The notes under the pieces were generated by a model, which did not search any database, had not been told where the DNA came from, and saw only the letters and a program-made list of their open reading frames with translations. Shown here in pieces: positions 1-30,179 of a DNA stretch of 30,179 nt. A program made the position numbers and the translations under genes. How positions within the stretch are numbered: position 1 is the stretch's first letter; the number at the start of each line of letters is the position of its first letter. The DNA is from an uncultured Bacteroidota bacterium (GTDB taxonomy: Bacteria; Bacteroidota; Bacteroidia; Chitinophagales; UBA8649): assembly GCA_937139485.1 (NCBI GenBank), contig CAKZQD010000018.1, forward strand, positions 1 to 30,179, given 5' to 3'.

Positions 1-396
1 GTTTGCCTTACCAGCTTTGCAAATTTTGTCATATAAACATAAGAAGCATCTACATCGCCTTTCATTACCAATGCTTGTATTGAATTAAGCAAATTGAAAA
101 TAAAATGCGGATTCATTTGAGATTTCAAAGCTTTTAAGTTGGAAACGGCCAATTCGTTTTTTGTAGATTCTTCAAGTTTTAGATAGGCTTCGTCTAGTTT
201 TGTTTTTTGAGTACGAATGAGTTTTAATTTATTGAAAATGTAAACAGAAAATAATCCAATGAGTAAAGCAATAATTCCTGCGGCAAACATACCTAGCCTA
301 GTTTTTTGTTTTTGCTGTTCGGCAAGTTCTAGTTTTTGTTGGTTTTTAAGATCGTCTATTTCTTTTTGCTTTTCGTACTGAAATTCCGACTCAAAC
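1..396. repeat. Large dispersed repeat: copy of the kinase coiled-coil/TM/His_kinase coding segment, nt-identical by eye to 4061-4436; the repeat continues off the window
   Basis: Read side by side from gtttgccttaccagctttgcaaattttgtc through cttttcgtact. I found no mismatches, but this was done manually. Confidence 0.8.
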
Positions 397-1571
397 CTTA
401 TTGCAGCATTTACTTCTGCATCATTATACATTTTTTCAAACAAAACAAAATATTTATGATAAATTTCATTGGCTTTTTTATACTCTCCTGTTTTTACATA
501 TATTTTATTTAAAAGTAATGATGCTTGTCTTGTTCTATTTTTATCATTTACTAAAGGTAATAAATTATACGCCTCCTCTGCATATTTTTTCGCTTGCTTA
601 TAATTCTCTTGTTTAAAGTAAAAACTTGCAATATAGTCTAGACTTAAAGCTGTTAAATCATGAAATTCAGTTTCTTTGCTCATCTCTAAAGCCTTAAATG
701 TTAATTCTAAAGCTTTTTCACTATCTCCTTTAATATTATAAATAGATGCAATTGAGGAATATGCATAACCTAAATCATCTGGATTATCATTGATTTTAAA
801 GTTTAAAAGAGCAGAATCACAATACAATAGACCTAAATCAAGGTTTTCTTCCAAAACAACAACGGATGCTAAACTAATATATTCATATCCTATTCTAGAA
901 TAATCATTTCCCTTCTTAGCTATATTAAGTGCTATGTTATGGTTTTTTTTTGCTTCTACAAACGAATAGGTCATCGTTTGTATGTATCCTATCTCATCAT
1001 AATTTAATGCTATTTCCGTATGATATTCTTTACTATTGCTAAAATATTTTATAGATTCTTTGAATAAATCTATAGCTTCAGAGGTAGTTCCAGAATTTAT
1101 CTGCCAAGATCCTAAATTAGTCAAGGTCTTAGCAATATATATACTATCATTTATGTCTTTAAAAAGTTCTAATGCTTTTTGAGTAATTAATTTAGAGGAA
1201 TCTTCTAGACCTATTCTTTTAAGGTATTTACCTAGTTGTAGGTTTAAAATACCTTTATATTTTAAGAATGAATCGTCTTTAATGAGTGTTTTTTCTTCAA
1301 AAGAGAATGCTTGAGTAAAAGCAATTGTATATTTATCTTTTAAGTTTTTATTAAAGACATTATTAATTAAGTAATCTAATTTTTTAAATTTTGTAATTGG
1401 TTCTACATTATTATAATCTTTTAATACACTATCTAGTAAAATTTTGTCGTGAGGATGTGTCTTTTCAAGAATCAAAGAATCTATCAAATAAAATTCTTTA
1501 TCTGCAAAATTTTGAGCTGAAATATTAGAAATAGAAATGAATAAAAAGAATATAGTCTGTAATGTTTTCAT
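1..1571 (-). CDS. TPR-repeat periplasmic-sensor histidine kinase, LytS/YehU type (paralog 1); partial, the C-terminal catalytic core continues beyond the window start
   Basis: ATG is the reverse complement of 1569-1571, 19 nt downstream of the stop of the next kinase gene. The product starts with a signal-peptide-like MKTLQTIFFLFISISNISAQ. The in-frame translation I checked reads KEFYLIDSLILEKTHPHDK, parallel to DKDFYLIDSLEINK of paralog 3. Nt 1-396 are by eye identical to 4061-4436 and encode EYEKQKEIDDLKNQQKLELAEQQKQ, a TM helix, and [15 protein letters not shown]...NPHFIFN. The ORF track missed it because it has no stop inside the window. Confidence 0.7.
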   Translation of the reverse strand, partial: MKTLQTIFFLFISISNISAQNFADKEFYLIDSLILEKTHPHDKILLDSVLKDYNNVEPITKFKKLDYLINNVFNKNLKDKYTIAFTQAFSFEEKTLIKDDSFLKYKGILNLQLGKYLKRIGLEDSSKLITQKALELFKDINDSIYIAKTLTNLGSWQINSGTTSEAIDLFKESIKYFSNSKEYHTEIALNYDEIGYIQTMTYSFVEAKKNHNIALNIAKKGNDYSRIGYEYISLASVVVLEENLDLGLLYCDSALLNFKINDNPDDLGYAYSSIASIYNIKGDSEKALELTFKALEMSKETEFHDLTALSLDYIASFYFKQENYKQAKKYAEEAYNLLPLVNDKNRTRQASLLLNKIYVKTGEYKKANEIYHKYFVLFEKMYNDAEVNAAIRFESEFQYEKQKEIDDLKNQQKLELAEQQKQKTRLGMFAAGIIALLIGLFSVYIFNKLKLIRTQKTKLDEAYLKLEESTKNELAVSNLKALKSQMNPHFIFNLLNSIQALVMKGDVDASYVYMTKFAKLVRQ

Positions 1572-1590
1572 TTAATTGTTAGGTTTGTTA

Positions 1591-2330
1591 CTAAAAAACT
1601 TGCTTAAAAGGAATATAAAGTTTCACTTGTGTAGCTACAAATATATCATTTTCAAATACATCTTCATATTTAAAACCAAACTCGCCTTTATAAGTCTCGC
1701 TTAATATTTTAAAACGTTTTTCTATGGCTTTGGTAGAAAAAGATTCGTGTTTTGAGCCTTGCCTTGCTTTTATTTCTTTAGACTTTGCTCTTCCAATACC
1801 GTTATCTGTAATGGTACAAATGATTTTATCTTTTTGTTCAAACTCTATTTTTAGGGTTTTTTTCCCAGCTTTGTGCAGCAAACCGTGTACGAGTGCATTT
1901 TCTATAAATGGTTGTATTAAAAGTGGTGGAATTTCTATGCCTTCTATATCGTTATCTATTATTTTGTATTCAAAATCTTTTGAGAAACGCAATTTTTCTA
2001 AATCAAGATATAATTTCAGTAAATCTATTTCGTCTTCTAGTTCTACTAAATCTGCATCTGAAAAATGTAATGTTTGCCTTACCAGCTTTGCAAATTTTGT
2101 CATATAAACATAAGAAGCATCTACATCGCCTTTCATTACCAATGCTTGAATAGAATTGAGCAAATTAAAAATAAAATGCGGATTCATTTGAGATTTCAAA
2201 GCTTTTAAGTTGGAAATGGCTAATTCATTTTTTGTAGATTCTTCTAGTTTTAAATAGGCTTCGTCTAGTTTTGCTTTTTGGCTACGAATCAGTTTTAATC
2301 TGTTGAAAATAAATGCAATTAGTAAAGAAA
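1591..2330. repeat. About 95% identical copy of the kinase catalytic-core coding segment (compare 3577-4330)
   Basis: Protein differences are limited to a few patches: [62 protein letters not shown]. Nucleotide similarity decays near 2300-2340. Confidence 0.75.
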
Positions 2331-3558
2331 CAATTCCTGCAAAAACCAAAGCAAACCAACTAATAGTTTTACTTCTTTTTGCTTTTTCATCGGCTAATAA
2401 ACTTTGAGATTCTGCTAAAATTTTGCCTTGTTTGTATTTATCTGTTTCATATTGCGTTTCTAAATTGGCAATAATATTCAAATTCTCTGATTTTTGAATA
2501 CTATCCGTAAAATTATGGTATTTGTTGAGTGCTATATTGGCTTTTTTATATTGCTTTGAATTTTGGTAAAAACTACTTTTTGCATACAGATAGTCTTCAA
2601 TAATTTCCATATCTTGATTACCTTTTACAAGTATTTCTAATTCATCAAAATATAGTTTTGCTTTAGAAATATTATTTTCAATAGAATTAATAATTACTAA
2701 ATAATTTAAAGAACGAATGATGGCATTTTTGTGTTTAAGTTCTCTGCCAAGTTTTAGCTGTTTTAAAAAATATGTTTTAGATTTCTGATAATCTTTCATT
2801 AAGTAGTAAGAAAAGCCCATTTCGTCATAGTTAAGTGTTAAACTTGTTATGCGATTTATTTTTTTATTTATTTCGATAGCTTTTGCAGTAAAAATGATTG
2901 CTGAATCATATTTTTGTAATCTATTATAGTAATAGCCTAAACTTGAATAGTTGGCGGCGTTACAATGATTGTAGTAAGATTCATCTAAGGAGTCGCAATA
3001 ACTTAATGCCAAAAGGGTATATTTTATTGCTTCTTCTTTTTGATTTTGAATTTCGTATAGAGAAGCTATTCCGCCATAACAAGCAACTACAGCAGAATAA
3101 AGTTTTGTTTTTTCAGCTATTTTTAATGTTTCAAAATAATAAGCTGTTGCGTTTTTGTAATCACCTTTATTTTGATAAAGGTTAGCAATTTTTGCAGTCA
3201 TAGACAGTAAAGCAGGAGTATAGCCCAATGCTTTTCCCATTGTTTCTGCTTCTTTTAAAATAATTAATGCAGAATCTACTTTGCCTTTTTCTCTCAGCAC
3301 AAAGGCATATTCTTTTATGTATTGCATTATGTGTGTTGTGTCTTTAAGGCTACGGGCTAATTTTTCGCCTGAGACAATATATTTTAAATGCTTTTCTTTA
3401 TCTACACTTCGGTAATAACTGCATAAAGACATTTCGGTCTTCATCTTTATAGTGTCATTACTTGTGGTTTTCAATACTGTTTCTAGAGAGTCTATATTTA
3501 TTTGTTGAGCTTGAAGGCTCGAAACAAAAGCAAATAGTAGTAAAAAGAGGCATTTCAT
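1591..3558 (-). CDS. TPR-repeat periplasmic-sensor histidine kinase, LytS/YehU type (His_kinase PF06580-like plus HATPase_c), paralog 2
   Basis: 655 aa. N-terminal signal peptide [18 protein letters not shown]. About 370 aa of TPR-like Y/A/L-rich repeats. Single [22 protein letters not shown]. Cytoplasmic coiled coil. [13 protein letters not shown] motif (LytS/YehU His_kinase signature) and HATPase region TITDNGIG...GEFGF. Confidence 0.85.
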
Positions 3559-3576
3559 AAATTATTTGATTATTTT

Positions 3577-4436
3577 TTAAAAAACTTGTTTAAAAGGAAT
3601 ATAAAGTTTCACTTGTGTAGCTACAAATATATCGTTTTCAAATACATCTTCATATTTAAAACCAAACTCGCCTTTATAGGTTTCGCTCAATATTTTAAAA
3701 CGTTTTTCTATGGCTTTGGTAGAAAAAGATTTGTGCTGAATATCTTGCCTTGCTTTTATTTCTTTGGCTTTTGTTCGCCCTATTCCATTGTCTGTAATAG
3801 TACAAATAATTTTATCTTTTTGTTCAAACTCTATTTTTAAGGTTTTTTTCCCAGCTTTGTGCAGCAAACCGTGTACGAGTGCATTTTCTATAAATGGTTG
3901 TATTAAAAGTGGTGGAATTTCTATGCCTTCTATATCGTTATCTATTATTTTGTATTCAAAATCTTTTGAGAAACGCAATTTTTCTAAATCAAGATATAAT
4001 TTCAGTAAATCTATTTCGTCTTCTAGTTCTACTAAATCTGCATCTGAAAAATGTAATGTTTGCCTTACCAGCTTTGCAAATTTTGTCATATAAACATAAG
4101 AAGCATCTACATCGCCTTTCATTACCAATGCTTGTATTGAATTAAGCAAATTGAAAATAAAATGCGGATTCATTTGAGATTTCAAAGCTTTTAAGTTGGA
4201 AACGGCCAATTCGTTTTTTGTAGATTCTTCAAGTTTTAGATAGGCTTCGTCTAGTTTTGTTTTTTGAGTACGAATGAGTTTTAATTTATTGAAAATGTAA
4301 ACAGAAAATAATCCAATGAGTAAAGCAATAATTCCTGCGGCAAACATACCTAGCCTAGTTTTTTGTTTTTGCTGTTCGGCAAGTTCTAGTTTTTGTTGGT
4401 TTTTAAGATCGTCTATTTCTTTTTGCTTTTCGTACT
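3577..4436. repeat. Kinase-core repeat unit. 4061-4436 is identical to 1-396, and 3577-4330 is about 95% identical to 1591-2330
   Basis: Direct comparison of sequence blocks. The identity to the window-start copy extends further 5-prime (through the coiled-coil and TM coding region) than the identity to copy 2, suggesting recent gene conversion or duplication. Confidence 0.8.
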
Positions 4437-5643
4437 CATATTTTAGCCCTACTTTTAGTGCTTCTTTTTTGTTGCGATTGTATTTATATTCATCTTTTGT
4501 TTCGTAGTAAAGCTTTAAGGCTGTTATTTCCTTGTTTTTTTGTCCTAAACTGGCGTATATTTCACTTGCCAGTTGTGCAGATTGAATAATTCTATCTATT
4601 TCATTTAGTTTTTTAGATATTTTTAAAGAATTTTCAATTTCCTTTTCTGCCTTTTTATTTTTTCCTTTTAAGTGTAAAAACCGAGCAGAAAAATATAATC
4701 CTAATGCCTCAAACTCTTTCAAGTTTCGTTTTTTAGATAAACTAATCATTTCATTAATTAGCGTTTCTGACTGGTCAATACTGTCTTTATTAAAATAATA
4801 ATCAAGCATTATATGATTTGCTCTGTTTATTTGATATGCGTCGTTATTTTTTCCAATGAGTTTTTTTCCTTCTTTGGCGGCTAAATATGCCAATTTTTCT
4901 TCTTTTTTATAATTATAAATATCTGCTTTTGTAATATACAATTGCCCTTTTACTGCTGGATCTGCATTTTCAGCTAGTTGATTTATTGCATTATCTAAAG
5001 ATTTTATTGCCCGTTCTATATCTATATTTTCTTTCTGAATAGAAGCTATGTTTCTCAAAATAGTTCCTATAGACATTGCATCATTTAAGGCTTCTGCTAA
5101 AATTAAGGCTTCATTGAAATTTTCTAAAGCCAAAACTATATTTCCTTTGCTTGTATATATTGTTGCTTTGGCATTGTAAAGCTGTGTCACCCAAAAATTT
5201 TCATCTATTTCTTTAAACAATTCTAGTGCCTTGGTATAGTTTGCTAAAGCTGAGTCGGTTTTTAAACTTACATCGTAAGTGTAACCAAAAATACCTAAAG
5301 CCATTGCTTTGTAGAATTTATACTTTTTAATTTCTCTACTGTTTTTTGTGGTCAACAACCCCTTATTTGCTTTATTGTACAAAAAAAAATTATAAGGCTT
5401 CCATACTTTTTCGTCCCAACAGTTTTCTACTATTGCTGTAATAAACGATAAACGACTAGAATCGTATTCTGCTTTATGATATTGCGTTAAAAGGCTATCT
5501 AAAATTACTTTTTCTTGCGCAGAAACTTTATTTATTTCTAAAGAATCTATTAAGTAAAAATCTTTATCGCCATAGTTTTGTGCAGAAAGTTGAATTAAAA
5601 ATAAAAACGAAATTAGGAATAATATAAATTTATATGTGTTCAT
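3577..5643 (-). CDS. TPR-repeat periplasmic-sensor histidine kinase, LytS/YehU type, paralog 3
   Basis: 688 aa with the same architecture as paralog 2: signal peptide MNTYKFILFLISFLFLIQLSAQ, long TPR-like sensor region, TM GMFAAGIIALLIGLFSVYIF, NPHFIFN His_kinase motif, HATPase_c. The C-terminal 250 aa are about 95% identical to paralog 2 and are identical, where visible, to paralog 1. Confidence 0.85.
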   Translation of the reverse strand: MNTYKFILFLISFLFLIQLSAQNYGDKDFYLIDSLEINKVSAQEKVILDSLLTQYHKAEYDSSRLSFITAIVENCWDEKVWKPYNFFLYNKANKGLLTTKNSREIKKYKFYKAMALGIFGYTYDVSLKTDSALANYTKALELFKEIDENFWVTQLYNAKATIYTSKGNIVLALENFNEALILAEALNDAMSIGTILRNIASIQKENIDIERAIKSLDNAINQLAENADPAVKGQLYITKADIYNYKKEEKLAYLAAKEGKKLIGKNNDAYQINRANHIMLDYYFNKDSIDQSETLINEMISLSKKRNLKEFEALGLYFSARFLHLKGKNKKAEKEIENSLKISKKLNEIDRIIQSAQLASEIYASLGQKNKEITALKLYYETKDEYKYNRNKKEALKVGLKYEYEKQKEIDDLKNQQKLELAEQQKQKTRLGMFAAGIIALLIGLFSVYIFNKLKLIRTQKTKLDEAYLKLEESTKNELAVSNLKALKSQMNPHFIFNLLNSIQALVMKGDVDASYVYMTKFAKLVRQTLHFSDADLVELEDEIDLLKLYLDLEKLRFSKDFEYKIIDNDIEGIEIPPLLIQPFIENALVHGLLHKAGKKTLKIEFEQKDKIICTITDNGIGRTKAKEIKARQDIQHKSFSTKAIEKRFKILSETYKGEFGFKYEDVFENDIFVATQVKLYIPFKQVF

Positions 5644-5766
5644 TTTGTGTTAGTTTAAATGTGTTTTAAGCTTTACTTGTTTTGTGTTTAATCAATGAAT
5701 AAAAGTGTAATTTTCATTATGCTAAGCCAATGGTAAATTTAATGTTTAAAATATTTATCAAAGACA

Positions 5767-5796
5767 AAAGCCATAGTGTTTTTTTACTATGGCTTT
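5767..5796. terminator. Hairpin (11-bp perfect stem aaagccatagt / actatggcttt, T-rich loop) between the peptide genes and the kinase operon; possible terminator or attenuator for the minus-strand peptide transcript
   Basis: Perfect inverted repeat read from the sequence. On the minus strand it is followed by a moderately U-rich tract, not a strong T-run. Confidence 0.45.
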
Positions 5797-5819
5797 ATAC
5801 TTATACTAAAAGATGATTA

Positions 5820-5948
5820 TTATAATAATTCTGGTTTTCCTCTAACAGAACTTGCAGAACGTTTTGTTCCTTTTCCGTTAGTTCCACCTTTTACGGCTTT
5901 TAAGTGTACAATTTTTTTCTCTTCAAATTTTATACTTATCTTTTTCAT
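5820..5948 (-). CDS. Small gene 1 of 3: 42-aa double-glycine-leader peptide precursor MKKISIKFEEKKIVHLKAVKGGTNGKGTKRSASSVRGKPELL
   Basis: ATG is the reverse complement of 5946-5948; TAA stop is the reverse complement of 5820-5822; 129 nt. It is part of a 166-bp tandem repeat. The leader KIVHLKAVKGG fits the LSxxELxxIxGG-type double-glycine leader. It is below the 60-aa cutoff of the ORF track. Confidence 0.55.
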   Translation of the reverse strand: MKKISIKFEEKKIVHLKAVKGGTNGKGTKRSASSVRGKPELL

Positions 5949-5985
5949 GATTTTTATTTTTTAGTTTATTAATAATAGTTTGTTT

Positions 5986-6114
5986 TTATAAAAGCTCTGG
6001 TTTTCCTCTAACAGAACTTGCTGTTCGTTTCGTTCCTTTTCCGTTAGTTCCACCTTTTATGGCTTTTAAGTGTACAATTTTTTTCTCTTCAAATTTTATA
6101 CTTATCTTTTTCAT
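5986..6114 (-). CDS. Small gene 2 of 3: 42-aa double-glycine-leader peptide precursor MKKISIKFEEKKIVHLKAIKGGTNGKGTKRTASSVRGKPELL
   Basis: This is the internal Met of the 77-aa track ORF 5986..6219. That ORF's N-terminal extension overlaps gene 3 out of frame, so the real gene is the 42-codon unit. Versus copy 1, six codons change: four are synonymous and two are conservative (V/I, S/T). Confidence 0.55.
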   Translation of the reverse strand: MKKISIKFEEKKIVHLKAIKGGTNGKGTKRTASSVRGKPELL

Positions 6115-6151
6115 GATTTTTATTTTATAGTTTGTTAATAATAGTTTGTTT

Positions 6152-6280
6152 TTATAAAAGTTCTGGTTTTCCACTAGCAGAACTTGCAGAACGTTTTGTT
6201 CCTTTTCCGTTAGATCCACCTTTTATGGCTTTAAGGTTTTTAATTTTTTTGCTTTCTAAATTTTTAAATGTCTTTTTCAT
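6152..6280 (-). CDS. Small gene 3 of 3: 42-aa double-glycine-leader peptide precursor MKKTFKNLESKKIKNLKAIKGGSNGKGTKRSASSASGKPELL
   Basis: ATG is the reverse complement of 6278-6280; TAA stop is the reverse complement of 6152-6154; 129 nt. It is the most divergent copy but keeps LKAIKGG, the NGKGTKRSASS core and the GKPELL end. Confidence 0.5.
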   Translation of the reverse strand: MKKTFKNLESKKIKNLKAIKGGSNGKGTKRSASSASGKPELL

Positions 6281-6346
6281 AATAACTTGTTGTTTTTTTG
6301 ATTATGATATAAATCTATTTACATTTTAAACGATTAAAAAAAATAG

Positions 6347-6379
6347 TTCATTAACAGCACTTTTTTTTCATTAACAGCA
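6347..6379 (-). promoter_or_regulatory. Perfect 13-bp direct repeat pair: TGCTGTTAATGAA, 7 nt, TGCTGTTAATGAA (minus strand), 66 nt upstream of the peptide-3 ATG; candidate LytTR-family response-regulator binding site and peptide-operon promoter
   Basis: Plus-strand ttcattaacagca occurs at 6347-6359 and at 6367-6379, a 20-bp centre-to-centre spacing. The repeats contain a CTGTTAAT core resembling AgrA/ComE-type half-sites, which are direct repeats with about two-turn spacing. A possible -7 box TAGATTTA lies downstream. Confidence 0.5.
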
Positions 6380-6507
6380 AAAAAGTAGTTTTTGAAATAA
6401 AAAAACACAACTAAATAGATACATGTGTTTTAAAACTAAATAATATTTAAATGTATAGGAAAAGCCTTAAAGCCTTGAGGGAATTGTATAAAACAAACTC
6501 AGTAAAA

Positions 6508-8556
6508 TCAATCTTTAGGATACTCAATTCTGATATGATAAATACTCGCAAGCATTTTTTTGAACACATCTTTACATCTTGATATTTCAGCAAAAGTAAT
6601 ATTCACGTTGTCAAATTGACCTCTGTTTTTTTGATAATCTATAATGCTATCTACCAAATTGCTCAAACTTTCGTGTGTAGGATTTTTTAAACTTCTAGAT
6701 GCCGCTTCTACACTATCTGCCATCATTAAAATAGCGTGTTCTTTTTTAAATGGCGCTGGGCCAGGATAGCAAAACATATCTTCGTCTATAACTTGGTCTG
6801 CATTTAGTTTGGCATGCATTCTATAAAAATATTCTACACGAGTGGTTCCGTGATGTGTTTTTATAAACTCTATAATTTGTAGAGGTAAACCATTTTTCTT
6901 AGCCAACTTTACACCTTCGGTTACGTGTGCTATAATTATTTTGGCACTTTCTTCATAGCTTAATTTCTCGTGAGGATTTTCTTCTGGAAACTGGTTTTCT
7001 ATAAAATATATACGATGTTCCATTTTTCCAATGTCGTGATATAAAGCACCAACTTTTACCAATAATGAATTTGCTTTTATTTCAGAAGCCGCCGCCTCAG
7101 CCAAATTGGCAACCTGAAGAGAATGCTGAAACGTACCAGGTGCTTCTAAAGACAATCTTTTTAAAAGTGGCTTGTTCAAATCTGTATATTCTACCAAAGA
7201 TATATCTGAAAGTAAACCAAATATTTTTTCAAAGAAAACAATAAGAGGATATGCTAAAAAAGTTAGAAATACATTTAATGCCAAATATGCTATTATACCA
7301 TAATTTATAGAGGTAAACGTAGCACCTTCTATTAAAGATATACCAACAAATGAAAGTAAATATGCTACAAAAATAAGTCCAATGGCTTTAAAAAACTGCG
7401 ACCAATAACGAACATTTTTATTACCATAAATAGCTACAACACCAGCAACCAATTGTATAAACAAAAAGCCAAAAACTTTTGGTACTAATAAGCCTGCCAA
7501 CAATATAATAGCCAAATGAACATAAAGAGCCGTTTCTCTTTTAAAAAACGCTCGTAGTATTATTGGTACTATAGTTAGCGGTATAATATATATGGCATTT
7601 TGACTATAATTTAAAAATATAGCAACAAGAAATAAAGAAATATTTATAAGTAAAAATATAAGCAAAAACTGCCTAAGGCGTTTAAATATATATGTTTGAT
7701 ACAAAAACAAGTAAAAAGTAAGAATAGAAATAATAATAGCAACCAACAAAAAATAACCAATATTCATGGCGTTCATTTGTTTGTTGTTGAGCACCTGTTC
7801 AGAATATTTTAATTTGTATGATTCTAGTTTTTGAAACTTAGAAGCATCTACTATTTCGCCTTTACCAATAATTTTTTCGCCTTTTTTTACTAAACCATTA
7901 GTTTTAGAAACTTCTTCAAGTTTTTTAGCTAGTAGCTTATTGTTTAGCTCTTTGTCATAAATTATATTTGGCGTAATACTTATCTTTATAATAGATTTTA
8001 GAATATTGTTCTTTTCGTCAGATCCAAAATTATTTTCATTGATAAGTTTTTTTACTTCAGCAATACTGTAAAAATTGCTACTAGGTTTTCTTGTGGCAAC
8101 ATTGTTATTTTCTACTACAACTATGTCTTCCATACTTTTTTTATCTATAAGTCCTTTACTATAAATTTTCTGTATGAATTGTTTTCCTTCTTCAAAAATA
8201 AATTTCTTTTCTATAAAACTTTCTTCTACAGAATCTAATTGAATAAAACGAGCATCAAAAAGTTTTTGATATTTAGAAAACACCAGAGAGTCGTTGTTTT
8301 GAATAATATAGTGTTTTAAATGATTGGTTCGCACTTCATTTTGCCCAGCTAAAAAATCTTCATCTGCTTTTAGAATAGCAAAATCGTAAGGAGAAAATAA
8401 TTCTTTATATTGCCAAGGTTTTCCTTTTTCAAAATCGAAACTAATAGTGTTTGTTTTTGGAATAAGCCAAAAAATAAACAAGACACTCGCAAACGCCAAA
8501 CTGAATTGCAAAAATTGTTTGGTTTTATTACCTAAGTCTTTCCAAAAACTACTCAT
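6508..8556 (-). CDS. 7TM receptor with extracellular domain and intracellular HD hydrolase domain (7TMR-HD / HDIG family, YqfF-like)
   Basis: 682 aa. N-terminal TM, large extracytoplasmic region, about 7 hydrophobic helices, and a C-terminal HD domain with LYHDIGK. No GYP motif was seen. Confidence 0.8.
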   Translation of the reverse strand: MSSFWKDLGNKTKQFLQFSLAFASVLFIFWLIPKTNTISFDFEKGKPWQYKELFSPYDFAILKADEDFLAGQNEVRTNHLKHYIIQNNDSLVFSKYQKLFDARFIQLDSVEESFIEKKFIFEEGKQFIQKIYSKGLIDKKSMEDIVVVENNNVATRKPSSNFYSIAEVKKLINENNFGSDEKNNILKSIIKISITPNIIYDKELNNKLLAKKLEEVSKTNGLVKKGEKIIGKGEIVDASKFQKLESYKLKYSEQVLNNKQMNAMNIGYFLLVAIIISILTFYLFLYQTYIFKRLRQFLLIFLLINISLFLVAIFLNYSQNAIYIIPLTIVPIILRAFFKRETALYVHLAIILLAGLLVPKVFGFLFIQLVAGVVAIYGNKNVRYWSQFFKAIGLIFVAYLLSFVGISLIEGATFTSINYGIIAYLALNVFLTFLAYPLIVFFEKIFGLLSDISLVEYTDLNKPLLKRLSLEAPGTFQHSLQVANLAEAAASEIKANSLLVKVGALYHDIGKMEHRIYFIENQFPEENPHEKLSYEESAKIIIAHVTEGVKLAKKNGLPLQIIEFIKTHHGTTRVEYFYRMHAKLNADQVIDEDMFCYPGPAPFKKEHAILMMADSVEAASRSLKNPTHESLSNLVDSIIDYQKNRGQFDNVNITFAEISRCKDVFKKMLASIYHIRIEYPKD

Positions 8557-8670
8557 AGTACTGTAAAAATTAAAAATTTCGTGCTAATTTACTTAAATTT
8601 GCGCTGCGAAAAGCACAAATGCTTGTGTTTTAGCTTTATTACTAATTTAATTTCAAAAAATAAATAAAAT

Positions 8671-9846
8671 ATGAAAGAAGTATATATCGTTTCTGCAGTA
8701 AGAACACCTATAGGAAGTTTTATGGGAAGTTTATCAACTGTTTCTGCATCAAAACTAGGAGCAGCAGCTATTAAAGGAGCTTTAGCAAAAGCTGGCTTAG
8801 ACACTAAGCACGTAGATGAAGTATTTATGGGAAATGTACTTAGTGCAAATGTAGGACAAGCACCAGCTAGGCAAGCTGCTATTTTTGCAGGCATTAGCGA
8901 TAAAACACCTTGTACTACCGTAAATAAAGTATGTGCTTCTGGTATGAAATCTATTTCTTTGGGCGCACAGTCTATTATAGCTGGCGACAATGAGTGTGTT
9001 GTAGTAGGCGGAATGGAAAATATGTCTTTAGTGCCACACTACGTAAATGGAAGAAAAGCCGTAAAACTTGGAGACATTAAAATGGTAGACGGTATGATGA
9101 AAGACGGTCTTACAGATGTTTACAACAAAGTGCACATGGGGGTGTGTGCAGAAAAATGTGCAACAGAAAACAATATTACAAGAGAAGATCAAGATGCTTT
9201 TGCTATAGAATCTTACAACAGATCTGCTAAGGCTTGGACAGAAGGCAAATTTGCAGAAGAAGTAGTGCCTGTAGAAGTTCCACAAAGAAGAGGCGATGCT
9301 ATAATAGTAGACCATGACGAAGAATACACAAATGTAAAAATGGAAAAAATTCCAACATTGCGTCCAGTATTTGACAAAGAAGGAACCGTAACAGCAGCAA
9401 ACGCTTCTACACTAAATGATGGTGCTTCTGCACTTATTTTAATGAGTAAAGAAAAAATGGATGAGCTTGGTTTAAAAGCAATAGCTAAAATAGTAAGCTA
9501 CGCAGATGCTGCACACGAACCAGAATGGTTTACAACAGCACCTACACCAGCGGTAAACAAGGCCTTGAAAAAAGCAAACTTAACAACAGCAGATATTGAT
9601 TTTTGGGAACTGAATGAAGCATTTGCAGTTGTTGGAATTGCAAATACTAAAAAACTAGGTTTAGACCCAGCAAAAGTAGATGTTAACGGTGGAGCAGTTT
9701 CTTTAGGACATCCACTAGGAAACTCTGGTTCTAGAATTATAGTTACGCTTCTAAACGTTTTAAAGCAAAACGGTGGTAAAAGAGGCGCAGCAGGAATTTG
9801 TAATGGTGGCGGAGGTGCTTCTGCTATGGTTGTAGAGTTGGTTTAA
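8671..9846 (+). CDS. acetyl-CoA C-acetyltransferase (thiolase II)
   Basis: 391 aa. MKEVYIVSAVRTPIGSF, active-site region NKVCASGMKS, and C-terminal GICNGGGGASAMVVEL are all typical of biosynthetic thiolases. Confidence 0.9.
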   Translation: MKEVYIVSAVRTPIGSFMGSLSTVSASKLGAAAIKGALAKAGLDTKHVDEVFMGNVLSANVGQAPARQAAIFAGISDKTPCTTVNKVCASGMKSISLGAQSIIAGDNECVVVGGMENMSLVPHYVNGRKAVKLGDIKMVDGMMKDGLTDVYNKVHMGVCAEKCATENNITREDQDAFAIESYNRSAKAWTEGKFAEEVVPVEVPQRRGDAIIVDHDEEYTNVKMEKIPTLRPVFDKEGTVTAANASTLNDGASALILMSKEKMDELGLKAIAKIVSYADAAHEPEWFTTAPTPAVNKALKKANLTTADIDFWELNEAFAVVGIANTKKLGLDPAKVDVNGGAVSLGHPLGNSGSRIIVTLLNVLKQNGGKRGAAGICNGGGGASAMVVELV

Positions 9847-9872
9847 AATAAAATTTCAATATAATATTTTTA

Positions 9873-9903
9873 AAAAGACCAGTTAAATAGCTGGTCTTTT
9901 TTT
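9873..9903 (+). terminator. Rho-independent terminator after the thiolase gene
   Basis: aaaagaccag, ttaaatag, ctggtctttt hairpin followed by a T-run. Confidence 0.7.
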
Positions 9904-10033
9904 ATAGAAGCGTATAGATTTACTTTAAGAATAGGAAACAACAATATAAAAAGGTTAAAGTTAGTTATATTAAATAATGAGAAACACAAATTATTTTTAT
10001 AAGTAAAATAGTATTTTTACAAAAAATTACTCA

Positions 10034-10957
10034 ATGAAAAACTTACTATTTTTACTTGTTATAGTGTTTTTTGGGTGTCAAAAGTATGAATCTGAAGTGC
10101 TTTTAACACAAGAACAGTACGACATATTGAATGAAAAAACTGATGGCGTAGTAGTTTACTTACACAAAAATCAAGTTTATAAAGTTAACGATTTAGGTCA
10201 AAATGAATCTGTAATTCCTAATACTCAAGGTGCAAGAACTGATATTTCTTTAAATTTTACTAAAAATAAAATAGCCTATTTCAACCAATATAACGAAATA
10301 GTTGTTGTAAATATAGATGGTAGCAATAAAGAAATACTATCACAGTACAATGCTATACATTTTGAGTGGTCTAAAAAAGAAGATGTACTTTTTATTTTAG
10401 AAACCAACAAGGATAAGTTAAGTTCTTATGGCACACCAAGCAATTTTACTTCACCAATTTTTGCTGCTAATATTAATGTTTTGAATTTTTGTGTTTCGCC
10501 AAATTATTTGGTAGCTTATTCTGCTATTGTATCACATTCGCCGTATTCTGATTTGCTTTATGTTAAAGATGGAGACGACACAAAATACTTAGAGTCTTTT
10601 AATTCTGGCCCACCACTTTATAATTCAACGCCAACTAAGTTTAGCACTATTGAATTTACTTCTGATGAAAAACTATATGGAGCCTACATCAAAGATGCTT
10701 ACTATTTATATTCATTTCAGTTTGACCCTATTTCACAAAACCTAAGCGATAACGATAATAATGAGGGTTTTAATGAACAATGGACTTTTGATGTAAGAGA
10801 TGATTTAAATGACGTTTTAAAAAATACTTTTCTTTATGATGAAAACATAGGCTCAGAAAGCTTTAATATTTATAGATATAGACAAAATAAAGAAATAAGA
10901 AAAATAACTGAATTTGCTAATCTTAACAAGCCAATTATTTTTGATTGGAAAAAGTAA
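10034..10957 (+). CDS. hypothetical lipoprotein
   Basis: 307 aa. Lipoprotein signal MKNLLFLLVIVFFGCQ. N- and Y-rich, probably beta-rich. No motif I can assign. Confidence 0.5.
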   Translation: MKNLLFLLVIVFFGCQKYESEVLLTQEQYDILNEKTDGVVVYLHKNQVYKVNDLGQNESVIPNTQGARTDISLNFTKNKIAYFNQYNEIVVVNIDGSNKEILSQYNAIHFEWSKKEDVLFILETNKDKLSSYGTPSNFTSPIFAANINVLNFCVSPNYLVAYSAIVSHSPYSDLLYVKDGDDTKYLESFNSGPPLYNSTPTKFSTIEFTSDEKLYGAYIKDAYYLYSFQFDPISQNLSDNDNNEGFNEQWTFDVRDDLNDVLKNTFLYDENIGSESFNIYRYRQNKEIRKITEFANLNKPIIFDWKK

Positions 10958-10969
10958 GGCAATTCACCT

Positions 10970-11344
10970 TTGGCTCGTCTAAAAAATAAACAAAACAAAA
11001 TGAACAAAATAAAATCTTGGAAAACACTTGATTCAATAAATCAATTGGAAGAAATAAAAGAGACTTCAAATACTAAAACGCAGATACTTTTTAAGCATAG
11101 CGTAACTTGTGGCATTTCAGGTCACGCTGAGTTTAAACTAGAATCTGACTGGAATTTTGAAAACGAAAACTTTGATTTTTATTATTTAGATTTGCTCGCA
11201 AACAGAGCCGTTTCTAATGAAATAGCAAGTATGTTTCAAGTAACACACCAATCGCCACAAATATTAATTATTAAAAACGGTAAAGCTACAGCACATTTTT
11301 CTCATCAAGCTATAAGTGTAGATAGAATAAAACAAGCTTTGTAA
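10970..11344 (+). CDS. small thioredoxin-fold protein, YtxJ/DUF2847-like (bacillithiol-system type, TCxxS motif); the start may be the ATG at 11000
   Basis: About 115-124 aa. It contains HSVTCGIS, resembling the TCPIS motif of YtxJ-type monothiol proteins. The family assignment is from memory and was not searched. Confidence 0.5.
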   Translation: MARLKNKQNKMNKIKSWKTLDSINQLEEIKETSNTKTQILFKHSVTCGISGHAEFKLESDWNFENENFDFYYLDLLANRAVSNEIASMFQVTHQSPQILIIKNGKATAHFSHQAISVDRIKQAL

Positions 11345-11362
11345 GACAGTCTTATTGTTATA

Positions 11363-12940
11363 TTAGTTTTTAAAAGTTATAGTTATATACCTTAGTTTTC
11401 CTCTATTTGTTGTTTTATAAAATTGATGAATTAATTTGCCGTTAAATACAATCAAACCCGTTTTTTCTAGGTTTGGCTTTGCTGCTAAGTTGTTATTAAC
11501 AACTAAATTTATATTTTCTTTGCTTAAAAGCTGTTTTTGAGAACCAGGAAAAAGTTTTAAACCACCAAACTTATCTTCAAAAGGAGATAAGCAAATAATG
11601 ATATTTATATTGTCTTGTTTTTGTTCGAAAGGCTTCGAAAAAGACTCTAAAGTTTCAACATAAGTCGCCTTTTCAATTTCAAACTTTTTATTCAAACTTT
11701 TTACTATTTTGGTAAATAATTCACAAAATATGAGCTCTTCTATTCTTGGATGAATAGACAATAAATTTTCTATTACAATTTGCTTTTCTTGAACTAAGTT
11801 ATGCTCTTTTTTATGTATTTGAATTAGTGCTTCTAGTTTTCCAATGTTTCGTTTTGGAAAAACTTGATTGTAAATATTATAGCCTTTATATTCATATTTT
11901 TTAAACTTGTTTTTAAGATTTTCTTCACTTATTTCCAAGTTATATAAATCTAAAGCACCTTCTATTCTACTTAAAATATTTTTTCTAAGCCTTTCTGGTT
12001 GCAGTACTTTAAGACCATCGCCAAAACCAAGCAGTTTTTTTTCTAACTCAAAATTATGTTGTACATGCATAGAAAAAGTATAGCCAAAATGATTTTTTTC
12101 TATGGTTTTTTGAGATTTATGCAGCGGTTTGGTTTCTACATAAGGTGCGTGCAAATGGTTTACAAAAAACACAACTTCCTCTACTTTTAAACCCGGACTC
12201 ACCGAAACACCAATAGCGTTTTCGTAATAAGTTTTGGCGTTAAAATTCTTATTTTCTTTAAATTCAGTAGCAGACATCTTTAAACTAATAATTCTATCTA
12301 TTGCTAAATTCATTATGGCATCGCCTTTATTTTTTCTTCCTATTAAAAACCAACGATTGTTAAATTCTTTGAGCAAATAAGCGTGAAATATAAAAGAGGC
12401 CGCTTTTCTAGCCTTAAAAGATTGGTAAGAAACTTCAATCGCTTTTTTTTGTATAATACTTTGATATAAAAAGTCTAAATGTTGAAGCCCTTTGAGGTTT
12501 TCATTTTTTTCAAAATCTATAACAGGTTCTGTATGTGTCTTTTGCGAATAAATTTGATCTTCCAGTTTCTGAACCATTCCGCTCAAATCATCAAAATGAG
12601 AAAAACCTTGAAACTGCTTTAAAAAAGCAACAGCTTCGCCTAGTTTATTCAAGTCTTGGTCAGAAAGAGGAATGTTGGTTATAGAATATTCAGCATCTTC
12701 ATAAGTATAATACTTTCTTTCTAAAACAATAATCGGTGCATTATAACCCAACTTATTACTCCGCATCATTTGAATATCTGCTTGTACAGTTCGTTTACTT
12801 ACGCCATCAATTCCTTCAAACTCATACAAAGCATCGCTACAAGCATCTATTAAATCTTCAAGCGTCCATTTTCTAAACCTGTTTTGTAGGCAGTTGTCTA
12901 TGGTTTTGTATCGGATGAGGGCGTTTTTATTTATTGCCAT
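11363..12940 (-). CDS. WYL-domain transcriptional regulator (N-terminal HTH, WYL, WCX-like region) with an additional ~180-aa C-terminal domain of unknown function
   Basis: 525 aa. N-terminus MAINKNALIRYKTIDNCLQNRFRKWTLEDL is typical of Bacteroidota WYL regulators. WYL signature AIEVSYQSF...FIFHAYLLKEFNNRWFLIGR...LAIDRIISL. The C-terminal part ...FGGLKLFPGS...GLIVFNGKLIHQF...GKLRYITITF is beta-strand rich. Confidence 0.7.
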   Translation of the reverse strand: MAINKNALIRYKTIDNCLQNRFRKWTLEDLIDACSDALYEFEGIDGVSKRTVQADIQMMRSNKLGYNAPIIVLERKYYTYEDAEYSITNIPLSDQDLNKLGEAVAFLKQFQGFSHFDDLSGMVQKLEDQIYSQKTHTEPVIDFEKNENLKGLQHLDFLYQSIIQKKAIEVSYQSFKARKAASFIFHAYLLKEFNNRWFLIGRKNKGDAIMNLAIDRIISLKMSATEFKENKNFNAKTYYENAIGVSVSPGLKVEEVVFFVNHLHAPYVETKPLHKSQKTIEKNHFGYTFSMHVQHNFELEKKLLGFGDGLKVLQPERLRKNILSRIEGALDLYNLEISEENLKNKFKKYEYKGYNIYNQVFPKRNIGKLEALIQIHKKEHNLVQEKQIVIENLLSIHPRIEELIFCELFTKIVKSLNKKFEIEKATYVETLESFSKPFEQKQDNINIIICLSPFEDKFGGLKLFPGSQKQLLSKENINLVVNNNLAAKPNLEKTGLIVFNGKLIHQFYKTTNRGKLRYITITFKN

Positions 12941-13177
12941 TTTGAAATTTTTCTATAAAAATAACATTTATTTTTTACTACGCAAAAACACTGCGCACCA
13001 CCAAAACTATATTTGCATTATCAATATGAAAACGTTGATGATAGTTCATTAAAAAATACATCGATAAGATGTCAAGATACGTTTCGAGAGAAACAAAAAT
13101 GCTCTAAAAAATATAAGGTGTTTCTGTATAGCACCACTTTATTTTCAGAAATTCTGAAAAATATGATGATATTTTTT

Positions 13178-13330
13178 ATTCGGCACACGAATGTGTTGTA
13201 GGTTCGATTCCTACCTCTTTTTACGAAGAGTAACTCAATTGGTAGAGTAATTCCCAGACTAGAATCGTCTATAAATGTTCGCTACACTATCACTGTAGAA
13301 TGCAAAACTCAAAATTTTGCCTTGGAGAAG
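13178..13330 (+). other. tRNA-like fragments in permuted order, not an intact tRNA. T-arm gtagg-ttcgatt-cctac at 13198-13214; then ctctt/aagag helix; then canonical D-arm ta-actc-aattggta-gagt at 13231-13248; then an anticodon-arm-like ctaca-ctatcac-tgtag at 13282-13298
   Basis: Canonical GGTTCGATTCC T-loop and U8-A9 / A14 / GG18-19 / A21 D-loop features were read on the plus strand. The order is 3-prime half before 5-prime half, and no cloverleaf can be completed. See findings. Confidence 0.3.
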
Positions 13331-13719
13331 TTATAGTCGTCTTCTTTAAAAAATCGACTAGCATTGAAGAAACAGTATCTATTTAATTGGTTTTTTTGCT
13401 AAAGTTTCGACTTTGCTTTAAAACAATCGGTTTAGTGCCAGAAAATTTATCTGCAAACTTTTAAGTTTTACAATAATTTGGTTTAAAAACAAGTCTTTAA
13501 GCTTTTGCTTTTAGGTCTTTTTTGCAAATTGAATTTGAATAAAATAACAAAGCAAGCACATTTATTTTCCGCACTAAAAAGGTAATTGAATGCTACTGTT
13601 TCTTTTTAAAAAGATAAACGCGTCATTCCTACGCAGACAGGAATCTCTAATATCGAAGAAGAGATTTCTTTCAACAAAGAATTGACGGAATAATATAAAA
13701 ATTAAAAAACAAAGAAATT

Positions 13720-14820
13720 ATGAAAAGAATAAATATTAAAGAAGGTTATGTTGGATTAGTTTACAACAAAGGAAACTTCAAGGAGGTTTTAAGCAAAGGA
13801 AATTATTGGATAAACCCATTTAACGAAGTGTTTATCTATAACAAAATGAAAGAATTTACTTCAAATACAGATTTAAATATTTTGTTGCAAAATGAAAAGT
13901 TAGCTTCTATGCTTGAAATAGTAAAAGTAGCCGATTATGAAATTGTATTAAAATTTAAAGACAAAAATTTTGAGCAAATTTTAACTGCAGGAAAATATGT
14001 TTTCTGGAAAAATACTGCGAACTATAGTTTCAAAGCTATAGATTTAAGAAATACAGAAATTACTGAAGATATAGATATTGGTTTTTTGAAAAACGCTGCA
14101 ATGTATCCTTATGTAATTATGGCAAAAGTAGAAGCCAACGAAAAAGCTTTAATGATGCTTGATGGAAAATTTGATAGAATGTTAAGCGCAGGTACTTATT
14201 ATTTTTGGAAGAAAGCTAAAGCCATTACTTTGCAAAGGGTAGATATGAGAATTAAATCTTTAGAAATAGCTGGTCAAGAAATTTTGACTAAAGATAAAGC
14301 TAATTTAAGATTGACTTTTATGGCGCAGTACAAGGTAATAGATGCCAAAAAAGCCATTATGGAAAACAGCGACTATGAAAAACAATTGTACTCATTGTTG
14401 CAATTGGCAATACGTGAATTTGTAGGTACTTTGAGTTTAGACGAATTGTTGGAAAACAAAGAAGCCTTGACAAAATACGTTCAAAACACCGTAAGAGCCA
14501 AAGCACAAAAAATGGGTCTTGAATTAATAGATAGCGGTGTGAGAGATATTATATTGCCAGGCGATATGAAAGAAATTATCAATCAAGTATTGATAGCTCA
14601 GAAAAAAGCACAAGCCAATATGATAAGCAGACGTGAAGAAACTGCTGCTACAAGAAGTTTGCTAAACACAGCCAAATTAATGGAAGAAAATGCGATGCTT
14701 TTCAAATTGAAAGAAATGGAATACATTGAAAAAATTGCTGACAGAATTGGAGAAATTACAGTAAACGGAAGTGGAAATGTAGTAAAACAATTGAATGATA
14801 TTTTTGCCATAAAAAAGTAA
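13720..14820 (+). CDS. SPFH / band-7 (stomatin-HflK/C-like) domain protein with an extended, internally triplicated N-terminal region
   Basis: 366 aa. The C-terminal half aligns by eye with HflK/stomatin: QEILTKDKANLRL...TLSLDELLENKEAL...GLELIDSGVRDIILPGDMKEI...QKKAQANMISRREETAAT. The N-terminal has three similar segments: KGNYWINPF, TAGKYVFWKN and SAGTYYFWKK. Confidence 0.75.
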   Translation: MKRINIKEGYVGLVYNKGNFKEVLSKGNYWINPFNEVFIYNKMKEFTSNTDLNILLQNEKLASMLEIVKVADYEIVLKFKDKNFEQILTAGKYVFWKNTANYSFKAIDLRNTEITEDIDIGFLKNAAMYPYVIMAKVEANEKALMMLDGKFDRMLSAGTYYFWKKAKAITLQRVDMRIKSLEIAGQEILTKDKANLRLTFMAQYKVIDAKKAIMENSDYEKQLYSLLQLAIREFVGTLSLDELLENKEALTKYVQNTVRAKAQKMGLELIDSGVRDIILPGDMKEIINQVLIAQKKAQANMISRREETAATRSLLNTAKLMEENAMLFKLKEMEYIEKIADRIGEITVNGSGNVVKQLNDIFAIKK

Positions 14821-14853
14821 TTTTATACTTTCAGAATTTATATTTTAAAGTAA

Positions 14854-14886
14854 AAAAGCCACAACAAATATTTTGTTGTGGCTTTT
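14854..14886. terminator. Bidirectional rho-independent terminator between the convergent SPFH gene and rny
   Basis: aaaagccacaacaaa, tat, tttgttgtggctttt: a 15-bp stem flanked by an A-run and a T-run. Confidence 0.75.
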
Positions 14887-14907
14887 GATTTTTTATGAAA
14901 CTATATA

Positions 14908-16491
14908 TTATTTCGCAACAGAAACAGAACGCATTTCACGTATTACTGTAACTTTTACTTGTCCTGGATAAGTCATTTCTTTTTCTATTTTCTGTGAAAT
15001 TTCAAAAGATAACTCTCCAGCTCTACTATCAGAAACTTTTTCAGATTCTACAATAACTCTTACTTCTCTACCTGCTTGAATTGCATAAACTTTTTCTACG
15101 CCTTCAAATTCAAGGGCTAAGTCTTCTAAGTCTTTAATTCTTTGTAAATAGCTGTCCATTACTTCTCTACGTGCTCCAGGTCTTGCACCAGAAATAGCAT
15201 CACAGGCTTGTACTATTGGCGAAATAGCATATTTCATTTCTACTTCGTCATGGTGTGCGCCTACAGCATTGCAAACGGCTGCGTGCTCTCCGTACTTTTC
15301 ACATAGTTTCATTCCCAACAATGCGTGCGACAATTCACTATCTTCCTCAGGAACTTTACCTATATCGTGCAGTAATCCAGCTCTTTTTGCAAGTTTTGGG
15401 TTTAGACCCATTTCTGCTGCCATTGTTGCACATAAGTTTGCTGTTTCTCTAGAGTGTTGCAAAAGGTTTTGACCATAAGAAGACCTAAAACGCATTCTTC
15501 CTACATATCTTACCAATTCTGGGTGCAAACCAGAAATTCCTAAGTCTATAACTGTTCGTTGACCTATTTCTCTTATGTGCTCGTCTAGTTGTTTGTGTGT
15601 TTTCTTTACTATTTCTTCAATTCTTGCTGGGTGAATTCTTCCATCTGCTGTTAAACGCTGTAAAGATAATCTTGTAATTTCTCTTCTAATTGGATCAAAA
15701 CCAGAAATAATAATTGCTTCTGGAGTGTCATCTACTACAATTTCACAGCCTGTAGCTGCTTCTAGTGCTCTAATATTACGACCTTCTCTACCTATAATTT
15801 GACCTTTTTGGTCGTCTGATTCTAAATTAAATACAGAAACAGTGTTTTCTATAGCATGTTCTGCTGCTGTTCTTTGAATGGTTTTAATAACAATTTTCTT
15901 TGCCTCTTTACTTGCATTTGCTTTTGCTTCTTCCATTATTAACTTAACGTGTGCCATAGCATCGTTTTTGGCATCGTTTTTAAGTGTTTGTACAAGCTGG
16001 TTTTTTGCTTCTTCAGCAGAAAGATTCGAAATTTTTTCGAGTTGTTTTACAAAAGATTCGTGTTGTTTTTCTACTTTTTCTTTCTTGGTGTTTAGTAAAT
16101 TTAACTGCTCCGTTAAGTTTATTTTCAGTTTGTCTAAGTCTTTACTTTTTCGGGCATTTTCTTCAGCTTTTATGCTTGCTTGTTTTTGCCTGTCTTTCAA
16201 GCCATTTTCTTTGTCACGAACTTGGTTTTCTCTTTCTTGGTGCTTTTGTTTGCGTCTTACTTTTTCTTCGTCCCATTCTCCTCTTTTCTTTAAAAAGTAT
16301 TCTTTTGCTTCAAGGGCTTTAGATTTTTTGAGTGCTTCTGCCTCTGCTTCTGTTTTGTTTAATAGAAGGTCTGCTTCTTTTTTTGCAGCGTCTTCTATTT
16401 CTTTAGCTTTGTTTCCAGATAGTATTTTACCTACTACAAAGCCTATTATTAATGCCACAACACCGATGATAACCGGTAATAATTTTTCCAT
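14908..16491 (-). CDS. rny: ribonuclease Y
   Basis: 527 aa. N-terminal [25 protein letters not shown]-rich coiled coil, KH domain [22 protein letters not shown], and HD domain LLHDIGK. Confidence 0.92.
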
Positions 16492-16563
16492 GTTTTTTTG
16501 TTTTCTATGTTAAAAAATAGAGTATATTTTATAATCATAAAAAAGTAAGATGGGTTTAAGGTT

Positions 16564-16857
16564 TTATTTAAATTGCTTTAAAAATTCCTCAAATTTTGAT
16601 ATTTCATCGTGTATGCCGCTGTCGATTATACTTGAATCTTTCTTTTTGTTAATGCTTTCTACAGCATACATTAGTGCGCACATGGCAAGGTAATCTTGCT
16701 TGTCTTTTGCACTGTAAGATTGCTGAAAGTCTTTTACCTTTTGGTTTATTTCTTTGGCAGCAATTCTTATATCTTCTTCTTCCGACTGCTTTATCTTTAA
16801 AGGATAGGGTCTATCGGCTATAATTAGGTTTATATTTATAGTCTTTTCTTCCTCCAT
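16564..16857 (-). CDS. zapA: cell division protein ZapA-like
   Basis: 97 aa. The (N)INLIIADRPYPLKI start is typical of ZapA, and it sits in the conserved position between pheT and rny. Confidence 0.65.
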   Translation of the reverse strand: MEEEKTININLIIADRPYPLKIKQSEEEDIRIAAKEINQKVKDFQQSYSAKDKQDYLAMCALMYAVESINKKKDSSIIDSGIHDEISKFEEFLKQFK

Positions 16858-17312
16858 TATTTAATATTAAGCGATGCAATATTTTTATCTAACTCTTTTA
16901 TATACTCGTTTATAATTTTCTTTAAATCTTCACTTTTTTCATTTACCATTGCTCCAGATCTTAAATTCTTTGCCATTTTTAGCATTTCCAATTTAAAACC
17001 TAATTCTTTAATCGTTTTTTCTTTACTTGATAATTGTTTTTTTAAAAATGCTACTTCTTGCACCAAATCATCATTTGCTGAAAGGTTTTCTGCTGGTTCT
17101 TTTTCTTCTATTTGCTTTTTAAGAAGTTCATTTTCTTTTACTAATTTATTGTTTACAGGAGATTCTACAATTACTTCTTTGGTAATTACTTTAGGTTCCT
17201 GCTCAACAACTTTTTGTTTTTGCTCCATAAGAACTGCAACCTGCTCTCGCAAGGCAGCTATTCTTTTGGCCAAATCGCCATAATCTTCAATATTATCCTC
17301 TAATATTTGCAT
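16857..17312 (-). CDS. coiled-coil hypothetical protein (conserved pheT-zapA neighbour; possible ZapB-like partner)
   Basis: 151 aa, E/K/L-rich heptad-like sequence. Its start overlaps the pheT stop by 20 nt. Confidence 0.5.
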   Translation of the reverse strand: MQILEDNIEDYGDLAKRIAALREQVAVLMEQKQKVVEQEPKVITKEVIVESPVNNKLVKENELLKKQIEEKEPAENLSANDDLVQEVAFLKKQLSSKEKTIKELGFKLEMLKMAKNLRSGAMVNEKSEDLKKIINEYIKELDKNIASLNIK

Positions 17313-19707
17313 TTAATTCGTTTTGTAAATTACGTACTACTTTTGCAATTATTTTATCAATTTCTTTATCTACTAGTGTTTTTTCTTTATTTAAAAGCTT
17401 TAAACTAATAGCGTAAGACTTCTTGTTTTCGCCAATTTTATCCTTATCTCTGTATATATCAAACAGTTCTACAGCGGTTAGGTAATTTTTAGCAGACTTA
17501 AAGATAGACTTTTTTATAGAATCAAATTTAATTTCATCATCTAATATTAAAGCTAAATCTCTCTTTACTTCTGGAAACTTTGGTACTGCTTGAAACTTTA
17601 CTTTGTTTTTTCTATATAATTTTTGAATATAGTTCCAATTTAGCTCGCCATAAAAAACGGCTTGTTTAATGTCTTGTTTTGCTGCTATTGCTTCATTTAC
17701 TTGACCAATTTTTCCTATATTTTTCCCATTTTTAGTTAGCGATATTCCATATTCAAATGTATTATCTTCTATTTCTTCTAAATCTACATCTTTTATTTTT
17801 AGTTTTTCTAAAACAGCTTGTGCTGCATTCAAAACATGATAAAAGTTTGACTTTTCTTGCTTTTGCTTCCAGTTTTGCGTTTTATTTTCTCCAGTTTGGA
17901 AAAAAACCAACTTTTCATCTTGACTGTAATCTGTATTATATACATTTCCAAATTCAAAAAGTTTCAAATTTGGCATTTTTCTATTGATATTATGTGCTAA
18001 AACTTCCAAACCGTCATATAAAATATTTGCACGCATTATGTCTAGTTCTGCTGTCATGCTGTTTTGCAGGCGAACTAAGTTTTTTTGACTTTCTTCATCA
18101 TAAAAAACAGATTTTGAAATAGAATTGGTCATTATTTCTGAAAAACCAAAGCCTGTAAGTGCATCTGAAATAGTGTTTTTCAGTAAATCTTTATCTAAAC
18201 CTTGTTTAAAACTCAAAGTAGAAAAAACAGCTGTTGGCGTTTCTATATTATTAAACCCATAAATACGCATTACTTCTTCTACTACATCTATTTCGCGCTG
18301 AACATCTGCTCTGTATTGGGGAACTTCTAGGTTCAAAACATCGCCTTCTTCTTTTACAATTTCTATTTCTAAATCTTGTAGAATTTGTTTTACGGTTTCT
18401 TTTGCTAAGTCTTTTCCTGTAATAGTATTCAATCTAGAATATCTAAAACGCACTTTAAAAGGTTCAATTTTGTTTGGATAAACATCTTGAATATCAGAAA
18501 TGATTTCTCCATTTGCTAGTTCACAAATTAAACTTGCGGCTCTTTTCAGAGCTTCTATAGTAATATTTGGATCTGCACCTTTTTCGTATCTACTAGCTGC
18601 GTCTGTTTTTAATTTGTGACGTGTAGAAGTTTTTCTTACAGAAGCACTATCAAAATATGCCGATTCTAAGAAAATGGTTTTAGTACTTTCTTTTACTCCA
18701 GATTTAATTCCACCAAAAACACCTGCTATACACATGCTTTCTTTGGTGTTTTTTATCATCAAATCTTCATTGCTTAATTCTATTTCTTTTTCGTCAAGGC
18801 AAGTAAATGCTTCTTTTTCATTAGCAGTTGTTACAATTACTTTATTTCCAGTAATTTCATCTGCATCAAAAGCGTGTAAAGGCTGTCCGTATTCTTTCAA
18901 TACAAAATTGGTAATGTCTACAATGTTGTTTACTGGTTTTAAACCTACTGCCTTCAATCTGTTTTGAAGCCACATTGGCGAATCTTTTACTTCAACATTG
19001 TCTATTAAAACACTAGAATACCTTGGGCAAAGGGTTTCATTTTTTATTTCTACTTCTATTTTTTTATCACTAGCTTTTTTTGCTGGCAATTCAAATTTTG
19101 GAAAACTGTAGGTTGTTTTTTCTTCATCAAAAACATTTAGTGCAGCAGCAATATCTCTTGCTACACCAATATGCGACATGGCATCAGATCTGTTTGGTGT
19201 TAAACCTATTTCAAAAATGACGTCTTGCTCTACTTCAAAAATATCTTTGGCTAAAGTTCCAGTAGGCGTATTTTCTGGTAAAACCATTATGCCATCATGG
19301 TCTGTTCCTAAGCTCAACTCTACTTCAGAACACAACATTCCGTGAGAATCTTCGCCTCTTAGTTTCGATTTTTTTATCGTAAAAGAACCTTTATCGTCAT
19401 AAAGCGTAGTGCCAATTGTAGCAACGATAACTTTTTGTCCTGCAGCTACATTTGGTGCGCCACATACTATAGATAAATCTTCTCCTTCTCCAATATTTAC
19501 TTTTGTAACCGCTAGTTTGTCAGCGTTTGGGTGTTTTTCTTTAGATTTTACTTCTCCTACTACAAAACCTTCTAAACCACCTTTTATAGATTCAAATTTT
19601 TCAACTTTCTCTACTTCCAAACCAGTGTTTGTAAGAATATCTGCCACTTCTTGAGGGCTTTTATCTAAGTTTATGTAGGCTTTTAGCCAGTTGTAAGAAA
19701 TTTTCAT
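17293..19707 (-). CDS. pheT: phenylalanine--tRNA ligase beta subunit
   Basis: 804 aa. MKISYNWLKAYINLD tRNA-binding-domain start, B3/4 and B5 regions, and the C-terminal anticodon-binding fold are all typical of PheT. Confidence 0.93.
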   Translation of the reverse strand: MKISYNWLKAYINLDKSPQEVADILTNTGLEVEKVEKFESIKGGLEGFVVGEVKSKEKHPNADKLAVTKVNIGEGEDLSIVCGAPNVAAGQKVIVATIGTTLYDDKGSFTIKKSKLRGEDSHGMLCSEVELSLGTDHDGIMVLPENTPTGTLAKDIFEVEQDVIFEIGLTPNRSDAMSHIGVARDIAAALNVFDEEKTTYSFPKFELPAKKASDKKIEVEIKNETLCPRYSSVLIDNVEVKDSPMWLQNRLKAVGLKPVNNIVDITNFVLKEYGQPLHAFDADEITGNKVIVTTANEKEAFTCLDEKEIELSNEDLMIKNTKESMCIAGVFGGIKSGVKESTKTIFLESAYFDSASVRKTSTRHKLKTDAASRYEKGADPNITIEALKRAASLICELANGEIISDIQDVYPNKIEPFKVRFRYSRLNTITGKDLAKETVKQILQDLEIEIVKEEGDVLNLEVPQYRADVQREIDVVEEVMRIYGFNNIETPTAVFSTLSFKQGLDKDLLKNTISDALTGFGFSEIMTNSISKSVFYDEESQKNLVRLQNSMTAELDIMRANILYDGLEVLAHNINRKMPNLKLFEFGNVYNTDYSQDEKLVFFQTGENKTQNWKQKQEKSNFYHVLNAAQAVLEKLKIKDVDLEEIEDNTFEYGISLTKNGKNIGKIGQVNEAIAAKQDIKQAVFYGELNWNYIQKLYRKNKVKFQAVPKFPEVKRDLALILDDEIKFDSIKKSIFKSAKNYLTAVELFDIYRDKDKIGENKKSYAISLKLLNKEKTLVDKEIDKIIAKVVRNLQNELNANIRG

Positions 19708-19944
19708 ATTGTTTGTTTTTGGTCAAAAAAGACCTTAACCACACTTATTTAGTATAGAAATACAAATATACAAGCAATAAAAATGCTATAAAAGTGAAAG
19801 AATAAAAATTAAATACATTTAGTATAAAAAAGTGTACACTAGCTTTAAAAGCTAGGCTTTATTGTGAAAGTTCTAAAGAAACCTAACACATAAATTTAGT
19901 ATAACAGAGTAAAATTAATTTATTCTTCAATGAAAATCAGTCTT

Positions 19945-20820
19945 TTACAATTCTATATGCGTAGAATTAATGATTTTTTGGTCTGAAGATCTAGTAAAAG
20001 CTACTAACTCCATGTTTTCCATTTTCCATTCTACAGCAGGGTCAAAATCTTCATCGTCTAAATCTATTTCAAATTCTTTTATTATAACAGTATTTGCTTC
20101 TATGCTAGCTGTTAAAGTTTCTCCATAAATAGAACCAATAAAACTTCTCAATACATGCTCGTGCTTATAGTCTTTTATTTTTGTAGAACCGTCTAGTTGT
20201 TCTGCTTTTATATTGCTTTCAGTTAGTGCAAAGCCTAAATTTACACCTGTAGCTTGTTGTGCAAAATTTAATGTAATTCTGTACCTTACTGTTCGTTCAT
20301 TAATGTCTTGAAATATGCTTTCCAGTTTCATATCTATAGGAGTAGTTGTTGCCAATTCTTGGTTTACAAAGCTTTCCCAAGTATTTGGGTCTGGAACTAC
20401 AATATTTACAGCACTTCCAAAAATAGTTCTGTTTATATATGTAGATGGTTTGCCGCCAATGGGGCCAAGCGGCGCCAAAGCCATTTCTTGTGCATCATCG
20501 TTTCTTAAATCTGGGCTATCATCATAAGGTGCAGCTAAAAAATTAGAGTGAATAGCCATTACTGTTACTCTTCCTGGGTTGTTGCTTGAAATTTCTTTTG
20601 TTTTTAATGTTCCTGCAGGGCAGTTTGCACACCTTACACCAGAAAATTCTTCCATTAATACATTTTTTGGAACTTCTGCTATATTGGAAGAAGAAACATA
20701 AGTAGAATCAAATAATGGTAATTGAGAAGGATCTGTAATAACAGCCGTTTCTACTTCTTTACATTGTGCCGACAATAAAATAATTGTAGCTATTAATATG
20801 ATATTGAAAAACTTTGACAT
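19945..20820 (-). CDS. outer-membrane-associated lipoprotein with a CxxC motif (Omp28-related family is suspected, from memory)
   Basis: 291 aa. Lipobox LLSAQC. Contains FSGVRCANCPAG. Confidence 0.5.
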   Translation of the reverse strand: MSKFFNIILIATIILLSAQCKEVETAVITDPSQLPLFDSTYVSSSNIAEVPKNVLMEEFSGVRCANCPAGTLKTKEISSNNPGRVTVMAIHSNFLAAPYDDSPDLRNDDAQEMALAPLGPIGGKPSTYINRTIFGSAVNIVVPDPNTWESFVNQELATTTPIDMKLESIFQDINERTVRYRITLNFAQQATGVNLGFALTESNIKAEQLDGSTKIKDYKHEHVLRSFIGSIYGETLTASIEANTVIIKEFEIDLDDEDFDPAVEWKMENMELVAFTRSSDQKIINSTHIEL

Positions 20821-20847
20821 GATATTTTATTTTTTAAACGATAAAAA

Positions 20848-22491
20848 TTAGAAACTAGTGTTTATTCCTGCTTTTACTCCATTAAATGAAGGCTCTAGTC
20901 TACAAACACCACCAGTACACACTATACCTTCTACTTGCCTTACATACGAAGCAAAGAAACGAGTAGTTTTATGTGTATATGAAGTAAATATTGAATAATA
21001 ATGTTCATTGTCTTTACTAGATTTATTTTTTCCTTTTACTACATTCCATTGGTCAGAAATCGAAATTGTAAAACTTGGTGCTATGCTAAACTCTGCCAGT
21101 AAAAACATCCATTGACCAAAGTCTGCTGGTACATATTGGTATTGAATTTCTGTTCTCAATGCTTTTTTTCTATCAAATTTATATGTCAACTCAAAGAAAG
21201 GCGTAAAAGCCATTACGTTTGTAGATAAGCCTGCTGGACCTTCATAAAAATCTTGGTTATATTGTATAAACTGAAAACCAGCTTCTCCTTTAACTTTTTT
21301 ACTTGCTTTCCAATCTACATCGGCATTTAGTTCTCTAAAAAGTTTTGTTTTGTCCCAGTATTTAAAGCTTACATCTAAATCATGAATTTCTGACCAAGTA
21401 AAGTGAAATGCCAATTTTTTACTTATTTTTTTTGTAATATCTACAGAAATAGCAACTTCACCTATTTCTTGAGATGCAGGAGCATAACGAGCAGGCAAAC
21501 GCACCGAGTTTTGTTTGTTTGTAGGTGGAATAAAGTTTAATGCACCATTTAATATAGAACCATTAGATTCTGGTGAGTCTCTAAACTGAAAATTTTCTGT
21601 TCTTTTAAATTGTCCTGTAATTCCAAAGCCTTTGGTAGAATATGTTAAGCTTGTGTAAACTATATTTCCTGCTTTGTTTTGGTAAGGAAGTCCTTGCGCT
21701 ATTTTAATAGCTTCTTTTGTTTTATAAGCACCTTCTATATACCAACTAAATTTTTTAAAATTCAGCGTATTGTAAGCAGAAAAAATATAGGTATTAAAAA
21801 CAGGCTTAAACCTATCGTCAAAATTTGGGTATGCATTTATATTGTTTACCAAACCAGTCATAGTTTCTTTACTAAGTGTTCTGTTTACTACAGAAACTCC
21901 TGGGTTTAAAGTAACATTGTCTCCTATAGCAAACGTAGCTTCTCCATTTACGCCTTTTACAAAAGCTTCACTTGTAGGAATTACTTTTTCTGAAAGTCTA
22001 TTGTTTCTTAAACCTCCAAAAGCTTTTAAAGTTACATTTTTAGTTAAATCATATTTGGCGTGTAAACCAAAAATAGAATTGTCTATTCCTAAAAATCTAT
22101 CTTCATAGGCTCTAAAAGCAATTCCACTTCCAAACTGATCGTAAAAGTGACCTCCAGTAATGCTAAGTTTTCCAATATCTTTTTTTACAAAAAAGTTTCC
22201 AAGTTTAACTCTTGTAAAAGAATTTCCTGGTGCGTGTAAATTTGAATTTACGTGAAAATCCATTCTTAAACCAACTTGAAGTCCCCATTTTTCGTTTCTA
22301 TAATTAGAACTTAACCAAGCATCCATAGACGATTTTTCACTGTCGTATTGTGGTGTATTTGCCGCTCCAATAGTTGTGTCTCTTACATAATAATCGTTTC
22401 TCAATTCTAAATCTCCAGAAAAATATCCCTGAGAAAATAAATTGCTGTTACAGAGAAAAATAACACCTACTAGGATTAATTTTTTAAACAT
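20848..22491 (-). CDS. outer-membrane beta-barrel protein (porin-like; partner of the preceding lipoprotein)
   Basis: 547 aa. Signal peptide, alternating amphipathic beta-strand pattern, and an aromatic C-terminal residue (...GINTSF). Confidence 0.55.
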   Translation of the reverse strand: MFKKLILVGVIFLCNSNLFSQGYFSGDLELRNDYYVRDTTIGAANTPQYDSEKSSMDAWLSSNYRNEKWGLQVGLRMDFHVNSNLHAPGNSFTRVKLGNFFVKKDIGKLSITGGHFYDQFGSGIAFRAYEDRFLGIDNSIFGLHAKYDLTKNVTLKAFGGLRNNRLSEKVIPTSEAFVKGVNGEATFAIGDNVTLNPGVSVVNRTLSKETMTGLVNNINAYPNFDDRFKPVFNTYIFSAYNTLNFKKFSWYIEGAYKTKEAIKIAQGLPYQNKAGNIVYTSLTYSTKGFGITGQFKRTENFQFRDSPESNGSILNGALNFIPPTNKQNSVRLPARYAPASQEIGEVAISVDITKKISKKLAFHFTWSEIHDLDVSFKYWDKTKLFRELNADVDWKASKKVKGEAGFQFIQYNQDFYEGPAGLSTNVMAFTPFFELTYKFDRKKALRTEIQYQYVPADFGQWMFLLAEFSIAPSFTISISDQWNVVKGKNKSSKDNEHYYSIFTSYTHKTTRFFASYVRQVEGIVCTGGVCRLEPSFNGVKAGINTSF

Positions 22492-22623
22492 AAGCCTTTT
22501 TTAAATTAATTGATTTCAAATTATTTCGTAAATTTAATAAACTTAGCCATATATTTGAATTCGAGATGCATAAATTTGCTTTTGGCACAATGATTGCCTT
22601 TACATTATTAAAAATAAAAGAAC

Positions 22624-23127
22624 ATGAAAAAGATATTATTAAGTTTAGCTGTATTTACATTAGTTTTTACAATGAGTCTTTCGGCACAAACAAAAGGACA
22701 AAAATTGCCTGGAATTAAAATTAAAGACTTGTCTGGAAAGTCTGTAGACATTTCTAAATATAGCGAGAATGGCAAAATGACAGTAATCAGTTTTTGGGCT
22801 ACTTGGTGTTTACCTTGTAAAAAAGAGTTAAACAATATTTCAGAACTTTATGAAGAGTGGGTAGAAGATTACAATGTTGAAGTTGTGGCTATTTCTATAG
22901 ACGATTCTAGAAATGCCTCTAAAGTTACTTCTTATATAAATGGACAAGGTTGGGAGTTTGATGTATTGCTTGATGCAAACTCTGATTTAAAAAGAGCTTT
23001 AAATTTTCAAACAGTACCTTATACTTTATTGGTAGATGCCAAAGGGGAAATAGTTTATAGGCATACTGGTTATGTAGAAGGCGATGAATATATACTTGAA
23101 GACGAAATAATAAAATTTGGTAAGTAG
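22624..23127 (+). CDS. TlpA/ResA-like periplasmic thiol-disulfide oxidoreductase (redoxin fold)
   Basis: 167 aa. Signal peptide and a WATWCLPCKKE CxxC active site. Confidence 0.8.
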   Translation: MKKILLSLAVFTLVFTMSLSAQTKGQKLPGIKIKDLSGKSVDISKYSENGKMTVISFWATWCLPCKKELNNISELYEEWVEDYNVEVVAISIDDSRNASKVTSYINGQGWEFDVLLDANSDLKRALNFQTVPYTLLVDAKGEIVYRHTGYVEGDEYILEDEIIKFGK

Positions 23128-23152
23128 TACTTATTTTACAAAAAAGATATTA

Positions 23153-23190
23153 AATCCTGATGTGAGTGAAAGCTTCATCAGGATTTTTTT
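23153..23190 (+). terminator. Rho-independent terminator after the redoxin gene
   Basis: aatcctgatg ... catcaggatt stem followed by ttttttt. The T-run overlaps the track-called ATG at 23191, so the next gene more likely starts at 23206. Confidence 0.7.
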
Positions 23191-23205
23191 ATGTACTTTT
23201 GTAAT

Positions 23206-23682
23206 ATGAAAAAAGTAACAATAATATTTACAACGCTTTTGTTTGTTTTGCTTATATCTAGTTGTGACGACAGTAGAATTTTTGAAGAAAATAAAGATTT
23301 TGAAAGTTATGCTTGGTCTTATGAAAATATTGTAAAATTTGAAACTGAACTTACAGATTCTTTAGCAAACAATGTTATTGTAAACTTTAGACACACACAT
23401 TTTTTTGGATCTAGAAATTTACTTTTGATGCTTCACATTACAACACCTTCTGGTAAAAAAACAACTACAAAAATTAATATTCCACTTTCAGAGCCCAATG
23501 GAATGTGGTATGCAGACTGTACTGGAGATATTTGCGATATACAATATAATGTTCCTGAATTTAAAAACTATACTTTTTCCGAAACAGGAAAATACACTTT
23601 TGAATTAGAACAAGAAATGAGAGAAAGCCCTTTGAAGAATGTAATGGCTGTTGGTTTAAGAATTGAAAAAGCAAGCAAATAA
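23206..23682 (+). CDS. hypothetical lipoprotein
   Basis: Starts MKKVTIIFTTLLFVLLISSCDD (lipobox). About 158 aa. No assignable motif. Confidence 0.5.
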   Translation: MKKVTIIFTTLLFVLLISSCDDSRIFEENKDFESYAWSYENIVKFETELTDSLANNVIVNFRHTHFFGSRNLLLMLHITTPSGKKTTTKINIPLSEPNGMWYADCTGDICDIQYNVPEFKNYTFSETGKYTFELEQEMRESPLKNVMAVGLRIEKASK

Positions 23683-24176
23683 TGAAAAAGGTATTTTATA
23701 TATTTATAATGATTTTGTTTTTTTCTGCTTGTAAAAATTTTACTGGCGAAGTAAGAACCATAGAAAAAGATAGTTTTGAAATAGAACTGCCAGATTGGTT
23801 AGAGGAAACCAATGACTTAGCACCACACGCGCATTATCAGTTTAAAAGTAGGTATAGAAATACTTATGGAATAATAGTAAAAACACCTAAAGAAAATAAA
23901 TCTTTTGTAGATTATCAAAAAGAAGGTGTTGGAGTAATTAGAAACTTTAATGAAATTACAAATTTGTTTGTAACAGATTCTGTTTATGAAAACAATGTTT
24001 ATGCACTTCAACTTATGGGAGACATTGATTCTGAAAAAGTTTTTTACTGGCACAATACTTATGAAAGTTCAAACAATTATTATCAACTAGTACTTTGGAC
24101 AAGAAGCTACGATAGAAAACAAAAATATACGCCAGTAATTGAAAAGGTAATCAATTCTTTTAAGATAAAAGAATAG
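23682..24176 (+). CDS. hypothetical lipoprotein
   Basis: 164 aa. MKKVFYIFIMILFFSACKNF lipobox. Its start overlaps the stop of the previous gene. Confidence 0.5.
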   Translation: MKKVFYIFIMILFFSACKNFTGEVRTIEKDSFEIELPDWLEETNDLAPHAHYQFKSRYRNTYGIIVKTPKENKSFVDYQKEGVGVIRNFNEITNLFVTDSVYENNVYALQLMGDIDSEKVFYWHNTYESSNNYYQLVLWTRSYDRKQKYTPVIEKVINSFKIKE

Positions 24177-24302
24177 GTTTTTTTTGCTTAAACTAAGCCG
24201 CTTACAACTATTAAATTGTTTTTTTTTAGCAGTTGAAGTATGTATTTTATCAACGAAAAAGTAATAACAGACTTGGTGACTTTTGAATAAATAACAAAAC
24301 TT

Positions 24303-24332
24303 AAACCTAATGAAGGCGCATCAAATTGGTGT
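24303..24332 (+). terminator. Hairpin plus T-run 130 nt downstream of the lipoprotein pair (terminator, or leader structure of the symporter gene)
   Basis: aaggcgca, tcaaattgg, tgtgcctt with one G-U pair, followed by tttttt. Confidence 0.4.
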
Positions 24333-24438
24333 GCCTTTTTTTATGCACTCAATTTTTATTGGTTTATAAGAGAAAGTGTCGTTTCTCATTTCTTTATTAC
24401 TTTAAACTTACTTTGGCTTTTCAAAGAACAAAAACAAG

Positions 24439-25884
24439 ATGACTCCACAAATTATACTAGCAACTTTAATTGGCTATTTTGTATTTTTAATAGTAATAGC
24501 GCAACTCACAAAAGGAAAAGCAGATAATAAAACTTTTTTTACTGGAAACAAGAGTTCACATTGGTTTTTAGTAGCTTTTGGAATGATTGGTGCATCACTT
24601 TCTGGTGTTACATTTATTTCTATTCCGGGTGCTGTGGCTGCAAAATCATTTTCTTACATGCAAATGGTTCTAGGTTATTTAGTTGGTTATTACATAATTG
24701 CTACAGTTCTTATTCCGCTTTATTACAAACTCAATTTAATTACTATTTATACCTATCTGGGAAAACGATTTGGTGTAAAATCGCACAAAACAGGCTCTGC
24801 ATTTTTCTTAATTTCAAGAATTATTGGTGCGTCATTAAGATTGTATTTGGTAGCAAGTGTTTTGCAGCTTTTTGTATTTGATTATTACGATATTCCATTT
24901 TTGCTTACAGTATTTATTACCATTGTGCTTATTTGGATTTACACTTTTCAGGGTGGAATAAAAACTATTGTAGTTACCGATACGCTACAGACTTTTTTTA
25001 TGTTGCTTTCACTTGGTTTAAGTATTTATTTTATTTCAAAAGCCTTAAATACAGATTTTGGTGGTTTGGTAGAATTGGTAAAAGAAAGTGAATATTCAAA
25101 AACTTTTTTCTTCGATGATTTTTTTGGAAACAAACTTCATTTTGCTAAACAGTTTTTGAGTGGAGCATTAATAGCATTAACTATGACAGGTCTGGACCAA
25201 GATATGATGCAAAAAAACTTAACCTGCAGAACAAGAAAAGAATCGAGTAAAAATGTAATTACAATGAGTTTAATTTTAGTGCCAGTAAACTTGATGTTTT
25301 TGTTTTTAGGTGCTTTACTTTTTATTTATGGCGCAAAAATGGGAATCACTTTTCCTGTAAATGCAGATGGAAAGTTAATTGCAGACCAAGTATTTGCAAC
25401 AGTTGCTTTTAATCATTTACCTATTTATGCAGGTGTTATATTTTTACTGGGCTTAATAGCTGCAGCATATTCAAGTGCAGATTCTGCTTTGACCTCTTTA
25501 ACCACAACTTTTTCGGTAGATTTTTTAAAACTAGACAAAACCAAAGACACTAAAAAAAGGCTTTTTGTACATGTTGCTTTTTCATTGATATTAATGCTGG
25601 TAATTTTTGGTTTCAAACAGTTGAATAATGACAGTATTGTCTGGGAAATTTTTAAACTAGCTGGCTACACTTATGGCCCTTTACTTGGCTTGTTTGCTTT
25701 CGGTTTACTTACAAAAATTAAAATAAAAGATAATCTTGTCCCTTTAATAGCAATAATTTCTCCTGTATTAACGTATATTATTCAATACATATCACCAGAT
25801 CTTATTGGTTATACATTTGGTTTTGAATTGCTATTGCTAAATGCTTGTATTACCTTTATTGGCTTGTTTCTTGTAAGAAAATAG
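24439..25884 (+). CDS. sodium:solute symporter family (SSF/SSS) transporter
   Basis: 481 aa with about 13 hydrophobic helices. FLVAFGMIGASLSGVTFISIPG is typical of SSS transporters. Confidence 0.85.
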   Translation: MTPQIILATLIGYFVFLIVIAQLTKGKADNKTFFTGNKSSHWFLVAFGMIGASLSGVTFISIPGAVAAKSFSYMQMVLGYLVGYYIIATVLIPLYYKLNLITIYTYLGKRFGVKSHKTGSAFFLISRIIGASLRLYLVASVLQLFVFDYYDIPFLLTVFITIVLIWIYTFQGGIKTIVVTDTLQTFFMLLSLGLSIYFISKALNTDFGGLVELVKESEYSKTFFFDDFFGNKLHFAKQFLSGALIALTMTGLDQDMMQKNLTCRTRKESSKNVITMSLILVPVNLMFLFLGALLFIYGAKMGITFPVNADGKLIADQVFATVAFNHLPIYAGVIFLLGLIAAAYSSADSALTSLTTTFSVDFLKLDKTKDTKKRLFVHVAFSLILMLVIFGFKQLNNDSIVWEIFKLAGYTYGPLLGLFAFGLLTKIKIKDNLVPLIAIISPVLTYIIQYISPDLIGYTFGFELLLLNACITFIGLFLVRK

Positions 25885-25943
25885 TTTAAATAAACCCGTT
25901 AGACATCAAACACCGTGCAACTAACACCAAAAAATAAAAAAAA

Positions 25944-26630
25944 ATGACACAAAAACCAATGCGAACTTGGGCAGAAGCTCAAGCAAAATCTAGCTGGACA
26001 ATGTTTAGAATAATGTCTGAATTTGTAGAAGGCTTTGACACTTTAGAAAACATAGGCCCTTGTATTTCTATTTATGGCTCGGCAAGACTACACGAAGGCA
26101 ATGAACACTACCAAAAAGCAGTAGAAATTGCAGAAGCTTTTGTTGACGAAGGTTATGGTATAATAACTGGTGGCGGGCCAGGAATTATGGAAGCTGGAAA
26201 CAGAGGCGCAAGAAATAAACAAGGAAAATCTGTAGGTTTAAACATAGACTTACCTTTTGAACAATATTCAAATCCATATATAGATCACGACAAGGAAATT
26301 AATTTCAACTACTTTTTTGCACGTAAAGTTATGTTTGTAAAGTTTGCACAGGCTTTTGTTTTAATGCCTGGTGGTTTTGGTACGCTAGATGAACTTTTTG
26401 AAAGCATAACCCTTATTCAAACACAAAAAATAGAGCAAGTACCTGTAATTCTTGTAGGAACAAAATTTTGGGGCGGTTTATTAGATTGGATAAAAACTAC
26501 TTTGCTGGAAGACAATAAAACCATTTCACCAAAAGATTTAGACCTAATACATGTAACAGACAGCGTAGAAGAAGTAGTAAAAATAGTAAGCGACCACTAT
26601 GATAATAAAGGACTTAAACCAAATTTTTAA
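25944..26630 (+). CDS. LOG-family protein (TIGR00730 Rossmann-fold nucleotide-binding / cytokinin riboside 5-prime-monophosphate phosphoribohydrolase-like)
   Basis: 228 aa. Contains GGGPGIMEAGNRGA and the PGGFGTLDELFE signature. Confidence 0.85.
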   Translation: MTQKPMRTWAEAQAKSSWTMFRIMSEFVEGFDTLENIGPCISIYGSARLHEGNEHYQKAVEIAEAFVDEGYGIITGGGPGIMEAGNRGARNKQGKSVGLNIDLPFEQYSNPYIDHDKEINFNYFFARKVMFVKFAQAFVLMPGGFGTLDELFESITLIQTQKIEQVPVILVGTKFWGGLLDWIKTTLLEDNKTISPKDLDLIHVTDSVEEVVKIVSDHYDNKGLKPNF

Positions 26631-26635
26631 TTAGA

Positions 26636-28558
26636 ATGCATAAGTTTTTTCAAATAATTAATCGTTTTTTAAACAGTTTTAAAGATTCAAATGTTTTTTT
26701 TAGCTTCAATTATTTCTTTGAGGCCAAAGTCATTGAATTAGTAGAAAACTTCAACAGTAAAGTGAAAAAACACAGCCCTAAGTCCTCTCAAGAGGAGAAT
26801 ATACTCGACTCATTGCTTACGCACAATTATTTTCGCCTATTGAATCCTTTATTAATTTTACAATTTTTAATACTATTTTTTGGCTTGCATTCAAGTGTTT
26901 CAGCTCAAGAAAACTATCCTCAAAACGATTTTAGATCGCCTTTGGATATTCCTTTGTATTTATCTGGAACCTTTGGTGAGCCAAGAAATACGCACTTTCA
27001 CGCAGGTTTAGATATAAAAACTGGCGGCGTAGAAGGCAAAAACATTTATGCTATTGCAGACGGATATATTTCTAGAATAAAAGCCAGCGCTTGGGGTTAT
27101 GGAAACACACTTTACGTCACACACACAAACGGCTACACATCTGTATATGCGCACTTGAGTAAATTTGACGATAAAATAGCCAAATGGTTAAAACAACAAC
27201 AAGAAGCAAATACCATTTTTGAAATAAATTTAGACTCGCTAGATGCTTCACTTTTTCCTGTAAAACAAGGAGAAATTATAGCAAAATCTGGAAACACAGG
27301 TGGTTCTCACGGGCCACATTTACACTTTGAAATACGTGACAGTTTAGAACGACCTATCAATCCTTTTTTGTTTGGTTTTGATATACGAGTAAAAGACAAT
27401 GTAAAACCTGGTTTGTACAATTTAGTGCTTTATAATTTAAGTTCCGACAGGCATTTTTCTAATTCAAAAAACATAAAACTAAGCGGCAGCGCAGGAAAGT
27501 ATTTGCTTTCAGAAACCATAAAAGTAAACAAAGACGAAGTAGGTTTTGGTATAAATACTACTGATAAATTTACCGATGTACATAACCACAATGGTGTGTA
27601 TGATATTAAAATGTACTTTGATGGCGAACTGCTATATCATTATCAAATGAATAGATTTCGCTTCGATGAAGGAAAATATGTGCTGAGCCATTGCGATTAT
27701 TGGCTTAAAAGAAACAATAAACAAACGGTTCATAAATGTTTTGTAGAACAAGGAAATCAACTAGAAGCCTATAATTATTTAAACAACGAAGGCAAAGTGT
27801 TTTTGTATGACTATGCACTGCATAATGTAAAAATAGAAGTAACAGATTTTCATAAAAATAAATCTACATTAGACTTTAAAGTACAGCGAGACGACAATGC
27901 AACAACTTTTAAAGACAGCGAGCCAAAGTTTGATGATATACTTGTACAAGGACAAGCAAACCTTTACAAAAATGAAGATATTTCGCTAGATATGGAAGAG
28001 GACGTTCTTTTTGACCACCTATATTTAAACGTAAAAAAAGTAGCCAGAAGTAGTATTTCAGATGGTTTTCATATAGGCGATGTAACCAAACCAGCTTTTA
28101 CTTGGTTCAATATTACTTTAAAAACAAAACAACTTCAAGAAGATTTAAAAGACAAATATGTTGTAGCTTTTAAAAATTATAAAAACCGTGTAAAATCACT
28201 AGGAGGAACTTTTTGTGACGAAACACAAACCATCTGCGCCACCACAAGAGATTTTGGATATTATTATGTAACTTTAGATACTATTCCGCCAGTAATAACT
28301 TCGCTGAGCGTGTCTGAAGGCAAAGATATGAGCAAATACAAAGCCATACAATTCAAAATGAGCGACAACCTTTCTGGAATTGACGAATTTGATTTGTTTA
28401 TAAACGGTACTTGGGCAGTTTTAGAACTTGACGGCAAAAAATCACTTTATACTTACAAAATAGACAACAAAGTTGTAAAAGGCAAAAATCACCTACTCTT
28501 AGTTGTAAAAGATGAACGGAATAATGCCAGTACTTTTAGTGCTGAGTTTGATTATTGA
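26636..28558 (+). CDS. M23-family metallopeptidase with a long C-terminal region; the start codon is uncertain
   Basis: 640 aa as called. M23 motifs HFHAGLDI and GPHLHFEIR. A signal-peptide-like LLILQFLILFFGLHSSVSAQ sits about 70 residues into the called ORF. Confidence 0.75.
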   Translation: MHKFFQIINRFLNSFKDSNVFFSFNYFFEAKVIELVENFNSKVKKHSPKSSQEENILDSLLTHNYFRLLNPLLILQFLILFFGLHSSVSAQENYPQNDFRSPLDIPLYLSGTFGEPRNTHFHAGLDIKTGGVEGKNIYAIADGYISRIKASAWGYGNTLYVTHTNGYTSVYAHLSKFDDKIAKWLKQQQEANTIFEINLDSLDASLFPVKQGEIIAKSGNTGGSHGPHLHFEIRDSLERPINPFLFGFDIRVKDNVKPGLYNLVLYNLSSDRHFSNSKNIKLSGSAGKYLLSETIKVNKDEVGFGINTTDKFTDVHNHNGVYDIKMYFDGELLYHYQMNRFRFDEGKYVLSHCDYWLKRNNKQTVHKCFVEQGNQLEAYNYLNNEGKVFLYDYALHNVKIEVTDFHKNKSTLDFKVQRDDNATTFKDSEPKFDDILVQGQANLYKNEDISLDMEEDVLFDHLYLNVKKVARSSISDGFHIGDVTKPAFTWFNITLKTKQLQEDLKDKYVVAFKNYKNRVKSLGGTFCDETQTICATTRDFGYYYVTLDTIPPVITSLSVSEGKDMSKYKAIQFKMSDNLSGIDEFDLFINGTWAVLELDGKKSLYTYKIDNKVVKGKNHLLLVVKDERNNASTFSAEFDY

Positions 28559-28639
28559 TGCGAAACGCTGAGTGATCGAAATTACAGACATTATGTAAAC
28601 AAAATGCTAGCTTTGTATCAAAATATAAAAAAATAAAAT

Positions 28640-29011
28640 ATGCCAACAGTAAATTTAACAGCGCAAAAATTCAAAGACGAAGTTTTTGATTATACACAAG
28701 AAAATAAAGATTGGAAATACAAAGGCTCTAAACCTGCTATTATAGATTTTTATGCAGACTGGTGTGGACCATGTAAAGCCATAGCTCCAGTTTTAGAAGA
28801 ATTAAGCGCAGAATATGCAGAAGATATAACTATCTATAAAATAGATACGGAAGCAGAGCAAGAACTTTCTGCAATGTTTGGAATAAGAAGTATTCCTTCT
28901 ATTCTATTTATTCCTATGAATAAACAACCTATGATGCAAGCAGGAGCAATGCCAAAAAATGCTTTAAAAGAAGTCATTGAAAAAGAATTATTGGGAAATA
29001 CAAAAGCTTAA
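28640..29011 (+). CDS. trxA: thioredoxin
   Basis: 123 aa with the canonical WCGPCK active site. Confidence 0.88.
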   Translation: MPTVNLTAQKFKDEVFDYTQENKDWKYKGSKPAIIDFYADWCGPCKAIAPVLEELSAEYAEDITIYKIDTEAEQELSAMFGIRSIPSILFIPMNKQPMMQAGAMPKNALKEVIEKELLGNTKA

Positions 29012-29021
29012 GCCTACAGAT

Positions 29022-29067
29022 AAACCTACTAGGTCTGCATTACAAGTTAAACAGACCTAGTAGGTTT
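29022..29067. terminator. Bidirectional terminator: 16-bp perfect inverted repeat aaacctactaggtctg ... cagacctagtaggttt
   Basis: Read directly. It lies between convergent trxA and the M3 peptidase gene. Confidence 0.7.
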
Positions 29068-29077
29068 GTATTGACAC

Positions 29078-29114
29078 AAAAAAGAGGAATTTCTAATGAA
29101 ATTCCTCTTTTTAT
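29078..29114. terminator. Second convergent terminator hairpin (agaggaat ... attcctct) with an A-run / T-run
   Basis: Read directly, adjacent to the previous hairpin. Confidence 0.65.
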
Positions 29115-29129
29115 TTATGAAATAAAGTC

Positions 29130-30179
29130 TTAAACCAACTCTAACAATCCAGCTCTTTTTAGAAGTGCTTTGTTGTCTGGTTCTGTTCCTCTAAAGTCTT
29201 TGTACAATTCCATCGGATGTCTTGTTCCTCCTTTAGATAGTATACATTCCTTGAATTTTTCTCCTATTTCTCTATTGAAGATTCCATTTTCTTTAAAATA
29301 TTCAAATGCGTCTGCATCTAAGACTTCTGCCCATTTATATGAGTAATAACCTGCAGAATATCCACCAGCAAAAATATGTGAAAAGCTTGTACTAAGGCAA
29401 GTATAATCATTTATAGGGAAGAATGATGTTTTTGCAGATACGGCATCTTCAAAAGTCTTAATGTCTGTAATGTCTTCTGGGTTGGTAGTATGATAAAGCA
29501 TATCTAAGATTCCAAAATTTAATTGACGTAGAATAGCTGATGCTTTTCTAAATGTTGAAGATTCTTTTATTTTTTGCACTAGTTCATTTGGAATAACTTC
29601 TCCAGTTTCGTAATGAAAAGCAAATAGATCTAAGCATTCTTTTTCAAAACACCAGTTTTCTAATACTTGAGATGGTAATTCTACAAAATCTCTATATACA
29701 TTAGTACCAGAATGGCTTTTATACTGAGTATTTGAAAGCATTCCGTGTAGTCCGTGACCAAACTCATGAAACAAAGTCAATACTTCGTTAAATGTCAATA
29801 ATGAAGGTTTTGTTTCTGTAGGTTTAGTAAAGTTACATACGTTTATAATATGCGGTCTATTGTTTTTTCCGTCTTTTATAAATTGACTTTTCAAACTGCT
29901 CATCCAAGCACCGTTTCGTTTACTTGCTCTAGGAAAAAAATCTGCATAAAACAAAGCTACAAATTCATTTTTTTCATCTGTAACTTTAAAAGTCATTACA
30001 TCTGGGTGGTATTTGTCTACATCTTCTATACTTTCAAAAGAAAGTCCATATAATTTTTTCGCCACTATAAAAGCACCATTCAAAACATTTTCTAATTTGA
30101 AATATGGTTTAAGTGCTTCATCATTTACTTCAAAAAGTTTCTTTTTCAATTTTTCTGCATAATAAGCAGAATCATAATA
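29130..30179 (-). CDS. M3-family oligopeptidase / peptidyl-dipeptidase (Dcp/OpdA-like); C-terminal part only, N-terminus beyond the window end
   Basis: HEFGHGLHGM zinc motif and a downstream glutamate region (SGTNVYRDFVELPSQ). The reading frame stays open upstream of the track start (...YYDSAYYAEKLKKKLFEV) to the last base of the window. The track's M is really a TTG. Confidence 0.8.
   Translation of the reverse strand, partial: YYDSAYYAEKLKKKLFEVNDEALKPYFKLENVLNGAFIVAKKLYGLSFESIEDVDKYHPDVMTFKVTDEKNEFVALFYADFFPRASKRNGAWMSSLKSQFIKDGKNNRPHIINVCNFTKPTETKPSLLTFNEVLTLFHEFGHGLHGMLSNTQYKSHSGTNVYRDFVELPSQVLENWCFEKECLDLFAFHYETGEVIPNELVQKIKESSTFRKASAILRQLNFGILDMLYHTTNPEDITDIKTFEDAVSAKTSFFPINDYTCLSTSFSHIFAGGYSAGYYSYKWAEVLDADAFEYFKENGIFNREIGEKFKECILSKGGTRHPMELYKDFRGTEPDNKALLKRAGLLELV

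Follow-up and report, generated by a model that had tools for sequence, protein, structure and literature searches.

The window, a stretch of 30,179 nt that makes up the whole of its contig, carries three adjacent minus-strand genes for paralogous sensor kinases: K3 (5643..3577; 688 aa, called from its ORF, Pfam matches, an AF2 model and hydropathy), K2 (3558..1591; a 655-aa paralog of K3, called from its ORF, Pfam and pairwise identity) and K1 (1571..1), a third paralog of which the contig end leaves only the 5' part, coding for 523 aa; its full-length ortholog is P0002 (683 aa; 522 of the 523 residues identical). The ORF coordinates agree with the original prediction of three consecutive genes 18-19 nt apart, the gaps measuring 18 nt between K3 and K2 (3559-3576) and 19 nt between K2 and K1 (1572-1590). 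Upstream of K3, beyond an intrinsic-terminator-like hairpin on the same strand (5767..5796, kept in the related contig L002), lie three tandem 166-bp units (5804-6301), each coding one 42-aa peptide on the minus strand: P3, the first gene of the array (6152..6280), P2 (5986..6114) and P1 (5820..5948; MKKISIKFEEKKIVHLKAVKGG-TNGKGTKRSASSVRGKPELL), with P2 differing from P1 by two changes, S to T in the core and V to I in the leader. On sequence grounds, the peptides are real coding genes; their core is kept through synonymous changes.

K3 consists of a signal peptide (aa 1-21), a TPR superhelix (aa 42-366), a stalk/TM helix (aa 369-460, with the TM segment at 433-451), a DHp domain with His494 in an NPHF motif (PF06580, aa 483-561), and a predicted ATPase domain up to aa 688. 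All three genes encode about eight TPRs, and K1, K2 and K3 are all matched by TPR_12, with up to 58 bits, and by other TPR models in Pfam; the AF2 model of K3 (pLDDT 82.9) folds aa 42-366 into some 16 helices arranged in pairs, with pLDDT >90. The full-length kinases match His_kinase (PF06580) at E 2.5e-22 and 3.5e-22 (79 bits; cut-off 25.2), and the truncated K1 does so at E 3e-11. HATPase_c reaches 18.5-19.2 bits, below the Pfam cut-off of 26.4, with the N-box and G-box residues invariant in homologs; in K1 the contig ends before the ATPase domain. The domain searches proposed earlier thus find TPR and PF06580 in every gene, and HATPase_c at sub-threshold level in the two complete ones; QMNPHF and the catalytic residues of the H, N and G boxes are invariant in 18 aligned homologs. 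By hydropathy, each protein has only two hydrophobic segments, an N-terminal signal-like one, ending in LSA/QN, LQA/QQ or ISA/QN, and a single TM helix; the TPR domain, which had been placed in the periplasm, falls between the two, and a cytoplasmic location is not indicated. The kinase domain of GanS (6swj), the only solved relative found by sequence, matches that of K3 both by fold (Foldseek) and by sequence (E 3e-14). The architecture is that of a periplasmic TPR domain fused to a PF06580 transmitter of the LytS/YehU class.

The sensor domains of K1-K3 are mutually 15-40% identical (14-50% per block of 50 aa; 20-38% for K2 against K3), while the kinase cores are 94-100% identical at the nucleotide level. 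For K2 and K3, the cytoplasmic cores agree in 228/238 aa (95.8%) and 672/714 nt (94.1%), in keeping with the core identity of about 95% and the diverged sensors noted earlier. The exact nucleotide identity claimed between K1 and K3 exists, but over 379 nt rather than 396, and in another register: positions 1..379, coding for the stalk, TM and DHp of K1, are 100% identical to 4058..4436 in K3 (an offset of 4057), not to a stretch starting at 4061. K2 and K3 share a block of 294 nt without a difference (1855..2148 and 3841..4134, respectively), of which 2072-2148 also equal K1 1-77, making this segment common to all three genes. Given 42 differences over 714 nt, the chance of such a run is roughly 1e-5; the K2/K3 identity thus comes in patches, the pattern expected of gene conversion, rather than being uniform, and the differences (pS 0.21, pN 0.02 for the core) cluster outside the identical block. 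The same mosaic occurs in L087, an independent lineage (sensors 14-44% identical in aa, cores 95-100% in nt), and across related contigs the core variants form a strain-specific patchwork. Both the patchy exact blocks and the recurrence in this unrelated lineage fit the gene conversion proposed originally, which we infer, from the sequences, as the cause of the mosaic.

The earlier warning about assembly collapse was well placed, as the contig stops at the repeat and other assemblies have the genes in another order or have just one kinase. Specifically, collapsed or mis-threaded repeats in a short-read metagenome, possibly of mixed strains, could account for how alike the kinases are, how they are ordered or how many there are: the window equals the entire contig, and its end, 77 nt into the segment shared by the three genes, looks like an assembly-graph junction, as would be expected of a de Bruijn graph with k=77. 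The gene order is S3-S2-S1 in the window and X-S1-S2-RR in L001 and L003, where S1 leads into a K3-type core, followed by S2, a fourth core variant, and then the response regulator (RR); L002, a close relative, shows a single kinase with a single peptide. Because the related contigs disagree on order, neither the number of kinases (3 or 4) nor the linkage of sensors to cores is secure, and some of the exact identity or of that linkage could have arisen in assembly. Overall, misassembly is quite unlikely as the explanation: the three distinct sensors are real, and their clearly different sequences recur across independent assemblies; the junctions of tailA to S2 and of tailB to S1 agree between assemblies; with about 30 differing positions, the core tails represent distinct loci; and the mosaic is also present in L087, from another lineage and another assembler. 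An artefact could thus alter count and linkage, but not the existence of multiple paralogs with homogenised cores. More generally, repeats of this kind break and mis-thread short-read assemblies, so that kinase copy number in MAGs is unreliable.

Within the 30-kb window, no regulator, exporter or cargo gene is found. The single LytTR regulator anticipated for the array lies outside it, but directly downstream of the last kinase in L001 and L002, where an RR with Response_reg and LytTR domains is encoded; the evidence for this link comes from contigs of other samples, at 93-99.9% identity. In the wider kinase family, a LytTR RR is adjacent in 75 of 80 genome loci, and TPR-LytS-type kinases with LytTR regulators are very common in Bacteroidota (at least 595 genome loci matched).

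Ahead of the peptide array stand two 13-bp direct repeats with a period of 20 bp (TGCYRTTAATGRA), followed at 28-29 nt by a -7 box of the form TAnnTTTG, which is the Bacteroidota -7 consensus. This pair is a putative operator for the LytTR regulator, and the window has it exactly once, as an exact repeat on the minus strand (TGCTGTTAATGAA at 6379..6367 and 6359..6347, together 6347..6379); 29 nt after its promoter-proximal copy follows the -7-like element TAGATTTA (6310..6317), which is imperfect and stands in register with homologous TAnnTTTG boxes. In L001 and L002 the pair recurs ahead of both the RR gene and the cargo gene downstream, and in L085 and L089/L090 ahead of the cargo genes and RR, making three lineages overall; the cargo genes, which carry Por_Secre_tail, are orthologous at 41-54% identity. 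Nine promoters align in register; in the seven whose box pair is clear, box 2 is followed at 28-29 nt by a TAnnTTTG-like element. The remaining ~80 Bacteroidota loci (~1.09 Mb searched) lack the pair, and none lies ahead of the kinase genes or upstream of the single peptide gene in L002. LytTR regulators bind paired direct repeats of 9-10 bp with a period of ~21 bp (PMC2766830; PMC4227749), and position and conservation suggest that the regulator would bind at the repeats described here, which stand ahead of both the peptide gene (in the window) and the regulator gene (in L001, at 4301-4339, and in L002, at 3132-3160). Kept in three lineages, this candidate operator and promoter layout would define a small regulon comprising the regulator, a T9SS cargo protein and the peptides.

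With the regulator adjacent in related contigs and a putative site ahead of the peptide genes, the locus looks like a circuit running from several sensors to one regulator, possibly with a peptide loop. We consider it probable, at roughly 70%, that it represents a two-component system of the many-to-one kind, in which gene conversion maintains the uniformity of the cores and the one LytTR regulator has the peptide array in its regulon. The locus would form the sensor end of such a system in a MAG labelled as Chitinophagales (Bacteroidota). Its paralogous kinases, three or more and probably co-transcribed, would each expose a different 8-repeat TPR superhelix in the periplasm and share one cytoplasmic DHp/ATPase core of the LytS/YehU (PF06580) class. 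Recurrent gene conversion would hold these cores nearly identical, likely because every kinase must phosphorylate the same partner. This partner, a LytTR response regulator presumably encoded just past the contig end, would receive phosphoryl groups from the kinases, probably bind as a dimer to the two 13-bp repeats upstream of the -7 box, and activate its own gene along with that of the conserved, T9SS-type secreted repeat protein; the three GG-motif peptide genes would be a further target in this lineage. The homogenised cores read as the footprint of selection for convergence on one regulator; duplicated kinases that keep the partner-specifying core identical while their sensors diverge are the opposite of the usual insulation of two-component pathways.

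For the signal itself, the peptides are a candidate. They belong to a wider family (18 representatives) with the common pattern MKKSIKNLE..KAVKGG-xNGKGTK...PELL, in which the KGG motif at residues 20-22 is conserved, and their genes adjoin kinases not only in the window but also in L002 and on the contig of P0122/P0127. Together with their coding nature and the LytTR-type putative operator directly upstream of the array, which adds support to peptide sensing, this would fit full quorum sensing, in which the GG-motif peptides would be cut after KGG and exported, the cationic core of ~20 aa would bind in the groove of at least one periplasmic TPR sensor, and the kinases would, by activating the LytTR regulator, switch on the peptide array, in a loop like those of ComCDE, Blp or Agr but in a Gram-negative. 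The TPR model is also most like peptide-groove binders in Foldseek (LGN/Pins E 5e-12; Rap/NprR ~1e-7), a similarity that is generic to the fold. Yet the peptide cores differ at only 1-3 of 20 residues among P1-P3, against sensors as divergent as those described above; because the cores are nearly identical, the three peptides do not map onto the three sensors, as had been suggested from their equal number. Such pairing is also disfavoured by L002, with one of each, and by sister lineages that have the same kinase, RR, operator and cargo module, and no such peptide in the fetched DNA. Furthermore, a C39-peptidase ABC exporter is absent from the 30-kb window and from L001/L002, no GG-leader model in Pfam or NCBIfam matches the peptides, and the L002 peptide gene has no upstream box pair. 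Full quorum sensing is thus doubtful. That the peptides are exported and sensed by at least one TPR domain, closing an autoinduction loop, is speculative and can be held only tentatively, and it seems rather improbable that the locus embodies a ComCDE-like autoinduction in Gram-negative Bacteroidota, with undescribed GG-motif peptides (…KAVKGG-xNGKGTK…PELL) sensed by periplasmic TPR kinases, a receptor array sharing a gene-converted core and a LytTR regulator, and control over T9SS-secreted proteins.

The kinases may instead sense something else, such as proteins of the envelope or the extracellular space, the cargo of the T9SS (or the C-terminal domain of such cargo), or molecules from a host or prey, with the peptides as mere output. 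The module conserved across lineages lacks peptides and comprises one or more kinases, the RR and a T9SS cargo gene under box control, and the divergent sensors argue for several different ligands. A precedent is provided by the PorXY system, for which a T9SS cargo protein is reported to act as the ligand (PMC12152298), and for FimS, another periplasmic-TPR kinase of Bacteroidota, the signal is not established (PMC11053733). Conversely, the hydrophilic, Cys-free core of 20 aa is unlike a membrane-active bacteriocin, and the tight linkage of peptide and kinase arrays in this lineage would have to be coincidence; we regard sensing of another signal as quite possible, if somewhat short of even odds. 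The locus offers a candidate peptide signal together with a receptor candidate outside the cytoplasm, in a phylum for which signalling by peptides has hardly been described.

In ComCDE, BlpRH, SilAB and AgrCA of Firmicutes, as here, genes for small Gly-Gly-motif peptides adjoin a kinase and a LytTR RR, and paired direct repeats (~20-21 bp period) upstream of the peptide and regulator genes give a positive-feedback layout. Their kinase is a polytopic HPK10 receptor, whereas here it is a single-TM PF06580 protein with a large periplasmic TPR domain; the present system, in which the peptide signal is a candidate only, differs further in being Gram-negative, in having no nearby C39 ABC exporter and several kinases per regulator, and in its 13-bp repeats with a 20-bp period. 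The RRNPP receptors (Rap, NprR, PlcR, PrgX) have a TPR superhelix of similar size, binding short hydrophilic peptides, but are cytoplasmic, depend on import of the peptide and work by phosphatase activity or DNA binding, in contrast to the extracytoplasmic, kinase-fused TPR domain described here. The original analogy to them holds for structure (the Rap and NprR matches) and for nothing beyond, eukaryotic LGN/Pins matching better; identity with an RRNPP receptor is rejected in view of the signal peptide, the TM helix, the kinase output and the generic nature of the fold similarity.

FimS has two TM helices, a classical HisKA/HATPase_c transmitter and a non-LytTR partner, and is a single gene where the kinases here form an array. 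It resembles them in its periplasmic TPR sensor, with weak sequence similarity confined to the TPR part (47.7 and 33.9 bits to the equivalog NF053520, whose cut-off for a full-length match is 600). The statement that periplasmic-TPR kinases lack functional characterisation does not apply to FimS, which has been studied in P. gingivalis and has a cluster of ~8 TPR motifs (PMC11053733); it stands for TPR-LytS-type kinases paired with LytTR regulators, for which no functional study was found in the searchable literature.

LytS-LytR, BtsS-BtsR (YehU-YehT) and YpdA-YpdB, as well as GanS, share the PF06580 DHp domain and an ATPase core (predicted in the present kinases), and in the three pairs the LytTR partner binds direct repeats, as proposed here; these are one-to-one pairs that sense via multi-TM 5TM-Lyt/GAF or other domains, whereas here the sensor is a periplasmic TPR superhelix. 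Many-to-one relays, with differing inputs and one partner, are known from Vibrio, where LuxN, LuxQ and CqsS feed LuxU, and from B. subtilis, where KinA-E feed Spo0F; their kinases are dispersed and have non-identical cores, whereas the kinases described here are tandem paralogs whose partner-specifying cores have been homogenised at the nucleotide level.

The first 5.6 kb of the window hold three consecutive kinase genes on the minus strand, K3 (5643..3577, 688 aa), K2 (3558..1591, 655 aa) and K1 (1571..1, 523 aa, open at the contig end); the gaps between them measure 18 and 19 nt, in line with the tight spacing of the original prediction, and a search for terminator-like sites between the three genes found none. 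A terminator-like hairpin, with an 11-bp stem followed by a T-rich tail, does lie on the same strand at 5767-5796, between K3 and the array of three peptide genes upstream (5820-6280); the kinases may thus have their own promoter, or rely on read-through past this hairpin. In Pfam, TPR_12 and other TPR models match the N-terminal 370-430 residues of the kinases, and the LytS/YehU-type His_kinase domain (PF06580) is found with 79 bits; the match to HATPase_c is sub-threshold, and an alignment of 18 homologs shows no variation at the residues of the H-box (QMNPHF), N-box and G-box. In a hydropathy scan each kinase has just two hydrophobic segments, an N-terminal signal-like segment (ending in LSA, LQA and ISA, followed by QN, QQ and QN, respectively) and a single TM helix; because the kinase core must be cytoplasmic, the TPR domain must be outside the cytoplasm, which agrees with the periplasmic sensor, signal peptide and one TM helix previously proposed.

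The AlphaFold2 model of K3 (mean pLDDT 82.9) comprises a superhelix of about eight TPRs at aa 42-366, where pLDDT mostly exceeds 90; from aa 369 to 460 one uninterrupted helix crosses the membrane, and it leads to the pair of DHp helices and then to the ATPase domain, of alpha/beta type. Foldseek searches of the PDB match the model best to LGN/Pins TPR domains, which bind peptides (E 5e-12), with Rap and NprR ranking behind them (E ~1e-7); the kinase part matches GanS (6swj), which is also the sole solved relative that sequence search detects.

The three genes are mosaics, as had been claimed, with highly similar cores and diverged sensors. The whole cytoplasmic core of K2 is identical to that of K3 in 228 of 238 residues and 672 of 714 nucleotides (pS 0.21, pN 0.02), with the differences clustered outside a block of 294 nt that contains none (1855-2148 = 3841-4134); the sensors share 14-50% identity per 50-residue block. 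At 40-50% nucleotide identity the synonymous sites of the sensors are saturated, and dN/dS is evaluable for the cores only. Between K1 and K3 there is not a single difference over 379 nt (1-379 = 4058-4436), so that the exact repeat originally predicted between them does exist, in a register differing by 3 and over a length 17 nt shorter than was claimed. High identity ends at the TM helix between K2 and K3 and at the periplasmic stalk between K1 and K3; the homogenized unit is therefore the signaling module. This pattern recurs in L087, which comes from another lineage and another assembly: its two tandem kinases, sharing about 37% identity with K3, have sensors 14-44% identical and cores 95-100% identical at the nucleotide level. 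It is not a rule that tandem arrays always have homogenized cores, as this is ruled out by the three tandem kinases of locus L027 (about 60% nucleotide identity) and the kinases of L090, from a sister lineage (77-84%). Compared across assemblies, the core variants form strain-specific patchworks, which is what ongoing gene conversion among kinase paralogs would give. The sister-lineage loci L089 and L090 also carry a 178-aa kinase remnant, consisting of the core only, between the gene for a secreted T9SS cargo protein and a full TPR kinase (for example L090 5756-6292); it is evidence for the turnover of kinase copies at loci of this type.

The number and order of the kinases are to be read with the caution over assembly that the original prediction advised. 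The window is an entire contig of 30,179 nt, which ends exactly 77 nt after the K2 sequence joins that of K1 and K3 (window 1-77), in a segment identical in all three kinase genes; we infer that this end is a de Bruijn graph junction, as expected with k=77. Two independent MEGAHIT contigs from another project, L001 (1-6907) and L003 (1-4118), are 99.9% identical in their unique parts and thread differently: a K2-type core tail is followed by K1 (its sensor S1 with a K3-type core), by the K2 sensor S2 with a fourth, more divergent core, by a response regulator and then by the cargo gene; the order of the sensors in the window is S3, S2, S1. The junctions of S2 to the common core (window) and to the divergent core (L001) are each spanned by less than 30 nt, so that the reads of the respective sample must contain them. 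There are three possibilities: a total of four kinases, S2 being present twice beside S3 and S1, with all contigs being true sub-paths; differences between strains; or chimerism in some of the paths. L002 (1-4297; GCA_049609865.1), a relative with 93% identity, has one peptide, one kinase (S3 with the divergent core) and the regulator, an arrangement compatible with deletion by recombination between the repeats as well as with assembly collapse; a fragment of an IS1595-like transposase lies upstream. A further contig, L095, has 1.7x coverage, is of low quality and probably chimeric, and is uninformative on gene order. Three different sensors exist, recurring in independent assemblies, and the core tails are distinct sequences.

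A search of the window for a response regulator found none. The single common regulator that had been postulated is nevertheless present in L001 and L002, directly after the last kinase, as a 247-aa protein with Response_reg and LytTR domains; an adjacent LytTR regulator occurs at 75 of 80 genome loci of the wider family, nearly all of which have a single kinase, and the regulator of the sister lineage (L089/L090) is 83% identical. The cargo genes downstream of it are orthologous, at 41-54% identity, and encode Por_Secre_tail domains.

A paired 13-bp direct repeat, TGCTGTTAATGAA, is the probable operator of this regulator. In the window it occurs in exact form only at 6379..6367 and 6359..6347 on the minus strand, with a 20-bp period; the first peptide gene begins about 65 nt downstream. 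LytTR regulators bind as dimers to paired direct repeats of 9-10 bp with a period of about 21 bp (PMC2766830; PMC4227749). The window's pair recurs in front of the regulator gene in both L001 and L002, with a near-identical pair before the next gene downstream; the pairs of L001 lie at 4301-4339 and 5332-5364. The motif is also paired ahead of the cargo gene that follows the regulator in L085 (whose kinase is 39% identical), and ahead of two cargo genes and the regulator in L089/L090; two more promoters of L090, one for a 340-aa gene and one for a short transcript, have more degenerate versions. Nine repeat promoters align in register, and the seven with a clear pair follow the layout box, 7 nt, box, 28-29 nt, TAnnTTTG, the last being the Bacteroidota -7 consensus; the window carries TAGATTTA at this position. 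The pair is absent from the other ~80 Bacteroidota loci searched (about 1.09 Mb), and a metagenome scan with the operator pattern returned a single contig, unrelated and high in GC (L088). In L090, the region 6324-6500 holds a promoter with a repeat pair and a TAAGTTTG box and, about 100 nt further on, an intrinsic terminator. The two have no ORF separating them; this is a candidate for a small RNA under control of the regulator, or for a peptide gene in decay.

We consider it likely, at a probability of about 0.7, that the locus is a many-to-one two-component system, in which varied TPR sensors share a gene-converted core and one regulator activates its own, the cargo and the peptide promoters. 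Several sensors with different inputs would feed one common type of transmitter core, which gene conversion would homogenize such that all kinases address one LytTR regulator; this would activate the box-bearing promoters of its own gene and of the conserved T9SS cargo gene, and the promoter of the peptide array would be a further target in this lineage.

The three peptides of the array, 42 aa each, have a common leader ending in KGG and a hydrophilic cationic core (TNGKGTKRSASSVRGKPELL). Several differences in the core-coding part, including those to L002, are synonymous, and the peptides are therefore real coding genes. They match no model in Pfam or NCBIfam. Searched exhaustively with a profile, 1.84 billion representatives yielded 18 relatives, with the pattern MKKSIKNLE..KAVKGG-xNGKGTK-(variable S/T/A/Q-rich)-[KR]PELL. 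Most of these lie on contigs only 0.5-0.9 kb long, suggestive of tandem arrays at which assemblies break; HMMs of the close and the wider family found no member outside this lineage in the ~94 fetched loci. Directly upstream of the array (6508-8556, minus strand) lies a gene for a 7TM receptor that combines an extracellular domain with an HD/HDIG hydrolase domain inside the cell (7TMR-HDED, 7TM-7TMR_HD, HD), which is not the neighbor in L002. We reject the proposed match of three peptides to three sensors on the basis of sequence, as the peptide cores differ at 1-3 positions and the sensors are only 14-50% identical per block. That the peptides feed back as kinase ligands at all, for which the operator in front of them and the peptide-groove-like TPR fold would speak, seems to us rather unlikely; as a general property of the family, it is opposed by this same disparity between near-identical peptides and very different sensors, by the lack of a nearby exporter, and by the absence of the peptides from sister loci. 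The peptides may instead be output only, the kinases sensing other envelope or extracellular molecules, a reading we hold tentatively, at somewhat less than even odds. The one peptide gene in L002 lacks the repeat pair, and its -7 box is a perfect TAAGTTTG.

A literature search found no paper describing the TPR-kinase architecture, the peptide family or the operator. The many-to-one circuit that we favor resembles ComCDE, Blp, Sil and Agr in logic, but its kinase differs from theirs in class and topology, and the locus stands outside the RRNPP receptors. In sensor type it is like FimS of P. gingivalis, which is likewise a periplasmic TPR kinase, with a ligand still unknown (PMC11053733); an orthologous relationship is ruled out (48 bits against a cut-off of 600), as is membership in FimS, BT3442 or HaaT, the scores being far below the cut-offs. 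By its transmitter and regulator, the locus belongs with the LytS/YehU-LytTR systems.

Follow-up and report, generated by a model that had tools for sequence, protein, structure and literature searches.

The three short tandem genes studied here lie in the window, i.e. the whole 30,179-nt stretch of contig CAKZQD010000018.1 from an uncultured Bacteroidota bacterium, and may encode an exported peptide which works within a LytTR-controlled circuit and is probably its autoinducer, a reading that we regard as evenly balanced. The most informative context of the gene array is a putative regulator box in front of it and three kinase genes, assigned by Pfam, directly downstream of it. Neither had been noted in the first-pass annotation of this DNA.

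That annotation had described three head-to-tail ORFs on the minus strand, each opening with ATG and closing with TAA, with a periodicity of 166 bp and 37-nt spacers. The ORF list and Tandem Repeats Finder (period 166, 2.7 copies, 90% matches, score 737) confirmed this arrangement (Table 1); the two spacers differ from each other at two positions. The six codon differences reported between copies 1 and 2 were found again, four of them synonymous (ACA/ACG, CGT/CGA, GAA/GAG, TTA/CTT) and two exchanging V/I and S/T, and the plus-strand ORFs 5776–5964 and 6132–6329 are present in the ORF list. The 77-aa ORF at 5986–6219 also exists, but its start, which had been taken for an out-of-frame ATG, is a GTG in frame with copy 2; the ORF reads through the spacer and is out of frame with copy 3. 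The description of the peptide genes as un-called holds for the 60-aa ORF track but not for the public collection, in which copies 1 and 2 are predicted proteins from the same contig. The copies in a sister MAG carry the annotation 'hypothetical protein'. All close relatives that have a name are MAGs with the label Chitinophagales, not Flavobacteriia as had been suggested.

Table 1 Features of the peptide locus in the window (a slash marks the predicted boundary between leader and core)
Feature	Position	Strand	Description	Basis
Putative LytTR-regulator box	6347..6379	-	Perfect direct repeat TGCTGTTAATGAA (6379-6367) - AAAAAAG - TGCTGTTAATGAA (6359-6347), period 20 bp	
Bacteroidota-type -7 element	6310..6317	-	TAGATTTA; starts exactly 29 nt after proximal half-site	
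Peptide gene 3, first in array	6152..6280	-	42 codons; product MKKTFKNLESKKIKNLKAIKGG / SNGKGTKRSASSASGKPELL	ORF list
Peptide gene 2	5986..6114	-	42 codons; product MKKISIKFEEKKIVHLKAIKGG / TNGKGTKRTASSVRGKPELL	ORF list and codon comparison
Peptide gene 1, last in array	5820..5948	-	42 codons; product MKKISIKFEEKKIVHLKAVKGG / TNGKGTKRSASSVRGKPELL	ORF list and codon comparison
Intrinsic-terminator hairpin	5767..5796	-	11-bp stem, T-rich tail; closes peptide transcription unit	
HK1	3577..5643	-	Signal peptide, TPR solenoid of ~8 repeats (periplasmic by topology), TM 433-451, His_kinase (PF06580) LytS/YehU-type transmitter	Pfam, hydropathy, AF2 model (pLDDT 82.7), fold matches
HK2	1591..3558	-	HK1 paralog with same architecture; sensor 25%, transmitter 94% identical to HK1	Pfam, hydropathy
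HK3	1..1571	-	Cut by contig end at residue 523, 683 aa full length in L004; sensor 27%, TM and kinase module 100% identical to HK1	

Judged by comparison with their homologs, the three ORFs are real genes, since the frame is kept in homologous arrays from three further lineages, all length changes are by whole codons (+2 or +3 only, giving 42, 44 and 45 aa), omega across the four lineages is 0.04–0.36 and the variable sites are distributed over codon positions 1, 2 and 3 as 15/8/28. The third position is thus the most variable one, an excess which is specific to this frame. Cross-lineage pS is 0.36–0.72 against a pN of 0.07–0.17. For peptide gene 3, which has orthologous first-position copies in the related loci L001, L003 and L013, omega against the other lineages is 0.06–0.18. 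The purifying selection on a real peptide that had been proposed earlier is therefore supported by pS exceeding pN, by the third-position excess and by the in-frame indels, and the relatives' ORFs, which were to be checked for frameshifts and stops, carry no frameshifts. The alternative of a non-coding tandem repeat with accidental ORFs could appeal to the AT-rich genome (30.5% GC), in which short ORFs arise easily, and to the antisense ORFs of 62–65 aa. Against it stand the frame-specific excess and the whole-codon indels, as well as the start and stop codons kept in 14 copies from the four lineages and the approximately 95 homologs of the same length class. Rfam gave no match on the array region or the whole window, where no tRNAs were found either. 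We consider this alternative effectively refuted already.

These approximately 95 peptides, nearly all of 38–46 aa, form an unnamed family with a 22-aa leader ending in KGG. About 60% of the members have the Cys-free cationic core xNGKGTK..S..[PA][EQ]LL, and about 25% have unrelated cores. Such cores follow the same leader in 21 members and at several array positions in L014, L015 and L016. The consensus of the window cores is the 20-mer [TS]NGKGTKR[ST]ASS[VA][RS]GKPELL. If unmodified, the C-terminal 19–20-mers of the window peptides have predicted masses of 2086.4 (the mature core of peptide gene 1), 2100.4 and 1975.2 Da. The GG pair occupies residues 21–22 in all three window copies. The motif K(−3)G(−2)G(−1) occurs without exception in the leaders of 22 aa (52/52); GA is found in one member of the family. 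Positions −4, −10 and −15 are hydrophobic throughout the family, −4 being V or I in all cases (100%), while −7 is Leu in the window copies and T/L/V/I across the family. Docking into the C39 groove involves hydrophobic residues at −4, −7 and −12 and Glu at −8 (PMC6363468); in this family −12 is a conserved Lys, not a hydrophobic residue, and −8 is Asn or His. The search with GG-leader profile HMMs that the first-pass annotation had proposed gave no match at E ≤ 10 in the curated collections (NCBIfam/TIGRFAM, Pfam), either for the three copies or for 23 family members. The peptides therefore represent a new leader/core family and not members of a named one. A scan of genome contigs with the peptide alignment produced 135 pattern matches, none of which was confirmed, and the family was absent from 185,579 species representatives.

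The earlier proposal of a double-glycine leader, here the N-terminal 22 aa, is supported at the sequence level by the invariant KGG, by the unrelated cores on the same leader and by the exporter beside one array. In L015, a seven-gene array adjoins a Peptidase_C39+ABC_membrane+ABC_tran transporter (PCAT), in which the catalytic Q/C/H/D residues are intact, and an HlyD_3 partner. Neither this 30-kb contig nor L004 was found to contain a C39 exporter, and for this organism export is therefore inferred from another lineage; cleavage and export are thus predicted here.

The box (pattern TGCYRTTAATGRA-N7-TGCYRTTAATGRA) has its sole occurrence in the window in front of the array, with 0.01 occurrences expected by chance. 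The same box with the same period and spacing is located upstream of the homologous arrays in L003 and L012/L013, and it also precedes a LytTR response regulator gene and secreted-protein genes in L004, L002 and L006. The −7 consensus of Bacteroidota is TAnnTTTG at positions −12 to −5 (PMC6847099). The transcription start is predicted near 6305, which leaves a 5′ UTR of ~25 nt and makes the box span about −74 to −42 of the array promoter. Seven boxed promoters that have the W-type half-site show the 29-nt spacing to TAnnTTT[GA] again, and so does strain AO1-C. Published LytTR sites consist of 9–11-nt repeats with 11–13-nt spacers directly upstream of −35, and the geometry of the putative box agrees with them. 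Moreover, GTTAAT is common to the half-site here and to the pln consensus TACGTTAAT. LytTR domains are most alike among the response regulators that share a box (56% versus 27–42%), and we infer that a LytTR response regulator binds the box. In L014, three dispersed copies of the peptide gene each have their own ACAGTTTCA repeat pair. The hairpin behind the array is the only terminator-like site between 5500 and 6700 (0.3 expected), and equivalent hairpins were found 3′ of the arrays in L002 and L003. The only match of a box-pattern scan of genome contigs (L008) was discarded as an unrelated perfect 20-bp tandem duplication on an archaeal MAG contig. Degenerate 20–21-bp repeats seen by eye in the distant kinase/regulator loci L005, L009 and L010 were unsupported by automatic search, and a sigma-70 promoter scan is uninformative for Bacteroidota.

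The sensor of HK1 was modelled as an 8-TPR superhelix, the closest fold being that of LGN/Pins, which has been solved with extended peptides in its groove. The model also matches Rap (8rte) and NprR (5dbk) with E ~3e-7, but such resemblance is common to TPRs in general, and the score is better for LGN/Pins. The three sensor domains are not acidic (+4, +10, −3), and sensor and peptide showed no bulk electrostatic complementarity. That a TPR carboxylate clamp might grip the free ELL at the C-terminus is pure speculation and is weakened by the non-TPR sensors of the AO1-C kinases. An exact look-up of HK2 returned no record. Further along locus L004 lies a Response_reg+LytTR gene that has the box (Response_reg 2.2e-20, LytTR 1.7e-12). 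As L004 may be a repeat-mediated mis-join, the physical linkage of this regulator to the cluster is probable, not proven. An exact repeat of at least 2.3 kb bears on the number of kinase genes, three or possibly four, and on the contiguity of the regulator with them. The 7TM-HD gene upstream of the array (6508–8556) was rejected as a member of the system because the gene in this place differs in every lineage; it is a DUF423 gene in L012/L013 and a gene for a T9SS-CTD protein in L003/L007.

The cultured marine bacterium AO1-C (GCA_001890965.1, locus MLAY01000003.1, 109–129 kb) carries long-form family members between two His_kinase(PF06580)–LytTR pairs and T9SS cargo genes. Direct repeats with a 21-bp period are present there, again with the −7 element 29 nt downstream, and the sensors of the kinases are of the Reg_prop/Y_Y_Y type, in contrast to the TPR sensors of the window. 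AO1-C, which shows the association observed in the window, and L014 are independent replicates. No LytS-type kinase was found within the available sequence of L014, L015 and L007.

We propose the following circuit. A LytTR-family response regulator would bind the direct repeat with the 20-bp period and activate the array promoter. A C39-peptidase ABC transporter, with its gene elsewhere in the genome, would cut the 42-aa precursors behind KGG and export them, which would yield hydrophilic, cationic, unmodified 20-mers. The peptide would build up outside the cytoplasm, and the neighbouring LytS-type kinases would sense it through their periplasmic TPR domains, directly or via a partner. The near-identical transmitters of these kinases would phosphorylate the same LytTR regulator. 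This regulator would drive the peptide genes as well as its own, together with those for secreted or T9SS adhesin-like proteins, and the circuit would thereby be autoinducing. The peptide would accordingly be the signal of the kinases. A 2-kDa peptide does not pass through general porins, and its re-entry to the periplasm therefore needs explaining.

A serious alternative, which we hold to be possible but distinctly less probable, is that the peptide is a regulated exported effector and not a signal, i.e. an output of the LytTR circuit, whereas the kinases sense something else. It might then be a surface or matrix cofactor, an antagonist of competitors or a weak cationic antimicrobial. The box also drives genes for secreted LamG-like and T9SS-CTD proteins, so that the peptides could be another output, and there are kinase/regulator/box/cargo modules with no peptide gene within 10 kb. 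The core stays conserved across lineages that differ in box specificity and in sensor type (TPR versus Reg_prop/Y_Y_Y). This speaks against direct binding to both types of sensor, and a conserved extracellular target would explain it better than would a lineage-specific pheromone. Small GG-motif proteins with a non-signal role in biofilms are known in cyanobacteria (PMC4997328) and toxins with GG leaders in Bacteroidetes (PMC6671954). On the other hand, the 20-aa core is Cys-free, very hydrophilic (KD −0.85) and without an amphipathic segment, unlike class II bacteriocins or bacteroidetocins, and no small hydrophobic immunity-like ORF lies beside any array. In two distant lineages the peptide gene comes first behind the box and has kinase and regulator genes beside it, as is classical for an autoinducer.

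The peptide would be a RiPP precursor if enzymes from other loci modified Ser, Thr or Lys of the core and the cleavage at GG and the export came only afterwards. GG leaders are common among such precursors (PMC6363468), and the invariant G3, G5 and T6 with the Ser/Thr-rich centre of the core could be a recognition or modification motif. We nevertheless find this improbable: no radical-SAM, LanM/LanB/LanC, YcaO, ATP-grasp or glycosyltransferase genes were found within ~10 kb of the arrays at seven independent loci, 57 of the 58 canonical cores contain no Cys, and the PCAT and HlyD genes are the sole dedicated neighbours of the L015 array. The first-pass annotation had also preferred an unmodified signalling peptide to a heavily modified RiPP, which agrees with this lack of modification enzymes, with the LytTR-type box and with the adjacent kinases. 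The terminator hairpin between the array and HK1 might further suggest cis-acting leader ORFs, i.e. an attenuator in which read-through into the kinase genes depends on translation and the hairpin, the peptide itself being irrelevant. This is very improbable, as it is the amino acid sequence and not just the ORF that is conserved, and the homologous arrays precede other genes or none: a LamG gene follows in L002 and nothing in L007, and the L014 copies are solitary with their own terminators. The modularity of leader and core and the adjacency of the PCAT would make no sense for an attenuator.

As far as can be read from the DNA, the locus resembles the PlnA/PlnB/PlnCD, ComC/ComD/ComE and BlpC/BlpH/BlpR systems in its working, but it is not a member of their kinase family. 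In those systems, too, a GG-leader peptide gene lies beside genes for a histidine kinase and a LytTR response regulator, the peptide, regulator and output promoters each have two direct repeats, spaced by about two helical turns, directly upstream of −35/−33, and a C39 PCAT exports the peptides, as the one beside the L015 array would do. However, their receptors are polytopic (5–7 TM) and of the HPK10/AgrC–ComD type, whereas the kinases of the window are single-pass LytS/YehU-type proteins (PF06580) with a large periplasmic TPR domain and those of AO1-C have a beta-propeller/Y_Y_Y domain. Three (possibly four) sensors here have one shared transmitter, the repeat period is 20 bp instead of 21, and the host is a diderm member of the Bacteroidota with −33/−7 promoters and secreted or T9SS outputs. 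Their cores are hypervariable, in contrast to the core here. Conservation of a core across lineages with different box specificities and sensor types is unusual for a pheromone.

The E. coli systems YpdA/YpdB and YehU/YehT share the PF06580 transmitter family and the LytTR regulator with the window. YpdB binds the direct repeat GGCATTTCAT x2 with an 11-nt spacer (PMC4847170), which resembles TGCCATTAATGAA here. YpdA and YehU have, however, 5–6 TM segments and GAF inputs, sense pyruvate or peptides as nutrients and are accompanied by neither a GG-leader peptide gene nor a TPR sensor. The RRNPP proteins (Rap, NprR, PlcR, PrgX) also use a TPR superhelix as a receptor for short linear peptides, but they are cytoplasmic, kinase-free and fused to HTH or phosphatase domains, and their Sec-exported peptides are re-imported by Opp. 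The TPR domains of the window are placed between signal peptide and TM segment, periplasmic and kinase-linked, which sets them outside RRNPP. Bacteroidetocins and class II bacteriocins share the GG leader, the PCAT export predicted here and occurrence in Bacteroidetes (PMC6671954), but their cores are of 30–60 aa, amphipathic or hydrophobic and often with a disulfide or a YGNGV motif, and they have an immunity gene. The cyanobacterial EbfG/PteB system is similar in its multi-copy small GG-motif proteins and diderm host and in the PCAT export predicted here, and it has a social, non-bacteriocin role in biofilms (PMC4997328). It shows no sequence similarity and has no LytTR box or adjacent kinases, and EbfG proteins are longer matrix components.

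In Firmicutes, pheromone circuits in which a GG-leader peptide is combined with a histidine kinase and a LytTR regulator belong to textbook knowledge. Bacteroidota have many pairs of LytS-type kinases and LytTR regulators with large TPR or beta-propeller sensor domains, and we know of no signal for any of these kinases. No peptide pheromone circuit of the GG-leader/kinase/LytTR kind in Bacteroidota was found in the literature searched. The locus may therefore be the first case of peptide autoinducing cell–cell signalling in this phylum, with a PCAT-exported 20-mer, TPR/beta-propeller LytS-type kinases, one LytTR regulator and T9SS adhesin-like outputs, a claim which we make tentatively and hold somewhat short of an even balance. 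If it is true, the peptides would be the first ligand class for the abundant, uncharacterised TPR/PF06580 kinases of Bacteroidota. The locus and its relatives provide a testable package which consists of peptide masses, a box of fixed geometry, a regulator, sensors, a secreted/T9SS output and the cultured AO1-C. If the peptide is an effector instead, it would still represent a new LytTR-regulated family of secreted peptides, together with the first LytTR regulon motif for the phylum.

The three tandem open reading frames on the minus strand of the window are genes. The head-to-tail arrangement of 42-codon frames with an exact 166-bp period and 37-nt spacers was confirmed in the ORF list, and Tandem Repeats Finder returned a period of 166 with 2.7 copies and 90% matches. 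Codon comparison reproduced the six differences between copies 1 and 2 (four synonymous, V/I and S/T), and the plus-strand ORFs over the array are antisense shadows, as the first-pass annotation had read them. The 77-aa ORF that it described is tied to copy 2, but as a GTG-initiated read-through in the frame of that copy and not as an out-of-frame extension from an ATG. Nor were all the genes un-called: copies 1 and 2 are already predicted proteins for the 30,179-bp contig, and the copies in the sister MAG are labelled 'hypothetical protein'. Elsewhere in the window, a gap of about 780 nt (12941–13719) contains no ORF of at least 80 aa and has no Rfam or tRNA match.

Features of the window and their coordinates
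Feature	Position	Strand	Description
HK3 (truncated)	1-1571	minus	signal peptide, TPR domain, one TM helix, His_kinase (PF06580) transmitter
HK2	1591-3558	minus	as HK3
HK1	3577-5643	minus	as HK3
Intrinsic terminator	5796-5767	minus	closes peptide unit (terminator prediction)
Peptide copy 1	5820-5948	minus	42 codons, ATG...TAA
Peptide copy 2	5986-6114	minus	42 codons, ATG...TAA
Peptide copy 3	6152-6280	minus	42 codons, ATG...TAA
Direct-repeat box	6379-6347	minus	TGCTGTTAATGAA-AAAAAAG-TGCTGTTAATGAA, upstream of copy 3
WYL/WCX-domain gene	11363-12940	minus	left of ~780-nt gap
SPFH/Band-7 gene	13720-14820		right of ~780-nt gap

Four further sources yielded homologous tandem arrays: L001, a MAG contig of near-identical sequence (97.5% DNA identity), two Logan assemblies of one diverged lineage (L002/L003; products of 42, 45 and 42 aa), a JGI metagenome contig (L007; two of 44 aa) and two Chitinophagales MAGs (L012/L013; 44, 42 and 44 aa). 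Between lineages the array DNA is beyond blastn detection, yet the peptides are still 62–81% identical. Length differences amount to two or three additional leader codons; the core measures 20 aa in all 14 array copies. The Nei-Gojobori values for inter-lineage pairs (pS 0.36–0.72, pN 0.07–0.17, omega 0.04–0.36), the excess of variable third positions (15/8/28 by codon position in the peptide frame) and the whole-codon indels bear out the earlier proposal of purifying selection on a real peptide. The Rfam search of the array sequence gave no match. We are confident that these are real genes for exported peptides of the GG type.

Judged by sequence, the peptides represent a new family. An exhaustive profile search over 1.84 billion representatives yielded 18 clusters, nearly all of 38–46 aa, and a profile word search about 90 members, all unnamed or annotated as 'hypothetical'. 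Where a source is named, it is a Chitinophagales, Saprospiraceae or Microscillaceae MAG or the isolate 'marine bacterium AO1-C'. The leader (M-K-K-S-I-K-[KN]-[LF]-E-x-K-x-[IV]-K-N-x-K-A-[VI]-K-G-G), with invariant K(-3)G(-2)G(-1) and hydrophobic residues without exception at -4, -10 and -15, is followed by the core x-N-G-K-G-T-K-[RK]-[ST]-A-S-S-A-[SR]-G-[KR]-P-E-L-L and the stop codon. Canonical cores (58/95 proteins; mean charge +2.7, KD -0.85, Cys in a single one) have invariant G3, G5 and L19. Unrelated cores are fused to the common leader in 21 of the 95 proteins, and six are long forms, in which a basic insert (about 25 aa) precedes the same NGKGTK...QLL module. The seven tandem genes of contig L015, from another lineage, combine the family leader with four canonical and three unrelated cores and directly adjoin genes for a 710-aa Peptidase_C39 + ABC_membrane + ABC_tran protein, which keeps the catalytic Q...DCG...H...D after extension of a miscalled start, and an HlyD_3 adaptor. 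Double-glycine leaders are defined by leader/core modularity and such an exporter neighbour (PMC6363468). The double-glycine reading of the first-pass annotation is favoured by the invariant KGG, the modular leader and the C39 exporter beside the L015 array; on the other hand, position -12 is Lys and no curated leader HMM matches the family peptides.

Some members deviate in organization. In L015 (1–9454) the peptide/exporter cassette lies beside a tyrosine integrase, a resolvase and a type I restriction-modification system, and may be on a mobile element in that lineage. The AO1-C long forms (L016, 8011–11043) share the insert FIRRGKIKKK...SFAVxA between GG and the module, the AxA-like end of which may point to a second round of processing. 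Of two further peptides there, the third copy (10343–10483) has the insert but no module, and the other (10876–11043), a fourth GG peptide, has an unrelated, Cys-containing core. In P0042, a 71-aa eukprot MMETSP transcriptome entry, a Sec-like hydrophobic N-terminus is directly followed by SNGKGTKQTASKASGKPNLL and 32 further residues. It may come from contaminating bacteria and carry another kind of export signal, or the ORF may have arisen by chance or been miscalled; were it genuine, it would support a module start at xNGKGTK.

The direct-repeat box upstream of the array, which had gone unnoticed in the first inspection of its surroundings, is unique in the window (0.01 expected by chance). 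Exactly 29 nt 3' of it lies TAGATTTA, a near-consensus Bacteroidota -7 element; since the consensus TAnnTTTG occupies -12..-5 (PMC6847099, PMC9723704), the half-sites fall at about -74..-62 and -54..-42. The identical half-site, 20-bp period and 29-nt spacing were found upstream of the L003 and L012/L013 arrays, where the flanking DNA is unalignable. The same half-site and geometry precede the LytTR response regulator gene (L004 4301–4333), a gene for a secreted LamG-like protein in two lineages (L004 5332–5364, L002 466–498) and, in a more distant organism, a T9SS-CTD protein gene adjoining a kinase-regulator pair (L006 5047–5079). Published LytTR sites consist of two 9–11 nt repeats 11–13 nt apart (PMC4847170), and those of the pln pheromone regulon are two copies of TACGTTAAT directly 5' of the -35 element (PMC2714321). 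The LytTR domains of the box-sharing regulators (window lineage and L006) are 56% identical, as against 27–42% to regulators beside different repeats. The array is likely to be transcribed in a LytTR-dependent manner through this putative box.

Other lineages carry repeats of their own. In AO1-C a cargo gene is preceded by direct repeats of TACCGTTCACTCA (period 21 bp; 0.13 expected by chance), and TATATTTG follows them at a distance of 29 nt; the half-site TACCGTTCCCTCA lies upstream of peptide P0090, 29 nt ahead of TACTTTTG. L014 contains three dispersed copies, every one with a separate (ATG)ACAGTTTCA repeat pair (period 21 bp) and a TAT[CA]TTTG element, and L015 has TTCAGAAAGAAT twice. The distance from the GTT core to the -7 element is 38–39 nt in six lineages. 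From these repeats together, direct-repeat activator control looks like a family property with lineage-specific half-sites. Degenerate boxes in distant loci added no support, and two genome-collection scans gave nothing useful for the system. A pattern match in a Bathyarchaeota MAG (L008 4355–4387) is a perfect 20-bp tandem duplication of CCCAGTGCCATTAATGAAAT and was dismissed as an unrelated chance occurrence. The product of the gene immediately 5' of the array in L007 (421–480) and L003 (1–265) ends in a T9SS C-terminal sorting domain; the approximately 30 nt of intergenic DNA in L007 are too short to hold a box, so that the peptides there may share a transcript with the cargo gene.

The paralogous genes HK1, HK2 and HK3 (window 1–5643) directly 3' of the array, on its strand, encode, like the kinase genes of L004 (122–4159), proteins whose sensors are 25–27% identical and whose TM and kinase modules are 94–100% identical, the module DNA being identical across more than 0.8 kb. 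Divergent sensors coupled to one homogenised transmitter imply a single partner regulator. The near-identity of the transmitters suggests that they evolve in concert or by gene conversion, or else that domains were shuffled very recently, and is probably the reason why the contig ends inside HK3. Full-length HK3 (100% identical) is present on ENA contig L004, which overlaps window 1–1692 at 99.9% identity and continues with another kinase gene, a boxed Response_reg+LytTR gene and a boxed secreted-protein gene. L004 1314–3600 differs from the HK1 C-terminus and HK2 by one mismatch in 2.3 kb, and only the last 560 nt of this 'fourth kinase' (1314–4159), ahead of the regulator gene, diverge, by 14%; the cause is either that the segment was duplicated very recently or that the assembly was wrongly joined across the repeated kinase domains. 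The number of kinases (three or four) and the contiguity of the regulator are therefore uncertain, but the box-mediated functional link to the regulator is independent of the L004 assembly. AO1-C offers an independent replicate of the association: the long forms P0090 and P0041 lie between two divergently oriented [Reg_prop/Y_Y_Y + His_kinase PF06580]-[LytTR] pairs and a number of T9SS-CTD cargo genes.

By predicted topology the TPR domain is periplasmic. The AF2 model of HK1 (pLDDT 82.7) comprises a 16-helix solenoid (residues 42–366, pLDDT >90), from which an unbroken helix runs through the membrane into the kinase core. Its best PDB matches (E 7e-12, TM 0.64–0.74) were LGN/Pins 8-TPR superhelices, each of them a structure with an extended peptide bound in the groove, followed by the Rap and NprR pheromone receptors (~3e-7). 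The modelled fold is compatible with peptide binding, yet generic for TPRs.

In the circuit that we propose, the LytTR regulator would bind the box, the precursors would be cut after KGG and exported in the window organism, and the 20-mer would feed back on the adjacent kinases. The role of autoinducer is put forward tentatively, at somewhat less than an even chance, and for the proposal as a whole the balance is even. A regulated exported effector, rather than a signal, is the less probable reading, kept alive by six points. The core is constant across lineages with different box specificities and sensor types (TPR and beta-propeller); the kinase sensors are not acidic, and the charge-complementarity test between sensor and peptide found none; the 30-kb window contains no C39 exporter; a 2-kDa peptide would need to get back across the outer membrane; no kinase lies near several of the arrays; and some kinase/regulator/cargo modules have no peptides nearby.

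The circuit logic of the autoinducer proposal is analogous to that of Gram-positive three-component pheromone systems, although their defining polytopic HPK10-type receptor is absent here. As in YpdA/YpdB, the kinases are of the LytS/YehU family, here with a periplasmic TPR input. Within the paper library searched, no description was found for Bacteroidota of a GG-peptide/LytTR circuit, of TPR-PF06580 kinases or of T9SS cargo under LytTR control.

What the first reader, a model, noticed from the sequence alone, without database searches (positions are those of the whole stretch)
12941..13720. 780-bp non-coding gap with permuted tRNA-like fragments (T-arm, then acceptor-like helix, then D-arm) that do not assemble into a tRNA
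Seen directly. At 13198-13214 there is gtagg-TTCGATT-cctac, a canonical T-stem-loop with the GGTTCGATTCC consensus. It is immediately followed by ctctt-tttacg-aagag, a 5-bp helix that resembles a closed acceptor stem. Next comes ta-ACTC-AATTGGTA-GAGT (13231-13248), a textbook D-arm with U8, A9, A14, G18-G19 and A21. The next helix (attc/gaat, 13250-13265) has a non-canonical 8-nt loop without U33. A 5-bp/7-nt anticodon-arm-like hairpin (ctaca-CTATCAC-tgtag, U33 and a purine at position 37 present) comes only 33 nt later. Upstream, 13178-13192 forms attcg-gcaca-cgaat, with a 5-nt loop. So tRNA modules are present in the order 3-prime half then 5-prime half, with mismatched acceptor strands (ctctttt versus cgaagag), and I cannot complete a cloverleaf in either orientation. 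Possible explanations, all inference: (a) a decayed tandem tRNA pair or tRNA pseudogene; (b) a scar of site-specific integration and excision at a tRNA 3-prime end, since tRNA 3-prime halves are classic att sites; (c) a structured non-coding RNA that reuses tRNA-like modules. The neighbour is a WYL regulator, a family usually found on defence or mobile islands. The region also contains a UUCG-tetraloop hairpin (13404-13421) and a 6-bp hairpin at 13626-13647 upstream of the SPFH gene. The only track ORF here (13013..13201, 62 aa) ends inside the T-arm and looks spurious.
Basis: seen in the sequence. Interest (0 to 1): 0.55.

Follow-up and report, generated by a model that had tools for sequence, protein, structure and literature searches.

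The report
Sealed tRNA mimic upstream of SPFH
The "scrambled tRNA pieces" form a real, conserved RNA domain: a circularly permuted tRNA look-alike with a sealed acceptor stem, of the bacterial Y-RNA-like (YrlA) kind, which in Bacteroidota sits in front of an SPFH/Band-7 gene of an RNA-repair locus, here without the Ro protein such RNAs usually accompany.

Summary
Window 13189-13253 (+) reads closing-stem strand, 5-nt variable loop, T-arm, closed 6-bp "acceptor" hairpin, U8-A9, D-arm, closing-stem strand. [quoted passage not shown]

- **Database hits:** ARAGORN finds no tRNA. Rfam gives a sub-threshold but significant YrlA hit (39.4 bits, E 6e-7).
- **Conservation:** A covariance model built here finds the module in all 36 sources that carry the SPFH homolog. 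It always lies between a divergent WYL-family regulator gene and the SPFH gene, on the SPFH strand.
- **Structure support:** Stems show compensatory changes. The tRNA Levitt pair 15:48 covaries (C:G 24, U:A 11, other 2).
- **Independent check:** An RNA-first metagenome scan recovers the same synteny (SPFH downstream in 53 of 55).
- **Larger RNA:** The module is one domain of a longer conserved RNA: a 5' stem-loop, two anticodon-arm-like hairpins and an H-type pseudoknot.
- **Related loci:** Many add RtcB, PrfH, Rsr or intact tRNA genes. The window has no Rsr, no RtcB and no tRNA gene.

The decayed-tRNA and att-scar readings are rejected. The function (tRNA decoy or scaffold partner of SPFH in an RNA-damage response) is inferred. 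I rate it a new variant of a known kind.

The parts
11363..12940 (-). Divergent regulator gene: HTH-WYL-WCX protein with a C-terminal PhyH-like (2OG-Fe dioxygenase) domain, degenerate in this clade
   Evidence: Pfam WYL and WCX. Homologs carry PF05721 PhyH. The window protein lacks the HxD motif. The gene sits next to the RNA on the opposite strand in 36 of 36 SPFH-bearing sources.
12981..12995 (.). Palindrome CGCA-N7-TGCG, about 40 nt upstream of the WYL start codon; candidate operator of the WYL regulator (inferred)
   Evidence: Present upstream of the WYL gene in 63 of 82 loci, mostly at offset 37-65.
13008..13015 (+). TATATTTG, matching the Bacteroidota -7 promoter consensus TAnnTTTG; candidate promoter of the RNA/SPFH transcript (inferred)
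   Evidence: Regex match, also present at the same relative position in L081 and L082. The consensus itself is from my own knowledge and was not tested.
13117..13135 (+). Conserved 5' stem-loop GGUG-UUUCUGUAUAG-CACC
   Evidence: The loop motif lies 63-105 nt upstream of the first module in 24 of 42 loci. The metagenome scan shows 31 distinct covarying stem pairs, including G.U. RNAalifold predicts the hairpin.
13189..13253 (+). tRNA-like (YrlA-type) domain. Closing stem GAAU 13189-92 / AUUC 13250-53; variable loop 13193-97; T-arm 13198-13214; sealed acceptor hairpin 13215-30; U8A9 13231-32; D-arm 13233-48; A26 13249
   Evidence: Rfam YrlA 39.4 bits, E 6e-7. R1 70.1 bits. Covariation and Levitt pair. 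Compensatory changes in L081 and L082. All standard tRNA tertiary partners are present.
13256..13270 (+). Hairpin AGAC-UAGAAUC-GUCU, invariant in close relatives; role unknown
   Evidence: RNAalifold on the window, L081 and L082. No covariation is available.
13282..13298 (+). Anticodon-arm-like hairpin 1: CUACA-CUAUCAC-UGUAG (5 bp, 7-nt loop, U33, A37)
   Evidence: The stem changes to CUUCA/UGAAG in L081. The loop is CUGUCAC in L082, which from memory matches the tRNA-Asp anticodon loop. The same CUACA/UGUAG stem occurs in L013.
13302..13320 (+). Anticodon-arm-like hairpin 2: GCAAAA-CUCAAAA-UUUUGC
   Evidence: The loop CUCAAAA recurs at the homologous position in L013, L023, L025, L028, L044 and L071. 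RNAalifold predicts the hairpin.
13326..13360 (+). H-type pseudoknot. S1 AGAAG 13326-30 / CUUCU 13341-45; S2 UAGUCG 13334-39 / CGACUA 13355-60; A-rich linker 13346-54
   Evidence: The same architecture, with different complementary S2 sequences, occurs in most loci. Found in 27 of 38 regions against 1 of 740 shuffles.
13361..13719 (+). Remainder of the leader up to the SPFH start. It contains blocks conserved in distant loci (for example UUUCCGC at 13566-13572); structure unresolved
   Evidence: Alignment of 12 loci. 84% mean identity across the whole gap in L081 and L082. No terminator-like site on the + strand between the module and the gene.
13720..14820 (+). SPFH/Band-7 gene (366 aa; no hydrophobic N-terminal segment is obvious by eye)
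   Evidence: Pfam Band_7, E 9e-35. Translation. Found downstream of the RNA in 35 of 35 related loci plus the window, and in 53 of 55 RNA-first metagenome hits.

Best explanation
The element at 13189-13253 is the tRNA-like domain of a YrlA-class non-coding RNA: a circularly permuted tRNA mimic.

**Fold**
- The acceptor stem is sealed by a tetraloop, so there is no CCA end and no aminoacylation.
- The anticodon stem is replaced by a closing stem that joins the domain to the rest of the transcript.
- It keeps the tRNA elbow (T-loop/D-loop contacts, the 15:48 Levitt pair, G46) and should fold into an L-shape.

**Context**
- It is one domain of a longer conserved RNA, at least 13117-13360: a 5' stem-loop, the tRNA mimic, two anticodon-arm mimics and a pseudoknot.
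- This RNA is read rightwards from the divergent promoter region, ahead of, and probably together with, the SPFH/Band-7 gene.
- The divergent WYL regulator probably controls it.
- The cassette is the Bacteroidota version of the RNA-damage response loci built around RtcB. In those loci SPFH with a tRNA-like RNA takes the place of Rsr (Ro60) with YrlA.

**Proposed working (inferred)**
The RNA is the RNA partner of the cytoplasmic SPFH protein. It presents tRNA-shaped and anticodon-loop-shaped surfaces, which either titrate tRNA-directed nucleases (decoy) or recruit tRNA-handling enzymes such as RtcB to a scaffold.

**Shown:** the structure, its conservation, its gene linkage and its strand.
**Inferred:** transcription, the RNA-protein partnership, and the decoy or scaffold role.
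For: - **Rfam:** the YrlA model aligns T-arm, closed hairpin and D-arm at 39.4 bits, E 6.1e-7.
- **Tertiary partners:** all standard tRNA tertiary partners are present in the window sequence.
- **Covariation:** on 37 modules, the closing stem and the Levitt pair were not imposed by my selection. The closing stem is 76% paired, with compensatory changes at all 5 pairs. The 15:48 pair is C:G in 24, U:A in 11 and other in 2.
- **Close relatives:** they change T-stem U:A to C:G, closing-stem U13192:A13250 to A:U, and the acceptor hairpin sequence, while keeping the pairing.
- **Model hits:** R1 finds modules only on the strand opposite the WYL gene, apart from a tRNA-junction false positive. Hits occur in 35 of 35 SPFH-bearing loci plus the window. 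They are absent from 12 loci where RtcB follows WYL without SPFH.
- **RNA-first scan:** the metagenome scan gives SPFH on the same strand downstream in 53 of 55 matches, against 0 of 31 stemless chance matches.
- **Locus content:** related loci carry RtcB, PrfH, RlaP and TROVE/Rsr.
- **Literature:** YrlA has exactly this layout and a crystal structure that mimics tRNA. Band-7/RtcB loci were predicted to carry tRNA-like RNAs, with YrlA occasionally next to Band-7 (PMC4201824; 10.1101/312249). In P. aeruginosa an SPFH gene sits inside the rtc locus (PMC13086221).
Against: - The Rfam score is below the YrlA gathering threshold (39.4 against 69).
- There is no exact GNCGAAN0-1G Ro-binding motif.
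- No TROVE/Rsr gene and no RtcB gene lie in the 30-kb window.
- The closing stem is only 4 A/U-rich pairs, and RNAalifold does not recover it.
- The fold is not more stable than shuffles.
- There are no expression data.
- No terminator separates the RNA from the SPFH gene, so it may act in cis as a leader rather than as a free RNA.
- The window's regulator has lost the dioxygenase HxD motif, so this reduced cassette may work differently from the fuller loci.
- I could not read Burroughs and Aravind 2016 (PMC5062991), so I cannot say how much of this RNA they already described.
Confidence: 0.75

Rival explanations
1. Cis-acting leader. The whole 600-nt conserved RNA, including the tRNA mimic and the pseudoknot, is a regulatory 5' UTR of the SPFH(-RtcB) mRNA. 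It would sense a tRNA-related signal (a tRNA-binding protein, a nuclease, or the WYL protein itself) and control downstream expression by attenuation or processing, rather than acting as a free RNA partner.
For: - It is always on the SPFH strand and directly upstream. The distance from the last module to the ATG is 262-654 nt.
- No terminator-like site lies between the module and the gene.
- Conserved blocks continue almost to the start codon.
- The pseudoknot with an A-rich linker has a riboswitch-like architecture.
Against: - Homologous modules next to Rsr in the same regulator family are followed directly by RtcB, without SPFH (L002, L050 and L068).
- Salmonella YrlA is a stable RNA processed out of an operon transcript (PMC7790460), so co-transcription does not imply a cis role.
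- No Rfam riboswitch model hits the region at E up to 10.
Confidence: 0.2
2. Sealed, permuted pro-tRNA. The element would be matured into a working or nicked tRNA. RNase P and RNase Z would open the acceptor loop, CCA would be added, and a ligase such as RtcB would join the ends, as for the permuted tRNA genes of Cyanidioschyzon (own knowledge).
For: - M. smegmatis YrlA, which has a 7-bp acceptor stem, is cut by RNase P and receives CCA (PMC4201824).
- Type-C modules in related loci have 7-bp sealed acceptor stems, a D-arm that I read as tRNA-Leu-like, and their own anticodon arm.
- RtcB is encoded in many loci.
Against: - The window module has a 6-bp acceptor stem with a 4-nt loop and no anticodon arm of its own. 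Its anticodon-stem position is occupied by the closing stem.
- There is no RtcB in the window.
- Salmonella YrlA, with a 6-bp stem, is not cleaved (PMC4201824).
Confidence: 0.04
3. Decayed tandem tRNA pair or tRNA pseudogene. The T-arm would be the remnant of one tRNA and the D-arm the remnant of the next.
For: - Tandem tRNA junctions do score with YrlA-like models. R1 false positives occur in the tRNA arrays of L006 and L022.
- 108 of 120 viral pattern matches lack a closed hairpin, consistent with tRNA-tRNA junctions.
Against: - The segment between the arms is a self-complementary hairpin, kept by compensatory changes.
- The closing stem and the Levitt pair link sequences across the supposed junction.
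- There is no tRNA call anywhere in the window.
- Position and strand are fixed relative to WYL and SPFH in 36 of 36 sources.
Confidence: 0.02
4. Scar of site-specific integration or excision at a tRNA 3' end (att site remnant).
For: tRNA 3' halves are common att sites (general knowledge). The flanking genes of the cassette differ somewhat between close relatives.
Against: - No integrase or mobile-element gene was found among the ORFs scanned around it. The neighbours are housekeeping genes: thiolase, BrxC, RNase Y and PheT.
- GC content is flat.
- The element is conserved with its structure across many genera.
Confidence: 0.01

Closest known systems
YrlA (Y RNA-like A), Rfam RF02553; Salmonella rsr-yrlBA-rtcBA operon (Chen et al. 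2014, PMC4201824; Wang et al. 2018, 10.1101/312249)
   Same: - Same domain order: V loop, T-arm, closed acceptor-like stem-loop, D-arm, and a closing stem in place of the anticodon stem.
- Same conserved tRNA nucleotides and 15:48 covariation.
- A 6-bp sealed acceptor stem, as in Salmonella.
- Encoded in an RNA-repair gene neighbourhood.
   Different: - No Rsr/TROVE gene nearby and no GNCGAAN0-1G Ro-binding motif.
- Below the Rfam gathering score.
- Embedded in a longer RNA with a conserved 5' stem-loop, anticodon-arm mimics and a pseudoknot.
- Linked to SPFH and to a WYL regulator instead of Rsr and RtcR.
Band-7/SPFH-RtcB RNA-repair systems with the 'b7a-tRNA' (Burroughs and Aravind 2016, known to me only through 10.1101/312249 and my recollection of its abstract)
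   Same: - An SPFH/Band-7 gene with a cognate tRNA-like RNA upstream.
- RtcB follows in many related loci.
- The cited text states that YrlA is occasionally adjacent to Band-7.
   Different: - The b7a-tRNA is described as strongly resembling an authentic tRNA, whereas this element is permuted and is not called by ARAGORN or the Rfam tRNA model.
- In the WYL-anchored Bacteroidota loci the permuted module is universal (36 of 36), not occasional.
- Intact tRNA-Tyr or tRNA-Phe genes (possibly the b7a-tRNA) are an optional extra and are absent here.
- RtcB is absent from the window.
RtcR-controlled rtc operon (CARF-domain activator that senses tRNA fragments; PMC7790460, PMC10159003)
   Same: A divergent or adjacent ligand-sensing transcription factor controls an RNA-repair cassette that includes a tRNA-mimic RNA.
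   Different: - The regulator here is HTH-WYL-WCX-PhyH, not a CARF sigma-54 activator.
- Its ligand is unknown.
- A candidate operator, CGCA-N7-TGCG, is conserved.
Circularly permuted tRNA genes (Cyanidioschyzon merolae) and two-piece permuted tmRNA (own knowledge)
   Same: The 3' half (T-arm, acceptor 3' strand) is encoded before the 5' half (acceptor 5' strand, D-arm).
   Different: - Those are matured into functional molecules with free acceptor ends.
- Here the acceptor stem is sealed by a 4-nt loop and there is no anticodon arm within the domain.
- ARAGORN, which I understand can detect permuted tmRNA, finds nothing.

Membership tests
YrlA (RF02553; Chen et al. 2014) | Order V loop, T stem-loop, closed AS stem-loop, D stem-loop, with tRNA-invariant nucleotides | tested here: met
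   Sequence 13193-13248. Rfam alignment to model positions 23-85. Tertiary partners listed.
YrlA (RF02553; Chen et al. 2014) | Levitt pair 15:48 covaries (G15:C48 or A15:U48) | tested here: met
   The window has A13238:U13197. Across 37 modules the pair is C:G in 24, U:A in 11 and other in 2.
YrlA (RF02553; Chen et al. 2014) | Score at or above the Rfam gathering threshold (69 bits) | tested here: not met
   39.4 bits, with no hit at gathering. Rsr-adjacent modules of the same phylum also score only 35-43 bits, so the seed model under-represents Bacteroidota.
YrlA (RF02553; Chen et al. 2014) | 5' GNCGAAN0-1G motif (putative Ro60/Rsr-binding strand) | tested here: not met
   No exact match in 13001-13260. 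The nearest is CACGAAUG at 13186, which forms the closing stem. Closing-stem sequences differ freely in other loci.
YrlA (RF02553; Chen et al. 2014) | Encoded within 4 kb of a TROVE/Rsr gene on the same strand | tested here: not met
   Every ORF of 450 aa or more in the window was scanned, and none has a TROVE domain. TROVE does occur next to the same regulator family in 8 other loci.
YrlA (RF02553; Chen et al. 2014) | Bound by Rsr; modified by TruB and DusA | not testable with these tools
   Requires immunoprecipitation and modification mapping.
Band-7/SPFH-associated tRNA-like RNA of RtcB systems (Burroughs and Aravind 2016, via 10.1101/312249) | Encoded adjacent to a Band-7/SPFH gene | tested here: met
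   The SPFH gene at 13720-14820 is on the same strand, 465 nt downstream of the module. The linkage holds in 36 of 36 sources and in 53 of 55 RNA-first hits.
Band-7/SPFH-associated tRNA-like RNA of RtcB systems (Burroughs and Aravind 2016, via 10.1101/312249) | RtcB ligase gene in the same cluster | tested here: not met
   No RtcB in the window by tblastn; RNase Y follows on the opposite strand. RtcB follows SPFH in roughly two dozen of the 35 related loci. L005, L006, L030 and L079 also lack it.
Band-7/SPFH-associated tRNA-like RNA of RtcB systems (Burroughs and Aravind 2016, via 10.1101/312249) | RNA 'strongly resembles an authentic tRNA' (b7a-tRNA) | tested here: not met
   ARAGORN finds 0, and the Rfam tRNA model gives no hit at E up to 10. 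The element is permuted. Intact tRNA-Tyr or tRNA-Phe genes occupy the upstream position in other loci.
Authentic tRNA or tRNA pseudogene | Cloverleaf order acceptor-D-anticodon-T-acceptor with free 5'/3' acceptor ends | tested here: not met
   The order is T, sealed acceptor, D. ARAGORN and the Rfam tRNA model are negative.
preQ1-I-type riboswitch (considered for the pseudoknot at 13326-13360) | Match to a Rfam PreQ1 model | tested here: not met
   No such hit at E up to 10 in 12800-13900. Only the overall H-type shape with an A-rich linker is similar, and that comparison is from my own knowledge.

The most novel reading that the evidence does not exclude
A Ro-independent class of large composite tRNA-mimic RNAs exists in Bacteroidota. 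Each has a 5' stem-loop, one to three sealed permuted tRNAs, faithful anticodon-arm mimics and a pseudoknot. These would be the cognate RNAs of cytoplasmic SPFH proteins and would work as bait for anticodon nucleases. Cleavage of the bait, or its occupancy, would be read by the WYL regulator to switch on repair genes (RtcB, PrfH) and spare tRNA genes. In that case the window holds a minimal bait-plus-SPFH version of the system.
Probability: 0.15. Interest if true: 0.8.

Novelty: new variant of a known kind. Interest (0 to 1): 0.6.

Why it matters
The function of bacterial Y-like RNAs and of their tRNA-shaped domain is still unknown. So is the role of SPFH/Band-7 proteins in RNA-repair loci.

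This family separates the tRNA mimic from Ro. The mimic is strictly linked to SPFH (36 of 36 sources here, 53 of 55 in an independent scan). It also occurs beside Rsr under the same regulator family. That supports the idea that the tRNA-shaped domain is the working part and that Ro and SPFH are interchangeable partners.

The added anticodon-arm mimics, and the neighbouring spare tRNA genes in relatives, point to anticodon-loop damage as the stress this locus answers.

The cassette is small (regulator, RNA, SPFH), and related loci occur in named cultured genera such as Winogradskyella, Olleya and Algibacter. Binding, decoy and induction experiments are therefore directly feasible.

For annotation, it shows that such elements are missed by tRNA finders and by Rfam at default thresholds.

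Tried and rejected
- **tRNA and Rfam searches.** ARAGORN on the window found nothing. Rfam at gathering found nothing. Only the E-value scan was informative.
- **Single-sequence folding.** Folding 13130-13330 and the module alone gave no significant stability. RNAalifold on three close relatives did not recover the 4-bp closing stem.
- **Burroughs and Aravind 2016.** The paper is not held. Searches for b7a-tRNA, WYL with RtcB, and SPFH with tRNA-like found no paper that describes this RNA.
- **Viral scan.** 108 of the 120 lacked a closed hairpin, consistent with tRNA-tRNA junctions. Twelve had a closed hairpin, but none had SPFH, RtcB, WYL or Rsr homologs nearby, so I dropped the lead.
- **Second module in the gap.** R1 with filters off found only one module.
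- **Degenerate tRNA upstream of the 5' stem-loop (13020-13116).** No Rfam tRNA hit at E up to 10.
- **5' hairpin as terminator or DNA operator.** It is not followed by a U-run in other loci, and its stems include G.U pairs. An RNA hairpin is therefore more likely, but a protein-binding palindrome is not excluded.
- **Pseudoknot as a preQ1-type riboswitch.** No Rfam support.
- **Leader between the pseudoknot and the SPFH start.** I did not resolve its structure.
Full report
**1. What is in the sequence**

Reading 13186-13256 on the + strand gives the following order:
- GAAU (13189-92)
- GUGUU (13193-97)
- T-arm GUAGG-UUCGAUU-CCUAC (13198-13214)
- hairpin CUCUUU-UUAC-GAAGAG (13215-30)
- UA (13231-32)
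- D-arm ACUC-AAUUGGUA-GAGU (13233-48)
- A (13249)
- AUUC (13250-53)

The middle helix is 6 bp with a tetraloop. ARAGORN finds no tRNA or tmRNA in the 30-kb window, and Rfam finds nothing at gathering thresholds.

An E-value scan of 12800-13900 gives one meaningful hit. YrlA (RF02553, Y RNA-like) scores 39.4 bits, E 6.1e-7, over 13190-13252, aligned to model positions 23-85. That region is a 4-bp outer stem enclosing the T-arm, a closed hairpin and the D-arm.

All the usual tRNA tertiary partners are present: U8:A14, A15:U48, G18:U55, G19:C56, U54:A58, G46 and A26:G44. So the "permuted tRNA fragments" have the known layout of the YrlA tRNA-like domain. In YrlA the acceptor stem is a closed stem-loop and the anticodon stem leads out to the rest of the RNA (PMC4201824; bioRxiv 10.1101/312249).

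**2. Surroundings**

- The gene to the left (11363-12940, - strand) has WYL and WCX domains. Its homologs, more than 7000 hits (the named ones are Bacteroidota), carry in addition a C-terminal PhyH dioxygenase domain.
- The gene to the right (13720-14820, + strand) is an SPFH/Band-7 protein. No hydrophobic N-terminal segment is obvious by eye.
- RNase Y follows on the other strand.
- No ORF of 450 aa or more in the window has a TROVE (Ro/Rsr) domain.
- tblastn finds no RtcB in the window.
- Composition is flat, and the flanking genes are housekeeping genes. Nothing suggests a mobile island.

**3. Comparative evidence, anchored on the regulator**

An alignment of 16 regulator homologs retrieved 80 genomic loci. 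A strict regex found 37 permuted modules in 29 sources. All lie on the strand opposite the regulator gene, and there are often two in tandem.

On their alignment, the T, acceptor and D helices pair by construction. The closing stem and the 15:48 pair were not part of the selection:
- The closing stem is 76% paired, with compensatory changes at all five pairs.
- The 15:48 pair is C:G in 24, U:A in 11 and unpaired in 2.
- Sliding the partners by 1-3 columns lowers the share of paired cells over the whole structure from 92.8% to 36-48%.

A covariance model (R1) then found 77 hits in 84 sources. These include modules outside the training set: L081 72 bits, L082 68, L083 67 and L065 65. Some hits inside the tRNA arrays of L006 and L022 are tRNA-tRNA junction false positives. 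Chen et al. warned of the same artefact (PMC4201824).

tblastn with the window's SPFH protein shows an SPFH gene in 35 loci plus the window. Every one has an R1 module between the regulator gene and the SPFH gene. Twelve loci where RtcB follows the regulator without SPFH have no module. RtcB follows SPFH in roughly two dozen of these loci. Other cluster members are PrfH (TIGR03072), TPR proteins, RlaP and a phosphoesterase.

In eight loci the same regulator family is divergent from an Rsr gene (TROVE plus the Ro60 vWA domain). The Rsr-adjacent modules detected there score only 35-43 bits on the Rfam YrlA model. That is the same range as the window element, so failing the Rfam threshold says little in this phylum.

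**4. Close relatives**

Two metagenomic contigs (L081 and L082) have regulators 83% and 79% identical to the window's. They share the arrangement regulator, roughly 900-bp gap, SPFH. In the gap alignment:
- T-stem U13199:A13213 becomes C:G.
- The acceptor hairpin becomes CCUA/UAGG or CUCUUA-GAAA-UAAGAG.
This favours the long-range closing stem.
- L081 and L082 carry single-base insertions inside the span of the 62-aa ORF, so that ORF is spurious.

**5. The module is one domain of a larger conserved RNA**

- **5' stem-loop.** Upstream, GGUG-UUUCUGUAUAG-CACC (13117-13135) has a conserved loop and freely covarying stems. It lies 63-105 nt before the first module in 24 of 42 loci.
- **Anticodon-arm-like hairpins.** Downstream are two 5-6-bp hairpins with 7-nt loops that obey anticodon-loop rules. 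These are 13282-13298 (loop CUAUCAC; CUGUCAC in L082) and 13302-13320 (loop CUCAAAA, which recurs at the homologous place in six distant loci).
- **Pseudoknot.** An H-type pseudoknot follows: S1 13326-30/13341-45, S2 13334-39/13355-60, with an A-rich linker. Its S2 helices differ in sequence but stay complementary across loci. The motif is present in 27 of 38 regions against 1 of 740 shuffles.
- **Remaining leader.** Further blocks are conserved nearly to the SPFH start, and no terminator-like site intervenes. RNAalifold on the three close sequences recovers all these hairpins.
- **Module count.** Only one tRNA-like module exists in the window. Relatives have up to three, often preceded by an intact tRNA-Tyr or tRNA-Phe gene, or by arrays of 8 or 17 tRNA genes.

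**6. Independent, RNA-first test**

I scanned metagenome contigs for the 5' stem-loop motif followed by a T-loop. The matches split cleanly:
- 75 matches have a flanking stem. SPFH lies downstream on the same strand in 53 of the 55 with enough sequence. The WYL gene lies upstream on the opposite strand in 40 of 61.
- 47 stemless matches have SPFH in 0 of 31.

The stems show 31 distinct pair combinations, including G.U. This argues for an RNA hairpin.

**7. How it probably works**

*Shown:* a conserved L-shape-competent tRNA mimic with a sealed acceptor stem, inside a longer structured RNA. It is always upstream of, and co-oriented with, an SPFH gene and divergent from a WYL regulator, in loci that elsewhere hold RNA ligase and ribosome-rescue genes.

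*Inferred:*
- Transcription starts in the divergent region. A TAnnTTTG-like box lies at 13008-15, and a conserved palindrome CGCA-N7-TGCG at 12981-95, found in 63 of 82 loci, may be the regulator's operator.
- The RNA pairs with SPFH the way YrlA pairs with Rsr.
- The tRNA-shaped and anticodon-shaped parts act as decoy or scaffold in a response to tRNA damage.

The decoy or competitor idea has been raised for YrlA (PMC7790460). The interchangeability of Ro/Y RNA with Band-7/tRNA-like RNA was proposed by Burroughs and Aravind 2016, as cited in 10.1101/312249. An SPFH gene inside the rtc locus is also seen in Pseudomonas aeruginosa (PMC13086221).

The main rival is that the RNA acts in cis as a leader. 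The two are not exclusive.

**8. Comparison with what is known, and novelty**

By anatomy the element works like a YrlA tRNA-like domain. As a family member it fails three defining features that I could test: the Rfam threshold, the Ro-binding motif and an adjacent Rsr gene.

It fits the predicted "Band-7 with tRNA-like RNA" systems. It is not the authentic-looking b7a-tRNA described for them, and the window lacks RtcB.

I could not read the 2016 paper. Some of what I describe may therefore already be in it. I found no paper in the held library that describes the composite RNA, the WYL-PhyH link or the pseudoknot, and Rfam 15 has no model for it. I rate it a new variant of a known kind.

**9. 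Limits**

- There are no expression or binding data.
- The closing stem in the window is short.
- The structure between the pseudoknot and the SPFH start is unresolved.
- The covariation counts are not phylogeny-corrected.
- The regex-selected set forces pairing in three of the helices.

Noticed in passing
window 11363-12940 (-), C-terminal third of the protein: The WYL protein of the window and its 525-aa clade (P0002, P0004, P0009) have a degenerate PhyH domain. The HxD iron-binding motif WHQD of the 570-aa homologs is replaced by FEQ, and there is a deletion of about 33 aa. The dioxygenase is probably inactive here, yet the ORF is intact.
   Followed up: partly
window 12981-12995: The palindrome CGCAAAAACACTGCG (CGCA-N7-TGCG) lies about 40 nt upstream of the WYL start codon. 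It occurs upstream of the WYL gene in 63 of 82 related loci, mostly near this offset, with a conserved A-rich spacer. It is a candidate operator or autoregulation site.
   Followed up: partly
L022 2166-3816 (-) and L006 3061-3861 (-): Arrays of 17 and 8 intact tRNA genes sit between the WYL gene and the permuted modules, on the RNA strand. Many other loci have a single tRNA-Tyr(GTA) or tRNA-Phe(GAA) there (L014, L026, L033, L049, L056, L059, L062, L079). The window has none.
   Followed up: partly
L044 2373-3902 (-), and L002, L004, L024, L050, L068, L076, L080: The same WYL-PhyH regulator family is divergent from an Rsr gene (TROVE plus Ro60 vWA domain) followed by tRNA-like modules. L044 has both Rsr with a module and a second module with SPFH.
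   Followed up: yes
related loci, hairpins after the modules (for example L013, L014, L015, L022, L039, L044, L056, L057): The 7-nt loops follow anticodon-loop rules, including the 36/37 correlation (G36 with G37; A36 or U36 with A37). From memory they match real anticodon loops: CUUUUAA (Lys), CUGUCAC (Asp), CUCAUAA (Met), CUGUAAA (Tyr), CUGAAAA (Phe). One module type has a D-arm that I read as tRNA-Leu-like and a 7-bp sealed acceptor stem, so it looks like a complete permuted tRNA.
   Followed up: partly
window 13326-13360: An H-type pseudoknot with an A-rich linker is conserved across the family with covarying S2 helices. Its overall shape recalls small riboswitch pseudoknots, but no Rfam model matches it.
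   Followed up: partly
window 13361-13719; for example UUUCCGC at 13566-13572: Sequence blocks between the pseudoknot and the SPFH start are conserved in distant loci: GGAUACCG (not recognisable in the window), UUUCCGC and CUUUCUUUAAAA. The conserved RNA may therefore be about 600 nt long. Its structure is unresolved.
   Followed up: partly
window 13082-13095: The hairpin GUUUC-GAGA-GAAAC has its loop changed to GAAA in L081 and L082. It lies upstream of the 5' stem-loop, and its role is unknown.
   Followed up: no
L056 3292-3427 (-): The two tandem modules have acceptor hairpins of nearly the same sequence (UCCCGG...CCGGGG). [quoted passage not shown] The Rfam tRNA model scores this cross-module reading at 40 bits.
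   Followed up: no
viral contigs L089, L093, L106, L114, L115, L139, L142, L144, L174, L187, L196, L198: Twelve viral contigs carry a T-arm, closed hairpin and D-arm arrangement with the window-type D-arm. No homologs of the Bacteroidota SPFH, RtcB, WYL or Rsr proteins lie nearby.
   Followed up: partly
window 1591-5643 (-): Two adjacent paralogous genes encode TPR plus His_kinase (PF06580) proteins of 655 and 688 aa. They are unrelated to the finding.
   Followed up: no
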